Shown one piece after another: positions 1-49,190 of a DNA stretch of 49,190 bases. The DNA is from Dehalococcoidales bacterium (GTDB lineage: Bacteria; Chloroflexota; Dehalococcoidia; Dehalococcoidales; JAFGLR01): NCBI GenBank assembly GCA_016927955.1, contig JAFGLR010000027.1, forward strand, positions 1 through 49,190. The letters run 5' to 3'. The position numbers and the translations under genes were made by a program. How positions within the stretch are numbered: position 1 is the stretch's first letter; each line of letters opens with the position of its first letter. The notes beneath the pieces were generated by a model, which saw nothing but the letters and a program-made list of their open reading frames with translations, was not told the origin of the DNA and ran no database searches.

Positions 1-72
1 TCCCCCTTTTAAGGCAACCACTATTTATCATTGTTTGCCTCTGTTACGGGGAGTATATCTTTTTTGGCACTG

Positions 73-2706
73 CTATGCAACAGAACCTTCTTTCTTTGTT
101 GCTACCACTCGGTAACATGTTACCTCCCGTTTATGAATAATACAGACCGGTATTTTTAATTGAGCCGCCGTTTTTAAGTCCTGCGGCGATGGTGAGGGGT
201 TAGTAGGATGCTCATGTACCAGGGCGTGTATTTTGCCGTTATCGCAGGTCAGCGGGATGCTGATAGAGTGAGCCTCGCCGGTAATATCCGCCTGTTTACG
301 GAGCTGCCCGCCGGCCTTACATACCAGGTAACCCGTCTCTTCTTCGAGCCTAACCTGCACCGAATTTGAGATGGCCTTCTTGACCTTTGCCGGCACCGTT
401 TCATTCATCTGTGGTAGTACTTCTTTCTCCGCTGCGCCGTTTTCCACCGGTACGCCCATTTTCCTGAACTGCTCGACTTCCTGCTCGTATATTGTGCGAT
501 TTTCTTTGTCCAGTCGGATAATCGTCTTATGGACCGTCGGCTTGCCGTGGCAATGTCCGCCGACCCAATGCTGCCCTTTACGGCAACAAATAAAGACCAT
601 CAAATGCGGGTCCGGTTTCAATACCCGGAACGTGCCCGGCCGGCACTCTTTGGAATCGATATAATGCTTGACGATAGAATTAGGATAAATCTCGATTAAC
701 TTCGGCACCGGCTTTTCGTTCAACTTAACGATGTCCTGGATACTAAAAAGACTTTTGTAATGCTCATTTTCATCCGCGGCGATATGATTAAATACCCGCC
801 CGACTTCCTTATAGCCGCCCTGGGCGGCCTCTTTCGCCAGCTCTTTATACCGGCGGACCGCACCCTGCTCGTCTTCCATTAAATACTTGACCGCAGCGAT
901 TAACCGGCTGGTATTTTCCCGGTTGAGGTCGAACAGCTCCGCCAGTACCATCAAAGACCGGACTGCACTATCGAATAGGTGCTCTTTGGTCGCTCTGGAT
1001 TCCGGCATAAAGCTGCCCTGGGCGGGCGGTGGGCTATCGATGACTTTCTGTGCATAGCCGGACAATATACCGGCGATTCGCTTGCCGGACCGGCTGTGCT
1101 CATCCAGAGCCTTGAGTATTTTCTCCTGGAACGGGTTTAATTCCCGCTCCAGCATCGATGATTGATTGAGATATTTCTCCACGGTCATGCCAGGCGTTTT
1201 TTTAATTCCGCTGTAAACGGAGACGGCCTTCGCCATATCATCGCCGATGATATAATCCGGGTCCCGCTGGCCGGATAGTGCCATGCTTTCCGCTTTGGCC
1301 AGCATGCCGAGACTTCCTGTAATGCCATTAAAGATATTCTTGACGTTGACGTCGGTCGACTCGAAGTATTTCTCCGCTAACCGGAGGCCTGTATCGCCTT
1401 TAAACGTGGCAACGAATAACGCCATCGCCGCTCTCCGGACGCCGTCCTGGGATAACTGGCCCTGGGCATCTACGAGTCTTGCTTGCTCATTCGCCGGCAG
1501 CTTGTTTAAAAAAGCTGTAACAAAAGATTTGTTCCGCGCGGACCGTATCGCGTCTTCGATTCCCTCGCCCTCGAGGACGTTTAAACCGTTTAGCATTTCG
1601 GAGGTTATCTTATCCGCGTCGGTACGGGCTTTCTCGATAGCCGATGATTCGATGGCGGCCGGGGCGTTGGCTTCCTGGGCGAAATCCTTTAGCGACACTT
1701 TGGTCAGCAGCTCCCGGACGAGCACCGGCATTTTTAGCTTTTCGACTTGTTTCGTCTCTATACCATAAGCCGGTGCGATTTTTAGCAGTGCCTTGCGGTA
1801 AGCGGCATATTTGTCCGGGAAATTGCCGGCTGCTAAAAGCAAAGCCATAGTGCGACCGTTTCCGCTTAACACGTTATAATGAGCATCGATAATCGGAGCT
1901 CCCCGGTCGATGCTCTGAAAATCGACCAGTAGTGCATCAGGTTCTAAATTTTGGCTTATATTCTGCACCTGGAGCCGCTGGGCTGCCCGTTCCCGAATAC
2001 GTGGTTGCAATTCCGCCGGATATTTCGGGTTAGGTGTGAAAGTATGCGGGTCATGTGACACGTTCAGCTTATCGCCCTCGATAATACGGTACTCAAAATC
2101 GTATTTTGTGACGCCGGTCTGGCCGAAAGCGGTGGTTTTATTGCTGACGGTCCGCTTTTTAGCGTCAACTTGCTTCAACAACTCGTCGATGGTGTCCGGC
2201 AGCGACTTTATGGACGGTGATATCGCCTCTGTTTTCTCAGTATGTGTTACCGTGAAAGAGCAGGTATTGCTTTTACAATTGCCCTTGACCTTGACCATTG
2301 GGTATTTTTCGAAGAGATTTGCGATAACGTCCTCTTTTAAATGGGCTTTCGCATTGCAACTATAATAAACCGGCTCGATTTGCTTTCGCCAGTTCCGCGA
2401 CCATTTCTCGAGGTCGGGCCAGGTGCCGCCCTTACAATAAATCGTCTTGGCTTTGTTGTGGTATTCGAGGGCTTCGGTATTAAGGTCGGCCAATATTTTG
2501 CGGTGTGCCTCGTCCATCAAGGCCGTTTCCCGGGCCAGCGATGACACCATTAATAGGTGTTTCCCGAGGCAGTATTCCGGTGGGTCCAGCTCTACCTGGT
2601 TACACGGGCAGGAATCGTCGCCGGCGTGCAATGTAACATGGGAAAGCTCCTCGATTAATGCCCGGTACTGCCAGGTTAACATGTCGGCCGATGATTTTGT
2701 TTTCAT
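73..2706 (-). CDS. Polyvalent multidomain protein: DdrB-like ParB domain, ferritin-like ExxH motif, C-terminal JAB/MPN domain
   Basis: aa~200-335 SHD..NP.YP.ELQPR.R...GAPII....VLSGNGRTMAL...PVLVR (DdrB-like ParB). aa 610-650 EDEQGAVRRY...IAADENEH (ferritin/rubrerythrin-like). aa 790-843 E...HEHP....PSPQD (JAMM-like). Confidence 0.8.
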   Translation of the reverse strand: MKTKSSADMLTWQYRALIEELSHVTLHAGDDSCPCNQVELDPPEYCLGKHLLMVSSLARETALMDEAHRKILADLNTEALEYHNKAKTIYCKGGTWPDLEKWSRNWRKQIEPVYYSCNAKAHLKEDVIANLFEKYPMVKVKGNCKSNTCSFTVTHTEKTEAISPSIKSLPDTIDELLKQVDAKKRTVSNKTTAFGQTGVTKYDFEYRIIEGDKLNVSHDPHTFTPNPKYPAELQPRIRERAAQRLQVQNISQNLEPDALLVDFQSIDRGAPIIDAHYNVLSGNGRTMALLLAAGNFPDKYAAYRKALLKIAPAYGIETKQVEKLKMPVLVRELLTKVSLKDFAQEANAPAAIESSAIEKARTDADKITSEMLNGLNVLEGEGIEDAIRSARNKSFVTAFLNKLPANEQARLVDAQGQLSQDGVRRAAMALFVATFKGDTGLRLAEKYFESTDVNVKNIFNGITGSLGMLAKAESMALSGQRDPDYIIGDDMAKAVSVYSGIKKTPGMTVEKYLNQSSMLERELNPFQEKILKALDEHSRSGKRIAGILSGYAQKVIDSPPPAQGSFMPESRATKEHLFDSAVRSLMVLAELFDLNRENTSRLIAAVKYLMEDEQGAVRRYKELAKEAAQGGYKEVGRVFNHIAADENEHYKSLFSIQDIVKLNEKPVPKLIEIYPNSIVKHYIDSKECRPGTFRVLKPDPHLMVFICCRKGQHWVGGHCHGKPTVHKTIIRLDKENRTIYEQEVEQFRKMGVPVENGAAEKEVLPQMNETVPAKVKKAISNSVQVRLEEETGYLVCKAGGQLRKQADITGEAHSISIPLTCDNGKIHALVHEHPTNPSPSPQDLKTAAQLKIPVCIIHKREVTCYRVVATKKEGSVA

Positions 2707-2709
2707 AAC

Positions 2710-2922
2710 TCAATCCTTTGCTGCACTATCCGCCATTGCGAAAATTAAATTGGTTACCTCTTGGATGGCCTTCCTTTTCTCCCGGTTTTCCCGTTTACGT
2801 AATCGAGCGTTCTTTCTCCGTGCCTCTCTGCCCTGGGCGGCGGCCAGTTGCCGCTTAGCCCGGGCCAGTTCCGTTTTAAGGCTGGCTACCGGGGATGACC
2901 GCTTTGGTAAATTGCTCGACAT
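2710..2922 (-). CDS. Small, highly basic helical protein (possibly nucleic-acid binding)
   Basis: 70 aa, R/K-rich. Fills the gap between the 290-aa and 877-aa ORFs and ends 3 nt before the next start. Confidence 0.55.
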   Translation of the reverse strand: MSSNLPKRSSPVASLKTELARAKRQLAAAQGREARRKNARLRKRENREKRKAIQEVTNLIFAMADSAAKD

Positions 2923-3748
2923 CGATGCCCGCCTTCTTCATTTTTTCCATCGTCTGGTATAATTGCCATGCCCGCCCGAAATCTCCGGCAAAGACTTCCT
3001 GTTTCGCCGGCATAAAGATGTCTTTTAATGTTTTAACGCCCTCCGCGTTTTCCGAGACGAGTTTCAGAATTTCCCCGATAATGCTCATACGTCCGGACTG
3101 CGGCACCGGCCCGCCCGGATTGCCAGCTCCGCTGCCGGCTGCTGGCTCTTCTTTGACGGCATCAATAAGTGATTGCTTCAATGCCTCGCCATTTTTTTTA
3201 AACACCTCTTCAGATGCCGCGTCAATCATATCCGGCAACTTTTTCAGATATTCGGCGATAGCAGTATTTATTTTGCCGGCCATCGTCTCCGCCATCGTCC
3301 CGGCAATACGGTACTGGACTTTATCGATAAGCTCATTTTCTACCGGGTGAGGAATGATTGCCGGAAGCTCTTTTAAAATCGGCGGTAATAATGCCGCGAC
3401 TAATTCATCCAGAGTCGGCATAACAATTAATTTCTTAACCTCAGCGGCCACTTCCGCCGCGGTCGGTACCGGTTTAGCATCCATTCCTTGTAAAGTGGGC
3501 GGTAATGTTTTAATAACCTCAGCGGCGATATCGGCAGCCGTGGGTGGTTCTTTCGAAGGTGGCAGCCGCTTTAATACTTCGTCACAAATACGGTCAAGCT
3601 CGGTCTGGCCTAGCTCCGCAGCTGGAGCCGGTGACGGCTGCCGCTTGGCAACCTCAGCAGCAATAACATCGATTAAACTATCAATGTCGATAAAATTGCC
3701 ATACTTGGCTTTTATCTCTTCGGGGGTCATTTTCTTTTTAGGAACCAT
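2876..3748 (-). CDS. Hypothetical protein with proline-punctuated helical repeats
   Basis: 290 aa. RBS AAGGTG upstream. Repeats such as PTAADIAAEVIKTLP and PTAAEVAAEVKKLI. Confidence 0.75.
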   Translation of the reverse strand: MVPKKKMTPEEIKAKYGNFIDIDSLIDVIAAEVAKRQPSPAPAAELGQTELDRICDEVLKRLPPSKEPPTAADIAAEVIKTLPPTLQGMDAKPVPTAAEVAAEVKKLIVMPTLDELVAALLPPILKELPAIIPHPVENELIDKVQYRIAGTMAETMAGKINTAIAEYLKKLPDMIDAASEEVFKKNGEALKQSLIDAVKEEPAAGSGAGNPGGPVPQSGRMSIIGEILKLVSENAEGVKTLKDIFMPAKQEVFAGDFGRAWQLYQTMEKMKKAGIDVEQFTKAVIPGSQP

Positions 3749-3763
3749 CGCTCACCTTCTTGC

Positions 3764-4150
3764 TTATTTCGTTAAGGTAACCTTGATAACTCCCGGTTGG
3801 CCGCTGGTATCCGGCCCTGGTACGGTCGGAACGGTTACGGATTCTCTTATATCCAACTCCTCGTGCAGTAACGCCCGGCCTTCCGGTGTCAGGCTTTTAA
3901 CCCATTCGCTGAAATAAACCGCGCGGTCTTCCGGGGAAAAATCGGCGATAGACTTCGGGGTTTTGGCCAACTCTTCTTTTAGAGTGGCGTTTTCGGTTTT
4001 CAGGGCATCGATATCGGCGTCTTTCTGTTTGATTATTTCTTCATTCAAAGTCGCGGAGGGTTGCTTGAACTGGTTTAATACTTCCTCCGGTACCGACAAG
4101 TACATCGTCCCGTCCTGTCTCTTCAAGATTGGAATTTCTAATTTGTCCAT
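3764..4150 (-). CDS. Hypothetical coiled-coil protein
   Basis: 128 aa. GGGAGG RBS before the ATG. Heptad-like stretch IDALKTENATLKEEL. Confidence 0.75.
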   Translation of the reverse strand: MDKLEIPILKRQDGTMYLSVPEEVLNQFKQPSATLNEEIIKQKDADIDALKTENATLKEELAKTPKSIADFSPEDRAVYFSEWVKSLTPEGRALLHEELDIRESVTVPTVPGPDTSGQPGVIKVTLTK

Positions 4151-4289
4151 TATTTGCCTCCCTGGTATTCACTATTTCATTCGCCTCGCTCGGGCGCATA
4201 TCGTGGCTGAAAATTAGATGGTATAACAGATTAGCTTTACGCGAGAAAGCCGTAGGGCACAGGGTACACACAACATACCTCTTACTCAT
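4041..4289 (-). CDS. C2H2 zinc-finger protein
   Basis: CTLCPTAFSRKANLLYHLIFSH matches C-x2-C-x3-F-x5-L-x2-H-x4-H. First ORF downstream of a sigma70-like promoter. Confidence 0.7.
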   Translation of the reverse strand: MSKRYVVCTLCPTAFSRKANLLYHLIFSHDMRPSEANEIVNTREANNGQIRNSNLEETGRDDVLVGTGGSIKPVQATLRDFE

Positions 4290-4333
4290 TTGCCAGTTAT
4301 CCGATACATCCGATAAATCCCATATTTAGCTAA

Positions 4334-4363
4334 ACCATAGAACAATAGTGCTAATATTGTCAA
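4334..4363 (-). promoter_or_regulatory. Putative sigma70 promoter of the element operon
   Basis: TTGACA (4363-4358), an 18-nt spacer, then TATGGT, about 45 nt upstream of the zinc-finger ORF. Confidence 0.5.
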
Positions 4364-4517
4364 GGTTTGAGGCTAAAACTGCAAATCCTTCCAATTTTAA
4401 CGTGTTTTTAGGCATTTATGCGCCGGTAAACGGTTTTTCAAATCAGTTATTGTCAAGTATTGAGCCTGACACAACAGATAAACTGGCGGCGGGGGTGTAT
4501 GTATGCGCACGGAGTGA

Positions 4518-4590
4518 TAAGGAAAGTGTAAGGAAAGTGTAAGGATTTTAGAAGTGAGACGACATAATAATGTAAGGAAAGTGTAAGGAA
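4518..4590. repeat. Phased 11-bp direct repeats TAAGGAAAGTG (iteron/operator-like)
   Basis: Copies start at 4518, 4529, 4540 (partial), 4573 and 4584 (partial). An AT-rich tract follows. Confidence 0.85.
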
Positions 4591-4737
4591 TATTGAGAGT
4601 AATAATAATTTACTTAAAGCTAAAAATATTAATTCCTTCCATTCTTATCACTAAAATTTAATACCCACCCCTCTAATGCACGGTGTTAACCGGCGCAGTA
4701 AGTAGAGTAAACACCATTGAAAAATGGTTTTTGAGAT

Positions 4738-5685
4738 TTATTTTATATGTAGATTATCGACCGGGCTAAATGGACGTTGTTTTATCGCGGCCTCTTCGCA
4801 GCTGATAGTTTTTACATATTTATACGTCATATCCCGGGTACTGTGGCCCATTAAGTTCTGAACATCCAGCTCATTGGCACCGTTCCGCAGCGACATTGTC
4901 CCGAATGTATGCCGGAAAGTATGCGGCGAGCACCGGACGTCCTGGAGACGGGCCAGCCGGGCCAACTGCTGAATTGCCGATTGCACACCGCGCCACTTTA
5001 GCGGCCGGCGTTCCTCGTTAACCCATAAACAACCGAGACCGTCTTTCCGGAGCAGCAGGTATTTAACCAGGGCCAGCGCCGATTTCTTGCCGAAAGATAC
5101 CAATCTCTCCTTTTGCCCCTTCCCCATGACCCGGATAAAAAAGCGGTCGAAATCGATGTCCGCGAGCTGTATGCCGGCCAGTTCTGACAAGCGCAGACCG
5201 GTATCGGTAAAAAGTAAGACGATAGCCCGGTTACGGACCCCGAGAAAAGTACCGGCAGGGCAAAGGTTTGCCAGGGTTTCGATATGCTCCGGTCGAAACG
5301 GCTTGATAATGGTCTGAGGCACTTTAGGCGGCCGCATGGGCGACATCGGGTTTTTTTCGATAACCTTAATTTCGTCGCTGGCCAGCCAGTTAAACCAGAC
5401 GTTAAGAGTGCCGTAATGGCTGTGGACCGTCCCTGGCTTGTGATTTTCCTGCAGCGCGGCAATATAAAGCCGGACGTGCATCGTGGTGACCTGGTCGAGG
5501 TAGTAAAGCCTGCCGTGGTGGCAGCACTCGATGAACTTTCCGATTTTTTGGGCGTAATCGATTAGAGTTTTCGGGGATAGCCCGTCTGTTTTCCGGGAAA
5601 GTAAAAATAATTTTAGATGCGTGGCCAGTTTGCCATCATTAAGGTTTACCAGGGAAGGGGACAATATAGATTTAGAATCAAACAC
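4738..5685 (-). CDS. Tyrosine recombinase/integrase (XerC/D-like)
   Basis: Catalytic residues R (TGLRLSE), K (GKGQK), HxxR (HTFRH), H (LMGH) and Y (YKYV) are all present. Likely GTG start at 5685 behind a GGAGGAG RBS. Confidence 0.95.
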   Translation of the reverse strand: MFDSKSILSPSLVNLNDGKLATHLKLFLLSRKTDGLSPKTLIDYAQKIGKFIECCHHGRLYYLDQVTTMHVRLYIAALQENHKPGTVHSHYGTLNVWFNWLASDEIKVIEKNPMSPMRPPKVPQTIIKPFRPEHIETLANLCPAGTFLGVRNRAIVLLFTDTGLRLSELAGIQLADIDFDRFFIRVMGKGQKERLVSFGKKSALALVKYLLLRKDGLGCLWVNEERRPLKWRGVQSAIQQLARLARLQDVRCSPHTFRHTFGTMSLRNGANELDVQNLMGHSTRDMTYKYVKTISCEEAAIKQRPFSPVDNLHIK

Positions 5686-5700
5686 CGCTGTAACTCCTCC

Positions 5701-5763
5701 ATTAATGTGCGTTAGAGCACACACGGCTGAGTGTGAGATTTTGCCGTATTAATGTGCGCTAGA
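5701..5763. repeat. 16-bp direct repeat pair near the att site
   Basis: ATTAATGTGCGTTAGA (5701-5716) and ATTAATGTGCGCTAGA (5748-5763) are 15/16 identical. Confidence 0.75.
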
Positions 5764-5804
5764 ACGCATATTTTCCGGCTACCAGCGGCATTTTAGAATC
5801 AAAG

Positions 5805-5878
5805 TCGGGGTGGACGGATTTGAACCGTCGGCCACCTGAACCCCATTCAGGTGCGCTACCAGGCTGCGCTACACCCCG
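5805..5878 (-). tRNA. tRNA-Pro(GGG); CCA not encoded
   Basis: Minus strand reads CGGGGTGTAGCGCAGCCTGGTAGCGCA-CCTGA-ATGGGGT-TCAGG...GGTTCAAATCC...CACCCCGA: a full cloverleaf with anticodon GGG. Confidence 0.97.
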
Positions 5879-6103
5879 TCAACCAGCGTTTTTATATTAG
5901 CATAATTACCGTTCATTTTTAAAGTCAGCCCAACGTACGAATGTATTACCATCTTATTCGGGACAAATAAAACGTTATCCCGATATGAAATTGTTCGCCG
6001 AATTGAAATCGTCCCCTATTTCGGTTATAAATATAGTTATACAATTGTTGGAAAGTATTAAGATATTATAAACGGGATTTATCTGTAGTTACGGAGAGAT
6101 AGA

Positions 6104-7393
6104 GTGTCAAAAAAACAAATCGAAAAAATGCAAAAAGAGTATACCAAGCCCCAGCTTTCCCGCTGGCAGCAGCAAAAAAAACGCCAGCGGATAATTATGT
6201 TCAGCGGCATCGCGTTAATTGCGGTGGTTATAATAGGACTTTTTACGGCATGGTTTATGGAAGAGCAATGGCCGTATTATAAAACGGTTATAAATGTTAA
6301 CGGCGAAAAGATAACCATGAGACAATATGTTAATACACTAAAAGCTATGAGTGAAGGTCAAGACGAGAATCTCATTTATAATTATGCCATGCAGGTGGAT
6401 TCTTTAATGGCGCAAACTGAAATACTTAAGCAGGCAGCCGCTGACGTAAATATTACGGTTACTAATGAAGAAGTTAATACCAAACTCAAAGAATATAACC
6501 TCACTGAAGGCTGGGCAACATATATTAGAATGCAGCTGCTCTCCGGAAAAATGCTAGAAGAATATTTTATACCTCAAGTACCTGCAACCGTAGAACAACG
6601 TGACATCGAGGTGATGTTTTTAGAGAGTGATGCCCAGGTTAATGCAATCAGAGCGTTACTTGATGAAGGGCAGAGTTTTGCAGACCTGGCTGCACAATAT
6701 TCCCTGGATGATTATTCAAAGAACCAAAAAGGTGCGATAGGGATGCACCCTAAAGAAATATTTATAAATTTACTTGGCTCAAATGTTCCCGGGGAATATG
6801 CCTTTTCCAGTGATACCGGCAGTCTGAGCCAGGGGCGTCCCGATGCCGACAAAGAAAAAGCGGTAGGTTACTGGTTAATTATGCTTATTGAAACAGGCAC
6901 CGGAGAATATGAGGGTCAGGCTAATGTTAGGGCAATGTTGCTGGGCAGCGAAGCGGAAGCTAATCAGGTACGTAAGGATATTGTAGAAAACGGGCAGGAT
7001 TTCGGCACTATAGCTGACGAGAAATCTCAGTATAGCTCCGGCGGTAAAAATGGTGGTCTAATCGGGTTTGTCAGTGAAGATTCGGAGATATTCAGCGCTG
7101 CATTTAAAAATGCTGCTTTTAGTCTGGAAATCGGTGAAATTAGCCAGCCGGTTAAAGATATTACTATGACCACTAAAGGCGGCTCCTGGTTAATAAAAGT
7201 AGTTGGTGCTGACAGTGATGCAGCAATTTCAGATGAGGATAAAAACACAATAGCCAATGCTTTATTTGAGCTATGGTTCCTATCGGCACAAGCTAATGCA
7301 GTAGTTGTCGATTCAATATCGGCTACGGATGTAATTAATGGTAATGAGGGAGCTCCTATTTTCTGGGCTATATCTAAAGTAATTGGTGATTAA
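6104..7393 (+). CDS. Membrane-anchored SurA/PrsA-like peptidyl-prolyl isomerase with two parvulin domains
   Basis: N-terminal TM helix. Parvulin motifs FADLAAQYSLD...G and FGTIADEKS...GGLIG...F..AAFSL..GEISQPV. Confidence 0.85.
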   Translation: MSKKQIEKMQKEYTKPQLSRWQQQKKRQRIIMFSGIALIAVVIIGLFTAWFMEEQWPYYKTVINVNGEKITMRQYVNTLKAMSEGQDENLIYNYAMQVDSLMAQTEILKQAAADVNITVTNEEVNTKLKEYNLTEGWATYIRMQLLSGKMLEEYFIPQVPATVEQRDIEVMFLESDAQVNAIRALLDEGQSFADLAAQYSLDDYSKNQKGAIGMHPKEIFINLLGSNVPGEYAFSSDTGSLSQGRPDADKEKAVGYWLIMLIETGTGEYEGQANVRAMLLGSEAEANQVRKDIVENGQDFGTIADEKSQYSSGGKNGGLIGFVSEDSEIFSAAFKNAAFSLEIGEISQPVKDITMTTKGGSWLIKVVGADSDAAISDEDKNTIANALFELWFLSAQANAVVVDSISATDVINGNEGAPIFWAISKVIGD

Positions 7394-7401
7394 GGGGTAT
7401 C

Positions 7402-8706
7402 ATGAAGAATATTGGTATCGGGCTAATGGGGCTTGGCACTGTTGCCGGGCAAGTCGTTCAGGTGCTATTGGACGAAAAGAAAGCCAAAGTATTAGCCGAT
7501 TACGTCGGTTCGCCGGTAATCTTAAGGAAGGTTAAGGTAATCGGCGTTGATTTGGAGCGCCCGCTGGCTAAAGCTATCGACTCGAAGCTAATGACCACCG
7601 ATGAAGAAGAGTTTTTCAATACTGATGGCATAGATATCGTTGTTGAAGCTATCGGCGGTGAAAAACCTGCTTTTGAATATTTAAAGCGGGCTTTAACCGG
7701 GGGTAAACATGTTGTTACTTCAAATAAAGAGGTTATCGCCAAGCATGGTGTTGAACTATGGTCTCTTGCGGCACAGAATAATGTAGGGCTTCATTACGAA
7801 GCAAGCGCCGGAGGCGGTATTCCCTTGATCGCACCTTTCCAGCGTGATTTAGTAGCCAACCGGATTATTAGTATTCATGCGATTATCAACGGGACCACCA
7901 ACTATATACTATCACGCATGGCTAGAGAAGGCGTGGAATTTGCGACTGCTTTAAAAAAGGCCCAGGAGTTAGGCTATGCGGAATCAAACCCGCGCAATGA
8001 CCTTGATGGTATAGATGCGACTTATAAGCTGGCGATACTGGCTTCACTGGCGTTCCATTGCCAGGTACGGCCGCATGATGTTTACTGCGAGGGTGTTTCG
8101 AAACTGACCAAACGTGACTTTCAATACGCTAAAGAACTTGGTTATGCTGTTAAGTTGCTGGCGATTGCCCGGCAGGATGACAATACCATTCAGGTACGAG
8201 TCCATCCGGTCTTCCTTCCGGAGGATGCGATGCTGTCCAGTGTAGATGGTGTTTTTAATGCTATTCAGGTAGAAGGTGATTTGGTTGGTAAGTTACTATT
8301 TTATGGTCAGGGAGCCGGAGCATTTCCCACCAGCAGTGCGGTAGTCGCTGATATCGCTTCGGCGGCTAAAGATATAGTATTTAAGGTGGGAGCCGGCGGC
8401 TGGAATATAGAAACCGGTAAAATCATACGTCCAATGGCAGAAGTAGAAACCAGATATTATTTAAGAATGGAAGTTAGCGACCAGCCCGGGGTACTGGCTA
8501 AAATATCTCAGGTCCTCGGTGACCATATGATAAGCATTAATTCGATGTTGCAAAAAGAAGCTAACAGCATTACCGGAACGGCTGAAATAGTCATCATGAC
8601 TCATCTGTCTAAAGAAAAATCCGTTCAGGATGCCTTAAGTCAGCTTAAAAAGTTGCCGGTTGTTAAAGAAATATGCAACTTCGTCCGTATCGAAGACGTT
8701 ATTTAA
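7402..8706 (+). CDS. hom: Homoserine dehydrogenase with C-terminal ACT domain
   Basis: Motifs GLGTV, VVTSNK, GGGIP, NGTTNYIL, GAGAFPTSSAV and ACT-domain DQPGVLAKI. Confidence 0.96.
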   Translation: MKNIGIGLMGLGTVAGQVVQVLLDEKKAKVLADYVGSPVILRKVKVIGVDLERPLAKAIDSKLMTTDEEEFFNTDGIDIVVEAIGGEKPAFEYLKRALTGGKHVVTSNKEVIAKHGVELWSLAAQNNVGLHYEASAGGGIPLIAPFQRDLVANRIISIHAIINGTTNYILSRMAREGVEFATALKKAQELGYAESNPRNDLDGIDATYKLAILASLAFHCQVRPHDVYCEGVSKLTKRDFQYAKELGYAVKLLAIARQDDNTIQVRVHPVFLPEDAMLSSVDGVFNAIQVEGDLVGKLLFYGQGAGAFPTSSAVVADIASAAKDIVFKVGAGGWNIETGKIIRPMAEVETRYYLRMEVSDQPGVLAKISQVLGDHMISINSMLQKEANSITGTAEIVIMTHLSKEKSVQDALSQLKKLPVVKEICNFVRIEDVI

Positions 8707-8729
8707 CTTCATGGTTGGGGAGAATTTGA

Positions 8730-9779
8730 ATGAAGACCGGAGTCCTTGCTAAATATCGTGAATATTTACCTATTACTGCAAAAACCCCGATATTTACTAT
8801 CGGAGAAGGTGATACTCCTTTAGTCCGTACTTTAGAACTGGAAAAAGAGCTTAAAGTAGGCGAGTTATATTTTAAACTGGAAGGGTGTAATCCGACCGGT
8901 TCGTTTAAAGACCGTGGTATGGTCATGGCGGTTGCTAAGGCGATAGAAGACGGCAGTAAGGCCATTGCCTGTGCTTCTACGGGAAACACCAGCGCCTCCG
9001 CAGCAGCCTTTGCGGCTTATTGCGGTTTGAGTTGTGCTATTATATTGCCCAAAGGCCATATTGCGATGGGTAAGTTAGCTCAGGCAATCGTCTATAATGC
9101 CAAGATAATCGCAATAGACGGCAATTTTGACCAGGCATTGGAAATTGTGCTGGCACTGACCGAGAAACACCCGATTTCTCTGGTAAACTCGGTTAACCCT
9201 TACCGTATAGAAGGCCAGAAAACCGCATCCTTTGAAATTATCGAATCACTCGGTGAAGCCCCTGACTACTTGTTTATTCCGGTAGGGAATGCCGGTAATA
9301 TCACCGCATATTGGAAAGGGTTTGTAGAATACCACAAGTTGGGTAAATCTAAAATTAAACCGAAAATGATGGGTTGGCAGGCGGAGGGGGCTGCCCCTAT
9401 TGTTCACGGTTACCCGATTAAGAATCCGGAGACGGTGGCAACTGCAATCAGAATCGGTAATCCGGCCAGTTGGAAGAAGGCTGAGACGGCTCGTGACGAG
9501 TCAGGCGGTATTATCGATATGGTCAGTGATGACGAAATCCTGGCCGCTCAGAAACTAATGGCCGCTAAAGGCGGCATATTCGGGGAACCGGCGTCTGCCG
9601 CTTCACTAGCCGGTCTGGTCAAAATGGTTCGGAAGGGTGCGGACTTTTCTAGAAAGAGAATCGTCTGTGTCGTTACCGGTAATGGTTTGAAAGATACGGA
9701 TATAGCGCTGAAACACGCCGCACCGTTTATTGAATTACCCGCTGACCTAAAACTGGTAGAAAAATCTCTGGGTTATTGA
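8730..9779 (+). CDS. thrC: Threonine synthase
   Basis: Motifs [24 protein letters not shown] and EPASAA. Confidence 0.96.
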
Positions 9780-9811
9780 TGAGCTTATAAAATGGATATA
9801 GGAGTCTGATT

Positions 9812-10378
9812 GTGATAAATATAAATAAATTAAAGAAAGCAACGTCATCAATAATCGAAGCCATCGGCGAAGACCCTGAACGTGAGGGATTAAAAGATAC
9901 TCCCCGGCGGGTGGCGGATATGTATGCCGAATTATTCGCCGGATTAAAAGTTAATCCCACAGAAGAGTTAAAGACAGGTTTTGAGCAGGGTCACCGTGAA
10001 ATGGTGATTGTACGGGATATTCCTTTTTACTCGATGTGTGAACATCATTTGCTGCCGTTCTTTGGAATAGTGCATGTAGGTTATATTCCAAATAAGAGTG
10101 GCCGGATTGTTGGTATAAGTAAAATAGCCAGGGTAGTCGATATTATCGCCCGCCGTCCGCAGGTTCAGGAACGTCTGACTACCGATATTGCTGATACGGT
10201 TATGGAGGGACTTAAGCCTTCAGGTGTTGCTGTCGTCGTTAAGGCAGAGCATATGTGTATGATAATGCGGGGTGTGAAGAAGCCGGGTAGCAGCATCATC
10301 ACATCCGCAATACGCGGCAGTTTTTTGAAACATGACGCCAGCCGTGCGGAATTTTTCTCTTTAATTCAGAACAAGTAA
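9812..10378 (+). CDS. folE: GTP cyclohydrolase I
   Basis: Motifs [15 protein letters not shown] and HMCMIMRG. Confidence 0.97.
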
Positions 10379-10401
10379 AAGACAAACCAATTATCGTTAA
10401 T

Positions 10402-11535
10402 CTACTTGACCTTGGATTCAGCTAAATTATCCAGATGGAAATGGCTGGTACCCATGTCTATCTCTGTTGTTTTAGCCCGTTTGTAGTAAATTGACATGTC
10501 ATGGTCTTCGGTAAACCCGATGGCCCCGTTTATCTGCATACATATTGCCGAAGCATGACGGACACCTTCATTCACCAAAGCTTTGGCAATATGGACTTCA
10601 TCTGCTGCGGGTAAGCCTTCACTGAGCCGCCAGGCTATCTCATTTACTACCAGAGAGCTGCCATCGACTTCTATCAACATATTAGCGCAATTATGCTGGA
10701 TAATCTGGAAACTGCCGATGTGTTTGCCGAAGGCCTTTCTCTGTTTGGCGTAATCCAGGGTAAGGTCCATCATAGCTTTGGCTCCGCCAATCATATCGGC
10801 ACATCTGGCCACGGTTACTTTTTCCAATATTTTTTCCATTAACGGCCAGCCCTGATTCAAGCTACCGAGTATATTGGCAGACGGTACTTTAACCTTATCG
10901 AAGATAACTTCACACTGCTTATCGCCGGAAATAGTATTAAGCATATTAATGGTAATGCCGGGGGTTTTGCTGTCGATGATAAATAGGGTAATACCGTCTT
11001 CAGGCTTGCCGTCATCTTTAGTCCGGACCGCACATACCATATAGTCGCTGACATGTGCATCCGGTACGAAAAGTTTCGTCCCCTGAATAATATAATCATT
11101 ACCTTCCGGTAAAGCTTTAACCTTAATGCCATCGGCTTTATAGCTGGCACTGGTTTCTAATAGGGCCAGCGTGAGTAATAGCTTACCCTCGGCCATTTTG
11201 GACAAATATTCTTTCTGCTGTTCTTCATTGCCGGCTTCCATGATAGATAACCCGCCCAGTAGGACTGTTGAGAAAAACGGACCGGGTAAACAGGCTCGCC
11301 CCATTTCCTCTAACAAAACAACCAAATCGAGGAAACTGCCATCAGCCCCGCCGTATTTTTCCGGCACGATTAAGCCCATCCAGCCCATTTCGCTCATCTG
11401 CTGCCAGAGCTCGTTGGTGTAGCCTTTTTCATCTTTAGCCATCTGGCGTACCAGGCCCTTCGGACAGTTAGTCTTTAAAAAGTCTTTAGCGGATGTTCGT
11501 AGCATTTCTTGCATTTCGCTTAATGTAAAATCCAT
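10402..11535 (-). CDS. Acyl-CoA dehydrogenase, probable non-catalytic subunit of a heteromer
   Basis: ACAD fold (GTKLFV, YAKQRKAFGKHIGSFQ, GAIGFTE). C-terminal GTSE motif is degenerate. Start reassigned to MDFTLS. Confidence 0.85.
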   Translation of the reverse strand: MDFTLSEMQEMLRTSAKDFLKTNCPKGLVRQMAKDEKGYTNELWQQMSEMGWMGLIVPEKYGGADGSFLDLVVLLEEMGRACLPGPFFSTVLLGGLSIMEAGNEEQQKEYLSKMAEGKLLLTLALLETSASYKADGIKVKALPEGNDYIIQGTKLFVPDAHVSDYMVCAVRTKDDGKPEDGITLFIIDSKTPGITINMLNTISGDKQCEVIFDKVKVPSANILGSLNQGWPLMEKILEKVTVARCADMIGGAKAMMDLTLDYAKQRKAFGKHIGSFQIIQHNCANMLIEVDGSSLVVNEIAWRLSEGLPAADEVHIAKALVNEGVRHASAICMQINGAIGFTEDHDMSIYYKRAKTTEIDMGTSHFHLDNLAESKVK

Positions 11536-11558
11536 AGGAATACTCTCTTTCCTGTTTA

Positions 11559-12740
11559 CTATTCGTTCGGTAATCCCAGACCTTGGGTAGCAACGACGTT
11601 GCGGTCGATTTCTGAAGTACCGGCCATCATTGTATAAGATGAAGTATCCAGATAGTAGTAGGACGGCCAACCGTTTAACGGAGCGTATTTTGAGTTACCG
11701 CACAGGCCGCCGTAATTGTTTAACACCTGTACCCCGAAATCAGCAGCACGTTGCGCCAATTCACAATTGTACATCTTATCCATAGCGACTTCGTAAGTTG
11801 AAGGGCTATCTTTCGCCATAATACACATAGCCCGGTAGTGAATCATCTTGGCCATTTCACACTCGGAATATAAATAAGCCAGGCGGTCGCGGAATGCGGC
11901 ATCAAGCTTAATACCAGCTTCCTTCAAGTAGGCTACGAGCCCGTCCAGATAACTGCGTACCGCAGGATAAAACATCTGGGCGAAGCGCTCATAATCAAGC
12001 GTCATCATCGTAACATACCAGCCCTTGTTCAAGCCGCCAACCATATTTTCTTTCGGGACGCGCACGTTATCAAGAAAGACTTCGTTGAACTCGTGCTCGC
12101 CGAGTATATTCACCAGAGGTCTGACTGTAATGCCTGGTGTATTCATATCTAAAGCAAAATAGCTGAGCCCGCGGTGACGGGCGAGATTCATATCTGTCCT
12201 GGTCAAAACGAAACCCATCTGGGTCTTATGGGCACCTGTATTCCATGTCTTCTGTCCGTTAAGAACATAGTAATCGCCGTCTAAAGTAGCTGTTGTCTTT
12301 AACGAAGCCAAATCCGAGCCGCTATCCGGTTCGCTTAGCAATTCGCACCAGTAGGTTTCTCCCTTAGCGATGCCGGGCAAGTATTTCTTTTTCTGCTCCT
12401 CGGTGCCAAACTTAAGGAGTGTAGGCGCAAAGAAAGTAACACCAATATGGTCAACGGCAGGAACGTTATAATAAAGGATTTCTTCCCAGGCGATATTCTG
12501 AAGAAATAACGAGTTTTTGCCTCCGTAGGCTTCCGGCCAGCTTAAAGAATGCCAACCCTTAGCGCCGAATTTAGCTCGCATACCGCTTACGTATTCCCAA
12601 TCTTTGCCTTCGTGAGTTTGAACTGACGGTGTAAAAGTAACACCGAATTTCCACCTCAAGTCCGCCGGAAATTCTTTTTTAATAAAATCCCTGACTTCTT
12701 CGCGGAAGGACTCTTCCTGTTGGCTGTATCCAAAATCCAT
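11559..12740 (-). CDS. Acyl-CoA dehydrogenase, probable catalytic subunit
   Basis: Motifs SEPDSGSDLAS, NGQKTW, FNEVF, LDYER and AGTSEI. Start reassigned to MDFGYS. Confidence 0.9.
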   Translation of the reverse strand: MDFGYSQQEESFREEVRDFIKKEFPADLRWKFGVTFTPSVQTHEGKDWEYVSGMRAKFGAKGWHSLSWPEAYGGKNSLFLQNIAWEEILYYNVPAVDHIGVTFFAPTLLKFGTEEQKKKYLPGIAKGETYWCELLSEPDSGSDLASLKTTATLDGDYYVLNGQKTWNTGAHKTQMGFVLTRTDMNLARHRGLSYFALDMNTPGITVRPLVNILGEHEFNEVFLDNVRVPKENMVGGLNKGWYVTMMTLDYERFAQMFYPAVRSYLDGLVAYLKEAGIKLDAAFRDRLAYLYSECEMAKMIHYRAMCIMAKDSPSTYEVAMDKMYNCELAQRAADFGVQVLNNYGGLCGNSKYAPLNGWPSYYYLDTSSYTMMAGTSEIDRNVVATQGLGLPNE

Positions 12741-12905
12741 ATCGTGCCTCACTTTCCTATTTGAAAGCCAGAATAACCCGCACCGGTTAAGCAATTAATC
12801 TAAGTAGGCGGGGTTATAAACATTCACAGATAATCGTATCAAAAGTTACGTACAGCGTCAATTTTCAGGATGTTGTAGGAAGAATATTCCGAGGCAAAAT
12901 AGAAA

Positions 12906-13709
12906 TTATAAGACGACACTATCCCATATAATATCATTTATATCAAAAACCGGTCCGTCTTTACAGACCTGTTTAAGGCCTTGTTTCGTTCGTATCGTAC
13001 ATCCGAAACAAACTCCGACGCCACAGGCCATTCTAACTTCTAAGGATACCTGAGTTGGTTTTCCTTCGATACCCAATGACTTACTTCGTTCCATCATATT
13101 CATGTACATTGACATCGGGCCGCAGGCAAATATCTGGTCGATACCGTTAATATACTGGGGAATAAGGTCGGTAACCAGTCCTTTATATCCGACACTACCG
13201 TCATCAGTAGCCGGTACCGTTTTAATTTCCGGAGGTATCGGATAACGATTTCGTACTGCCGTTCCATATAATAATGTAACCGAGCACATACGGCTCAGTG
13301 CTTCCTGAGCTAAGAAAAAGAGTGGAGCGAGACCCATACCGCCGGCAATGAGTAACAGATTTCTCGATGTACGTTGAATTGAGAAGCCACTACCGAGCGG
13401 ACCGAATATTTCAACAATATCACCTACTCGTCGTTCGGCTAACCAATCTGTTCCTTTGCCATCTTCCCAAACGGTATAGAATAGAGCCAGATCACTTTTA
13501 CTATAAATACGGAAAATACTGAATGGTCGCGGCAAAGTAGAATCTGCCCCGCACTTTACCATTACGAATTGTCCCGGTCTGGCTTCTTGGGCAATTTCAG
13601 GTGCTGCAAGCCAGATTAAGCGTGTTTCACGGCTGCTCTTGCCGTGGTTACGCTTTAACTCGGGTAAAATGCGTATATTATTGATTACCTTAGTCTGTAC
13701 TTGTTTCAT
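12906..13709 (-). CDS. pyrK: Dihydroorotate dehydrogenase electron-transfer subunit
   Basis: Motifs RPFS, GPLG, AGGMG and CGP, plus the 2Fe-2S motif CGVGVCFGC...VC.DGP. Lies in the pyr operon. Confidence 0.9.
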   Translation of the reverse strand: MKQVQTKVINNIRILPELKRNHGKSSRETRLIWLAAPEIAQEARPGQFVMVKCGADSTLPRPFSIFRIYSKSDLALFYTVWEDGKGTDWLAERRVGDIVEIFGPLGSGFSIQRTSRNLLLIAGGMGLAPLFFLAQEALSRMCSVTLLYGTAVRNRYPIPPEIKTVPATDDGSVGYKGLVTDLIPQYINGIDQIFACGPMSMYMNMMERSKSLGIEGKPTQVSLEVRMACGVGVCFGCTIRTKQGLKQVCKDGPVFDINDIIWDSVVL

Positions 13710-13779
13710 TATTGTAGCATATAGAGTTAAAGATTCCCTCGTATTTTACCGTTTCTTAACTATAAAAGTAAAAATCCGG

Positions 13780-15099
13780 TTACAAAATATTATATCCAAC
13801 CTCTTTAAATACTACCTTACCGCCATAAATGGAGGCTATTACTTTACCTTTTAGTGTTTGTCCTACCAGCGGTGTATTTTTACCTTTAGATATGAATTTA
13901 TCGGGGTCCACCATCCAGCTTATTTGTGGGTCGAATATAGTAATGTCTGCTGATTTGCCAACTGTTAACGTACCCAGGTTACCGTAGTCTTTTCCCATGA
14001 CTTTTACCGGGCCGATAGTTAACTTTGCGATAATATCAAGCAGTGATAATTTACCAGTATGTAAGAGGTTCATCAGGCTTCCCAGTGACGTTTCAAAACC
14101 GCTGATACCGAAGGCTGCATTAATAAAATCGCATTCTTTATCAGCTTTAGTGTGAGGTGCATGGTCGGTGGCGATAGCATCAATAGTCCCGTCCGTTAAA
14201 CCTGCTATCAGGGCATCGATATCCTTTATAGTACGCAGGGGAGGATTTACCTTAGCGTTAGTGTTATATCCGAGAGCCATTTCTTCAGTCATCGTCAGGT
14301 GGTGCGGTGTTACTTCGGCGGTAATATTCACACCGTCTGCTTTCGCTTGCCGTATTAGGACTACTGAGCCCGCGGTACTGGTATGAGCTATATGCAGCTT
14401 GCCGCCGGTCTGTTTGGCTAAATCGATATCACGTCTCACGATAGATTCCTCGGCCTCGGCCGGGATACCTTTTAAATCCAGCTTACGGGCAATTTTACCT
14501 TCATTAATTTGACCGTCTATAGCAAGCTTTTTATTTTCACAATGTTCAATAATTGGAAGTCCGAGTGTTTTAGAGTTAGTAAGTGCTTCAATTAGTGAAG
14601 CATCGTTCATAACCGAATCGCCGTCATCACTGAAAGCAACTGCTCCGGCATGGCTCAATTCAGTCATATCTGTTACAGTTTTGCCTTTACGGTCTTTAGT
14701 AATACAACCGATAGGGAGTATTCTAATTGAGCCTTCTTTACGTGCTACAGTCTTTACATAACCTATAGCTTTTTCATTGTCCAGAGGCGGTTTAGTATTC
14801 GGCATACAACAAATTGTAGTATAACCACCCTTCGCTGCCGATCGAGACCCGGTAGCAATAGTCTCTTTTTCTTCATAACCGGGCTGTCGCAGGTGGCAGT
14901 GTAAATCGATGAATCCGGGACACACTATCATTTCTTTAGCATCAAAAACCCTGTAGTCTGAACAGGGTACTCGGTCCACTTGCCTACCGACCCAGCCGAT
15001 TTTGTCACCTGTAATCAATATACTACCTATCATATCGATTCCATTAGCCGGATCGATGATACGTCCGTCTCTTATTAACAATGGTTTGGTGGTATTCAT
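13780..15099 (-). CDS. pyrC: Dihydroorotase
   Basis: Motifs DLHCHLRQPG, MPNT, KVNPPLR and ATDHAPH. Confidence 0.95.
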   Translation of the reverse strand: MNTTKPLLIRDGRIIDPANGIDMIGSILITGDKIGWVGRQVDRVPCSDYRVFDAKEMIVCPGFIDLHCHLRQPGYEEKETIATGSRSAAKGGYTTICCMPNTKPPLDNEKAIGYVKTVARKEGSIRILPIGCITKDRKGKTVTDMTELSHAGAVAFSDDGDSVMNDASLIEALTNSKTLGLPIIEHCENKKLAIDGQINEGKIARKLDLKGIPAEAEESIVRRDIDLAKQTGGKLHIAHTSTAGSVVLIRQAKADGVNITAEVTPHHLTMTEEMALGYNTNAKVNPPLRTIKDIDALIAGLTDGTIDAIATDHAPHTKADKECDFINAAFGISGFETSLGSLMNLLHTGKLSLLDIIAKLTIGPVKVMGKDYGNLGTLTVGKSADITIFDPQISWMVDPDKFISKGKNTPLVGQTLKGKVIASIYGGKVVFKEVGYNIL

Positions 15100-15103
15100 T
15101 TAT

Positions 15104-16522
15104 TTAAGTGCCTGAAAGGTTAGCTTCCGCTTCTTTTTTTACTCTGATATCAGCCTTAAATCCGGCGGCTTCTGCATCTTTTGCCGAGTTAAATATTAGT
15201 AAATTTTCGGGTTTGATATGTTGCGACCAGTGACTGCCGGCGCTATGATATTTTTTACTGACGAGCATTCCCTCATGCCATTCGGTACTCGCTACGTATT
15301 TCGGCTCAAAACCATGTTCGCAGTAGTTACAACGCAGGGTCAGCGGTTTAAAGTTTACGATTTTAAAATCAGGTTTCAAGTATCTTATTTCGGTAGCTTG
15401 AACCGAAACGCACTTTTTATTCGGACATTTAATACCGGTATCCTGTTTATAAATCGGATATTCGTACTTGGGTGCGCTTGTTTCATTTTCAGTTATTTTA
15501 GTATCTTTCATCCCGAGTAACAGGGAAACCAAAGCCATGCGTACCGGCACTCCCTGAGCAGCCTGTTTGAAGTAGAGACTACGGGGGTCGCTGTCCAGTT
15601 CGTAAGCAAGTTCATCGACACGAGGTAACGGGTGCATTACCATTGCCCGGCGGAACGATTTATCTTTTAACAGTTCTTTATCTACGACCGGATATTTGTC
15701 TTTCAATTGCTGTTCTGCATCGTTGAATCTTTCTTTCTGAGGACGTGTTACATAGAGGGCATCCAGACCGGTCTTAAGCTCAAGTTCGATATCAACACCC
15801 GGCATCATAGCCAACTGGTGCGGTTGGTTTGGTGTAGTATAAATGGCATTTAGCGGAAAGCGGTCGGTTTTTGCTTTTTGCTCCGGCGTCATTTTCTCGA
15901 TATCGCCTCCATACTCGGCAATTAGTTTTTGTATTACATGTTCGGGTACTTCAAGACCGGGGCTGGGGCAAAACAAAATATTCGCACTGAATTTAGCTAA
16001 AGCGAAGATAAGGGAATGAATTGTCCGGCCGTATTTTAAATCACCCCAGAGAGCAATATTCATTCCGGCAATAGATCCTCTTTCTTTACGTATCGTGTAG
16101 AGGTCGCATAGAGTCTGGGTGGGATGCTGGTGACCGCCGTCACCGCCGTTAATTACCGGAATACCGGAATAATCGGCTACCACTTTAGCGGCACCTTCCC
16201 AGGGATGACGGATAACGATAATATCGGCGTAACTGCCGATAACCCTGGCCATATCGGCGATGCTTTCGCCCTTAGCCAGCGAGGTCGCTCCGATATCGAC
16301 AGCACTAATAACGCTTCCACCCAATCGGTGCATTGCCGTCTCGAAAGAGAGACGTGTACGGGTGCTGGACTCAAAGAACAGGCTTGCCATCACCTTACCT
16401 TTACATACATCGAGTTGGTTGGTAATAGATTCGGCCATCTCATCAGCCAGATTGAAAACTCCTTCCATTTCACCGACGGAAAAATCATCTACGGTAATCA
16501 GGCTGCGGTTTTTCAGAGTCAT
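15104..16522 (-). CDS. pyrB: Aspartate carbamoyltransferase catalytic chain fused to a PyrI-type zinc domain and an extra C-terminal module
   Basis: Catalytic motifs [12 protein letters not shown] and HPLPR. C-terminal CPNKKC...RCNYCE. Confidence 0.93.
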
Positions 16523-17094
16523 CTATTCACCTCCGTTGGTACGGCATTTTTACCGGCTGGAATTATAATAATAACTTCATCTTTGCCATCGGTTTCAATC
16601 AGTCTGACCCGTATCTTTTCTTCATGGGCGCTGGGTACATTCTTGCCGATATAATCAGCCCGAATGGGTAATTCCCGGTGGCCGCGATCTATCAAAACGG
16701 CCAGTTGAATGGATTTAGGTCTACCCAGGTCGATAACAGCATCCATCGCTGCCCGGATGCTTCGTCCGGTGTAAAGCACATCATCGACAATGACGATATT
16801 TTTACTTTCAATATTTGTGGGAATTATAGTTTTGCCGACCACCGGTTTTTGATTGTAGTTATAGTGGTTTTGGTCATCACGGTATTGACCGATATCTAAT
16901 GAACCTACCGGTATATTGGTATTTTCTAACCTTCCGATATTTTCTGCCAGCCTGTGTGCCAGGGGAACACCACGGGTGCGGATACCGATTAGTATAAGAT
17001 TCTCGACATTGTAGTGCCTTTCAATAATTTCGTGGGAAATTCTTGCGAGCGTGCGGCGGATATCATCCGGGGTCATTATGGTTTTTTCAGACAT
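16519..17094 (-). CDS. pyrR: Bifunctional pyr attenuation regulator/uracil phosphoribosyltransferase
   Basis: Motifs [15 protein letters not shown] and [12 protein letters not shown]. Confidence 0.96.
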
Positions 17095-17098
17095 TAAA

Positions 17099-17182
17099 AT
17101 ACCTCTTACCGAACCGGCAAGAGGTATATCCGTTAGCTTTCCTTATGTCCCCCTTGCCAGTCTCTCCGGGCTGGCTTAAAGG
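17099..17182 (-). promoter_or_regulatory. PyrR-binding leader with a downstream terminator/RBS-sequestering hairpin
   Basis: CCTTTAAGCCAGCCCGGAGAGACTGGCAAGG (17182-17152) fits the PyrR binding-loop pattern. The hairpin ATACCTCTTGCCG-GTT-CGGTAAGAGGTAT (17127-17099) contains the GAGGT RBS and is followed by a short T run. Confidence 0.85.
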
Positions 17183-17332
17183 TTCAATCCTGGTTTATCT
17201 TAACGTATATTTCCCAATTAATCAATACCTGACATAAATATTTCTTTATAATCATAAATCATATTTGGTAAACACAAGGGATAAAATGTAAAATTATAAA
17301 TATAAAATAACCAACATTCGAAAGGAATTAAT

Positions 17333-18877
17333 GTGCTCTCTGCCGACCTTATTCTGAAAAATGCCATAGTTATTACAATGTCACCCGAACGGCCTCAAGC
17401 TGAAATGGTAGCGATAGCCGGAGATAAAATATTAGCGGTTGGAGACAAAAATGAAACCAGTATTTTAACCGGCAAAAATACCAGGATGATCGATTGTGGG
17501 GGTAAAACATTAGTCCCTGGTTTTAACGATGCCCATTGTCATATATTTTCTATGGCTATTAGTCTGTCCAGTATTGACGTTAGCCCCTGGTCGGTGAAAT
17601 CAATAGGTGATATTAAAGAGCTTATTAGAACACGTGTTCGAGAAATACCGCCTGGAAAATGGATTTCCGCTACCGGCTATAATGAATATAACCTGGCGGA
17701 CAAAAGGCATCCCAACCGCTGGGACATTGATGAAGCTGCTCCTGATAATCCTGTCGTGGTATCCCATCGGTCACTACACTCATGTATTCTAAATAGTCGA
17801 GCATTATCTTTAGCTAATTTGACAAAAGAAAGTATCGAGCCTCCCGGTAAGGTGTTTGAGCGTGATCCGAAAACCGGAGAACTAAGCGGTGTTCTGTACG
17901 AGATGCTCGGTTATATTCGGGCTAGCGTTTTACCTCCCCTGAGTGAAACAGAACAAGACCAGAGCCTAACCGACACTTCGCGGCATTATTTGGCCAATGG
18001 GATTACGTCAGTACAGGACGAGTCTATCAGTAATATTCCGGCAAGATGGAATTTATTGAAGCGTCTGCAAAATGAGGGAAAGTTTGCTTTACGAGCTTCC
18101 ATGACCGCTGGGACAGATTCCTTTAACGATTTTATAAAAGGCGGTTACCCGCGTTCCGGTGATAAAAATCTCCGTTTCGGAGGTTTGAAAATCATTCTGA
18201 ATCAAGCTACCGGTAAGTTATTTCCCTCTCAGGAAGATTTGAATACCTATGTTTTGGGTGCTAACAAAAAAGGATACCGGGTAAGTATTCACGCAGTTAC
18301 GGCAGAGATGGTTGAGGCGGCGATAATAGCTTACGAATATGCCCGGGAGCATAATCCAGAAAACACTATGCGAAACCGCATCGAACATTGTTCCGAGTGT
18401 CCGCCGGAATTAATGGCACGTCTGCGAAAGTTAGGTATAATCATAGTCAGCCAGCCGCTGTTCTTGTATTACAGTGGGGACAGATATTTAGAGACGTTGG
18501 CTCCAGAAACACAACCGTGGTTATACCGTTTTAAGACTTTTATCGACAGTGGGTTAATAACTGCGGCCAGTTCCGATTCTCCGGTGGTACCGGATAATCC
18601 GCTTATAGGAATGTATGCTGCAGTTACCCGTAAAACAAAAGCCGGCAGGAAGGTAAACTCTAAAGAATGCATTAATGCTCAACAAGCTCTACAGATGTAC
18701 ACTATCAATGCCGCTTTTGCGTCCGGAGAAGAATATGTAAAAGGCTCACTAACTCCCGGGAAATTGGCGGATATGGTAGTATTAAGTGATAATCCGCTGA
18801 CCGTATCGCCGGAGAAAATCAAAGACATTAAAGTTGAGATGACGATAGTTGGGGGAAAGTTGGTCTGCGAAAAGTAA
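17333..18877 (+). CDS. Amidohydrolase 3 family (YtcJ-like) metallohydrolase
   Basis: Motifs PGFNDAHCH, IHAV, RIEHC, SSDSP and GKLADMVVL. Confidence 0.9.
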   Translation: MLSADLILKNAIVITMSPERPQAEMVAIAGDKILAVGDKNETSILTGKNTRMIDCGGKTLVPGFNDAHCHIFSMAISLSSIDVSPWSVKSIGDIKELIRTRVREIPPGKWISATGYNEYNLADKRHPNRWDIDEAAPDNPVVVSHRSLHSCILNSRALSLANLTKESIEPPGKVFERDPKTGELSGVLYEMLGYIRASVLPPLSETEQDQSLTDTSRHYLANGITSVQDESISNIPARWNLLKRLQNEGKFALRASMTAGTDSFNDFIKGGYPRSGDKNLRFGGLKIILNQATGKLFPSQEDLNTYVLGANKKGYRVSIHAVTAEMVEAAIIAYEYAREHNPENTMRNRIEHCSECPPELMARLRKLGIIIVSQPLFLYYSGDRYLETLAPETQPWLYRFKTFIDSGLITAASSDSPVVPDNPLIGMYAAVTRKTKAGRKVNSKECINAQQALQMYTINAAFASGEEYVKGSLTPGKLADMVVLSDNPLTVSPEKIKDIKVEMTIVGGKLVCEK

Positions 18878-18903
18878 AATAGAATTAAATAACAGGGGTA
18901 GCT

Positions 18904-19401
18904 ATGGAACTAGATAGTATCATCCGACTCTTAATCAGTATTTTGGTCTGTTTGGTAGCAGCGGCAACCGGTAGTCTGTCTACTATTAAGGCAGTGCAAA
19001 AATGGTACCCCGGATTAAGGAAACCGCGTTTCACACCGCCTAATTGGGTTTTTGGTCCGGTCTGGTTCGTACTTTATGTTCTTATGGCCGTATCAGTATT
19101 TTTTGTCTGGCAAAAAGGGATAGCCGCAAATGAAGTACTTATTGCGTTTGTTTTATTCTGGATACAGCTGGCAGTTAATGCTGCATGGTCGTTTGTTTTT
19201 TTCGGGTTAAAGTCCAAGGGTGGTGGTATTATTACGATAATAATTTTATGGCTCCTCATTTTAGCGACAATAATAGCCTCTTTAAAGGTTTCGGTTTTGG
19301 CAGGATATTTGCTAATTCCATATATAGTGTGGGTTAGTATTGCTACGTACCTTAATATTGGCGTATGGCTGCTGAATAAAACAGGGGAAAAAAACGCATA
19401 A
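18904..19401 (+). CDS. tspO: TspO/MBR tryptophan-rich sensory protein
   Basis: Motifs WY..L.KP.FTPPNWVFGPVW and LLIPY..W...A.YLN. Confidence 0.93.
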   Translation: MELDSIIRLLISILVCLVAAATGSLSTIKAVQKWYPGLRKPRFTPPNWVFGPVWFVLYVLMAVSVFFVWQKGIAANEVLIAFVLFWIQLAVNAAWSFVFFGLKSKGGGIITIIILWLLILATIIASLKVSVLAGYLLIPYIVWVSIATYLNIGVWLLNKTGEKNA

Positions 19402-19502
19402 TAACGTAGTTATTTCATTTTTCGTAAATAGTATCATTGAGAAGTAATATTATCTTGAACTTTCTCTTTAATTGCCTTAAACTTAATTTAGAGGTAAGAA
19501 TA

Positions 19503-19736
19503 ATGCCGATTTACGAGTATTACTGTCCGGAATGTAAAGAAAAATTCGAAAAATTGTGCCGTCTCAGTCAGGCAGATGAAGCGGCCGAATGTCCTAAATG
19601 TAAAACAAGTTCGAAACGGGTTTTATCGAAGTGTGCCTCATTTTCTAAAGATTCCAGCGGGGCTACCACTTCTGTCGCTGGCGGCGGGGGTTGTTCCTCA
19701 TGCGGTTCTTCCAGTTGTACTTCTTGCCATAATTAG
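19503..19736 (+). CDS. FmdB-family zinc-ribbon protein
   Basis: MPIYEYYCPEC...CPKC with a Cys-rich tail. GAGG RBS upstream. Confidence 0.9.
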   Translation: MPIYEYYCPECKEKFEKLCRLSQADEAAECPKCKTSSKRVLSKCASFSKDSSGATTSVAGGGGCSSCGSSSCTSCHN

Positions 19737-19746
19737 AAGAGATATT

Positions 19747-20523
19747 ATGGTTTCACTACCTGAATCTATTAGAAAGAATTTATCCACTCATATTGTCGGA
19801 CGGAATATTTTATACTTCCCCTCGGTTACTTCTACTAATGATGTTGCCAAAGAAATAGCCCGGAAACAAGTTATCGAAGGCACGGTGGTTATAGCTGACG
19901 AACAAACCGCCGGGAAAGGCCGACTTAATCGTACATGGACTTCGCCCGAAGGCGTTATCGCTTATTCGGCTATACTTAATCCTTCGGTTGCCCAATTGCC
20001 TCTTATGATAATGATTGCCTCTCTGTCCGTAGTTCACGCTATTAGAAATATTACCGGCATAAAAGCCCGAATCAAATGGCCTAATGACGTACAGATTGAT
20101 GGCAAAAAGGTTTGTGGCATATTGATTGAAAACAGTCTGCGTGGCGGTAAGGTGGAATACTCAGTCATCGGTATCGGTATTAATGCCAATGTAAATACCG
20201 TTGAATATCCGGAAATTGCGGAAACTGCTACCAGTTTGTCTTTTATATCCGGCCGGGAAATTCCCAAAGTGGATTTAATACAGGGATTGATGATTGAGTT
20301 GGACAAACTATATTTATCTATGCACAATAGTAAATCGATATTTGAAGAGTGGCGGGATAATCTGGTAACTATCGGGCAATATGTTCGGGCGGTATCCGGT
20401 GATACAGTTTATGAAGGTACCGCCGAATCGGTCAAACCGGACGGAAGTCTGCTGATTAAGCAAGCAGGTGGAAATATCATTCAGGTAGTACAAGGCGATG
20501 TTACTTTAAAACATAAGACCTGA
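19747..20523 (+). CDS. birA: Biotin-protein ligase without HTH (group I)
   Basis: Motifs STN, QTAGKGR, KWPND, KKVCGIL and GIGIN. Start reassigned to MVSLPE. Confidence 0.93.
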   Translation: MVSLPESIRKNLSTHIVGRNILYFPSVTSTNDVAKEIARKQVIEGTVVIADEQTAGKGRLNRTWTSPEGVIAYSAILNPSVAQLPLMIMIASLSVVHAIRNITGIKARIKWPNDVQIDGKKVCGILIENSLRGGKVEYSVIGIGINANVNTVEYPEIAETATSLSFISGREIPKVDLIQGLMIELDKLYLSMHNSKSIFEEWRDNLVTIGQYVRAVSGDTVYEGTAESVKPDGSLLIKQAGGNIIQVVQGDVTLKHKT

Positions 20524-20548
20524 GCCGTTCGGCTCAGGTCTTATGTTT
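20509..20548. terminator. Perfect inverted repeat, probable bidirectional terminator
   Basis: AAACATAAGACCTGAGCC-GTTC-GGCTCAGGTCTTATGTTT (18-bp stem) between convergent genes. Confidence 0.85.
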
Positions 20549-20557
20549 ATTAGATAG

Positions 20558-21331
20558 TTATTCTTCCGGTGGTTTTTGTGGTTTAGATACAAATGCCTTC
20601 AATAATTCGATTGGTAATGGGAATATAATGGTGTTAGTCTTCTCGGAAGCTATTTCTGTCATTGTCTGCAAATAACGCAGTTGGATAGTGGCTGGTTCCT
20701 GTCCGATGATTTTAGCCGCATCAGCTAACCTCTGAGAAGCCTGGAATTCACCGTCAGCGTGAATAATCTTGGCACGGCGTTCACGTTCGGCTTCTGCCTG
20801 GGCTGCCATCGACCGCCTCATCGACTCAGGTAATTCAACATCCTTGATTTCAACGATGGTTACTTTAACACCCCATGGGTCGGTCTGCTCGTCAATCATC
20901 TTTTGCAGTATTTGATTGAGCTTCTCACGCTGGGTTAATAGTTCATCAAGTTCAGATTGTCCAAGAACATTCCTTACGGTTGTCTGGGAAATCAGAGAGG
21001 TTGACCGGATATGGTCTAACACTTTAACGACTGAGGCTTCCGGGTCGACGACTCTGAGATAAACAACCGCATTCACTCTTACGGTTACGTTATCTTTGGT
21101 TATGATATCCTGCGGCGGAACATCCATGGTAATAATACGCAGGTCGACTTTAACCATCCTATCAAAGAAAGGGATAATCATGAAGAAACCCGGTCCCTTG
21201 GCACCCGTTAAACGGCCAAGGCGGAAAATTACACCTCTTTCATATTCCTGCACGATCTTAATAGAGAGAGATAGAAGTATGATGATAAATATTGCTACAA
21301 CAACCCAAATAATGATTGGACCCATATACAC
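20558..21331 (-). CDS. SPFH/stomatin-like (slipin) protein
   Basis: N-terminal TM helix. Motifs EYERGVIFRLGR, ITKDNV and QAEAERERRAK. Confidence 0.95.
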   Translation of the reverse strand: MYMGPIIIWVVVAIFIIILLSLSIKIVQEYERGVIFRLGRLTGAKGPGFFMIIPFFDRMVKVDLRIITMDVPPQDIITKDNVTVRVNAVVYLRVVDPEASVVKVLDHIRSTSLISQTTVRNVLGQSELDELLTQREKLNQILQKMIDEQTDPWGVKVTIVEIKDVELPESMRRSMAAQAEAERERRAKIIHADGEFQASQRLADAAKIIGQEPATIQLRYLQTMTEIASEKTNTIIFPLPIELLKAFVSKPQKPPEE

Positions 21332-21365
21332 CTCCTGTATTTAATATATTTATGCCTTAGATAGA

Positions 21366-21662
21366 TTAAGTGGTCTTATTATTATCCGGTTTTACTACGT
21401 ATAAAACCAGGTCTTTGACTTTTATAATAGTTACCGTCTGATTTTCCTCGATATTCCCTGACTCGGAAATGGCTTCCCAGCGTTCACCGCGGAAAAACAC
21501 CTGACCGGTTGGTGTTAATGGAGTTCGGGTAGTGGCTGTCTTGCCGATAAGTTCTTCACGACCGGTGGTTACCTGTCTGCGGTGTGCTGCAACTACCCGC
21601 TCTATGACAAACGCCAGTGCCAGTACTACGAGGACTATAATAACAATTATAGTGGCGGTCAC
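21366..21662 (-). CDS. Short NfeD-like protein (TM helix plus OB fold)
   Basis: TG.EELIG....TPL.P.G.V...GE.W.A pattern. Lies upstream of the slipin gene. Confidence 0.88.
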   Translation of the reverse strand: MTATIIVIIVLVVLALAFVIERVVAAHRRQVTTGREELIGKTATTRTPLTPTGQVFFRGERWEAISESGNIEENQTVTIIKVKDLVLYVVKPDNNKTT

Positions 21663-21885
21663 TCGGATTGCCTCCCCTAGACTTAGATTACCCCAATAAT
21701 CAAGTAATCGTTAATACACTATTGTTAATTAATCTATGCAAACGCATTATAATCAGGTATTAATAATAATGCAACTGGTAAGGTGACAATGTTAGTAATC
21801 TGCATCAAAGTTCCTGGTAATAGTTATATTGAATCATTATCTTAATTTGGTGTAAAATCAAATCACTGTCTAAGATGGAAATACG

Positions 21886-23166
21886 ATGAAAGTACAAAGA
21901 TGCAAAGGTTTCCGCGATTTATTGCCTATCGAGATGGAAAAATTTCGCCTTGTCGAGGCAGCGTTTCGCGATTGTTGTGCCGGGTGGGGCTACCAGGAGA
22001 TTAGAACCCCTACTCTGGAATACCTTTACTTGTTTACCTCAACCGGCACTCTGACACCGCGGCAGCTGAATAAAGCTTATTCTTTTTTGGATTGGGATGG
22101 CTGGAGCGGAGAGCGTGTCGTTTTACGTCCGGAAGGGACTATCCCGGCAGCTCGTTTTTATATTGATACTGCAAAAGATTCGGAACTGGCAAAATATTAC
22201 TACGTAGCCAACTCATTCGTTTTCGATGAGACGGGCAAGCAGAGCCGGGAGAGATGGCAGTGCGGTGTCGAGTTAATCGGAGTCAGTTCGCCCGTAGCCG
22301 ATGTGGAATTAATCACAATGGCTATAGAAGTATTGCGTAATCTAAATCTGGGGGATATTGAATTACAGCTATCTCATGCCGGTTTAATTCAGGCTTTAAT
22401 ATCCAGCCTTGGAATAGATAGGGAGAAGCAGACCGAAATAACCGACCGTATTTTAGATGGCGAAATAGAGGCTCTAACCGGTATTAAAACGGAAAACAAA
22501 GCGGTCAGCCGCAACATATCTGCTCTAATCAATATGCAGGGGAAATCGGGCAGTCTGTTAAGGAACCTGAAGTCTCTATATTCGCGAGAGCTTCCGGCAG
22601 TGGTAAAACCTTTAGACGATTTAATCAATATCGTTGATTTATTAGAAAGTTTGGGGATAAAGTATAAAATCGATATTGATTCCGGGCGTGGTTTTGAGTA
22701 TTATACCGGCTTTGTTTTCCATGTAACCGTGAAAGGCGAACGGGTCGGCGGCGGCGGCCGTTATGATGCTCTAATACCGTTAATGAGTCAGCAAGATATA
22801 CCGGCTTCAGGTTTTGCTCTTTATCTCGACCGGTTGATAAACATGGTCGAAATTAAATCAGATTCATCGATATTACCCGGTGTCGTAATTAAAGTATCGG
22901 AAAAAGACGGCGAATCGGTTAAAACCGGATTTAAATTGGCTGCTATTATTCATCAACATGGCGGCAAAGCTGAGATGGATATAGGGGCTAAACATCCGGT
23001 TGGTTTTAACTGGGTGGCCGATGTTACCGGAACTCCGGTAATTGTTCTAACCAATCATATAAACCGTAAAAAATATAAGGTAAATAGTGCTTCGGAAATG
23101 CTCGAGATACTGGAAAATGAAAAAACAAGTAAAAATCGCTCTACCAAAAGGTCGTCTTCTCGCTGA
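21886..23166 (+). CDS. hisZ: ATP phosphoribosyltransferase regulatory subunit (HisRS-like)
   Basis: HisRS-like motifs LRPEGT, RGFEYYTG and GGGRYD. The motif-2 Arg is absent (SFVFDE). First gene of the his operon, ahead of hisG. Confidence 0.82.
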   Translation: MKVQRCKGFRDLLPIEMEKFRLVEAAFRDCCAGWGYQEIRTPTLEYLYLFTSTGTLTPRQLNKAYSFLDWDGWSGERVVLRPEGTIPAARFYIDTAKDSELAKYYYVANSFVFDETGKQSRERWQCGVELIGVSSPVADVELITMAIEVLRNLNLGDIELQLSHAGLIQALISSLGIDREKQTEITDRILDGEIEALTGIKTENKAVSRNISALINMQGKSGSLLRNLKSLYSRELPAVVKPLDDLINIVDLLESLGIKYKIDIDSGRGFEYYTGFVFHVTVKGERVGGGGRYDALIPLMSQQDIPASGFALYLDRLINMVEIKSDSSILPGVVIKVSEKDGESVKTGFKLAAIIHQHGGKAEMDIGAKHPVGFNWVADVTGTPVIVLTNHINRKKYKVNSASEMLEILENEKTSKNRSTKRSSSR

Positions 23167-24523
23167 AACCTCCCGGCTACTACAGGCAGCCGGTTGGGGG
23201 CTAAACGATTATACCAAAGACACTCGACTGTATCATCTCCAATCTACTACTTATCCGGACCTTATAGCTAAGGTATTTCAAGAGAGAGATATTCCCGTTC
23301 AGGTCGCTATCGGGAACTATGATTTAGGTATCTGCGGTCTGGATTGGGTAGAGGAACAACTGGTTAAATATCCCAGCAGCGCTTTGGTGAAAATCGAAGA
23401 CCTCGGTTATGGTCAGGGTATTCTCTACGTCGTAGCCGGACGATTTAATATGCTTAGCGATATACGGGGCAGTGCCGAGCACATCCGTATTGCCAGTGAA
23501 TATCCGAATTTGGCAGAGTCTTTCGCGGCACAGAACAGGTTGCGTAGCTTCAGCGTGTATCCGGTTTGGGGTGCGGCGGAAGCATATCCGCCGGAGAGTG
23601 CCGATTTAGCCATGGTTTCCGATGGTAAAATTGGGAGGGAATCTTCGGAAAGTTTATCTGTAATTGGTAAGGTATCGAATTTCAGTGCTTACTTAATAGC
23701 GAACCGTGAGAGTTGGGAAAACAGTGACCTCGGCCGTTTTCTATCAAGTCTGTTTGAGAATAGACCGGCGGCTAAACCATACCCCACTTTAGATATCGGT
23801 AAAACCAGCAATAGTAAGGTAAAATATGCTTTTCTTTCAAGTGATATTATACGCATCGCGATACCTGACGGACATCAGCAATCCCCAACCATTGATTTGT
23901 TACAAGCCGCGGGCATTCAATTAGAAGGTTATAACAGTTCCGGCGGCAATACGAGGCCGAAATCTAATCTTGAGGGTGTAGCATTTAAGGTTATCCGTCC
24001 TCAGGATATGCCATTACAGGTGGCTAACGGTAATTTCGACCTTGCAATCACCGGCAGGGACTGGCTCAGGAATCACTTATATCAATTTCCGACCAGTCCG
24101 GTGGAGGAGTTATTAGACTTAAAATCAGGTTGGGTTAGAATCGTGGCAGTTGTCAGTAATAACCTGCCTGTTGATGATACTAATACATTAAGAAGTTATT
24201 GCTCGGAAAACCCAAAGGTATTGCGTATAGCTTCCGAATATACTAATATAGCTGATAAGTATGCCCGGGACAATCATCTCGGTATGTACCGCATTATTCC
24301 TACCTGGGGGGCAACCGAAACATTTATCCCGGATGATGCCGATATGCTGATTGAAAATACCCAGACCGGTAAAACGCTGGCTCGGCATAATCTTAAGATA
24401 GTCGATACGCTTTTTGAATCGACAGGTTGTCTGATTGGTAATACGAGTATTCGGAAGAATAAAGTAAAAGCCGAACGAATTAACAGGGTAATCACGATGT
24501 TGAGGGGTGCCCTGGGAGCTTGA
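23117..24523 (+). CDS. hisG: ATP phosphoribosyltransferase, tandem duplicated short-form domains
   Basis: Two copies of IA(L/I)PxG...D(I/M)P.QVA.GN.DL.I.G.DW...RIASEY. Start reassigned to MKKQVK. Confidence 0.9.
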   Translation: MKKQVKIALPKGRLLAETSRLLQAAGWGLNDYTKDTRLYHLQSTTYPDLIAKVFQERDIPVQVAIGNYDLGICGLDWVEEQLVKYPSSALVKIEDLGYGQGILYVVAGRFNMLSDIRGSAEHIRIASEYPNLAESFAAQNRLRSFSVYPVWGAAEAYPPESADLAMVSDGKIGRESSESLSVIGKVSNFSAYLIANRESWENSDLGRFLSSLFENRPAAKPYPTLDIGKTSNSKVKYAFLSSDIIRIAIPDGHQQSPTIDLLQAAGIQLEGYNSSGGNTRPKSNLEGVAFKVIRPQDMPLQVANGNFDLAITGRDWLRNHLYQFPTSPVEELLDLKSGWVRIVAVVSNNLPVDDTNTLRSYCSENPKVLRIASEYTNIADKYARDNHLGMYRIIPTWGATETFIPDDADMLIENTQTGKTLARHNLKIVDTLFESTGCLIGNTSIRKNKVKAERINRVITMLRGALGA

Positions 24524-24524
24524 A

Positions 24525-25853
24525 ATGGAAATAATTAAAGGTATGGCTGCCGCCCGGAAACGGTTGACTCGGCAGACTCAGACCGCATACGGAGAGGTTT
24601 CTCCGGCAGTAAAAAACCGACTGAAAGAAATATTTAAAAGAGAAATCAGCCCGGAACAAGCTGTTGCTCAAATACTCGAAGATGTTCGTACTAGAGGCGA
24701 TGTGGCACTGGTGGAATATACTTTGATAATTGATAAGGTTAAGTTAATATCATTGGAAGTAAGTAAAAGGCAGATTGCCGAGGCTTACAAAAAAGTTGAT
24801 AGCAAGCTGGTTGATGCTTTAAAGGTGGCAGCCGGTCGTATCCGCCGGTTCCATAAGGAACAAAAAGATAGTATCTGGCACGAGGTAGGCGGTAGGGAAT
24901 GGGGGCAAGTTATCCGCCCGCTTAACCGCGTTGGGTTTTATGTGCCCGGTGGTATGGCCAGTTATCCTTCGACGGTTTTAGCTACCGTTGTCCCGGCCAA
25001 AGTTGCCGGGGTAAAAGAAACCATTATAGTTACACCGCCTCAGCCTGGCGGTATTGTTCCGGTGAATACCATTGTGGCGGCCGATATTGCCGGAGCCGAC
25101 CGTATTTTTAATATAGGCGGGGCTCAAGCTGTTGCCGCCCTGGCTTATGGTACCAAAACCGTGCCTCGTGTCGATAAAATCTGCGGGCCGGGTAATGTAT
25201 TCGTAATGCTGGCGAAAAAACAGGTCTTCGGTACAGTCGCTATCGATGCTTTACAGGGACCTAGCGAGGTACTCGTTATTGCCGATGATACGGCTAATCC
25301 GAAATATTGTGCGGCCGACTTGCTGGCTCAGGCGGAACATGACACGCTGGCCCAATCGATATTTATTACTACCTCGGTTGGTATAGCGAATAAGGTTAAG
25401 AAAGAATTAGAAAAACAGTTGGCCGTTTTACCCCGGAAAAATATCACTTCGGAATCAATGGAAAAGAACGGGGCTATTATTGTTGTTACAGATGTCGATG
25501 AGGCAATAGAACTGGCTAATTTATTCGCTCCGGAGCACCTTGAGCTAATGGTTACCGATGCCAAGAAGTATGTGTCTAAGATTACTAATGCCGGTTGTAT
25601 ATTTGTTGGTGAGTATGCTACCGAACCTATCGGAGATTATGTAGCCGGACCGAGCCATGCTTTACCCACCGGCGGTACGGCTCGATTTAGTTCGCCATTG
25701 AATATTCTGGATTTTTTGAAAATTATAGATGTGGTTAAAGTAAATAAAACCGGTATCAAGAAATTGGGTAATATTGCAATGACGATAGCTCGTGCCGAAG
25801 GTTTGGAAGCCCATGCCAGGGCCGTTGAAAAACGGCTGGAGGACTTAAAATAA
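24525..25853 (+). CDS. hisD: Histidinol dehydrogenase
   Basis: Motifs YVPGG, GPSEV, AQAEHD, APEHL and GPSHALPT. Confidence 0.96.
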   Translation: MEIIKGMAAARKRLTRQTQTAYGEVSPAVKNRLKEIFKREISPEQAVAQILEDVRTRGDVALVEYTLIIDKVKLISLEVSKRQIAEAYKKVDSKLVDALKVAAGRIRRFHKEQKDSIWHEVGGREWGQVIRPLNRVGFYVPGGMASYPSTVLATVVPAKVAGVKETIIVTPPQPGGIVPVNTIVAADIAGADRIFNIGGAQAVAALAYGTKTVPRVDKICGPGNVFVMLAKKQVFGTVAIDALQGPSEVLVIADDTANPKYCAADLLAQAEHDTLAQSIFITTSVGIANKVKKELEKQLAVLPRKNITSESMEKNGAIIVVTDVDEAIELANLFAPEHLELMVTDAKKYVSKITNAGCIFVGEYATEPIGDYVAGPSHALPTGGTARFSSPLNILDFLKIIDVVKVNKTGIKKLGNIAMTIARAEGLEAHARAVEKRLEDLK

Positions 25854-26950
25854 TGCCGGAGGGAATTGAAAAATATGTCCGTAAGGAATTGCTTACGTTT
25901 GGTGCCTATAGTTCGCCGAAGGCGTCCGACAAACAAGCGGAGCAAGCCGGTATTCCTTTAAAAAAAATAATTAAAATCGACCAGAATGAAAACCTTTTTG
26001 GCCCGTCACCGCGCGTTAATCGTATTTTAGCGAAAAATAACAGCTTTAACATATATCCTGATGCCGAACAGACTGCCTTTCGTAAACAGCTATCGGAGTA
26101 TACCGGTGTCGGTCCTGAATGTATCGTTGGAGCTAGCGGCAGCAATCAACTTCTTGACCTGATAACCCGTCTTTTTGTCGGTGAAGGGGATAGGGTTGTT
26201 AATTGCGTACCGACTTTTGATATATACCGTTTCAGCACACAGGTATGCGGCGGCAAACTCGTTGAAATTCAACGGGATGAGAACTTTGCTATAGATGTAA
26301 AAGCTATGCGGCGAGCGGTGGATAAAAAGACTAAACTGATATTTTTGGCTAATCCCAATGCACCTACAGGTAATTTGACACCCCGTAAAGATTTAATCGA
26401 GGTATTGGAGATAGGGATACCGACGTGTATCGATGAGGCTTATTATGAATTCAGCGGGGTAACTGTCGTTCCTTTAATGAAAAGGTATCCGAATTTAATG
26501 GTTGTCCGTACTTTCAGTAAGTGGGCCGGTCTGGCCGGTCTTCGGGTAGGGTATGGACTATTTCCACCGGCGGTTGCTGATTTACTACATCGGATAAAGA
26601 TACCCTATAATATTAACGTAGCTGCTCTGACTGCGGTGCAAGAATCGATGTTGGATTTAGATTACCTGATGAACAGGGTTAAAGTCATTGTCGCCGAAAG
26701 GGATAAGCTATATGCCGGGTTGAAAAAAATGCCATGGTTAACCCCTTATCCTTCAAAGGCCAACTTCATTCTTTGTAAGTTGCTAAAAGGTAATGCGGCC
26801 GAATTGCAGGATAAGCTGCAGGAAAAAGGCATTCTGGTACGTTATTTTGCTAAGCCGAGGCTGGAAAACTGTATCCGTCTCAGCATCGGTAAACCGGAAC
26901 ATACGGATATAGTTCTCCAGACCTTGCGGGAAATAGGATCTTCGTGGTAA
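25853..26950 (+). CDS. hisC: Histidinol-phosphate aminotransferase
   Basis: Motifs NENLFGPS, NPNAPTG, DEAYYEF and RTFSKWAGLAGLRVG. Confidence 0.95.
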   Translation: MPEGIEKYVRKELLTFGAYSSPKASDKQAEQAGIPLKKIIKIDQNENLFGPSPRVNRILAKNNSFNIYPDAEQTAFRKQLSEYTGVGPECIVGASGSNQLLDLITRLFVGEGDRVVNCVPTFDIYRFSTQVCGGKLVEIQRDENFAIDVKAMRRAVDKKTKLIFLANPNAPTGNLTPRKDLIEVLEIGIPTCIDEAYYEFSGVTVVPLMKRYPNLMVVRTFSKWAGLAGLRVGYGLFPPAVADLLHRIKIPYNINVAALTAVQESMLDLDYLMNRVKVIVAERDKLYAGLKKMPWLTPYPSKANFILCKLLKGNAAELQDKLQEKGILVRYFAKPRLENCIRLSIGKPEHTDIVLQTLREIGSSW

Positions 26951-26972
26951 TCTAGTACCCTTGAGGTGAATT

Positions 26973-27554
26973 ATGAAAGCCAGAAAAGCAATCATTAAAC
27001 GCCGGACTAAAGAAACCGATATTAATCTGGAATGGAACCTGGACGGCACCGGGGATAGTAATATTAAGACCGGCATCGGCAGTTTCGACCATCTTCTTTC
27101 GCAGGTGGCAAAGCACGGCACATTTAACATAACATTAGCAGCCAGCGGGGATGACCAGCATCACCTTATTGAGGATGTAGCCCTTTGTATGGGCAAAGCT
27201 TTTAATAAAGCTCTGGGCGAAAAGATAGGTATTGTCAGAATGGCTGACGCTACCGTGCCGATGGATGAAGCTTTAGCGATGGCGGCTATCGACATTAGCG
27301 GCAGGGGATACTCCGTAATAGAACTACCGCTTAAAGGTAATGATATGGGTGGGTTTCCATCTGATTTGATTCGGCATTTCCTCGAATCATTTGCCACAGA
27401 AGGGAAAATCACTCTGCACGCCCGGATTCTTTATGGAGTTAATGACCATCACAAGGTTGAGGCTCTCTTTAAAGCACTGGGGAGGGCTTTAAAACAAGCT
27501 ACACGTATCGATGAACGCATTGGCTTACCCAGTACTAAAGGATTGTTAGAATAG
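26973..27554 (+). CDS. hisB: Imidazoleglycerol-phosphate dehydratase
   Basis: Motifs [16 protein letters not shown] and NDHHKVEA. Confidence 0.97.
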
Positions 27555-27652
27555 TTTCTGACACTTTTGGTATCTCCTGACTTTAGAGATACTGCTCCGG
27601 CTACGGATTGTTTCAATTCGCAGTATTATAATTAAACTGCCGGTGTCAGGGA
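27555..27652 (+). ncRNA. Candidate multibranch structured RNA element (unassigned)
   Basis: Closing stem 27555-27565/27642-27652 encloses hairpins GTATCTC/GAGATAC, TCCG/CGGA and GCAGT/ACTGC. Confidence 0.4.
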
Positions 27653-28378
27653 CTACTTAGAAGGTGGCGGTGGAAGAGAAGCCATTTCCTTTTGCCATGC
27701 AGCAAGATAAGCTGAACTTATTCTCTTTTTCCGTACTTCCGGCCAATGCGGGTCCCAGCCCAGACCCAGGTCCTGACCGACAATAAATATAACGTATTCA
27801 GTCATTACCGGCTTTCGATGAATTATCGTAGTAATATTACAAATACGCTGCGGTGATTTACAATCGTGACACCGTCCATCAGCAGCACAAGGTATTTTTA
27901 ATCCCACTGTTCTGCCCAAGTTCATGCCGTGGTATGGGGCGATAACATTCTTTATCCTGTCGGTTGCTTCATCGACATTACTGACAATCTTATTCTGTCC
28001 GATAATGAGTATGACCTTCTTCGGTCCAAATACCATTTTAGCTACCCGGTTACCCACGCCGTCTACATTTACTAGTTTTCCGTCCAATGTAACCGCATTG
28101 CTGCTGCTTAAAAGTATATCGCCCTGTTCTCCAGAATTATTCGTTTCATAACCAGGGACCCCAATCACTTTAATTCCCCTTCCAGTAAGCATGTCCCTGA
28201 GTCCAATTTGCCGCAGAGTCATAGAGCCACCTATATCAACCTTTGCCTCAAAAGGTATAATATCGAGCACTGCTTTAACTACTGAGTCCGCATCTTTTAC
28301 AAACTCTACAATGTCAAAGTGATTCGCTTTTAACGATTTTACCACTGTATTTATATCTTGGTTAATTTTTACTGTCAT
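27653..28378 (-). CDS. LUD-domain (YkgG/LutC-like) protein
   Basis: Motifs GGSMTL, SSNAVTLDGKLVNVDG.GNRVA, G.NKIV and C...G.C.DC.SP.RIC. Start at MTVKIN behind a GGAG RBS. Confidence 0.85.
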   Translation of the reverse strand: MTVKINQDINTVVKSLKANHFDIVEFVKDADSVVKAVLDIIPFEAKVDIGGSMTLRQIGLRDMLTGRGIKVIGVPGYETNNSGEQGDILLSSSNAVTLDGKLVNVDGVGNRVAKMVFGPKKVILIIGQNKIVSNVDEATDRIKNVIAPYHGMNLGRTVGLKIPCAADGRCHDCKSPQRICNITTIIHRKPVMTEYVIFIVGQDLGLGWDPHWPEVRKKRISSAYLAAWQKEMASLPPPPSK

Positions 28379-28526
28379 TTCAATCTCCTTTAAAAACACA
28401 TCATCGTAGTTCCGTTAAAGTGTTATGAAGGTAAATCTCCTATGACTTTACTCTAAGATAATAAAGTAAAGGTGAACAAATTATACATGATAAATATAGA
28501 TGCTCAAGATTGGTTATTCTTATTGA

Positions 28527-29444
28527 TCACTTTAAATTCTGTCCGGTTAACCTATAAAAAGCCTGCTTATATCTTGCACTCGTACTTTCGATAACTTCCG
28601 ACGGTAGCTCTGGTGCGGGCGGTTCTTTGTTCCAGCCGGTTTGCGATAACCAATCTCTTACCGGCTGTTTATCATAGCTGTCCTGTGATTTACCTACCTG
28701 ATAGGTTTTCGTATCCCAGAATCGCGATGAATCAGGTGTCAGCAGTTCGTCGATTAGAACGAGGTTCTCTCTATCGTCTAACCCGAATTCCATTTTAGTA
28801 TCGGCAATAATAATACCTCTTTGTCGAGCGTATTCACGGGCAAATTTATAAATGGCAATACTTACCTCTTTTATTTGTGTAGCCATATTTTCACCAACCA
28901 GTTCAACTACTCCGTCCGGTGTGAGTGGCATATCATGACCGCTATCGGCTTTAGTCGTTGGGGTGAAAAGCGGTTCGACCAGTTCCTGACTTTCTTGCAG
29001 ACCTTTAGGCAGGTTTATACCGCAGGTTGCCCCCGAATTAAGATACTCGCTCCAGGCAGACCCGGCAATATAACCTCTAACAACGCATTCAATAGGCAGA
29101 CGTTTAGCTTTTTTAACAATCATGGAGCGTCCGGCCAGATATGGCGGATAATCAAACCTCTTCGGCGGCTGTAGATAGACATCAAGTTGTTTAATATTAG
29201 TGACCGTTTCAACCATATGGTTAGCAATAATATCGGAGGTCTGCTTGAACCAGAAAGCGGAAATTTGATTCAATACGGCACCTTTATCCGGTATGCCGTT
29301 CGGCAAAATAACATCAAAAGCAGAGATGCGGTCGGTAGCGACAATTAATAGATAGTTGTTCAAATTATAGGTGTCACGTACTTTGCCCTTAATAAAAAGC
29401 GGGAGCTGTAATTCGGTTTCGGTAACGATGGTACTCTTTAGCAT
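28527..29444 (-). CDS. purC: SAICAR synthase
   Basis: Motifs GKVRD, TDRISAFD, DTKMEFG and DELLTPDSSRFW. Confidence 0.97.
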   Translation of the reverse strand: MLKSTIVTETELQLPLFIKGKVRDTYNLNNYLLIVATDRISAFDVILPNGIPDKGAVLNQISAFWFKQTSDIIANHMVETVTNIKQLDVYLQPPKRFDYPPYLAGRSMIVKKAKRLPIECVVRGYIAGSAWSEYLNSGATCGINLPKGLQESQELVEPLFTPTTKADSGHDMPLTPDGVVELVGENMATQIKEVSIAIYKFAREYARQRGIIIADTKMEFGLDDRENLVLIDELLTPDSSRFWDTKTYQVGKSQDSYDKQPVRDWLSQTGWNKEPPAPELPSEVIESTSARYKQAFYRLTGQNLK

Positions 29445-29521
29445 ATGATTCCTTTATAATAATTATTCGTAATAATTTATCTAAGAGAATATAGTTGCCG
29501 CACTGGTGATATGGATAAATA

Positions 29522-30871
29522 TTAGATTGACCTTGGCGCCAGTCCGCCGGTTTCAATCAGTTCGGATTGCCACTGTATTTCGGTTAACCCCAACCGCTTG
29601 AATATTTCATCGACGAAACGGGTATAATATTTCTCGTCAAAAAGGGATTTGATATCTTCCGGCGGTAAAACAGCCTTAACTGCGGCATCGGCTTTGAGTA
29701 GGGTCATAAAATTACTCTTACCCTTCCAGGCTTTCATGGCGTTTCGTTGCACGAGTTTATAGGCATCTTGCCGGCTCAGTCCTTTTTCGATCAAAGCCAG
29801 CATCACTCGTTGTGAAAAGATTAGTCCTTTTGTCAGCATAAGATTATTGTTCATCTGTTTCACATTGACCGTTAAGTTACTCATCACAGAAGTGAATAAG
29901 CTCACGATATAGTCCAGAGCCAGACAGGAATCGGGTAAAATTATACGTTCCGAGGATGAATGGGAGATATCCCTTTCATGCCACAAGGCCATGTTTTCCA
30001 TTGCGGTTACTGCATGACCGCGTATTAGTCTGGCTAAACCACAGACCCGTTCGCTGAGTTCCGGATTCCGCTTATGAGGCATCGCCGATGAGCCGGTTTG
30101 TCCGGCACTGAATGGTTCTTCTGCTTCGCGTACCTCGGTTTTTTGTAGGGCCCTTATCTCCGTAGCAAATTTCTCCAGGGAACCGGCGATTATTGCCAAA
30201 GTAGTTACGAACTGAGCATGCCGGTCACGCTGTAAAACCTGATTGGAAACCGGAGCCGGTTGAAGACCGAGTTTGCTGCAAGCAATTTCTTCTAACTGCG
30301 GTGATAGTGTGGCGTAAGTTCCGACCGCACCGGAAATCTTACCGACAGATATTGTATTTTTAGCGTCCAGAAGCCGTTGGTGGTTACGCCGCATTTCTTC
30401 GACCCAATTAGCCAGTTTTAATCCGAAGGTTATAGGTTCGGCATGGACACCATGCGTTCGGCCTATCATGACCGTATATTTATATTTGATAGCCATACGT
30501 CCGAGTACGGTAATGAGGTCTTTTATATCTTGAAGTAATATATCACTGGCTTCCATAAGTTGCAGGCTGAGTGCAGTATCCATTACGTCTGAAGATGTCA
30601 TCCCGAGGTGGATATATCTTGAATCCTCACCCACGCTTTCTGCCACAGCACCCAGGAAGGCGGTCATATCATGGTGAGTTTCCTGGAGAATTTCTTCCAT
30701 CCGCTGAAGGTTACACTGGGCCAATTTGATTTTCGTCATCGATTTTTTGGGGATAACACCAAGCTCTGCCCATGCATTACATACAGCAATTTCTACGTCG
30801 AGCCATTTATTGAACTTGTTTTCGTCGGCCCAGACCCGGGCCATTCCGGGACGGCTATATCGTCCAATCAT
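29522..30871 (-). CDS. purB: Adenylosuccinate lyase
   Basis: Motifs GRTHG, GSSAMPHKRNP and HERDISHS. Confidence 0.97.
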   Translation of the reverse strand: MIGRYSRPGMARVWADENKFNKWLDVEIAVCNAWAELGVIPKKSMTKIKLAQCNLQRMEEILQETHHDMTAFLGAVAESVGEDSRYIHLGMTSSDVMDTALSLQLMEASDILLQDIKDLITVLGRMAIKYKYTVMIGRTHGVHAEPITFGLKLANWVEEMRRNHQRLLDAKNTISVGKISGAVGTYATLSPQLEEIACSKLGLQPAPVSNQVLQRDRHAQFVTTLAIIAGSLEKFATEIRALQKTEVREAEEPFSAGQTGSSAMPHKRNPELSERVCGLARLIRGHAVTAMENMALWHERDISHSSSERIILPDSCLALDYIVSLFTSVMSNLTVNVKQMNNNLMLTKGLIFSQRVMLALIEKGLSRQDAYKLVQRNAMKAWKGKSNFMTLLKADAAVKAVLPPEDIKSLFDEKYYTRFVDEIFKRLGLTEIQWQSELIETGGLAPRSI

Positions 30872-31332
30872 TTGCTTTCCCCCTGCAGGCTCCGGCGATA
30901 GTTTTCGTAAGCCTTACGTATTATAGGATATTTGATACCCAGTATTTCTGCTGCCAGAAAGGCAGCGTTTTTTACACCGGCACTACCAACGGCCACACAG
31001 GCTACCGGTATACCTGCCGGCATTTGTACGATGGAATAAAGGGCATCAACACCCTTTAAATCGCTGCTGGCTAGGGGTACTCCGATAACCGGCAATGTTG
31101 TCCAGCTTGCGATGACTCCTGGTAAATGTGCCGCTCCTCCTGCTGCCGCAATAATAACTTCGATATCCCGTTTCCTCGCACCCTGGGCAAATTCTCTAAC
31201 CTTATCCGGGTTCCGGTGTGCTGAGATAATTTGAACTTCAAAATCTATCCTTAGCTGCTTAAACAATTCCAGCATTGGCTGGACGGTCTCAGAATCTGAT
31301 TTGGACCCCATTACCACGGCGATTAACGGCAT
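30868..31332 (-). CDS. purE: N5-CAIR mutase
   Basis: Motifs MGSKSD, SAHR, AAHLPG and SIVQMP. Confidence 0.97.
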   Translation of the reverse strand: MPLIAVVMGSKSDSETVQPMLELFKQLRIDFEVQIISAHRNPDKVREFAQGARKRDIEVIIAAAGGAAHLPGVIASWTTLPVIGVPLASSDLKGVDALYSIVQMPAGIPVACVAVGSAGVKNAAFLAAEILGIKYPIIRKAYENYRRSLQGESK

Positions 31333-31402
31333 CTTTTCTACACCTCGTGAATATTTAATAAAAATAGTACCTAAAACACTAATAGAAATATGAGCTTGAG
31401 TC

Positions 31403-32668
31403 TCAATCCTCTTTTATTAAAGCAATATCTTTACGGTAATGGCAACCCTCAAAGTTAATCAACGAAATGTTATTATAGACTTTTTCTCTTGCTTCAGCAA
31501 TACTTTTCCCTGAAGCTGTTACTACCAGTACCCGGCCGCCGCTAGTTACTACTTTACCCGAAGCGTCTAATTTGGTTCCGGCGTGGAAAACAGTAATATC
31601 ATTAGCCAAGCGGTTTAGACCATTAATCGGCAATCCGGTCTTATACGTACCCGGATAACCGCCTGAGGCCATTACAACGCCAACACAGGGATTATCACTC
31701 CATTCGATTTTCAAATCGAATAAGCGGTTATTAATAACCGCGAGCATAATTTCGACGAGGTCGGTTTTCAGCCGGGGCAATATTACCTCCGTCTCCGGGT
31801 CGCCAAAGCGGGCATTGAACTCCAGCACTTTGGGCTGGTTATTATCAACCATGAGACCGCCGTAAAGAACACTTTTATAAGGCCGTCCTTCTTTATCCAA
31901 TGCTTTAACAGTAGGTGCCATTATGGTGTCCTGGATTGTTTTAGCCAGCGCCGGAGTGTAAAAATAGGACGGGCTGTAGCTGCCCATTCCTCCTGTGTTC
32001 GGTCCCCGACCACCTTCGAAAACTGTCTTGTAATCACAAGCTGGAACCATCGGTACGATAGTATTCCCATCGGTAAAAGCGAAGGTACTAATTTCTTTAC
32101 CGTCTAAAAACTCTTCAACGATAATTTTATTCCCGGCAGCTCCCAATGTCCGTTTATCCATAAAATCATTAAGTGCTGCCATGGCTTCATCAATGGTTCT
32201 GGCGACAACCACACCCTTTCCGGCGGCTAACCCATCAGCCTTAATTACTACAGGTGGGTGTTGCGTTTCAAGGTATTTCTTAGCTTCGACATAATTAGAA
32301 AAGCTAACGCTCTTCGCACAGGGGATACCGTACTTTTGCATAAGGTTTTTCGAAAAGACCTTGCTGGATTCGATTTCCGCCGCAAGTTTATTCGGACCGA
32401 AAATCGGAATACTCGCTGCCTGAAATTTATCTACAATCCCCTGAGAGAGCGGGCCTTCCGGACCCACTACTACCATATCGATATTCTTAGTCCGGGCAAA
32501 TTTTAATAAGCCGTCGATATCCGTAGCGTTGAAGTTGATGTTTTGAGCTATCTTTGCCGTACCGGCATTACCGGGAGCAACAAAAATCTCTTTGGCTTTG
32601 GAACTTTGGACAATTTTCCATGTGAGAGCGTGTTCTCGTCCGCCGCCACCGATAACTAATATTTTCAT
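31403..32668 (-). CDS. purD: Phosphoribosylamine-glycine ligase
   Basis: Motifs GGGGREHA, KADGLAAGKGV, NTGGMG and RFGDPE. Confidence 0.97.
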   Translation of the reverse strand: MKILVIGGGGREHALTWKIVQSSKAKEIFVAPGNAGTAKIAQNINFNATDIDGLLKFARTKNIDMVVVGPEGPLSQGIVDKFQAASIPIFGPNKLAAEIESSKVFSKNLMQKYGIPCAKSVSFSNYVEAKKYLETQHPPVVIKADGLAAGKGVVVARTIDEAMAALNDFMDKRTLGAAGNKIIVEEFLDGKEISTFAFTDGNTIVPMVPACDYKTVFEGGRGPNTGGMGSYSPSYFYTPALAKTIQDTIMAPTVKALDKEGRPYKSVLYGGLMVDNNQPKVLEFNARFGDPETEVILPRLKTDLVEIMLAVINNRLFDLKIEWSDNPCVGVVMASGGYPGTYKTGLPINGLNRLANDITVFHAGTKLDASGKVVTSGGRVLVVTASGKSIAEAREKVYNNISLINFEGCHYRKDIALIKED

Positions 32669-32813
32669 TACTTTACTCCCGCATTACAATTCAAATCTAT
32701 TAACCTGTTGAACAGAGGTTCCCCCTTGTGGTTATGTAGTGTAATGAAAAAACGAGAATAACTAAGCAGGTAATGTTCTTGGTTTTAACCCACTTAATGC
32801 TCCTGGCCGTTGA

Positions 32814-34499
32814 TTATTCCCATTCTATAGTAGCCGGTGGCTTAGATGTAATATCATATACCACACGATTGACACTCGTGACTTCATTCACGATACGGTT
32901 GGAAATGTGTGCCAGTAAATCGTAAGGTAATCTAGCCCAATCGGCGGTCATGGCATCTTCACTGGTAACGGCTCTGACGGCAACCATATAGCCGTAGGTA
33001 CGAAAATCGCCCATAACTCCGACCGAGTGAACATCAGTCAATACCGCAAAAGTCTGCCATAGGTTGCGGTAGAGTTTGGCTTTCTTAATTTCATTCATAA
33101 CGATGTAATCGGCTGAGCGAAGTATCTCCAGCCGTTCTCGGGTTACCTCCCCGATAATGCGTATAGCCAGGCCCGGCCCGGGGAATGGTTGTCGCCAGAC
33201 CATTTCTTCGGGCATATTAAGAGCGAGGCCTACATTTCTTACTTCGTCTTTAAATAGGAAACGTAGCGGCTCAATAAGTTTTAGCATCATATTTGCCGGT
33301 AGCCCACCGACATTGTGGTGGGTCTTAATTTTTGCGGCAGCTTTACTGGCGGAAACGGCACTCTCAATAACATCAGGATAGAGAGTACCCTGGGCAAGGT
33401 AATCTACCTTGCCGATTTTTTGAGCTTCTTCTTCGAAGACATGAATGAATTCTCCTCCAATAGCTTTTCGCTTTTGTTCGGGGTCAATGACACCTTTGAG
33501 ACACTCTAAAAATCTCTCGGTAGCGTCGGCGTATCTGATATTCATCCCCATGTTCAAGCGGAAAGTGTTGAAGGTTCTTTCGACTTCCTCTCTCCGTAAC
33601 AGACCGTTATTAACGAAAATACAGGTCAACTGGTTCCCAATCGCCCGGTGGATTAATGTAGCCGCAACGGCTGAATCAACACCGCCGGATAGGGCCATGA
33701 TAACTTTACCGCCGCCAACCTCTTTTTTAATGCGGTAAATGGCATCCGTAATGAAATTACCAACTGTCCAGTTTCCTTTGCAGCCGCAAACCTTATAAAT
33801 AAAATTCTTAATAATATCTTTACCTGCGGTAGTATGTACAACTTCCGGGTGGAACTGCAATCCGAAGATGCCTGTATCATTGCCTATTACGGCAATCGGT
33901 GAGTTTTCCGTGTAGGCCAGAGAATGGAATCCCGGAGGCATAGTTTCTATTTTATCGCCGTGGCTCATCCAGACTGTATTATCCGATGTTATATTTGCAA
34001 ATAGCGGCGACTCCGGGTCACTGGTATGGAGTATGGCATGGCCGTATTCACGGGTTTTACCCCGGGCGACTCGACCGCCGAGTTGATGAGCTAAAAGTTG
34101 CATACCATAGCAAATACCAAGTATGGGTAACTTCTTCTCAAAAATATATGAAGGCGCAAGCGGTGCATCTTTATCATAGACACTAGCCGGGCCGCCGGAG
34201 AGTATGAAGCCTTTCGGATTTAACGATTCGATTTTTTCCCAAGGTGTATCGTAAGGTAACAGTTCGCAGTATACGTTACATTCACGTACCCGCCGTGTAA
34301 TCAGCATACTATATTGAGAACCGAAATCCAGAACAACAATGGATTCATTTTCGAGTGCCGGGGTAGGCTCTTTAGCGGGGACCGGCTGTTGGCCGGACAT
34401 CTCTTTAGCGATTTCTAAATATGTGGATACTTCGATGTCTCCACTGGTCGCTATACGATGGCTGGTATCAGGGTTGGGCTTAGTTTCATTATCGCTCAT
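32814..34499 (-). CDS. guaA: GMP synthase (glutamine-hydrolysing) with N-terminal extension
   Basis: Motifs LDFGSQY, GICYGMQ, SGGVDS and KPPATIEWE. Confidence 0.97.
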
Positions 34500-34619
34500 A
34501 TTGCTTGTAATAAAAGCTTATCACTATGCTATACTGACGTCAAGGTAAATATACTTAAAATCGGGTAATATTTTATAGTCGTCTGGATAATAATTGTTAT
34601 GTTGTCAAAGGATTAATAT

Positions 34620-35246
34620 ATGTTCGAGGAAATTGCGGAACCTTTAAAAAAACAAATCGATGACGGCATTAAAATTCTAAAGCAGGGCGGTATAGTAGCC
34701 TTTCCAACCGATACCGTTTATTGCCTTGGAGCATCTATATTTGATGTTAATGCTGTGCGAAGAGTTTTTGAGGTAAAACAAAGGCCGTTTAATATGGCTT
34801 TACCCGTGATAATGACTAACGTCGCACAAATTAATGATGTCGGTATTTCATTACCTGATAATGCCCTGCGTCTGGCACAAAAATTCTGGCCCGGTGCTTT
34901 AACACTTGTCATATATAAATCAAACAAGGTGTCTGATATAGTTACGGCGAAGAAAAATACGATTGCCGTACGGATACCCGCTCATCAGATACCAATAGCT
35001 CTGATTAACGGGTTGGGAGTCCCTACTACCGGAACCAGCGCTAATGTTCATGAGAAACCCAGTCCGGTTACTGCGGCAGAAGTGCGGTCCCAGTTAGGCG
35101 ACAAGGTGGACTTGATTATAGATGGTGGACAGTGTCCCGGTGGCGAAGCGTCTACAATTGTTGATATGACCGGAGAACAGCCGGTTATTTTACGTGAAGG
35201 TCCTATTCCTTTTCACGAAATTATGCGATTTTATAAAATGATATAA
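34620..35246 (+). CDS. tsaC: Threonylcarbamoyl-AMP synthase (TsaC/YrdC)
   Basis: Motifs AFPTDTVY, K.RP, WPGALT, TSAN and STIVD. Confidence 0.93.
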   Translation: MFEEIAEPLKKQIDDGIKILKQGGIVAFPTDTVYCLGASIFDVNAVRRVFEVKQRPFNMALPVIMTNVAQINDVGISLPDNALRLAQKFWPGALTLVIYKSNKVSDIVTAKKNTIAVRIPAHQIPIALINGLGVPTTGTSANVHEKPSPVTAAEVRSQLGDKVDLIIDGGQCPGGEASTIVDMTGEQPVILREGPIPFHEIMRFYKMI

Positions 35247-35258
35247 TACTCCCGGAGG

Positions 35259-35705
35259 ATGTTTATGCGTATCGCCATCGGTAATGACCATCGTGGTTTT
35301 GAATTTAAAAAGAAGGTAATAAATATACTTACCGAGTTAGGTTATGAATATCAGGATTTCGGCAGTTATGATACTAAATCGGTAGATTATCCGGATATAG
35401 CCAGAAAGGTCGGGGAGGCCGTAGCGAGCGGTAAATACGACAGGGGTATTTTGATTTGTGATACCGGTATCGGAATGAGTATTGCCGCTAATAAAGTTAA
35501 AGGCATCCGGGCTGCTTTATGTTACGATGCATTTTGTGCTACCAGAGCACGTTTACATAACGATGCCAACGTACTAGCTCTTGCAGCCAGACTAAGCGAA
35601 AAAACAGTACGGGAAATACTAAATAATTTCTTAACGACTGGTTTTGAAGGCGGACGGCATATAAAACGAATAAATAAAATTGAGACAATAGAAGGACAAG
35701 GTTGA
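35259..35705 (+). CDS. rpiB: Ribose-5-phosphate isomerase B
   Basis: Motifs DHRG, VDYPD, C.TGIGMSIAANK, HNDAN and FEGGRH. Confidence 0.95.
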   Translation: MFMRIAIGNDHRGFEFKKKVINILTELGYEYQDFGSYDTKSVDYPDIARKVGEAVASGKYDRGILICDTGIGMSIAANKVKGIRAALCYDAFCATRARLHNDANVLALAARLSEKTVREILNNFLTTGFEGGRHIKRINKIETIEGQG

Positions 35706-35748
35706 CAATTTAATCCAGGATGTGAGAATTAAGATTAACCTTGATTCC

Positions 35749-36195
35749 TCATACTAAATCAAAGTTAAGTGCTTTAGTAGGGCAGGCCTCACTGCAAATT
35801 GGGTTTTTACCGACTGCCAAGCGGTCAACGCACATGTCGCAAATCTGCATAATACCGGCGGCGTTAAACTGCGGAATACCTATGGGACATACATCCATGC
35901 AAGTTCGGCACCCGGTACACTTATTACTGTCGACGGTAACTATTCCGTCTTCTTCTCTTTTGGTAATGGCATTCTCCGGACAAGCGTCAAGGCAAGGGGC
36001 ATCAGAGCAATGGAGACAGGATACAGAATGGAATATTCTCAACACATTAGGGAAAGTACCACGGACTTCCTCGGAAACACGGCGTAGTTTTATAGTTCCG
36101 GCTGGAATGCCGTGCCACTGCTGGCAAGCAATTTCACAGGCGTAACACTTGGTACACCGAAAACTATTATGCCGGAATATGTATCTTTTACCCAT
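35749..36195 (-). CDS. DmsB-like 4Fe-4S dicluster subunit
   Basis: Motifs CTKCYACEIAC, CLHCSDAPC, CTGCRTCMDVCP and CDMC...C..ACP. Confidence 0.9.
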   Translation of the reverse strand: MGKRYIFRHNSFRCTKCYACEIACQQWHGIPAGTIKLRRVSEEVRGTFPNVLRIFHSVSCLHCSDAPCLDACPENAITKREEDGIVTVDSNKCTGCRTCMDVCPIGIPQFNAAGIMQICDMCVDRLAVGKNPICSEACPTKALNFDLV

Positions 36196-36197
36196 GC

Positions 36198-38429
36198 TCA
36201 ATCTTTCTCGCACCTGCATATCTTTACCAGAGTTTGTTTTGCCATTTGTGAAAAGAACTTATCAAATAATTTCTCGTCGGTATTATATAAGTTATTAACT
36301 TCGCTGCCGCCGTTGAATATTGAATATCCCGGTAAACCAAGCTCATTACAGGGTTGGTTCCAGCCGCGCTTGGTCATTAAAACCTCCGGTGAGATTCCTT
36401 CGAAATATTCCGCTTTAAATTTACACCAGCCGTAAAGCGATTCGACTTTTACCCAATCCCCGTTTGCGATACCGTACTTCTTTGCCGTTGCCGGGTTTAT
36501 CTTAATCCAGGGGTATGGTTGTAATTCCCTGAGGTAAGGAACATTATGCATAAAGCTGTGATGAGACAAACGATGAGCATGGACGTCACTCAGTATCAGG
36601 GGATACTCCTTAACCAATTCCGGTGTTTCAACGATGCCCTCCGGCGGCCCTTTATATACGGGAAGGTAAGGTAATTTACCGGTGCCTTCATTGTTCTCTT
36701 TACCACCGAGGTATTCATTGTAACACTGTACTTTACAATAAGGCAGGTTTTTAAAGATAGTAGAATATTTCCGGTAGGAGGGTGGTGATGACGGTTCCTT
36801 GCGTTTAATCAATATTCCGTTTGGATTCTGCCTCAATTGCTCGGCAGTTATGCCGAAACCAGCCAGTTGTTCGTTTAAATAGGTTTCTGCATTGCCATGC
36901 CAGAAATACTCCCCGTAACCCATTTTCACGGCTAAATCAAGGTAAATCTGCCAGTCAGACCTTGATTCTTCGAGCGGTTCGACAACCTTGTTAAAAATAC
37001 CTACCCAGGAACCCTCATCGGTTCTTTTTATACCGAAATAATTACTCTGTTCGTAAACAGTACAGGAAGGTAAGACAATATCCGCGAAGTTTAAATGTGG
37101 CGCCCAAAACGTATCGGCAGCAAACATGAAGTCGACTTTCTTTAAAGCTTCAGCCACTTTTCTAGGATTACGGGTCGCAGAGAGTGGGTTAGTATTGGTG
37201 GAGTTCAATATCCGTAAGGGGTAAGGTTTACCGGTTAAGATACTCATCAATCCCTTGTAGTAGGCACTTGTAGGACCGGTTTCCCACTTATCTTTTGTCT
37301 GATACCACTTGGGACTTTCAGGTGCAACCAGTTTATCCAGCATATTTGGAGGAGCCATCTCTTCAAGATTGTTGCCATGCATAGGGAATATTGTATGGGA
37401 TTTGAAGACATGTCCCCCGGGGATATCGATATTGCCGGTAATAGCCGCAATAAGGTAAATTGCCGATGTTGTTGAACTGCCGTCTATAGTCTGGTCACCG
37501 ATACCGTTTCCTGTCTTGATAAAGGCAGGTTTTGTGTTAGCAATTAAATTAGCAGCTTCTTTGATACGGTCGGACGGAATGCCGGTTTTTTCTGCAGCCC
37601 ATTCCGGCGGGAATTTATGAACGTGTTCGGCTAACTTATCAAAACCATAACACCAATCGTTCACAAAACTTGTGTCATATAACTTTTCTTCTATAATCAC
37701 GTTTAAAAAGGCTAATGCCAGGGCACAATCGGTGCCGGGGCGAATTGGTAACCACATGTCGGCTTTTGCTCCTAATGGGTCTAACATGGGACGGATATCG
37801 ATTAATTTAGTCCCATTACTGAGCGCATCAATAATAGCATTAAGTTGACCGGTATTTACGCCGGAGTTTTCTGCATTAGATCCCCAGTTAACAATCAATT
37901 TAGTTTTCAACCAGTCATCCGGAGCCATGGGGAGAAATCCGATGGTTGACCTAGCAGCGGCTTCATGTGGCGTGAAGCAGATGGCACTGTGTAAGAAATT
38001 CGGACTGCCGTAAATATTTAATAACCGACGTCCAAGTGAATTTAATACCGGTGAGAATTCCGGCGATAAAACTCCATAGGCTTCCGGCCCGTATTTAGCT
38101 TTCGTTTCCTTTAGCTGATTTGCGATAGTATCCAGGGCTTCATCCCAGCTAATCCGCTGAAATTTGCCTTCTCCCTTTTCACCAGCTCTTTTTAGGGGGT
38201 ATTTAAGACGGTCAGAGCTATAAACGTACTGGGGACCGGTGTAACCTTTGGCACAAAGTGAAGTACATCCTTTGCCCCAGTTATTAAAAGCGTGCGGATT
38301 ACCTTCGACGCGGACAAACCTGCCGTTCTCAACATAACACAAAACGCCGCAGTTCGTTTTGTACGAACCACAGCCGTGGCAAAAAGTCGGTATAATTTTT
38401 TGTTCTAAACCTTGTTTCGCTCTTTCCAC
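36198..38429 (-). CDS. Molybdopterin (DMSO reductase family) oxidoreductase catalytic subunit
   Basis: N-terminal CHGC-x6-C...CAKG. Also DRLKYPLKR, ISWDEALD, RPGTD and a C-terminal INP.TA...GI..GD.V domain. Confidence 0.92.
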   Translation of the reverse strand: MERAKQGLEQKIIPTFCHGCGSYKTNCGVLCYVENGRFVRVEGNPHAFNNWGKGCTSLCAKGYTGPQYVYSSDRLKYPLKRAGEKGEGKFQRISWDEALDTIANQLKETKAKYGPEAYGVLSPEFSPVLNSLGRRLLNIYGSPNFLHSAICFTPHEAAARSTIGFLPMAPDDWLKTKLIVNWGSNAENSGVNTGQLNAIIDALSNGTKLIDIRPMLDPLGAKADMWLPIRPGTDCALALAFLNVIIEEKLYDTSFVNDWCYGFDKLAEHVHKFPPEWAAEKTGIPSDRIKEAANLIANTKPAFIKTGNGIGDQTIDGSSTTSAIYLIAAITGNIDIPGGHVFKSHTIFPMHGNNLEEMAPPNMLDKLVAPESPKWYQTKDKWETGPTSAYYKGLMSILTGKPYPLRILNSTNTNPLSATRNPRKVAEALKKVDFMFAADTFWAPHLNFADIVLPSCTVYEQSNYFGIKRTDEGSWVGIFNKVVEPLEESRSDWQIYLDLAVKMGYGEYFWHGNAETYLNEQLAGFGITAEQLRQNPNGILIKRKEPSSPPSYRKYSTIFKNLPYCKVQCYNEYLGGKENNEGTGKLPYLPVYKGPPEGIVETPELVKEYPLILSDVHAHRLSHHSFMHNVPYLRELQPYPWIKINPATAKKYGIANGDWVKVESLYGWCKFKAEYFEGISPEVLMTKRGWNQPCNELGLPGYSIFNGGSEVNNLYNTDEKLFDKFFSQMAKQTLVKICRCEKD

Positions 38430-38479
38430 TGTATCACCATTCAGAAATGTTTTAATAATACCATAATTTATTACTTTGC

Positions 38480-39484
38480 TTATACCCCGGAACCGCAGAG
38501 TTCGACTACCAGAATATTAAGAGCAAGTTCACCATCATATTTACCGGTCTTGATAGCCATGTCGGTATCCAGTAGTTTTTCATAAAACTGCTTCAATCGC
38601 GGTATCGAATATTTACCGGCCTGCTCTAGTGTTTTTTGTAACGGATAATCGGAAAGTCCGAGTATAGTTTGAATATCCAGTTTACTTTTCTTCCGGGCAA
38701 GTAATTCTTTAGACAGAACAATAAACCTTATCTGGCGATGGAGCATCCATAGTAAATAAGTTGGCGTCGCGCCTCTTTCCATCAATTGCTGGAGTAATTC
38801 TTCAGCAAGACCGGAACTGTTTTCCAGAATCGCATCAACCATAGCAAACACGCTGGTTTCCTGGGCGTGACTGACGGTAGCTTTAATATCCTTTTCCTCG
38901 ATAAACTTGCCGTTAGCGTATAGAGTAAGTTTATCGATTTCATTAGCCATTGCCCAAAGGTCGTTACCAACCAGTTTTGCCATCAGTGCAACTGACGGCA
39001 TTGAAATCTTACCGCCGGATTGAGCCACCCGTTTTTGTATCCAGGCGGCTAGTTCAGCTCTTTTTAATAGAGGAAATGTTTTAACTTGAGCCTTCCCTGA
39101 TAGTTCTTTCAGTAAAGGATTCCGGCCGGTTATTGCAGTATCGACGAGCACCAGTACGGTGGTTTCCGGAAGATTATTCAGACATTCTACCATCTGCTGC
39201 CAGTCTTTATTCCGGTCGGTGTTACGAGAGGATTTTTTTACAGTGGCAGGCCTTGCTTTTGTTTCGAAACGTTCGAGCAGTCCGTATAAGATAACCAGGC
39301 GTTTCTCGGCTAAAAAGGGTACGGTTTCACAGGCGATTTTAAGGTCGGTTAACGATACTTTTTCGCCTTCTATCTCCATGATGTTTGTACCGGCAGCTAT
39401 ATCGTTGCCGACACTCTTTTTAATACTCTCGAGTTCCTGATGTAATGTATAATTATCCAGTCCGTATAAAATATATAACAACAA
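38480..39484 (-). CDS. holA: DNA polymerase III delta subunit
   Basis: Motifs YILYG, PFLAEKRLV, NEIDKL and D.AIKTG. Confidence 0.92.
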   Translation of the reverse strand: MLLYILYGLDNYTLHQELESIKKSVGNDIAAGTNIMEIEGEKVSLTDLKIACETVPFLAEKRLVILYGLLERFETKARPATVKKSSRNTDRNKDWQQMVECLNNLPETTVLVLVDTAITGRNPLLKELSGKAQVKTFPLLKRAELAAWIQKRVAQSGGKISMPSVALMAKLVGNDLWAMANEIDKLTLYANGKFIEEKDIKATVSHAQETSVFAMVDAILENSSGLAEELLQQLMERGATPTYLLWMLHRQIRFIVLSKELLARKKSKLDIQTILGLSDYPLQKTLEQAGKYSIPRLKQFYEKLLDTDMAIKTGKYDGELALNILVVELCGSGV

Positions 39485-39531
39485 ATAACCTCGTTTATTA
39501 AAATATTATGAAAGCCGGGAATATTACTGAA

Positions 39532-40812
39532 TTATTGTTTCTTTTTAGCTTCTCGTTCCCGGAGCCAGTTATAAACCAACCGGGTTTCACCCTGCTTGGT
39601 AATTACCTTACCATTGAGCTTTGCCGCGTGTAACAGATGCAATAGTCTATTTATATCCGGACCTTGAGGTACACCCATCCGTTTCAGGTCGTTACCATTA
39701 AGCCTGAGTTTTACGTGGCGAAGCTTAGTTAAATAATTCTCAATATGTTTTTCGATAGCCGTAATATCTGTCGCGATTAAGTTTGTGATTACGGCAAGTT
39801 CCAGATAACCATCGAGTACGAAATAGACCTCGCTATTAGGTAGAGATGGTGTATTCAGGGCACATATTTTCCCCTTTAAATCTATAGTATTTTTTAACAC
39901 TTGTGTCATCGTCCGCTTTAACCGTAAGTAAGCAACTATAGCTGCCAGTTCGTTTGTGTTTAAAGAATATACTAACAATCCTAAGTATACGGTGACCAAC
40001 GACACATCAGATAATCCCATCACTCGGGCTTCGGAATATTTTTCTTTCAGCCACTCAACTCCGGTTAACGCAGGACTAAGTTTAGCCAAAACTCTTAATT
40101 CATCGGCACGGCAGAATACTTTTTCCGGTTCTTTCTCTTTCAGAATGATTTCAATTTCATGGCGGATACGGTCACCTGAGATAGTATCCAGCATATTTAT
40201 GTCGCGCTTGAGTAATTGGAGAGTCCCTGTCTCAATTTTAAATTTTAACCGCTGCTCATAGCGTATGGCCCGCCAGATACGTGTAGCGTCGTCGACGAAG
40301 CTCTTTTCATGAAGAACCCGAATACATCTATTTTTTACATCAGACATACCACGATAAGGGTCAATCAGTTCACCGAAACTGTCCCGGTGCAGCGAAATCG
40401 CCATGGCATTTATAGAGAAATCACGCCGGAAAAGGTCACGGTTGATATTACTGGGGGTTACTTCGGGTAATACGCCCGGCTGGGAATATATCTCGGATCG
40501 TGCCGTCGCTAAATCAATGCTTATATGATTCCATTTGATATTAGCCGTACCAAATGCCTGATGTACGGTTATTTTCATCCGGCTAAGCGGTATTGATTTA
40601 GCCAGAGCAATGGCATTACCCTCGACGACCAGGTCTATGTCAATAGGGGAAAGGCCTAGGAGTAAATCACGTACCGCACCGCCGACTAAGTAAATATTTT
40701 GTCCTTGCCGGGCGGCCGTTTCACCGATTGTATGCAAGAACACTTCGAGTTCAGTAGATAATTGCTTTAATAAACGGCTGGAAAGGTTAATATTTGCTGG
40801 CAATGCTGTCAT
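39532..40812 (-). CDS. Class II tRNA nucleotidyltransferase (possibly A-adding type)
   Basis: Motifs VGGAVRD, DIDLVV, RRDFSINAMA and SFVDDATRIWRAIRYEQR. Confidence 0.88.
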   Translation of the reverse strand: MTALPANINLSSRLLKQLSTELEVFLHTIGETAARQGQNIYLVGGAVRDLLLGLSPIDIDLVVEGNAIALAKSIPLSRMKITVHQAFGTANIKWNHISIDLATARSEIYSQPGVLPEVTPSNINRDLFRRDFSINAMAISLHRDSFGELIDPYRGMSDVKNRCIRVLHEKSFVDDATRIWRAIRYEQRLKFKIETGTLQLLKRDINMLDTISGDRIRHEIEIILKEKEPEKVFCRADELRVLAKLSPALTGVEWLKEKYSEARVMGLSDVSLVTVYLGLLVYSLNTNELAAIVAYLRLKRTMTQVLKNTIDLKGKICALNTPSLPNSEVYFVLDGYLELAVITNLIATDITAIEKHIENYLTKLRHVKLRLNGNDLKRMGVPQGPDINRLLHLLHAAKLNGKVITKQGETRLVYNWLREREAKKKQ

Positions 40813-40920
40813 CCTTCAATGAAATTGTAGTCCAAATTATATCATATCCCGTCAATCGATTCAGCAGAAACAAATGTGCTTTTGCGATTTATGACATACT
40901 TGCCTATAATAAATACAATA

Positions 40921-41463
40921 ATGAGAATTGCGGCAATAGTAGGTATGCCCGGTACCGGAAAATCGGAAGTAGCTGAAGTTTTTGAACGAAGCGGTTTTAG
41001 CCGTATTCGGTTTGGTGATATTACCGACGAAGAAGTTGCTAAACGTGGTCTGCCCTTAAATGAAGCAAACGAAAAACTTGTCCGCGAGCAATTGCGACAA
41101 GAACATGGTATGGCGGCTTACGCTATACTTAATTTACCGAAAATAGAAAAAGCATTACAAAAAACGAATGTGGTTATTGATGGGTTATATTCTTGGGAAG
41201 AATATCTTTATTTAAAAGCCAAGTTTACGGATAGTTTTTTTGTGATAGCGGTCTGGACCTCGCCAACCACACGGTATCATCGTTTAACAACTCGAAAAAG
41301 GCGTCCGCTAACAGTCTCCGAAGCTGCTGCCCGTGATAAGTCAGAAATAGAAAATGTAAATAAAGGCGGCCCGATAGCAATGGCCGATTTTACCATAACT
41401 AACGAATCTACTATGGAAGACCTTATTAAACAAACGAAACAAGTAGTTGCTAGAATAAAGTGA
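40921..41463 (+). CDS. P-loop nucleotide kinase-like protein (dephospho-CoA kinase/NMP kinase fold)
   Basis: Motifs GMPGTGKS, VVIDG, R..RL..R and RD..E...GGPIAMAD. Confidence 0.8.
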   Translation: MRIAAIVGMPGTGKSEVAEVFERSGFSRIRFGDITDEEVAKRGLPLNEANEKLVREQLRQEHGMAAYAILNLPKIEKALQKTNVVIDGLYSWEEYLYLKAKFTDSFFVIAVWTSPTTRYHRLTTRKRRPLTVSEAAARDKSEIENVNKGGPIAMADFTITNESTMEDLIKQTKQVVARIK

Positions 41464-41470
41464 GTGAAAT

Positions 41471-41941
41471 ATGAGACCAAATATAGATGAATATTTTTTA
41501 AAAATAGCCTCAGTTGTCGGAGAACGTTCCACCTGCCGGAGACACCATATGGGGGCAGTGGCGGTACGGGACAAGCATATACTGGCTACCGGTTATAATG
41601 GTGCCGCTGCCGGATTAAAGGACTGCCTGGAACTGGGTTGCTTACGCGATGAATTAGAGATTCCGTCGGGTACCCGCCACGAAATCTGCCGGGCAATTCA
41701 CGCCGAACAGAATGTTATAATTCAGGCTGGCCTACACGGTGTGAGTTTGGAAGGTGCGACGGTATATTGTACGCATACGCCTTGTGTATTATGTGCTAAA
41801 ATGCTGGTAAATGCCAGAATTAAACGATTTGTCAGTTTTCGTAAATATAACGATGACGAGTTCGTTGCACTATTTCGGGAAGCGGGAATTAAAGTCGAAA
41901 TAAAGAAAAGGCCACTATACCGAATTACTTATTTGGATTAA
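41471..41941 (+). CDS. dCMP deaminase (ComEB-like)
   Basis: Motifs RSTC.R, TGYNG, HAEQN and PCVLC. Confidence 0.92.
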   Translation: MRPNIDEYFLKIASVVGERSTCRRHHMGAVAVRDKHILATGYNGAAAGLKDCLELGCLRDELEIPSGTRHEICRAIHAEQNVIIQAGLHGVSLEGATVYCTHTPCVLCAKMLVNARIKRFVSFRKYNDDEFVALFREAGIKVEIKKRPLYRITYLD

Positions 41942-42001
41942 TACGGATAAATAATTATATATGGTATATATGGTATAATAAATCTAAACAGATATAAATA
42001 A

Positions 42002-42910
42002 ATGCAAAACGCTAAATTTATTGTTAATCCCGTTGCGGGTGCCTTATCAACCAAGAAAAAGTGGCCTCTTATCAGCAGTCTTTTAAAACACCTCGGTGTT
42101 AGTTTCGATTATCAATATACTGAAGGTATCGGGCATGCCATTGAACTGGCTAAAGATGCTACTAACAGAGGTTACGACCATGTTGTTGCCGTAGGCGGTG
42201 ACGGTACGATTAACGAAGTTGCTAACGGTATATTAACTTCAAAAAGTATTGCCTCTACTACATTAGGCGTTATCAGCACCGGCACCGGCAGCGATTTTAT
42301 ACGGTCGGTCGGGATTCCTCATGATTATATAGAAGCCTGCTCTTGCCTGTCGCAAGGACAATCAAAGCCTGTCGATATCGGAGTGGTTGAATATCAAAAA
42401 AATAATATACCGATGCAACGGTATTTTATAAATACCGCCGGTATTGGTTTTGATGCGGCTGTAATATCATCTGTCGAAAAATCATCCAAACGCCTGGGTG
42501 GTACCATTCCATTTTTACTCGGAGTATTACGTACTTTGGTTACTTATCGGAATAAAGTAGTAAAGGTAACGATTGGCGATAATGAAGAAAGTAAAAAGGT
42601 CGTTATGGTAATGGTCGCCAACGGAAGGTACGGTGGCGGCGGCATGAAATTCGCCCCGACAGCCCAATTGGATGACGGATTACTGGATATGTTGATTATT
42701 TCCGATATGGGCAAGCTGGAGTTACTGAAAGCATTTCCTACAGTATATAAAGGAACGCATATCAACAATCCAAAAGTAAAATTATTACAGACCGACCATG
42801 TTAAAATAGATTCATTAGAGAAAATTCCGGTTTACGCTGATGGCGAACTACTCGGTGAGGGGCCGATAGTATTCCGGTTGCTTCCGGCCATGCTTAGAAT
42901 CAAAGTTTAA
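42002..42910 (+). CDS. Diacylglycerol kinase family lipid kinase (YegS/BmrU-like)
   Basis: Motifs IVNP.AG, GGDGTINEV, GTGSDF, G.GFDA and DGE. Confidence 0.93.
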   Translation: MQNAKFIVNPVAGALSTKKKWPLISSLLKHLGVSFDYQYTEGIGHAIELAKDATNRGYDHVVAVGGDGTINEVANGILTSKSIASTTLGVISTGTGSDFIRSVGIPHDYIEACSCLSQGQSKPVDIGVVEYQKNNIPMQRYFINTAGIGFDAAVISSVEKSSKRLGGTIPFLLGVLRTLVTYRNKVVKVTIGDNEESKKVVMVMVANGRYGGGGMKFAPTAQLDDGLLDMLIISDMGKLELLKAFPTVYKGTHINNPKVKLLQTDHVKIDSLEKIPVYADGELLGEGPIVFRLLPAMLRIKV

Positions 42911-42920
42911 AACCGGTAAT

Positions 42921-43430
42921 TCAAATATTTTCGCCCTGGTATTTCCCCTGGTAGCCTTCGGTTTCCCCATCCAATTTGAAGAAAACCAACTGGTTGACCC
43001 GTGCGTGTTTTTGCATGACAAAGCCTTGAGGATTATATACTACCAATAGGCACTGAGATCGCCCGGTATAACCGGCGTCCCAGACCGCATTATGTATTGC
43101 CACGCCACAACGTAAGAGACTGGATCTTGGTTTGGCCAGTGCCATAATATTATTAGGCAGGTGGACTATTTCGTTCAAGGTAATCAAGTAATTTCCCGGT
43201 GCCAGTTTCAAATTACCATCTTTATCGAAATCCAATGGTTTGAGTTCCGAAGTGACTCTTTTACTATTTTCCACAGAGATAATTCCCGGCGTTAATAAAG
43301 CAGATACATCCCGCAGTGTTAGGTCGAATCCGTTTGGTTGGAGCTGCTCGTCGAGGTTAATATAATCATCGATAAGCGGTGGCTTTCGCATAATCAAACG
43401 CTTAATTTCATTTTTCGATAATACGGACAT
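42921..43430 (-). CDS. Trimeric dUTPase/dCTP deaminase family protein
   Basis: Motifs QPNGFDLTL, PRSSLLR, WDAGY.G and Y.G.YQG. Confidence 0.88.
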   Translation of the reverse strand: MSVLSKNEIKRLIMRKPPLIDDYINLDEQLQPNGFDLTLRDVSALLTPGIISVENSKRVTSELKPLDFDKDGNLKLAPGNYLITLNEIVHLPNNIMALAKPRSSLLRCGVAIHNAVWDAGYTGRSQCLLVVYNPQGFVMQKHARVNQLVFFKLDGETEGYQGKYQGENI

Positions 43431-43607
43431 GTTTAGTTTATGCTCACTCTTTATTAAGCTTTAACGAAGTATATCATTACGGAAGAATTCATGTCCATCG
43501 AATTTGGTAAAAATATTAAATGGTGCTATTGACAGAATCGGTCAAACATAGTTTATAATTAATCATCTTACCCTGATACTTAAAATTCTAAATGGGAGGC
43601 TGTGGGT

Positions 43608-44444
43608 ATGGTAGTTAAAATAGTTACCGATAGCAGTGCCGATCTGCCTGCAAACATTGCCAAGGAATTAGATATTACTGTGGTTCCGCTATATGTAAGG
43701 TTCGGCGAACAGGTTTACCGCGATAGGGTTGATATCACCGAAGATGAATTCTATAAAAGGCTAACCGAGGATACAGTTCATCCAAATACTATACAGCCAA
43801 GCCCTCAAGATTTTACCAACGTTTATAAGGATTTGGGTAAAGATGCTGATGGTATAGTATCCATCCATATTTCGTCTAAACTTAGCGGCACATCGAATTC
43901 GGCTTTGCAGGCCAAAGAGTATTGTAAGGGAGTTCAGATAGAAGTAATCGATTCCCAGTTACTCTCGGCAGCCCTCGCTTTAATCACGATATCAGCCGCA
44001 AAAATGGCAAAAGAGGGAGCTAAATTGGTAGACGTGGTGAAACACGTTAACAAAGCTATTCAAAACACTTATCTGGAAGGTCTGTTGGATACGCTTAAAT
44101 ACCTGATGCTGGGCGGCCGTATCGGAAAAGCTAAAGCCTTGGTCGGCTCTCTTTTAAATATAAAACCGGTTCTAATTCTTAAGGACGGTGAAGTAATGCC
44201 GGCCGGCCAGGTTAGAAGCCGTTCCAAAGGAATAGAAAGACTTTTTGAGTTCGCTAAAAATGCTAAGAATCCTAAAGGTATATCAATAGCGTATAATACT
44301 ACTCCCGTCGAAGCTCAGGCACTGGCAGAAAGGATTGCCGCAGCGAAAATCTTTGATTTGGATAAAATATTGATGGTTAGAATCGGCCCGATGCTGGGTG
44401 TTCATATGGGACCGGGTACGATTATTGTTGCATACCAAGAATAG
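43608..44444 (+). CDS. DegV-family fatty-acid-binding protein
   Basis: Motifs IVTDSSADL, SSKLSGT, GGRIG, LNIKP and H.GPG. Confidence 0.94.
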   Translation: MVVKIVTDSSADLPANIAKELDITVVPLYVRFGEQVYRDRVDITEDEFYKRLTEDTVHPNTIQPSPQDFTNVYKDLGKDADGIVSIHISSKLSGTSNSALQAKEYCKGVQIEVIDSQLLSAALALITISAAKMAKEGAKLVDVVKHVNKAIQNTYLEGLLDTLKYLMLGGRIGKAKALVGSLLNIKPVLILKDGEVMPAGQVRSRSKGIERLFEFAKNAKNPKGISIAYNTTPVEAQALAERIAAAKIFDLDKILMVRIGPMLGVHMGPGTIIVAYQE

Positions 44445-44469
44445 GCAAATAGAATAACACGCGGTTACG

Positions 44470-44504
44470 ATAAGGGCTTGTTGTTATTATGGACAAGCCC
44501 TTAT
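44470..44504 (+). terminator. Hairpin after the DegV gene
   Basis: 12-bp stem ATAAGGGCTTGT/ACAAGCCCTTAT. Confidence 0.6.
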
Positions 44505-44624
44505 ATAATTTTGGATTTGCACATATACCCTGAAACTGGTAAATTTGTTTTCGGTAAGGTATGTAATACTTTCCCTATAAAATCCGTATAGATTATTAGG
44601 AGGGAAAGTACTTGGAGAACTTCT

Positions 44625-45179
44625 TTGTTATTCGGAATACACGGGTCTGAAAATGAAGTAAACAAAGTCGCCAGAAGTACTGCTGAAATCTTTGCGGAGC
44701 TTTACGAACAAAATATCTCGAAGGTTCTTAGGTATATTAGCTACCGGGTTTCCGATATGGATACCGCTGAAGACATTACCTCTATTGTGTTCGAAAAAGC
44801 TTTGGGGAAATTTGATAGTTTTCGTGCAGAGAGAGCCAGCTTTTCAACCTGGGTTTTATCCATTGCCCGTAATGCCGTTACGGACCATTACCGTGCTATG
44901 GGGAAAGAGCAAGAATTCCAGCAAAGTAGTATAAGGAGTTCCGTATCTCAGACTGTGTCGCCGGATGATGAGATGGTTAAAACCGAAGAGCTAAACAAAC
45001 TAAAGGATGCTCTCTCCGGGTTAAATGCCCAGGAAAAGGAAATTATTGCAATGAAATTTGGCGGCGAGTTGACAAATAGAGAGATAGCGAAATCACTGGG
45101 CCTTTCCGATTCGAATGTAGGTATTATTATTTATCGTACGGTTAGAAAATTACGGGACTCGTTTGGGGTTGGCAGATGA
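44625..45179 (+). CDS. ECF RNA polymerase sigma factor
   Basis: Region 2 AEDIT..VF...FSTWVLSIARN..TDHYR. Region 4 LTNREIAKSLG. Confidence 0.92.
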   Translation: MLFGIHGSENEVNKVARSTAEIFAELYEQNISKVLRYISYRVSDMDTAEDITSIVFEKALGKFDSFRAERASFSTWVLSIARNAVTDHYRAMGKEQEFQQSSIRSSVSQTVSPDDEMVKTEELNKLKDALSGLNAQEKEIIAMKFGGELTNREIAKSLGLSDSNVGIIIYRTVRKLRDSFGVGR

Positions 45180-46012
45180 GCAAAGAAAATAAGGAAGAGA
45201 AATTATTTAACGGGGTGATAGACCGTATCTTAGCCGGTGAGTCTATAAAAATAGATACGGCTGATGATGACCTGCGCTCTACCATTGAATTTGCCATGAA
45301 AATAAAGGAATTACGAACAAGTCCCACCGAACCGTTTAAAGCAAATTTAAAGGCGAAATTGTTACAACAACTTCGCGAAAAAGAAGTTCAGAAAAAAAGA
45401 GTTGGCTGGTGGCCGCGCACCTTCCAACGACGTATAGTCTGGCAATTGGCGACGACTGTAGCAGTAGTACTTATTGCCATAGGGATAACCTGGCGGGCCG
45501 GTTTTTATCAGCCGGGTGACGATATGAATATTATAGCCCAAACGCCGAAATATACCGACGCTGGGACGTTAGAACACACTTTTCCCTTAACAGGTGGTAC
45601 GGCTACGGATTCAGGCACTACCGAAACCTTCACTGTGGCTACAAGGCAAGCAACCGGAATAATGGCAAATGTGGTTACTGATAAACCGGATTATTTTATC
45701 GGAGAAGATGTAAATATTATCGTATCCCTGATAAACAATTTTGCTAATACTATAGAATTTCCGCCATTCCCACCGGTATATATTACTGACTCTAACGGTC
45801 AGGTGATGTATACATCCGATAGCGGTAACGGTGTAAAAGTATTATTAACCGGGGATATTTACGAATATTCGATTATCTGGAATCAATTTGATATTAATAA
45901 CAATAGAAATGTTGCAACGGGTATTTATTATCTGACAGTCGGTAATATTGTTAATGCCAGCAATATGACACAAGTTTGTAATGCTCCTGCCAGTTTTACC
46001 ATTGTGCCATAG
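45176..46012 (+). CDS. Probable membrane-spanning anti-sigma factor with an extracellular Ig-like domain
   Basis: ATGA overlap with the sigma gene. Single TM helix. C-terminal TDK..Y..GE.V.I....WNQ......V..G.Y pattern. Confidence 0.75.
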   Translation: MSKENKEEKLFNGVIDRILAGESIKIDTADDDLRSTIEFAMKIKELRTSPTEPFKANLKAKLLQQLREKEVQKKRVGWWPRTFQRRIVWQLATTVAVVLIAIGITWRAGFYQPGDDMNIIAQTPKYTDAGTLEHTFPLTGGTATDSGTTETFTVATRQATGIMANVVTDKPDYFIGEDVNIIVSLINNFANTIEFPPFPPVYITDSNGQVMYTSDSGNGVKVLLTGDIYEYSIIWNQFDINNNRNVATGIYYLTVGNIVNASNMTQVCNAPASFTIVP

Positions 46013-46049
46013 TGTAATAGAGCAAATGTAAGGATCAGATTACGGAATC

Positions 46050-46086
46050 AAAACGGGTGGTAAAATATCTTGCCACCTGTTTTTTC
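46050..46086 (+). terminator. Intrinsic terminator
   Basis: AAAACGGGTGGTAA/TTGCCACCTGTTTT stem followed by a T run. Confidence 0.7.
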
Positions 46087-46220
46087 TTAATTTATTTACA
46101 ATTAGACCTGAATTAACAAAAGTAAGTTTGATTAATAATAGTGGCAGTTCGATATCAAACAGTGATAATATTTTACTGTTGAGTATATGCCTTGTAAAAA
46201 CTTAAAAGGGAATTAAAGTA

Positions 46221-46985
46221 ATGACTGTGATAAAGATTATGCCATGCCTTGATATGAAAAACGGACGGGTTGTAAAAGGGGTCCATTTTGTTGATATAAA
46301 AGATGCCGGTGACCCGGTAGAAAATGCCGGATATTATGAAAGAGAAGGTGCCGATGAGCTGGCAATGCTTGATATTGCCGCGACCGTGGAAAATCGAAAA
46401 ACCAGACTGGAATGGGTAAGAAACGTATCTAAAGCGATAAGCATTCCACTAACAGTTGGAGGCGGTATTTCTACTCTTGAGGATATTGAACTGGTTCTGG
46501 CGGCGGGAGCGGATAAAGTGTCGATGAACAGTGCGGCGGTTAAAAATCCCGACCTGGTAAAACAGGCATCTAAAAAATATGGCAACGACAAGATTACCGT
46601 GGCTATCGATGCGAGAAGAAATGAAGCGATGCCATCCGGGTTTGAACTGGTGGTTAACGGCGGTACGACACCCGTCCTAAAGGATGCAGTGGTATGGGCA
46701 AAACAATGTCAGGAGTTCGGTGCCGGTATAATCTTGCCCACGAGTATGGACGGCGATGGAACACAAGCCGGTTATGATTTGGAATATACCAATGCAATTT
46801 CGAGTGCGGTTAAATTACCGGTGGTTGCATCCGGGGGAGCGGGTAAGCTGGAACATTTCTATGAGGGTGTGGTAAAAGGTGGAGCTCGAATATTACTGGC
46901 TGCTTCAGTATTCCATTTCCGCTTGTTGAGTATTAAACAGGTAAAAGAATACCTCAGGGATAAAGGAATACAGGTAAACTTATAG
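46221..46985 (+). CDS. hisF: Imidazole glycerol phosphate synthase cyclase subunit
   Basis: Motifs PCLD..GRVVKG, GADEL, VGGGI, TSMD.DGT..GYD and ASGGAG. Confidence 0.93.
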   Translation: MTVIKIMPCLDMKNGRVVKGVHFVDIKDAGDPVENAGYYEREGADELAMLDIAATVENRKTRLEWVRNVSKAISIPLTVGGGISTLEDIELVLAAGADKVSMNSAAVKNPDLVKQASKKYGNDKITVAIDARRNEAMPSGFELVVNGGTTPVLKDAVVWAKQCQEFGAGIILPTSMDGDGTQAGYDLEYTNAISSAVKLPVVASGGAGKLEHFYEGVVKGGARILLAASVFHFRLLSIKQVKEYLRDKGIQVNL

Positions 46986-47013
46986 AGGCATATAAGGACT
47001 ATCCGGCCAGGGA

Positions 47014-47841
47014 TTAAGTTCTCAAATGCTTATCCAGAAAACTCAGGGCTTTATCAAGATTTTCCCGGGAATAGTGAATAGAGTCGAAATGGTTAGCGTT
47101 TTCGACCAAATTAAGCACTACATTTTCTTTACCTATTGCTGCGGTTAATGCCTTGGCAAAATTGACGCTCTGTAAGTAGGGGACGATTTCATCCGCAGTT
47201 CCTGCCTGGAGATAAAACGGTACACTATCTGCAGATATATAAGTCATCGGACTGATGGTTGCACCCCTTTTTGGATATATTGATAGTTTTCCGCCTAATA
47301 TCAAAGACAAGCCGGTAGTTTCATTATCATGAATTGGCATCTTACCCATGCTGACCAATTGCGAATCTATATTATTAAAGTCCATCGGGCTTATTAGTGC
47401 GACTACGGCATTAATCCCGCTGGATTGAAAAGGGTTGCCCATTGATAAATCTTCAAGTTCTTTAACTCCAGCTGTCGTACCCAATAGAGAAGCGAGTACG
47501 CTACCGGCTGATATACCCCAGGCGGCAATCTTAGCAGGATTTAGATTATATAGGGAGGCATTTGCCCTAATCCATCTTACAGAGGCTTTAGCGTCATATA
47601 TTTGTGCCGGGAAAAGAGCTTCATTAGCCAGACGGTAATTAGCAGCGACCACGGCATATCCTTTGTTTAATGAAGTATTAAGAAGATACTTTACCATGTC
47701 TTTACTTCCTTCGGTAAATCCGCCTGGGTGTAGAAATAGAATTACAGGCCAGGGTCCTGCGAGGCTGGATGGAAAATAAATATCCAACTTTTGTCTCGCC
47801 GATTTTTCGGCGTATGCTATATTATGCAATGATTCAATCAT
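47014..47841 (-). CDS. Alpha/beta hydrolase (BD-FAE/HSL-like esterase)
   Basis: HPGGF oxyanion motif, G.SAG nucleophile, GTADEIVP and NH. Confidence 0.88.
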   Translation of the reverse strand: MIESLHNIAYAEKSARQKLDIYFPSSLAGPWPVILFLHPGGFTEGSKDMVKYLLNTSLNKGYAVVAANYRLANEALFPAQIYDAKASVRWIRANASLYNLNPAKIAAWGISAGSVLASLLGTTAGVKELEDLSMGNPFQSSGINAVVALISPMDFNNIDSQLVSMGKMPIHDNETTGLSLILGGKLSIYPKRGATISPMTYISADSVPFYLQAGTADEIVPYLQSVNFAKALTAAIGKENVVLNLVENANHFDSIHYSRENLDKALSFLDKHLRT

Positions 47842-47937
47842 ATTTTCCTCTGTACTAAATTTAATAAATCAAAGATAGTGGTTATTCGGCAGGTGAGCGT
47901 TACGCGTCAATATAGAAATATTGATTAGAAAAGATAA

Positions 47938-48555
47938 CTAAGCCCTTTTTAAGGTATGGTGGATAACTTTTTGTTGATAAATAGGCCCGATAGGTCTTAA
48001 TCCGGAATGATAAACATTTGCCGGTTGGGATGCTCTGATAGTGTGGTATACAACCTTCTCTTGTTCACTGGGTGCAGCATTATATTGCGGGAAGCTGGCC
48101 CGTAATATATGCCGGGCTGTGTTATTATTCAACCTGCGGCTGTCAGTTATATATTGGCGTTGAAATACTGCTCGGGTCTTCTTGTCCAAATCATCATGCC
48201 ATGGCGTTACATGTTGATTAGTATAACCGTAACGGTTTGTATTTAAGGTGTTCATTTGATAATTATATGAACGGTTGTGAAAATTATCAGCAGTATTCAT
48301 TCGTAGCGCTCGTGCATCATTAACTAAACGGTGAACGATAACAGGTTTTGTTAAGTGGCCAAGGCGTTGGAATCCGGTGACTTCTTTATATTGTAGATAA
48401 CGCCGAACCAGAACTTCCAGGTCGCTTAACTTGTCCTTACGCTGCTTGCGTATAAGGAAAGAAACGGCTAAAAGTACTGCTCCAAAAGGCGTAGTAAACG
48501 GTTCGGGTAATAACAAAAGTGCAACTGCTATTCCCATTAGCCAATTGCGTTTCAT
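47938..48555 (-). CDS. Hypothetical protein with an N-terminal hydrophobic hairpin
   Basis: 205-aa ORF with LLLLPEPFTTPFGAVLL. TTGACA-18-TAGAAT promoter at 48629-48600. Confidence 0.65.
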   Translation of the reverse strand: MKRNWLMGIAVALLLLPEPFTTPFGAVLLAVSFLIRKQRKDKLSDLEVLVRRYLQYKEVTGFQRLGHLTKPVIVHRLVNDARALRMNTADNFHNRSYNYQMNTLNTNRYGYTNQHVTPWHDDLDKKTRAVFQRQYITDSRRLNNNTARHILRASFPQYNAAPSEQEKVVYHTIRASQPANVYHSGLRPIGPIYQQKVIHHTLKRA

Positions 48556-48740
48556 GTAAAGGAGCCTCTCTATTAAGAATAATAAACCTACCTATAAAAA
48601 TTCTATGGTGTAATTACGCACATTGTCAATACTTTTTTTATTGGTTAAAACAAATAATTAATTGATATATTATAAAAAATCAATTAATTCCCTAATAGCG
48701 GCTAATATTGTCAATATCTTTTGATACGATTAAATAAGTA

Positions 48741-49190
48741 TTAAGAAACTCGGTTAATATCATCGGGCGGTATGTTTAAAAACTTGGCGGCTACTATAGG
48801 GTCAAATTGTGTGCCGGTACATCTGCGGATTTCTTCCATAGCTTCTTTTCGAGTCATTGCGGGACGGTAAGGACGGTCCGAAGTCATGGCATCATAAGCA
48901 TCGGCTACTGCAATGATTCTGGCACCCAATGGTATATCTTCTCCTACCAAATACTGGTTATGACCACTACCGTCATAATGGTCATGATGGTGTTCAATCA
49001 TTTGAACTACTTTTTCTTTAACAACCGGCCGGACGATACCTACTCCTGATTGAACATGTTGCATTATCTGTTCATATTCGACCGGTGTAAGATTATCGGG
49101 TTTATTCTGGATTAGCTGGTCGACCCCGATTTTACCAACGTCATGGAGTAAGCTACCACAACGGAGGTCTTCCAAATCTTCTTTGGACAA
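48741..49190 (-). CDS. HD-GYP domain protein, C-terminal part (5' end lies beyond the window)
   Basis: Motifs LLHDVGKIG, HHHD.YDGSG and IIAVADAYDAMTSDRPYR. Confidence 0.9.
   Translation of the reverse strand: MSKEDLEDLRCGSLLHDVGKIGVDQLIQNKPDNLTPVEYEQIMQHVQSGVGIVRPVVKEKVVQMIEHHHDHYDGSGHNQYLVGEDIPLGARIIAVADAYDAMTSDRPYRPAMTRKEAMEEIRRCTGTQFDPIVAAKFLNIPPDDINRVS

Follow-up and report, generated by a model that had tools for sequence, protein, structure and literature searches.

The window, a stretch of 49,190 nucleotides that makes up the whole of contig C38 of a Dehalococcoidales metagenome-assembled genome (MAG), very likely carries at positions 88–5846 the integrase-proximal arm of a temperate, tailless and probably membrane-containing virus with a double jelly-roll (DJR) capsid, inserted into the 3' end of tRNA-Pro(GGG), with the remainder on contig C20 of the same MAG. 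As the window is an entire contig, the element is cut off at the left end of that contig. The preliminary description of this DNA had proposed a provirus, which is borne out by an element that is neither a tailed phage nor an integrative and conjugative element.

Integrase, att site and operon in the window

The features of the window arm are as follows.

1–87: end of repeat M (IS-like or TIR-bounded), with its 13-mer tip at 75–87; the provirus proper starts at 88
88–115, minus strand: putative start of an X119-like small gene (ribosome-binding site, ATG and 9 codons), cut off by repeat M
73–2706, minus strand: polyvalent protein A877, 877 aa (Pfam, PHROGs), last gene of the operon
about 109–348, minus strand: putative C-terminal JAB domain of A877 (Prok-JAB E 0.024, below cut-off)
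712–870, minus strand: rubrerythrin-like segment of A877 (Pfam Rubrerythrin E 6.7e-7, above cut-off)
1711–2109, minus strand: DdrB-like ParB domain of A877 (Pfam ddrB-ParB E 6.5e-26)
about 2302–2706, minus strand: N-terminal Cys/His four-helix domain of A877 (domain alignment and model)
2710–2922, minus strand: basic protein, 70 aa, K+R 27%, operon gene before the polyvalent gene
2876–3748, minus strand: A290, 290 aa, a family kept by position ahead of the polyvalent gene
3764–4150, minus strand: acidic coiled-coil-like protein A128, 128 aa (weak coiled-coil family matches)
4041–4289, minus strand: C2H2-type zinc-finger protein, 82 aa, first operon gene (Pfam zf-C2H2)
4334–4371, minus strand: predicted sigma-70-like promoter (TTGACA, 18 nt, TATGGT; promoter scan)
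4383–4647: phased 11-nt repeats and inverted copies, separating the operon promoter from the integrase gene
4738–5724, minus strand: tyrosine integrase, 328 aa (Pfam and PHROG matches)
5804–5846: att core, 43 bp, 3' part of tRNA-Pro, with further copies on C20
5804–5878, minus strand: tRNA-Pro (anticodon GGG), intact, right border of the provirus

The intact integrase beside tRNA-Pro, the phased repeats and the five-gene operon up to the polyvalent protein were all present as first described. tRNA-Pro(GGG) is the sole tRNA called in the window, and the integrase matches Pfam Phage_integrase (E 1.9e-29), a SAM-like N-domain and the PHROG integrase family (E 2.2e-46). The preliminary description had asked for a second att copy, and C20 holds two copies of the 43-bp core, at 20855–20897 (43/43, 100%) and 27226–27268 (41/43, 95%), with no tRNA called at either of them. 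An integrase at an intact tRNA, together with a tRNA 3' end that is directly repeated at the far border on C20, characterizes the element as a tRNA-integrating tyrosine-recombinase provirus. The duplicated cores suggest that the integrase would recombine a viral site with the 43-bp core in the tRNA.

The stretch separating the integrase gene from the operon has the 11-nt unit GTAAGGAAAGT at 4517, 4528 and 4572, partial units alongside, and inverted copies at 4383–4397 and 4631–4647; these repeats are candidate protein-binding sites. A search for arm-type repeats common to both provirus ends found none. GC content is 0.50–0.53 over positions 1–4000 versus 0.40–0.47 across most of the remaining window. 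As the preliminary description had stated, the visible part lacks repressor, terminase, capsid and conjugation families, none of which was matched by the six window proteins in Pfam or PHROGs.

The probable remainder of the provirus on contig C20

The candidate remainder on C20 comprises the following.

C20 89–20854: other part of the provirus, 20.8 kb, linked to the window by att copies, promoter block and repeat M
C20: cI-like S24 repressor and XRE regulator, in the part hidden from the preliminary description
C20: primase-helicase
C20: methylase, serine recombinase and HNH protein
C20: capsid operon of X119, X211, major capsid protein (MCP), X271, a beta-propeller spike-like protein, a papain-like amidase and four small single-pass membrane proteins
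C20 1518–2600: MCP, 360 aa, DJR by profile and model
C20: element Y, 6.3 kb, a second small element in tandem at the same att site, whose integrase is 34% identical to that of the window

By profile and structural model, the 360-aa protein is a DJR major capsid protein. It has 86 homologues at E<=1e-3, and a profile built from 44 of them plus the query matched the STIV coat protein (3j31_A, 2bbd_A) over its full length with E 4e-9. The AF2 model (pLDDT 88.1) gave the STIV MCP as the best Foldseek match (E 2.4e-17, TM 0.66/0.73), followed by PRD1 P3, PM2 P2 and PBCV-1. The capsid search advocated in the preliminary description thus ended outside the window, with a C20 gene whose product has the capsid fold of the DJR-MCP viruses (Varidnaviria, Bamfordvirae). 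The next gene family, X271, considered as a candidate for the single jelly-roll penton or minor capsid protein of DJR-MCP viruses, follows the MCP in 11 of 19 loci with at least 2 kb downstream and counts 23 ORFs by iterated HMM; searches of PDB and PHROG with X271 returned no match.

The best-known carriers of DJR capsids are archaeal viruses (STIV), tectiviruses and viruses of eukaryotes. The earlier suggestion of archaeal- or eukaryotic-virus modules therefore holds for the STIV-like capsid but not for the polyvalent core, a bacterial-phage module homologous to DdrB of phage P1. Likewise, the reported lack of a tailed-phage repressor is true of the visible part, but the provirus as a whole has a classical cI-like S24 repressor on C20.

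That repressor, the primase-helicase, the HNH protein and the integrase at a tRNA would all suit a tailed prophage or a capsid-forming phage satellite, as would the resemblance of the polyvalent core to a myovirus protein. Such an origin is nevertheless extremely unlikely: HK97 capsid, portal, terminase and tail families went unmatched in Pfam and PHROGs by 39 proteins, the capsid protein is of the DJR type, and tblastn of the MCP against 50,697 GenBank phage records gave no match. Membership in Caudoviricetes was accordingly rejected, with no HK97-fold capsid, portal or terminase among the window and C20 proteins.

Proposed linkage of the two arms

The predicted promoter of the window operon lies in a 34-bp block (window 4338–4371) that is 100% identical to C20 536–503, where it precedes the capsid operon; the common block suggests that the two operons would probably be expressed together, late. 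We found 64 distinct related loci in public data. Where at least 4 kb of upstream sequence is present, an A877-family match lies upstream of the MCP in every locus (17 of 17); with at least 3 kb the count is 21 of 22. The X211 family, which adjoins the MCP on C20, is present in 33 of 44 loci with at least 700 bp upstream, and the A128, zinc-finger and X119 families occur at the expected positions in 8, 3 and 3 loci, respectively. One relative (L023) has the uninterrupted order polyvalent protein, JAB, X119, X211, MCP, X271. This synteny argues that the window holds the integrase-proximal arm of the DJR provirus, which measures at least 26,482 bp (about 26.5 kb) without repeat M.

Window 1–87 is the reverse complement of positions 4635–4721 of host contig C39 (100%), with divergence from base 88, while C20 bases 1–88 form an imperfect inverted copy of the M end that shares its 14-nt tip. 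C38, C39 and C20 each end 87–88 nt inside inverted copies of M, which is probably a two-copy repeat inserted at window 87/88 that parts the two arms. No target-site duplication flanking M was read from the window and C20 ends.

It is improbable that the window arm belongs to an integrative element of its own, one that would be third in the tandem array, lacks its left end and only resembles the C20 provirus. The arms do lie on different contigs of a MAG with an estimated contamination of 6.3%, with no bridging read or contig, and the ribosome-binding site and start of X119 occur twice (window 103–140 and C20 143–181, 87% identical), which could mean two related elements. However, the polyvalent and MCP operons form one unit in 17 of 17 relative loci, the C20 provirus lacks an integrase of its own beside a tRNA or att copy on that side, and none of the other provirus genes has a paralogue in the MAG. 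Moreover, with M removed, the polyvalent stop and the MCP start are about 1.5 kb apart, equal to the distance in relative L029.

A more serious but still unlikely alternative is a defective, rearranged remnant, in which the IS-like repeat recombined with its second copy near alaS on C39, leaving the arms non-adjacent and the element without excision. Since one and the same M end borders both window 88 and C39, a rearrangement may have split the provirus; the missing target duplication and the truncated X119-like start at 88–115 point the same way. On the other hand, the large genes (integrase, polyvalent protein, MCP and primase-helicase) are all open, the att cores are identical at 43 of 43 positions, and a two-copy IS would yield the same assembly graph with no rearrangement. 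We therefore retain a single provirus interrupted by M as the preferred reading.

Six of the 64 loci come from species-representative genomes, namely five MAGs titled Deltaproteobacteria (contributing two contigs), Dehalococcoidia, Geobacteraceae, Dehalogenimonas and Alphaproteobacteria, so the element is not specific to Chloroflexota, contrary to the suggestion of the preliminary description. One relative, G201, is complete (100%) at 29,814 bp with direct terminal repeats.

Packaging ATPase

The preliminary description had also called for a search for a packaging ATPase, and none was found in the provirus, in 17 related loci or in G201. The FtsK/HerA/A32 family had no member in the 17 Pfam-scanned loci, none over the cut-off in the element's own genome and none in complete G201 at E<=1, and a Walker A motif is absent from every called gene of the visible 26.5-kb provirus. 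The visible sequence thus has no FtsK/HerA-type (A32-like) packaging ATPase of the kind that goes with a DJR MCP, and DNA packaging would proceed without one; since repeat M is unassembled, such a gene could in principle lie inside it. ATPase-less exceptions among DJR viruses are the Odin group and FLiP, according to the relevant sections of PMC5894146. The absence seen here matches that published ATPase-less, ParB-bearing group, and the proposal of an undescribed family does not stand against these sections.

The polyvalent protein and its operon

Residues 171–557 of A877 match DdrB of P1/P7 with 31% identity over 387 residues (E about 1e-29 to 3e-30). With several effector domains, a DdrB-like ParB and a gene beside virion genes, A877 is a P1 DdrB-like polyvalent protein. 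In the relatives, the cargo behind the conserved N-domain varies among ParB, ArdC-N, M78, RadC, D12 MTase, PBECR3, HNH, SNF2 and DUF2958. Interchangeable effector domains are a pattern typical of conflict proteins. The sections of PMC12810830 on the P1 Dar proteins, including DdrB, describe them as internal head proteins co-ejected with the DNA, and DdrB-like ParB domains usually adjoin virion genes according to the corresponding part of PMC5512222. By analogy, A877 would be incorporated into the virion and enter the cell together with the DNA, blunting restriction or other defences, and it probably shields viral DNA from the host.

The 82-aa protein matches Pfam zf-C2H2 with E 5.9e-4 and 20.6 bits, under the 25.2-bit cut-off. 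His24 and His29 are invariant in all four aligned proteins (itself and three relatives at the same position), and the Cys pair is present in three of the four, the fourth sequence being cut at its 5' end. The A128 family was recovered by iterated HMM in 8 related loci, on the same strand and upstream of the polyvalent gene every time. A290 matched no Pfam or PHROG family, while hhalign against 10 positional analogues gave a probability of 95.8% (E 7e-9, residues 110–287). At the position of the 70-aa protein, locus L069 has a basic 72-aa ORF of non-significant similarity (E 1.0). These four proteins may serve as accessory DNA-binding or incorporation factors.

The operon could instead be genome-handling machinery that stands in for the missing packaging ATPase, its ParB-type clamp, zinc finger, coiled coil and basic protein condensing or partitioning the viral DNA. 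The clade yielded no such ATPase, the published Odin group keeps a ParB-like nuclease while likewise lacking the ATPase (PMC5894146, in its account of that group), and the operon directly precedes the capsid genes every time. We nevertheless consider this function doubtful, as ParB is dispensable, with Pfam ddrB-ParB found in only 7 of 17 scanned relatives while the others have ArdC-N, RadC, PBECR3/HNH or SNF2, and as P1 DdrB, the nearest characterized homologue, is part of an anti-restriction system. The anti-defence reading of A877 is thus preferred, although the 7-of-17 count weighs against it as well.

Tentatively, these loci may represent a clade of DJR viruses that is large and uncultured, lacks the ATPase, has genomes of about 26–30 kb and carries a conserved pre-capsid operon, in which the invariant N-domain would act as a signal for loading interchangeable anti-defence enzymes into a tailless membrane-containing virion, and the operon may also supply nucleoprotein condensation that replaces the packaging motor. 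The operon so understood consists of the zinc finger, the coiled coil, the 290-aa protein, the basic peptide and the polyvalent protein. If this is true, these would be the first non-tailed viruses with an injected arsenal like that of P1 Dar.

Comparison with known systems

STIV (Turriviridae) and its group give the best MCP profile and fold match, but MCP identity is only about 15% and STIV has no other genes in common with the provirus. As described in the STIV-group sections of PMC5894146, many members encode a tyrosine integrase, as here, but the group keeps a packaging ATPase that closely resembles the STIV one, for which no counterpart was found here. Another non-tailed jelly-roll provirus lies in a Dehalococcoidia genome, that of Dehalococcoides sp. 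CBDB1. In the account of PMC4158269, this sphaerolipovirus-like element combines a VP16-like capsid protein of the single jelly-roll type with an FtsK-like packaging ATPase and a serine integrase, as opposed to the DJR MCP, tyrosine integrase and lack of a detected ATPase here.

A877 is homologous to P1 DdrB in the ParB domain and the region after it, and it resembles the polyvalent proteins of Iyer et al. 2017 in its multi-domain build, the partners in the relatives being JAB, ArdC-N, MTase and nuclease. P1 itself is a myovirus, tailed and equipped with portal and terminase, whereas the carrier here is a tailless DJR virus. PMC5512222 mentions neither the four-helix Cys/His domain at the N-terminus nor the rubrerythrin-like segment, and the word 'rubrerythrin' does not occur in it.

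The closest likeness by published feature descriptions, as distinct from MCP clustering with Odin references, is to the Odin group, which takes in Huginn virus (PMC9246712). In the sections of Yutin et al. 2018 (PMC5894146) that describe them, these (pro)viruses likewise have an MCP structurally closest to STIV, with PM2 also matched; they lack any detectable packaging ATPase and encode a ParB-like nuclease, and directly ahead of their MCP gene lies a small conserved gene ('cons1'), to which X211 is by position a candidate counterpart. They also come from sediment or subsurface metagenomes, and some members are integrated, with a sporadic integrase. For their PD-(D/E)XK nuclease, the one candidate counterpart is a weak ERCC4 match in G201 (E 2e-4, below cut-off), with none among the MAG provirus proteins. 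The Odin genomes in the same sections are 7–11 kb, in contrast to at least 26.5 kb here and 29.8 kb for G201, about three times larger. Unlike in the Odin group as described there, the ParB here forms a single domain within a large polyvalent protein whose N-domain is conserved, and a zinc-finger, coiled-coil and 290-aa operon precedes the polyvalent gene.

An integrase and an atypical operon at tRNA-Pro

The window spans contig C38 from end to end, one of the 177 contigs of the 2.29-Mb MAG, and the DNA left of base 1 is therefore absent from it. Other genomes of the order are small, at 0.6-2.8 Mb, and the homoserine dehydrogenase encoded nearby has as its best named homologue a protein labelled Dehalococcoidia (68% identity). 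Next to a tRNA gene, gene calling revealed an integrase followed by a five-gene operon on the minus strand, which lies 3' of the repeats and promoter:

5804-5878, minus strand: tRNA-Pro(GGG), 3' end towards the integrase
4738-5724: tyrosine integrase, 328 aa (Pfam Phage_integrase, E 1.9e-29)
4517, 4528 and 4572: 11-nt units GTAAGGAAAGT, between integrase and operon; inverted copies are also present
4363-4334: sigma-70-like promoter (promoter scan)
operon, minus strand: 82-aa C2H2-type finger (Pfam E 5.9e-4, under the cut-off)
operon, minus strand: 128-aa acidic protein
operon, minus strand: 290-aa protein
operon, minus strand: 70-aa basic protein (K+R 27%)
operon, minus strand: 877-aa polyvalent protein (DdrB-like ParB, E 6.5e-26; rubrerythrin-like segment, E 6.7e-7; weak C-terminal JAB match)

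No family of repressors, capsids, terminases or conjugation proteins was matched by any of the six window proteins in Pfam or PHROGs. The preliminary description, which had noted an integrase at the tRNA, phased repeats and an atypical operon with no tailed-phage or conjugation hallmark, was therefore correct on these points, as judged by gene calls and both family databases. The rubrerythrin/ferritin-like segment of the polyvalent protein (window 712-870, residues 613-665) carries ExxH-type motifs, and the region (query 650-760) also occurs in several relatives, adjoining the JAB domain.

Attachment sites and a second element in tandem

A BLAST search of the MAG with the tRNA region found its 3' 43 bp, the duplicated tRNA-Pro end that had been anticipated as a second att, in two copies on contig C20, at 20855-20897 (43/43) and 27226-27268 (41/43). 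ARAGORN detected no tRNA at either copy, and both are therefore att sites. Read in window orientation, the array consists of host-like genes on contig C155 (CMD, Usp and MBL families), the 41/43 att, a small element Y, the 43/43 att and 20.8 kb of viral genes reaching to the end of C20. The integrase side was compared with the att side on C20, and no arm-type repeats common to both were found.

C20 20898-27225 (L003 6898-13225): element Y, 6.3 kb, GC 0.29-0.37, in tandem at the 43-bp att

Element Y encodes a tyrosine integrase (34% identical to that of the window), a 360-aa unknown protein, a 605-aa NACHT/STAND NTPase and a PaREP1-family protein, and looks like a small defence-carrying island.

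The capsid operon on C20

The first viral genes of C20 encode two regulators, one of XRE type and one a cI-like HTH/S24 repressor. Genes for a DUF3854/DUF927 primase-helicase, a DNA methylase, a Pol-beta-thumb protein, a serine recombinase and an HNH protein follow, and then a block of unknown genes. The gene for the major capsid protein (MCP; C20 1518-2600) encodes a 360-aa double jelly-roll (DJR) protein, for which a search of 1.84 billion representatives gave 86 homologues at E<=1e-3. A profile of the query and 44 near-full-length homologues gave only two meaningful matches in the PDB, both to chains of the STIV coat protein over the full length (3j31_A and 2bbd_A, E 4e-9). The AlphaFold model built from that alignment (pLDDT 88.1, pTM 0.88) retrieved the STIV MCP as the best Foldseek match (E 2.4e-17, TM 0.66/0.73), followed by PRD1 P3, PM2 P2 and PBCV-1 Vp54. 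In view of this fold, a capsid-forming satellite and a tailed phage were both discarded as explanations. Pfam assigned none of the 45 MCP-family members to a family, and tblastn with the MCP found no match in 50,697 GenBank phage records.

Located 3' of the MCP gene are genes for a beta-rich 271-aa protein (X271), a 541-aa protein (X541), a protein with a weak C92 amidase match (X201) and four small proteins with one hydrophobic segment apiece. The X271 profile had no PDB match, and only one of its 14 members matched PHROGs (E 0.005). X541 was considered as a portal and rejected, being a GH130-like beta-propeller protein; X201 was likewise rejected as a prohead protease, the amidase match being its only one. 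Elsewhere in the C20 segment of the provirus (L002), two tiny basic Cys-containing ORFs (664-744 and 783-869; 26 and 28 aa) lie between a repeated promoter block and the gene for capsid-operon protein X211, and a 512-aa protein containing 10 hydrophobic segments (8101-9639, minus strand), which matches PHROG families of unknown function, is encoded convergently with the capsid operon.

Linkage of the window operon to the capsid genes

A search with an 11-sequence MCP subset, chosen since the full 45-sequence alignment was too divergent, found loci in IMG/VR (1), metagenomes (58) and species-representative genomes (6), which amount to 64 distinct loci because L027 and L009 are the same record. 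By tblastn, a match to the polyvalent protein shared the MCP locus wherever 4 kb or more precede the MCP (17 of 17 loci), and in 21 of the 22 loci where 3 kb or more do so (the exception being L031); in L019 and L032 it is on the opposite strand. It had no match in viral contigs, nor in the genomes of 60 relatives (1/61 when its own MAG is counted). Iterated HMM searches of the ORFs of the loci recovered the 128-aa family in eight, the zinc finger in three and X119, a capsid-operon protein, in three, all at the positions expected from the MAG. BLASTP of the 290-, 128- and 70-aa proteins against their positional analogues in L009 and L069 was not significant; for the 290-aa protein, profile comparison alone succeeded, with an hhalign probability of 95.8% (E 7e-9) against ten positional analogues, and its best atlas score of 0.80 was not relied on. 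In L023 the order polyvalent, JAB, X119, X211, MCP, X271 is uninterrupted. Moreover, 34 bp at the operon promoter (window 4338-4371) recur as an exact copy before the capsid operon (C20 503-536). From this synteny in relatives and the shared 34 bp, we conclude that the window operon probably belongs to the same provirus as the capsid operon and lies upstream of it.

Related MCP loci occur in MAGs titled Dehalococcoidia, Dehalogenimonas (within an 875-kb contig), Deltaproteobacteria, Geobacteraceae and Alphaproteobacteria; unless this reflects errors in binning, the clade extends beyond Chloroflexota. One relative from IMG/VR (G201; L009 + L079), 29,814 bp long and bounded by direct terminal repeats, is a complete genome; its polyvalent protein bears ArdC-N and M78 domains in place of ParB, and its small JAB protein is separate. 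In L021 (2254-3772 and 3750-7790), an IS200/IS605 pair (TnpA and a TnpB/Cas12f-like protein) lies just before the polyvalent gene, and the SNF2 helicase domain of that gene is split by a LAGLIDADG domain that looks like an intein. Predicted tRNA genes (Met, Ile) lie within two related viral loci (L057 7263-7337; L068 12358-12434).

A probable repeat element at window 87/88

Contig C39, which carries the host genes alaS, a ROK kinase and a membrane protein, ends in a stretch (4635-4721) whose reverse complement matches window 1-87 exactly; the sequences part at base 88. C20 1-88 is an imperfect inverted copy whose first 14 nt are the same, so that C38, C39 and C20 all end 87-88 nt within one inverted-ended repeat, M. 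De Bruijn assemblers leave contigs that stop in this way at a two-copy repeat. The ends of M are imperfectly inverted over about 60 nt with a gene start about 58 nt inside each, and one copy lies within the provirus, the other by the membrane-protein gene near alaS. We read M as an IS-like or other TIR-bounded element that separates the polyvalent gene from X119 and has its second copy at C39; its interior is absent from the MAG contigs. Against 200 genomes of the order, window 1-87 gave two 18-21-nt matches (E about 0.006), taken as chance. A rearrangement between the two M copies is possible, because no target duplication was seen at M. That M might be a segment inverted by the serine recombinase of C20 was judged less likely, as the same end of M abuts host contig C39 as well. 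Without M, the provirus measures 20,766 + 5,716 = 26,482 bp.

At the far ends, window 49104-49190 overlaps C157 1-87 head-to-tail (87 nt) and the right end of C20 likewise overlaps C155 1-81 (81 nt), implying that these contigs are probably chromosomal neighbours.

No packaging ATPase is apparent

Pox_A32 gave nothing above the cut-off against the MAG, and the complete relative had no A32-like match at E<=1. The called genes of the visible provirus contain no canonical Walker A motif, the two motif matches lying in stop-to-stop frames of 96 and 62 codons. Pfam scans of 17 related loci (thresholds from E<=0.01 to E<=1e-4, one scan being limited to ORFs of at least 130 aa) detected only DnaB/AAA_25 (L009), IstB/DnaA-like (L057) and SNF2 (L021) among P-loop families.

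A possible role for the polyvalent protein

The N-domain of the polyvalent protein has invariant Q13, H27, C33, P34, C35, E44, C46, K49, E60, R107 and K108 in 18 sequences and is modelled as a four-helix bundle (pLDDT 84), with no PDB sequence match and no PDB fold match at E<=0.001 beyond generic four-helix bundles. The effector domains behind this conserved N-domain differ among relatives. In the cycle that we envisage, the circular genome would be inserted at the tRNA by the integrase and kept silent as a provirus by the cI-like repressor, and the window and capsid operons would be co-expressed; the polyvalent protein would enter the particle via its N-domain and act on entry against restriction or other defences, and the small proteins before its gene would be adaptors or DNA binders. 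The polyvalent operon could instead have an essential packaging role, against which the variable effector-domain content argues; because of this variability, a role in conflict is favoured. For anti-defence delivery itself, we consider the chances evenly balanced.

In genomes, bacterial viruses of the tailless DJR kind are seldom recognised. Here a 'dark' integrase-proximal operon is tied to a capsid type, and a clade is defined with 64 public relatives, one complete at 29.8 kb. Polyvalent proteins of the DdrB/ArdC/RadC type, described earlier for tailed phages and conjugative elements, are fixed in this non-tailed group. Two questions thereby become testable: how proteins are delivered with DNA without a tail or portal, and how a 26-30 kb genome is encapsidated without a packaging ATPase.

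Comparison with known systems

Over residues 171-557, the polyvalent protein shares 31% identity with the DdrB proteins of phages P1 and P7, and the Dar proteins of P1, DdrB included, are internal head proteins co-ejected with DNA (PMC12810830). Virion packaging has been predicted for phage polyvalent proteins, most of the phage-encoded ones being tied to portal-terminase phages (Iyer et al. 2017, PMC5512222); that text contains none of the terms 'jelly-roll', 'tectivir' and 'rubrerythrin'. Among the literature available in part, we found no description of a DJR provirus of Chloroflexi or Dehalococcoidia, the nearest being the single-jelly-roll, ATPase-bearing provirus of Dehalococcoides CBDB1 (PMC4158269).

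The closest resemblance is to the Odin group (Yutin et al. 2018, PMC5894146), which comprises DJR viruses of sediment metagenomes whose genomes span 7-11 kb. Their MCPs come nearest to those of STIV and PM2, they lack a packaging ATPase, and their MCP gene is preceded by a small conserved one; nucleases of the ParB-like and PD-(D/E)XK types are also conserved, a single jelly-roll protein is predicted, and integrases occur sporadically. The STIV group keeps a STIV-like ATPase, according to the same paper, whereas none was found in the present clade. The undescribed provirus family proposed in the preliminary description holds as a real tailless DJR provirus but not as a new group: it is likely to be a new variant of this published ATPase-less group, its arms split over two contigs by a repeat. 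Likened by their described features, the two have MCP affinity, the lack of an ATPase, the pre-MCP gene and a ParB-like nuclease in common, whereas the present clade is about three times larger and carries ParB inside the polyvalent protein.

Follow-up and report, generated by a model that had tools for sequence, protein, structure and literature searches.

Background

Polyvalent proteins, as presented in the main text of Iyer, Burroughs, Anand, de Souza and Aravind (2017; PMC5512222), are tools of mobile elements in which numerous domains are combined around a limited set of hubs. The DdrB-like ParB domain, one of these hubs, has a highly conserved arginine in its active site, and a helix specific to the family contains a tyrosine that is also conserved; the SNF2 ATPase and the N6A methylase are placed among the general hub domains, and ArdC-N and RadC are assigned to polyvalent proteins of conjugative elements that act on the entering DNA. 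A zincin peptidase has been proposed to process polyvalent proteins. In phage P1, the Dar proteins, including DdrB, are described as internal head proteins that are co-ejected with the DNA (PMC12810830). Among the ferritin-like proteins, encapsulated ferritin (EncFtn) is a two-helix half-ferritin in which the ferroxidase center (Glu32, Tyr39, Glu62, His65) spans a dimer interface and is metal-dependent, according to the account of He et al. (2016; PMC5012862).

Here we analyze a stretch of 49,190 nucleotides from a Dehalococcoidales bacterium (assembly GCA_016927955.1, contig JAFGLR010000027.1; hereinafter, the window), which encodes a new architectural form of this known class of proteins. 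We consider it fairly probable that an integrated virus-like element of ~27 kb, located at a tRNA-Pro gene, has the protein in question, denoted P0001, as its polyvalent protein, and that this protein consists of a constant chassis carrying interchangeable cargo.

Modular architecture of the protein

The P0001 gene occupies positions 73..2706 of the window, on the minus strand, and encodes 877 amino acids followed by a stop codon. The first-pass annotation had delineated this open reading frame, which is real, but had not given the strand. The ATG start is backed by homologues that open with the same M..K.S..ML.WQY motif. A scan of window positions 1-6000 for promoters and terminators yielded counts that were not above those for shuffled sequences.

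The module borders were tested via domain shuffling in 234 proteins collected with jackhmmer. The five modules named in the first-pass annotation are all separable, recurrent units among these proteins, and a sixth, small module, the 'link', was absent from that list. The modules lack mutual similarity, the hhalign probability being at most 1% for pairs of four of the six.

The N-domain (aa ~4-130; 2317..2697, minus strand) is a family-specific module that is always N-terminal: it is found in 81 of the 234 proteins and starts at residue 22 or earlier in all 81. The N-terminal Cys/His domain postulated from the sequence is thereby borne out as a recurrent unit. Its invariant residues are Q13, H27, C33, P34, C35, E44, C46, K49, H50, E60, T61, R107, K108 and E111. 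Besides serving as the constant head of the P0001 family, the N-domain is found on proteins that contain no ParB domain at all (P0086 and those of loci L165 and L173). It has no sequence match in Pfam, PHROGs or PDB and no similarity to the CH, ferritin or JAB modules, and a search of viral contigs with the N-domain alignment returned no match. The link module (aa ~137-180; 2167..2298, minus strand), delimited by shuffling among relatives, is present in 71 of the 234 proteins, often in two copies; the second copy, found in many relatives, lies directly behind the ParB core in several of them. In the relatives, the link has the consensus ISGKC-x4-C-x-F-x-VK, followed by a helix.

The relatives of P0001 swap in an SNF2 helicase, ArdC-N together with an M78 peptidase, RadC, methyltransferases, an Asp protease, DUF2958 and ART. 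Such swapping of modules is the hallmark of polyvalent proteins, and P0001, built on a DdrB-like ParB core, is of the polyvalent type. Compared with the proteins described in the main text of PMC5512222, P0001 is likewise a long, many-module polypeptide in a mobile element, with a ParB domain of the DdrB-like kind as a hub, and its relatives exchange SNF2, ArdC-N, metallopeptidase, RadC, methylase and ART domains. It differs in being headed by a domain without a Pfam model, in containing a ferritin-like module, which that main text does not mention, and in belonging to a family in which the partner is a JAB gene and not a zincin peptidase. The earlier suggestion of a multi-tool protein for anti-defense or establishment holds as far as the polyvalent type is concerned, given the DdrB-like ParB core and the relatives that swap modules. 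As to function, we infer from the analogy with P1 DdrB and from the position of the gene that P0001 may be delivered with the DNA and have an anti-defense activity.

The domain combination had been noted as not known from elsewhere. The exact order N-ParB-ferritin-CH-JAB indeed occurs in no other protein among the 234 or in the fetched loci, but close variants exist: N-ParB-CH-JAB in P0021, N-ParB-ferritin in P0120 and P0121, and N-...-ferritin-ParB-CH-JAB in P0134. The Pfam matches that had been anticipated for individual segments were found above the cut-offs for ddrB-ParB and Rubrerythrin, whereas Prok-JAB stayed below its cut-off when P0001 alone was used as the query. A word-index search for homologues of aa 590-877, of low sensitivity in this region, returned P0001 alone.

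The DdrB-type ParB core

The ParB core with its helical extension spans aa ~187-585 (952..2148, minus strand). The Pfam ddrB-ParB family (PF18763) matches aa 200-332 (nt 1711-2109) with an E-value of 6.5e-26 and 91.3 bits, against a cut-off of 27.6. A direct tblastn comparison aligns aa 171-557 with residues ~14-396 of P1 DdrB at 31.4% identity (E 3e-29), which, along with the Pfam match, identifies the predicted ParB-like core and its helical extension as DdrB-type. R285, in the GNGR motif (aa 282-285), and Y303 are invariant in all 30 aligned relatives. The ParB core is matched at E<=1e-3 by 5892 representative clusters, with proteins of up to 5442 aa; no sequence relative was found in PDB.

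What P0001 and P1 DdrB have in common is the ParB-plus-helical unit of ~390 aa. DdrB, a protein of 995 aa annotated as a possible metallopeptidase, begins with this unit and contains none of the N-domain, ferritin, CH and JAB modules of P0001. The two proteins also differ in their setting: for P1, a tailed myovirus, the pathway of Dar packaging is known, whereas no such genes were seen in the element that carries P0001.

A rubrerythrin-type half-ferritin module

Behind the ParB core, P0001 contains a two-helix module of the rubrerythrin type (aa ~597-664; 715..918, minus strand). The Pfam Rubrerythrin family (PF02915) matches it with an E-value of 6.7e-7 and 30.2 bits (cut-off 22.8), and the match covers 52 of the 137 profile positions, that is, a single helix pair. 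The module is found in 13 of the 234 proteins, always one per protein, and in 4 of 80 metagenome loci. The motif E613-x6-Y620-x25-E646-x2-H649 holds without exception in the 13 copies, and the same four residues are invariant in all five sequences of a set that includes four independent metagenome copies. A profile of the module matches sulerythrin at E 2.1e-14; each chain is matched over two stretches that correspond to both halves of the bundle, both halves of rubrerythrin are matched as well, and the alignment puts the four residues of P0001 on the sulerythrin motif; an HMM of the half-ferritin modules also finds a canonical rubrerythrin at E 1.4e-12. For 12 modules of relatives, three score above a ferritin-clan cut-off and 10 match such a family at E<=0.01, and the module of one relative matches the Pfam EncFtn-like family (E 8e-4). 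Given the Pfam match, the invariant residues and the match to sulerythrin, the ExxH motif noted on first inspection belongs to a genuine half-ferritin.

The ligand set E-x6-Y...E-x2-H is that of rubrerythrin, sulerythrin, symerythrin and bacterioferritin, and the ligand spacing presumably corresponds to the first helix pair of Bfr and rubrerythrin, not to that of EncFtn, which resembles the P0001 module in having two helices. P0001 has a single helix pair, and each protein a single module, where a complete four-helix bundle would carry two ligand sets within the same chain; hence, this is a half-ferritin that needs to pair in order to complete the site. Because the predicted di-iron site would form only by pairing with a second copy, the half-ferritin should act as a metal-dependent dimerization module, an oxidoreductase module, or both. 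In contrast to the known ferritin-like proteins, the module is a single hairpin of ~65 residues inside a large multidomain protein, accompanied by no rubredoxin-like domain, encapsulin shell gene or cargo-loading peptide.

Our literature search found no paper that joins a half-ferritin module with polyvalent proteins. The terms 'ferritin' and 'rubrerythrin' have no mention in the main text of PMC5512222, the full architecture lists of which are in its FTP and supplementary material. A rubrerythrin gene located near the L173 element was considered as a gene of that element and rejected; it is a canonical host gene beside genes for CsbD, an ion channel and a serpin.

The CH and JAB domains and the partner gene

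The CH domain (aa ~667-760; 427..708, minus strand) is found in 33 of the 234 proteins and is the terminal module of most relatives; it has no sequence match in PDB and shows no similarity to the N-domain, ferritin or JAB modules. In the 14 aligned sequences, the only invariant cysteines are C708 and C719, no histidine is invariant, and R694 is conserved in at least 90%. The Cys/His domain that had been assigned to aa ~670-750 is accordingly a conserved domain in which a Cys/His metal site is not evident.

The JAMM motif has the form E-x(n)-H-x-H-x(7)-S-x-x-D. The JAB/JAMM domain at the C-terminus of P0001 (aa ~785-868; 103..354, minus strand) contains all the catalytic residues, namely, E790, H831, H833, S840 and D843, each of which is invariant or at least 90% conserved in 29 JAB sequences. 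The gap between HxH and S is x6 in P0001 and x7 in most relatives, the protein of L004 likewise having one residue fewer. With P0001 alone as the query, the match to Prok-JAB (PF14464) is below the cut-off (E 0.024; 14.9 bits against 25), whereas the 29-sequence profile matches AfJAMM (E 1.2e-5), an MPN protein (E 7e-5) and a homologue of RadC (E 0.005), and 34 of its 35 matches in PDB are JAB/MPN proteins. JAB domains are present in 46 of the 234 proteins. Among the relatives, P0031 and P0135 score above the cut-off for Prok-JAB, and P0028 and the gene of L165 above that for DUF4329. The prediction of a C-terminal JAMM-like domain is upheld by the family profile and the residues.

With its E...HxH...S..D motif, the domain resembles AfJAMM (1oi0, 1r5x), Prok-JAB, RadC (PF04002) and DUF4329 (Tox-JAB-2). 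It is distinguished from the known prokaryotic JAMM proteins by four additional conserved cysteines (C796, C821, C855 and C864) and by the fixed position of the JAB in this family, directly after the polyvalent gene. Among the ORFs of the examined loci scanned against Pfam and PHROGs, no gene for a ubiquitin-like partner was noticed. The types to which this JAB is closest, prokaryotic JAMM, RadC and Tox-JAB-2, are predicted by their describers to be nucleases rather than peptidases, according to the relevant parts of PMC3482391 and PMC5512222, which makes the role of the JAB as a processing protease uncertain.

Loci related to that of P0001 were retrieved with alignment queries; single-protein queries of genome and viral contigs found nothing. 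In 22 of the 23 related loci with enough sequence, a separate JAB gene lies directly downstream of the polyvalent gene, and in 15 of the 17 loci that extend 4 kb or more downstream, the JAB gene is followed by a homologue of a 360-aa protein. This order is tightly conserved, the polyvalent gene sharing the strand of the JAB and 360-aa genes and lying directly upstream of them; in L173, the N-domain gene and the 360-aa gene are present and the JAB is not detectable. The JAB is not an interchangeable cargo but a constant partner, which as a rule is encoded by a separate gene in the related loci and is fused in P0001.

That the JAB is so regularly a separate gene could mean that the CH-JAB fusion, or the architecture as a whole, is an artifact of assembly or sequencing, such as the loss of a stop codon or a chimeric join where the contig ends. 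Only 72 nt separate the stop codon from the contig end; positions 1..87 of the window (no strand assigned), which comprise these 72 nt, the stop and the four codons before it, recur identically at the end of C39, an unrelated host contig, the identity ending abruptly at nt 88; and the contamination estimate for this MAG is 6.3%. The extreme 3' end of the gene hence lies in a repeat or a branch of the assembly graph. Nevertheless, the shared segment begins four codons before the stop, past the complete JAB domain, and the frame is open across all 877 codons. Furthermore, the JAB is at the very C-terminus of 14 of the 46 JAB-bearing proteins, which come from other sources, and follows the CH domain directly in P0134, P0021 and P0015. 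An artifact therefore appears highly improbable.

The 360-aa protein has no match in the phage collection (tblastn), Pfam (E<=1), PDB (profile search) or PHROGs, and its comparison with PRD1 P3 by hhalign gave a probability of 0.4%. A double jelly-roll is hinted at solely by likeness in a language model. In the Atlas, two of the 30 neighbors of this protein are P3-type capsid clusters and 27 are unnamed, most of them viral. Two other candidate assignments were rejected: the 211-aa neighbor is not taken to be a membrane protein, as no Kyte-Doolittle window reaches 1.6, and the 493-aa RNase_H_2 protein of L173 is not taken to be a terminase, as it lacks a Walker A motif and as an ordinary host contig holds its homologue from the P0001 genome.

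Upstream of P0001, a 290-aa ORF rich in Ala, Pro, Glu and Lys (2876..3748, minus strand) belongs to no known family; relatives have ORFs of 240-292 aa at this position, in which no sequence similarity to it was found. Next to it is a 128-aa coiled-coil-like ORF (3764..4150, minus strand) that is weakly similar to ORFs upstream of the polyvalent genes in L011 and L012.

The mobile element

The P0001 gene is 2 kb from, and on the same strand as, a gene for a tyrosine integrase (4738..5724, minus strand), beyond which there is a tRNA-Pro(GGG) gene (5804..5878, minus strand). The 3' 43 nt of this tRNA (5804-5846) are repeated on another contig, C20, at 20855-20897 (100% identity) and 27226-27268 (95%); these copies are attachment-site repeats. 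They link C20 to the window contig (C38), and the putative element of ~27 kb at tRNA-Pro would comprise positions 1-5846 of C38, an assembly gap and C20:1-20897, with the join between C38 and C20 unassembled. Contigs aligned to this region covered little but the tRNA and did not span the contig end. Among sequencing runs, the one DNA data set is a sediment metagenome that may be the source, and no RNA data set is listed. The C20 genes for proteins of 211, 360 and 271 aa are homologous to genes downstream of the polyvalent genes in L008, L010, L011 and L013, and a decayed JAB 3' end is found at the start of C20; a 119-aa ORF on C20 has no similarity to P0001. The GC content of the two parts of the element is 49.4% and 47.0%, compared with 45.0% for the genome. 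The P0001 protein is sparsely distributed: counting its own genome, one of the 31 related genomes and four of the 401 from the phylum contain it. Named relatives closest to the polyvalent gene come from MAGs of Chloroflexota, Patescibacteria, Eubacteriales and Deltaproteobacteria. An IMG/VR record of 29,814 bp, which has terminal repeats and is rated 100% complete, carries a relative of the module. The integrase, the tRNA-Pro repeats, the GC shift and this viral record bear out the assignment of P0001 to a mobile element. A NACHT island adjoins the element on C20; its NACHT protein gave the only PADLOC match, a weak one, among 15 queries.

No recognizable terminase, portal, capsid or tail families were found in C20, and the complete relative G031 has none in 31 ORFs scanned against Pfam or in 36 scanned against PHROGs; nor is a P-loop motif present in any listed ORF of C20. 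Because of this lack of recognizable virion or transfer machinery and of a P-loop in the listed ORFs, packaging and injection of P0001 rest on analogy. If the protein is never packaged, it would be an establishment or anti-defense protein produced from an incoming or resident element, a cytoplasmic multi-enzyme that protects or modifies the element DNA, in which the ParB core would be an NTP-binding DNA clamp, the half-ferritin would mediate dimerization and the JAB would act on nucleic acid in the manner of RadC. The relatives with ArdC-N, RadC, SNF2 and methyltransferase modules, and the proximity of the P0001 gene to the integrase gene on the same strand, are consistent with such a role, as is the lack of recognizable packaging genes. 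Yet, the ParB core is homologous to a known packaged protein, and the conserved place of the gene just upstream of the JAB and 360-aa block is late-gene-like, a position of this kind marking late genes in phages in the main-text account of PMC5512222; we consider this alternative rather unlikely.

Instead of being a tool of the element, P0001 could also be an effector that the host has domesticated, of a defense or toxin-like kind. The JAB modules of relatives show weak to threshold-level matches to DUF4329 (Tox-JAB-2), and Tox-ParB and Tox-JAB-2 are listed among the polymorphic-toxin domains in the relevant part of the survey of Zhang et al. (2012; PMC3482391). The main text of Iyer et al. 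proposes a similar role for a Gracilimonas protein combining ArdC-N and DdrB-ParB (PMC5512222), and the NACHT island is close by. Against this, PADLOC has no family for P0001 or the other 13 proteins of the putative element, and no secretion, RHS or immunity context was seen. Moreover, the gene is bounded by the integrase and the tRNA repeats, the distribution is sparse, and the module is found in a terminal-repeat viral record rated complete. An effector of this kind seems very unlikely.

Conclusions

Returning to the polyvalent protein of a virus-like element as the favored explanation, the following scheme can be outlined. The chassis would consist of the N-terminal Cys/His domain, the link and the DdrB-type ParB core, which is homologous to the N-terminal ~400 residues of P1 DdrB; the rubrerythrin-type half-ferritin would be the cargo in the case of P0001; and the usual terminal CH domain, and then the JAMM-type JAB fused in frame, would follow behind it. 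Like P1 DdrB, P0001 might be made together with particle-forming genes located behind it, and it would be loaded into the particle or else made at once on entry. It would then act on incoming or host nucleic acid or on nucleotides, and the JAB may cut the polyprotein at module boundaries or, alternatively, process nucleic acid. A more far-reaching proposal, which we regard as speculative and unlikely, is that uncultured anaerobes are hosts to an undescribed lineage of small (~27-30 kb) viruses, temperate and non-tailed, of which the polyvalent gene with the N-domain, the gene for the Cys4-JAB and that for the 360-aa protein are the markers, and the capsid protein of which, possibly of the double jelly-roll type, is unrecognizable by sequence. 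The N-domain would then anchor a customizable effector polyprotein in the particle, the JAB would release the modules, and the half-ferritin, in a form suited to anaerobic hosts, would be a switch that senses iron or oxygen, or else an effector of the peroxidase type.

Polyvalent proteins amount to an inventory of the tools deployed by mobile elements during the first minutes that follow entry. To this inventory, the present analysis adds, as a recurrent module, a half-ferritin with a predicted metal site. The combination of the N-domain chassis with an obligatory JAB partner provides a testable alternative to the model of processing by a zincin peptidase. The gene block is found in elements without recognizable capsid or packaging genes, one of which is complete at 29.8 kb, and this points to a poorly known kind of virus-like element in sediment bacteria. 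Finally, the half-ferritin is a natural example of the two-helix state that has been proposed as the ancestor of the ferritins.

Domain architecture of the P0001 family

The 877-aa protein P0001 is encoded on the minus strand (window 73..2706) by an ORF of 877 codons with an ATG start, which is sound because the homologues open with the same M..K.S..ML.WQY motif. In Pfam scans, P0001 matched ddrB-ParB (aa 200-332; E 6.5e-26, 91.3 bits against a cut-off of 27.6) and Rubrerythrin (aa 613-665; E 6.7e-7, 30.2 bits against 22.8), and, as a single query, Prok-JAB below the threshold (aa 818-861; E 0.024); PHROG matches, to families of unknown function, span aa 120-480. The domain calls of the first-pass annotation were largely right. 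A 70-aa ORF without a family match (window 2710-2922, minus strand) ends 3 nt ahead of the P0001 start and overlaps the end of a 290-aa ORF by 47 nt.

A word-indexed protein search with P0001 retrieved 118 proteins, and in an exhaustive search of 1.84 billion representatives 5892 clusters reached E<=1e-3, 1103 of them E<=1e-30. The aligned region is aa ~187-585 in nearly all of these, and the matching proteins are as long as 5442 residues. When separate segments were compared by BLAST and jackhmmer with 234 collected proteins, six independent modules emerged from the shuffling of these segments, so the five segments originally named are real, separable units to which a link module is added as the sixth. 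Pairwise comparison of the N-domain, CH, JAB and ferritin alignments gave probabilities of <=1% (hhalign), indicating that these are unrelated units.

The N-domain is present in 81 of the 234 proteins, in all 81 starting at residue <=22, and is found also on ParB-less proteins, for example P0086, a homologue with a methylase. In two alignments of 41 sequences each, H27, C33, C35, C46 and H50 are invariant, along with E44, K49, E60, R107, K108 and E111; no sequence relative of this domain was detected in the PDB. The link module (window 2167-2298, minus strand; 71 of the 234 proteins) is a two-cysteine hairpin, GKC-x4-C-x-F-x-VK in relatives, with the consensus ISGKC-x4-C-x-F-x-VK followed by a helix; its place is always ahead of the ParB core, and a second copy is frequent, in several proteins right behind the core. 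A cleavage site, a zinc half-site and a spacer are candidate roles. The CH domain (aa ~667-760) occurs 34 times in 33 of the 234 proteins: 27 instances finish no more than 56 residues short of the C-terminus, 4 have a fused terminal JAB domain behind them, and 3 lie elsewhere. The initial description of this segment as a Cys/His domain has to be corrected, since only C708 and C719 are invariant and the histidines never are.

Relationship to DdrB of phage P1

A tblastn search of 50,697 phage records matched 34, among which P1 and its relatives align with aa 171-557 of P0001 at 31% identity (E about 3e-29) within the annotated ddrB gene. The ddrB CDS of the P1 record has 995 codons, and the matched part corresponds to DdrB residues ~14-396; therefore a complete unit of ~390 residues, the ParB core plus helices, is common to P0001 and the prototype. 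R285 (within GNGR) and Y303 show no variation among 30 aligned relatives. P0001 belongs both to the polyvalent-protein class and to the DdrB-ParB family; a full-text search found the term ddrB-ParB in only 3 papers.

The Dar proteins of P1, including DdrB, are described as internal head proteins that are co-ejected with the DNA (PMC12810830), and the packaged part of DdrB is predicted to be the N-terminal, ParB-bearing fragment (Iyer et al., PMC5512222). By analogy, P0001 would be produced with the downstream block of genes and delivered, or active at entry, like DdrB. The alternative that P0001 is an establishment enzyme that is not packaged seems rather unlikely; against it speaks the homology of P0001 to a packaged phage protein, and in its favor the lack of recognizable terminase, portal, capsid or tail families in the complete relative discussed below.

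A half-ferritin module

The half-ferritin module is found in 13 of the 234 proteins, at variable positions. E613, Y620, E646 and H649 (E-x6-Y-x25-E-x2-H) are invariant across the 13 copies, and the same set is invariant in P0001 and four independent copies from metagenome loci. The spacing of these ligands is presumably that of the first helix pair in bacterioferritin and rubrerythrin. Among the 12 other modules, 10 matched ferritin-clan Pfam families (Rubrerythrin, Ferritin, Ferritin_2 or EncFtn-like) at E<=0.01, 3 of them above the curated cut-off. A phmmer search of PDB sequences with the whole of P0001 produced nine weak matches (E 0.05-1.7, aa 603-696), all of them to rubrerythrin, nigerythrin, sulerythrin or a designed di-iron protein. 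The E values obtained with a five-sequence profile of the module were 2.1e-14 for sulerythrin, about 1e-10 for rubrerythrins and 1e-9 to 1e-8 for symerythrin and bacterioferritins. Each chain is matched in two stretches, so the module aligns to each half of the four-helix bundle. The module HMM also detects, in one of the collected loci, a host rubrerythrin of the canonical type (E 1.4e-12).

Given that each protein contains a single ferritin-type hairpin, a complete di-iron site requires a second copy. In encapsulated ferritin, which has two main helices, the ferroxidase centre (Glu32, Tyr39, Glu62, His65) depends on metal for its formation across the dimer interface (PMC5012862). The half-ferritin of P0001 may likewise pair with a second copy to form a di-iron site, and the invariance of all four site residues suggests that the predicted metal binding matters, beyond mere helix packing.

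The JAB domain and a conserved gene block

In 29 aligned sequences of the JAB domain (aa ~785-868 of P0001), H831, H833, S840, D843, G810, C855 and C864 are invariant, and E790, C796 and C821 are conserved in >=90%; judged by these residues, P0001 possesses the full JAMM set together with four cysteines. The family profile matched AfJAMM (1oi0, 1r5x; E 1.2e-5), an MPN protein (7e-5) and a RadC homologue (0.005) in the PDB, and 34 of its 35 PDB matches at E<=10 are JAB/MPN proteins. Two homologues, P0031 and P0135, pass the Prok-JAB cut-off; another, P0028, and the JAB gene of locus L165 pass that of DUF4329. The latter is Tox-JAB-2 of Zhang et al. 2012, predicted to be a nuclease, not a peptidase (PMC3482391), and the same prediction was made for RadC by Iyer et al. 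(PMC5512222). Notwithstanding the toxin-type relatives, it is highly improbable that P0001 is a domesticated defence or toxin protein; P0001 matched no PADLOC family and is encoded in a mobile context.

The principal new result concerns gene position. The synteny set, compiled from genome, viral and metagenome contigs and related genomes, contains 41 N-domain ORFs outside the own genome. At 22 of the 23 loci with >=500 nt of downstream sequence, a separate JAB gene of ~90-130 aa follows in the same orientation, in most cases directly at the stop of the N-domain ORF or across it; only L173 has no detectable JAB, and none of the 23 carries a fused JAB. Where both are visible, the CH domain is the final domain ahead of the JAB gene (e.g. 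L008, L013, L177, L183, L184, L186, L214 and L237). JAB is therefore a constant partner of the N-domain polyvalent proteins, which is fused in P0001. The fusion is unlikely to be artefactual, and an assembly artefact behind the P0001 architecture as a whole is extremely improbable, because fused forms come also from other sources (JAB is the very C-terminal domain in 14 of the 46 JAB proteins among the 234).

A homologue of an unannotated 360-aa protein is encoded <=9 kb downstream at 15 of the 17 loci with >=4 kb of downstream sequence. This protein has 52 homologues, with no informative name or Pfam family except in one fragment, several of which are probably encoded on contigs with polyvalent genes (their longest contigs are of equal size); the 360-aa protein itself matched nothing in Pfam or the PDB. 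Among 30 language-model neighbours of the family, 27 are nameless, mostly viral clusters and 2 are PRD1-type P3 capsid clusters; hhalign comparison with PRD1 P3 gave a probability of 0.4%, which argues against the capsid lead.

L173, from a genome of the host's order (10397-11521 and 4646-7013), is a minimal variant of the block, with a 374-aa N-domain protein that has no ParB domain, adjoins a D12 methylase and has homologues of the 360-aa and 271-aa proteins downstream; JAB is not detectable there.

The mobile element

The own assembly (2.29 Mb, 177 contigs, 91.9% complete, 6.3% contamination) places the window at the start of contig C38. Along the minus strand, tRNA-Pro(GGG) (window 5878-5804, minus strand) comes first, followed by a tyrosine integrase (window 5724-4738, minus strand), small ORFs including 128-aa and 290-aa proteins of no family, and P0001; the contig ends 72 nt past the P0001 stop. 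The 3' 43 nt of the tRNA are repeated on contig C20 at 20855-20897 (100%) and 27226-27268 (95%), with more island genes behind each copy. At the very start of C20 (locus L002) is a decayed JAB remnant (120-210), the last ~27 codons with stops ahead, which shares 87% identity with window 103-140 over 39 nt and suggests past recombination or loss of a separate JAB gene. The ORFs behind it encode proteins of 119, 211, 360, 271, 541 and 201 aa, of which the 211-, 360- and 271-aa proteins are homologous to products encoded behind the polyvalent and JAB genes in L008, L010, L011 and L013; farther on are a DUF3854/DUF927 primase-like protein, a DNA methylase, a resolvase and an S24/HTH repressor. From this synteny and the repeats, we infer that C38:1-5846 and C20:1-20897 are a single ~27-kb element whose join is unassembled. 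The GC content is 49.4% in C38:1-5800 and 47.0% in C20:1-20800, against 45.0% in the genome.

Host contig C39 (alanyl-tRNA synthetase, ROK, DUF6512) shares its end (4635-4721) exactly with window nt 1-87, and the identity breaks off at nt 88; therefore, the last four P0001 codons and the sequence beyond lie in a repeat or strain-variable branch. This stretch is a repeat, an IS end or a strain-variable junction, and its continuation is absent from every contig of the bin. Among 31 related genomes a P0001-type protein was found in 1, and among 401 genomes sampled from the phylum in 4, the own genome counted.

Between the two tRNA-Pro 3' repeat copies on C20 (L003, 20855-27268) there is a second small island of 35% GC, which looks like a tandemly integrated defence-type islet. 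It has a tyrosine integrase gene of its own and further encodes a 605-aa NACHT/STAND NTPase with a weak PADLOC mad8 match, a PaREP1-family protein and a 360-aa protein without a family assignment.

A relative of the block is present in a 29,814-bp IMG/VR record (L165 and L169) with direct terminal repeats that is rated 100% complete. Its largest ORFs encode a 715-aa BNR_4/DUF2341 protein and a 559-aa protein combining the N-domain, ArdC-N and an M78 peptidase, without a ParB domain; it also has a JAB gene, a LuxR-type gene, a 364-aa homologue of the 360-aa protein, an integrase and an AAA_25 helicase. Scans of its ORFs (31 by Pfam, 36 by PHROGs) revealed no terminase, portal, capsid or tail family, and the record may represent a non-tailed or otherwise unclassified virus-like element. 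The P0001 element is likewise virus-like. Large beta-propeller glycosidase-like proteins are encoded a few genes past the 360-aa gene both in L002 (3524-5149, weak Glyco_hydro_130) and in L165 (12419-14563, BNR_4 and DUF2341), and could be host-recognition proteins.

Proposed function and comparison with known systems

The N-domain would be the constant part of these proteins, tying variable cargo to the machinery of the element, and the JAB domain may cut the polyprotein, with the recurring link modules at domain boundaries as candidate sites, or process nucleic acid. With moderate confidence, we favor this scheme as a whole, that is, the N-domain tether, DdrB-like delivery or action at entry, pairing of half-ferritins and processing by JAB.

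In contrast to known polyvalent proteins, P0001 is headed by an undescribed N-domain and bears a ferritin-like module, and its family is partnered with a Cys4-JAB in place of the zincin peptidase proposed by Iyer et al. In that work, DdrB-ParB is listed for phage-type proteins only and RadC for conjugative-element proteins only, and ArdC-N is normally tied to T4SS-like DNA transfer (PMC5512222); the P0001 family brings DdrB-ParB together with RadC and ArdC-N, which are modules of its relatives. The words 'ferritin' and 'rubrerythrin' do not occur in the main text of PMC5512222, the full architecture tables of which may hold an earlier listing, and a full-text literature search for 'polyvalent protein' with 'ferritin-like' gave no match. 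What is new here is a well-supported half-ferritin module of polyvalent proteins and a conserved gene block that becomes visible within a poorly understood virus-like element.
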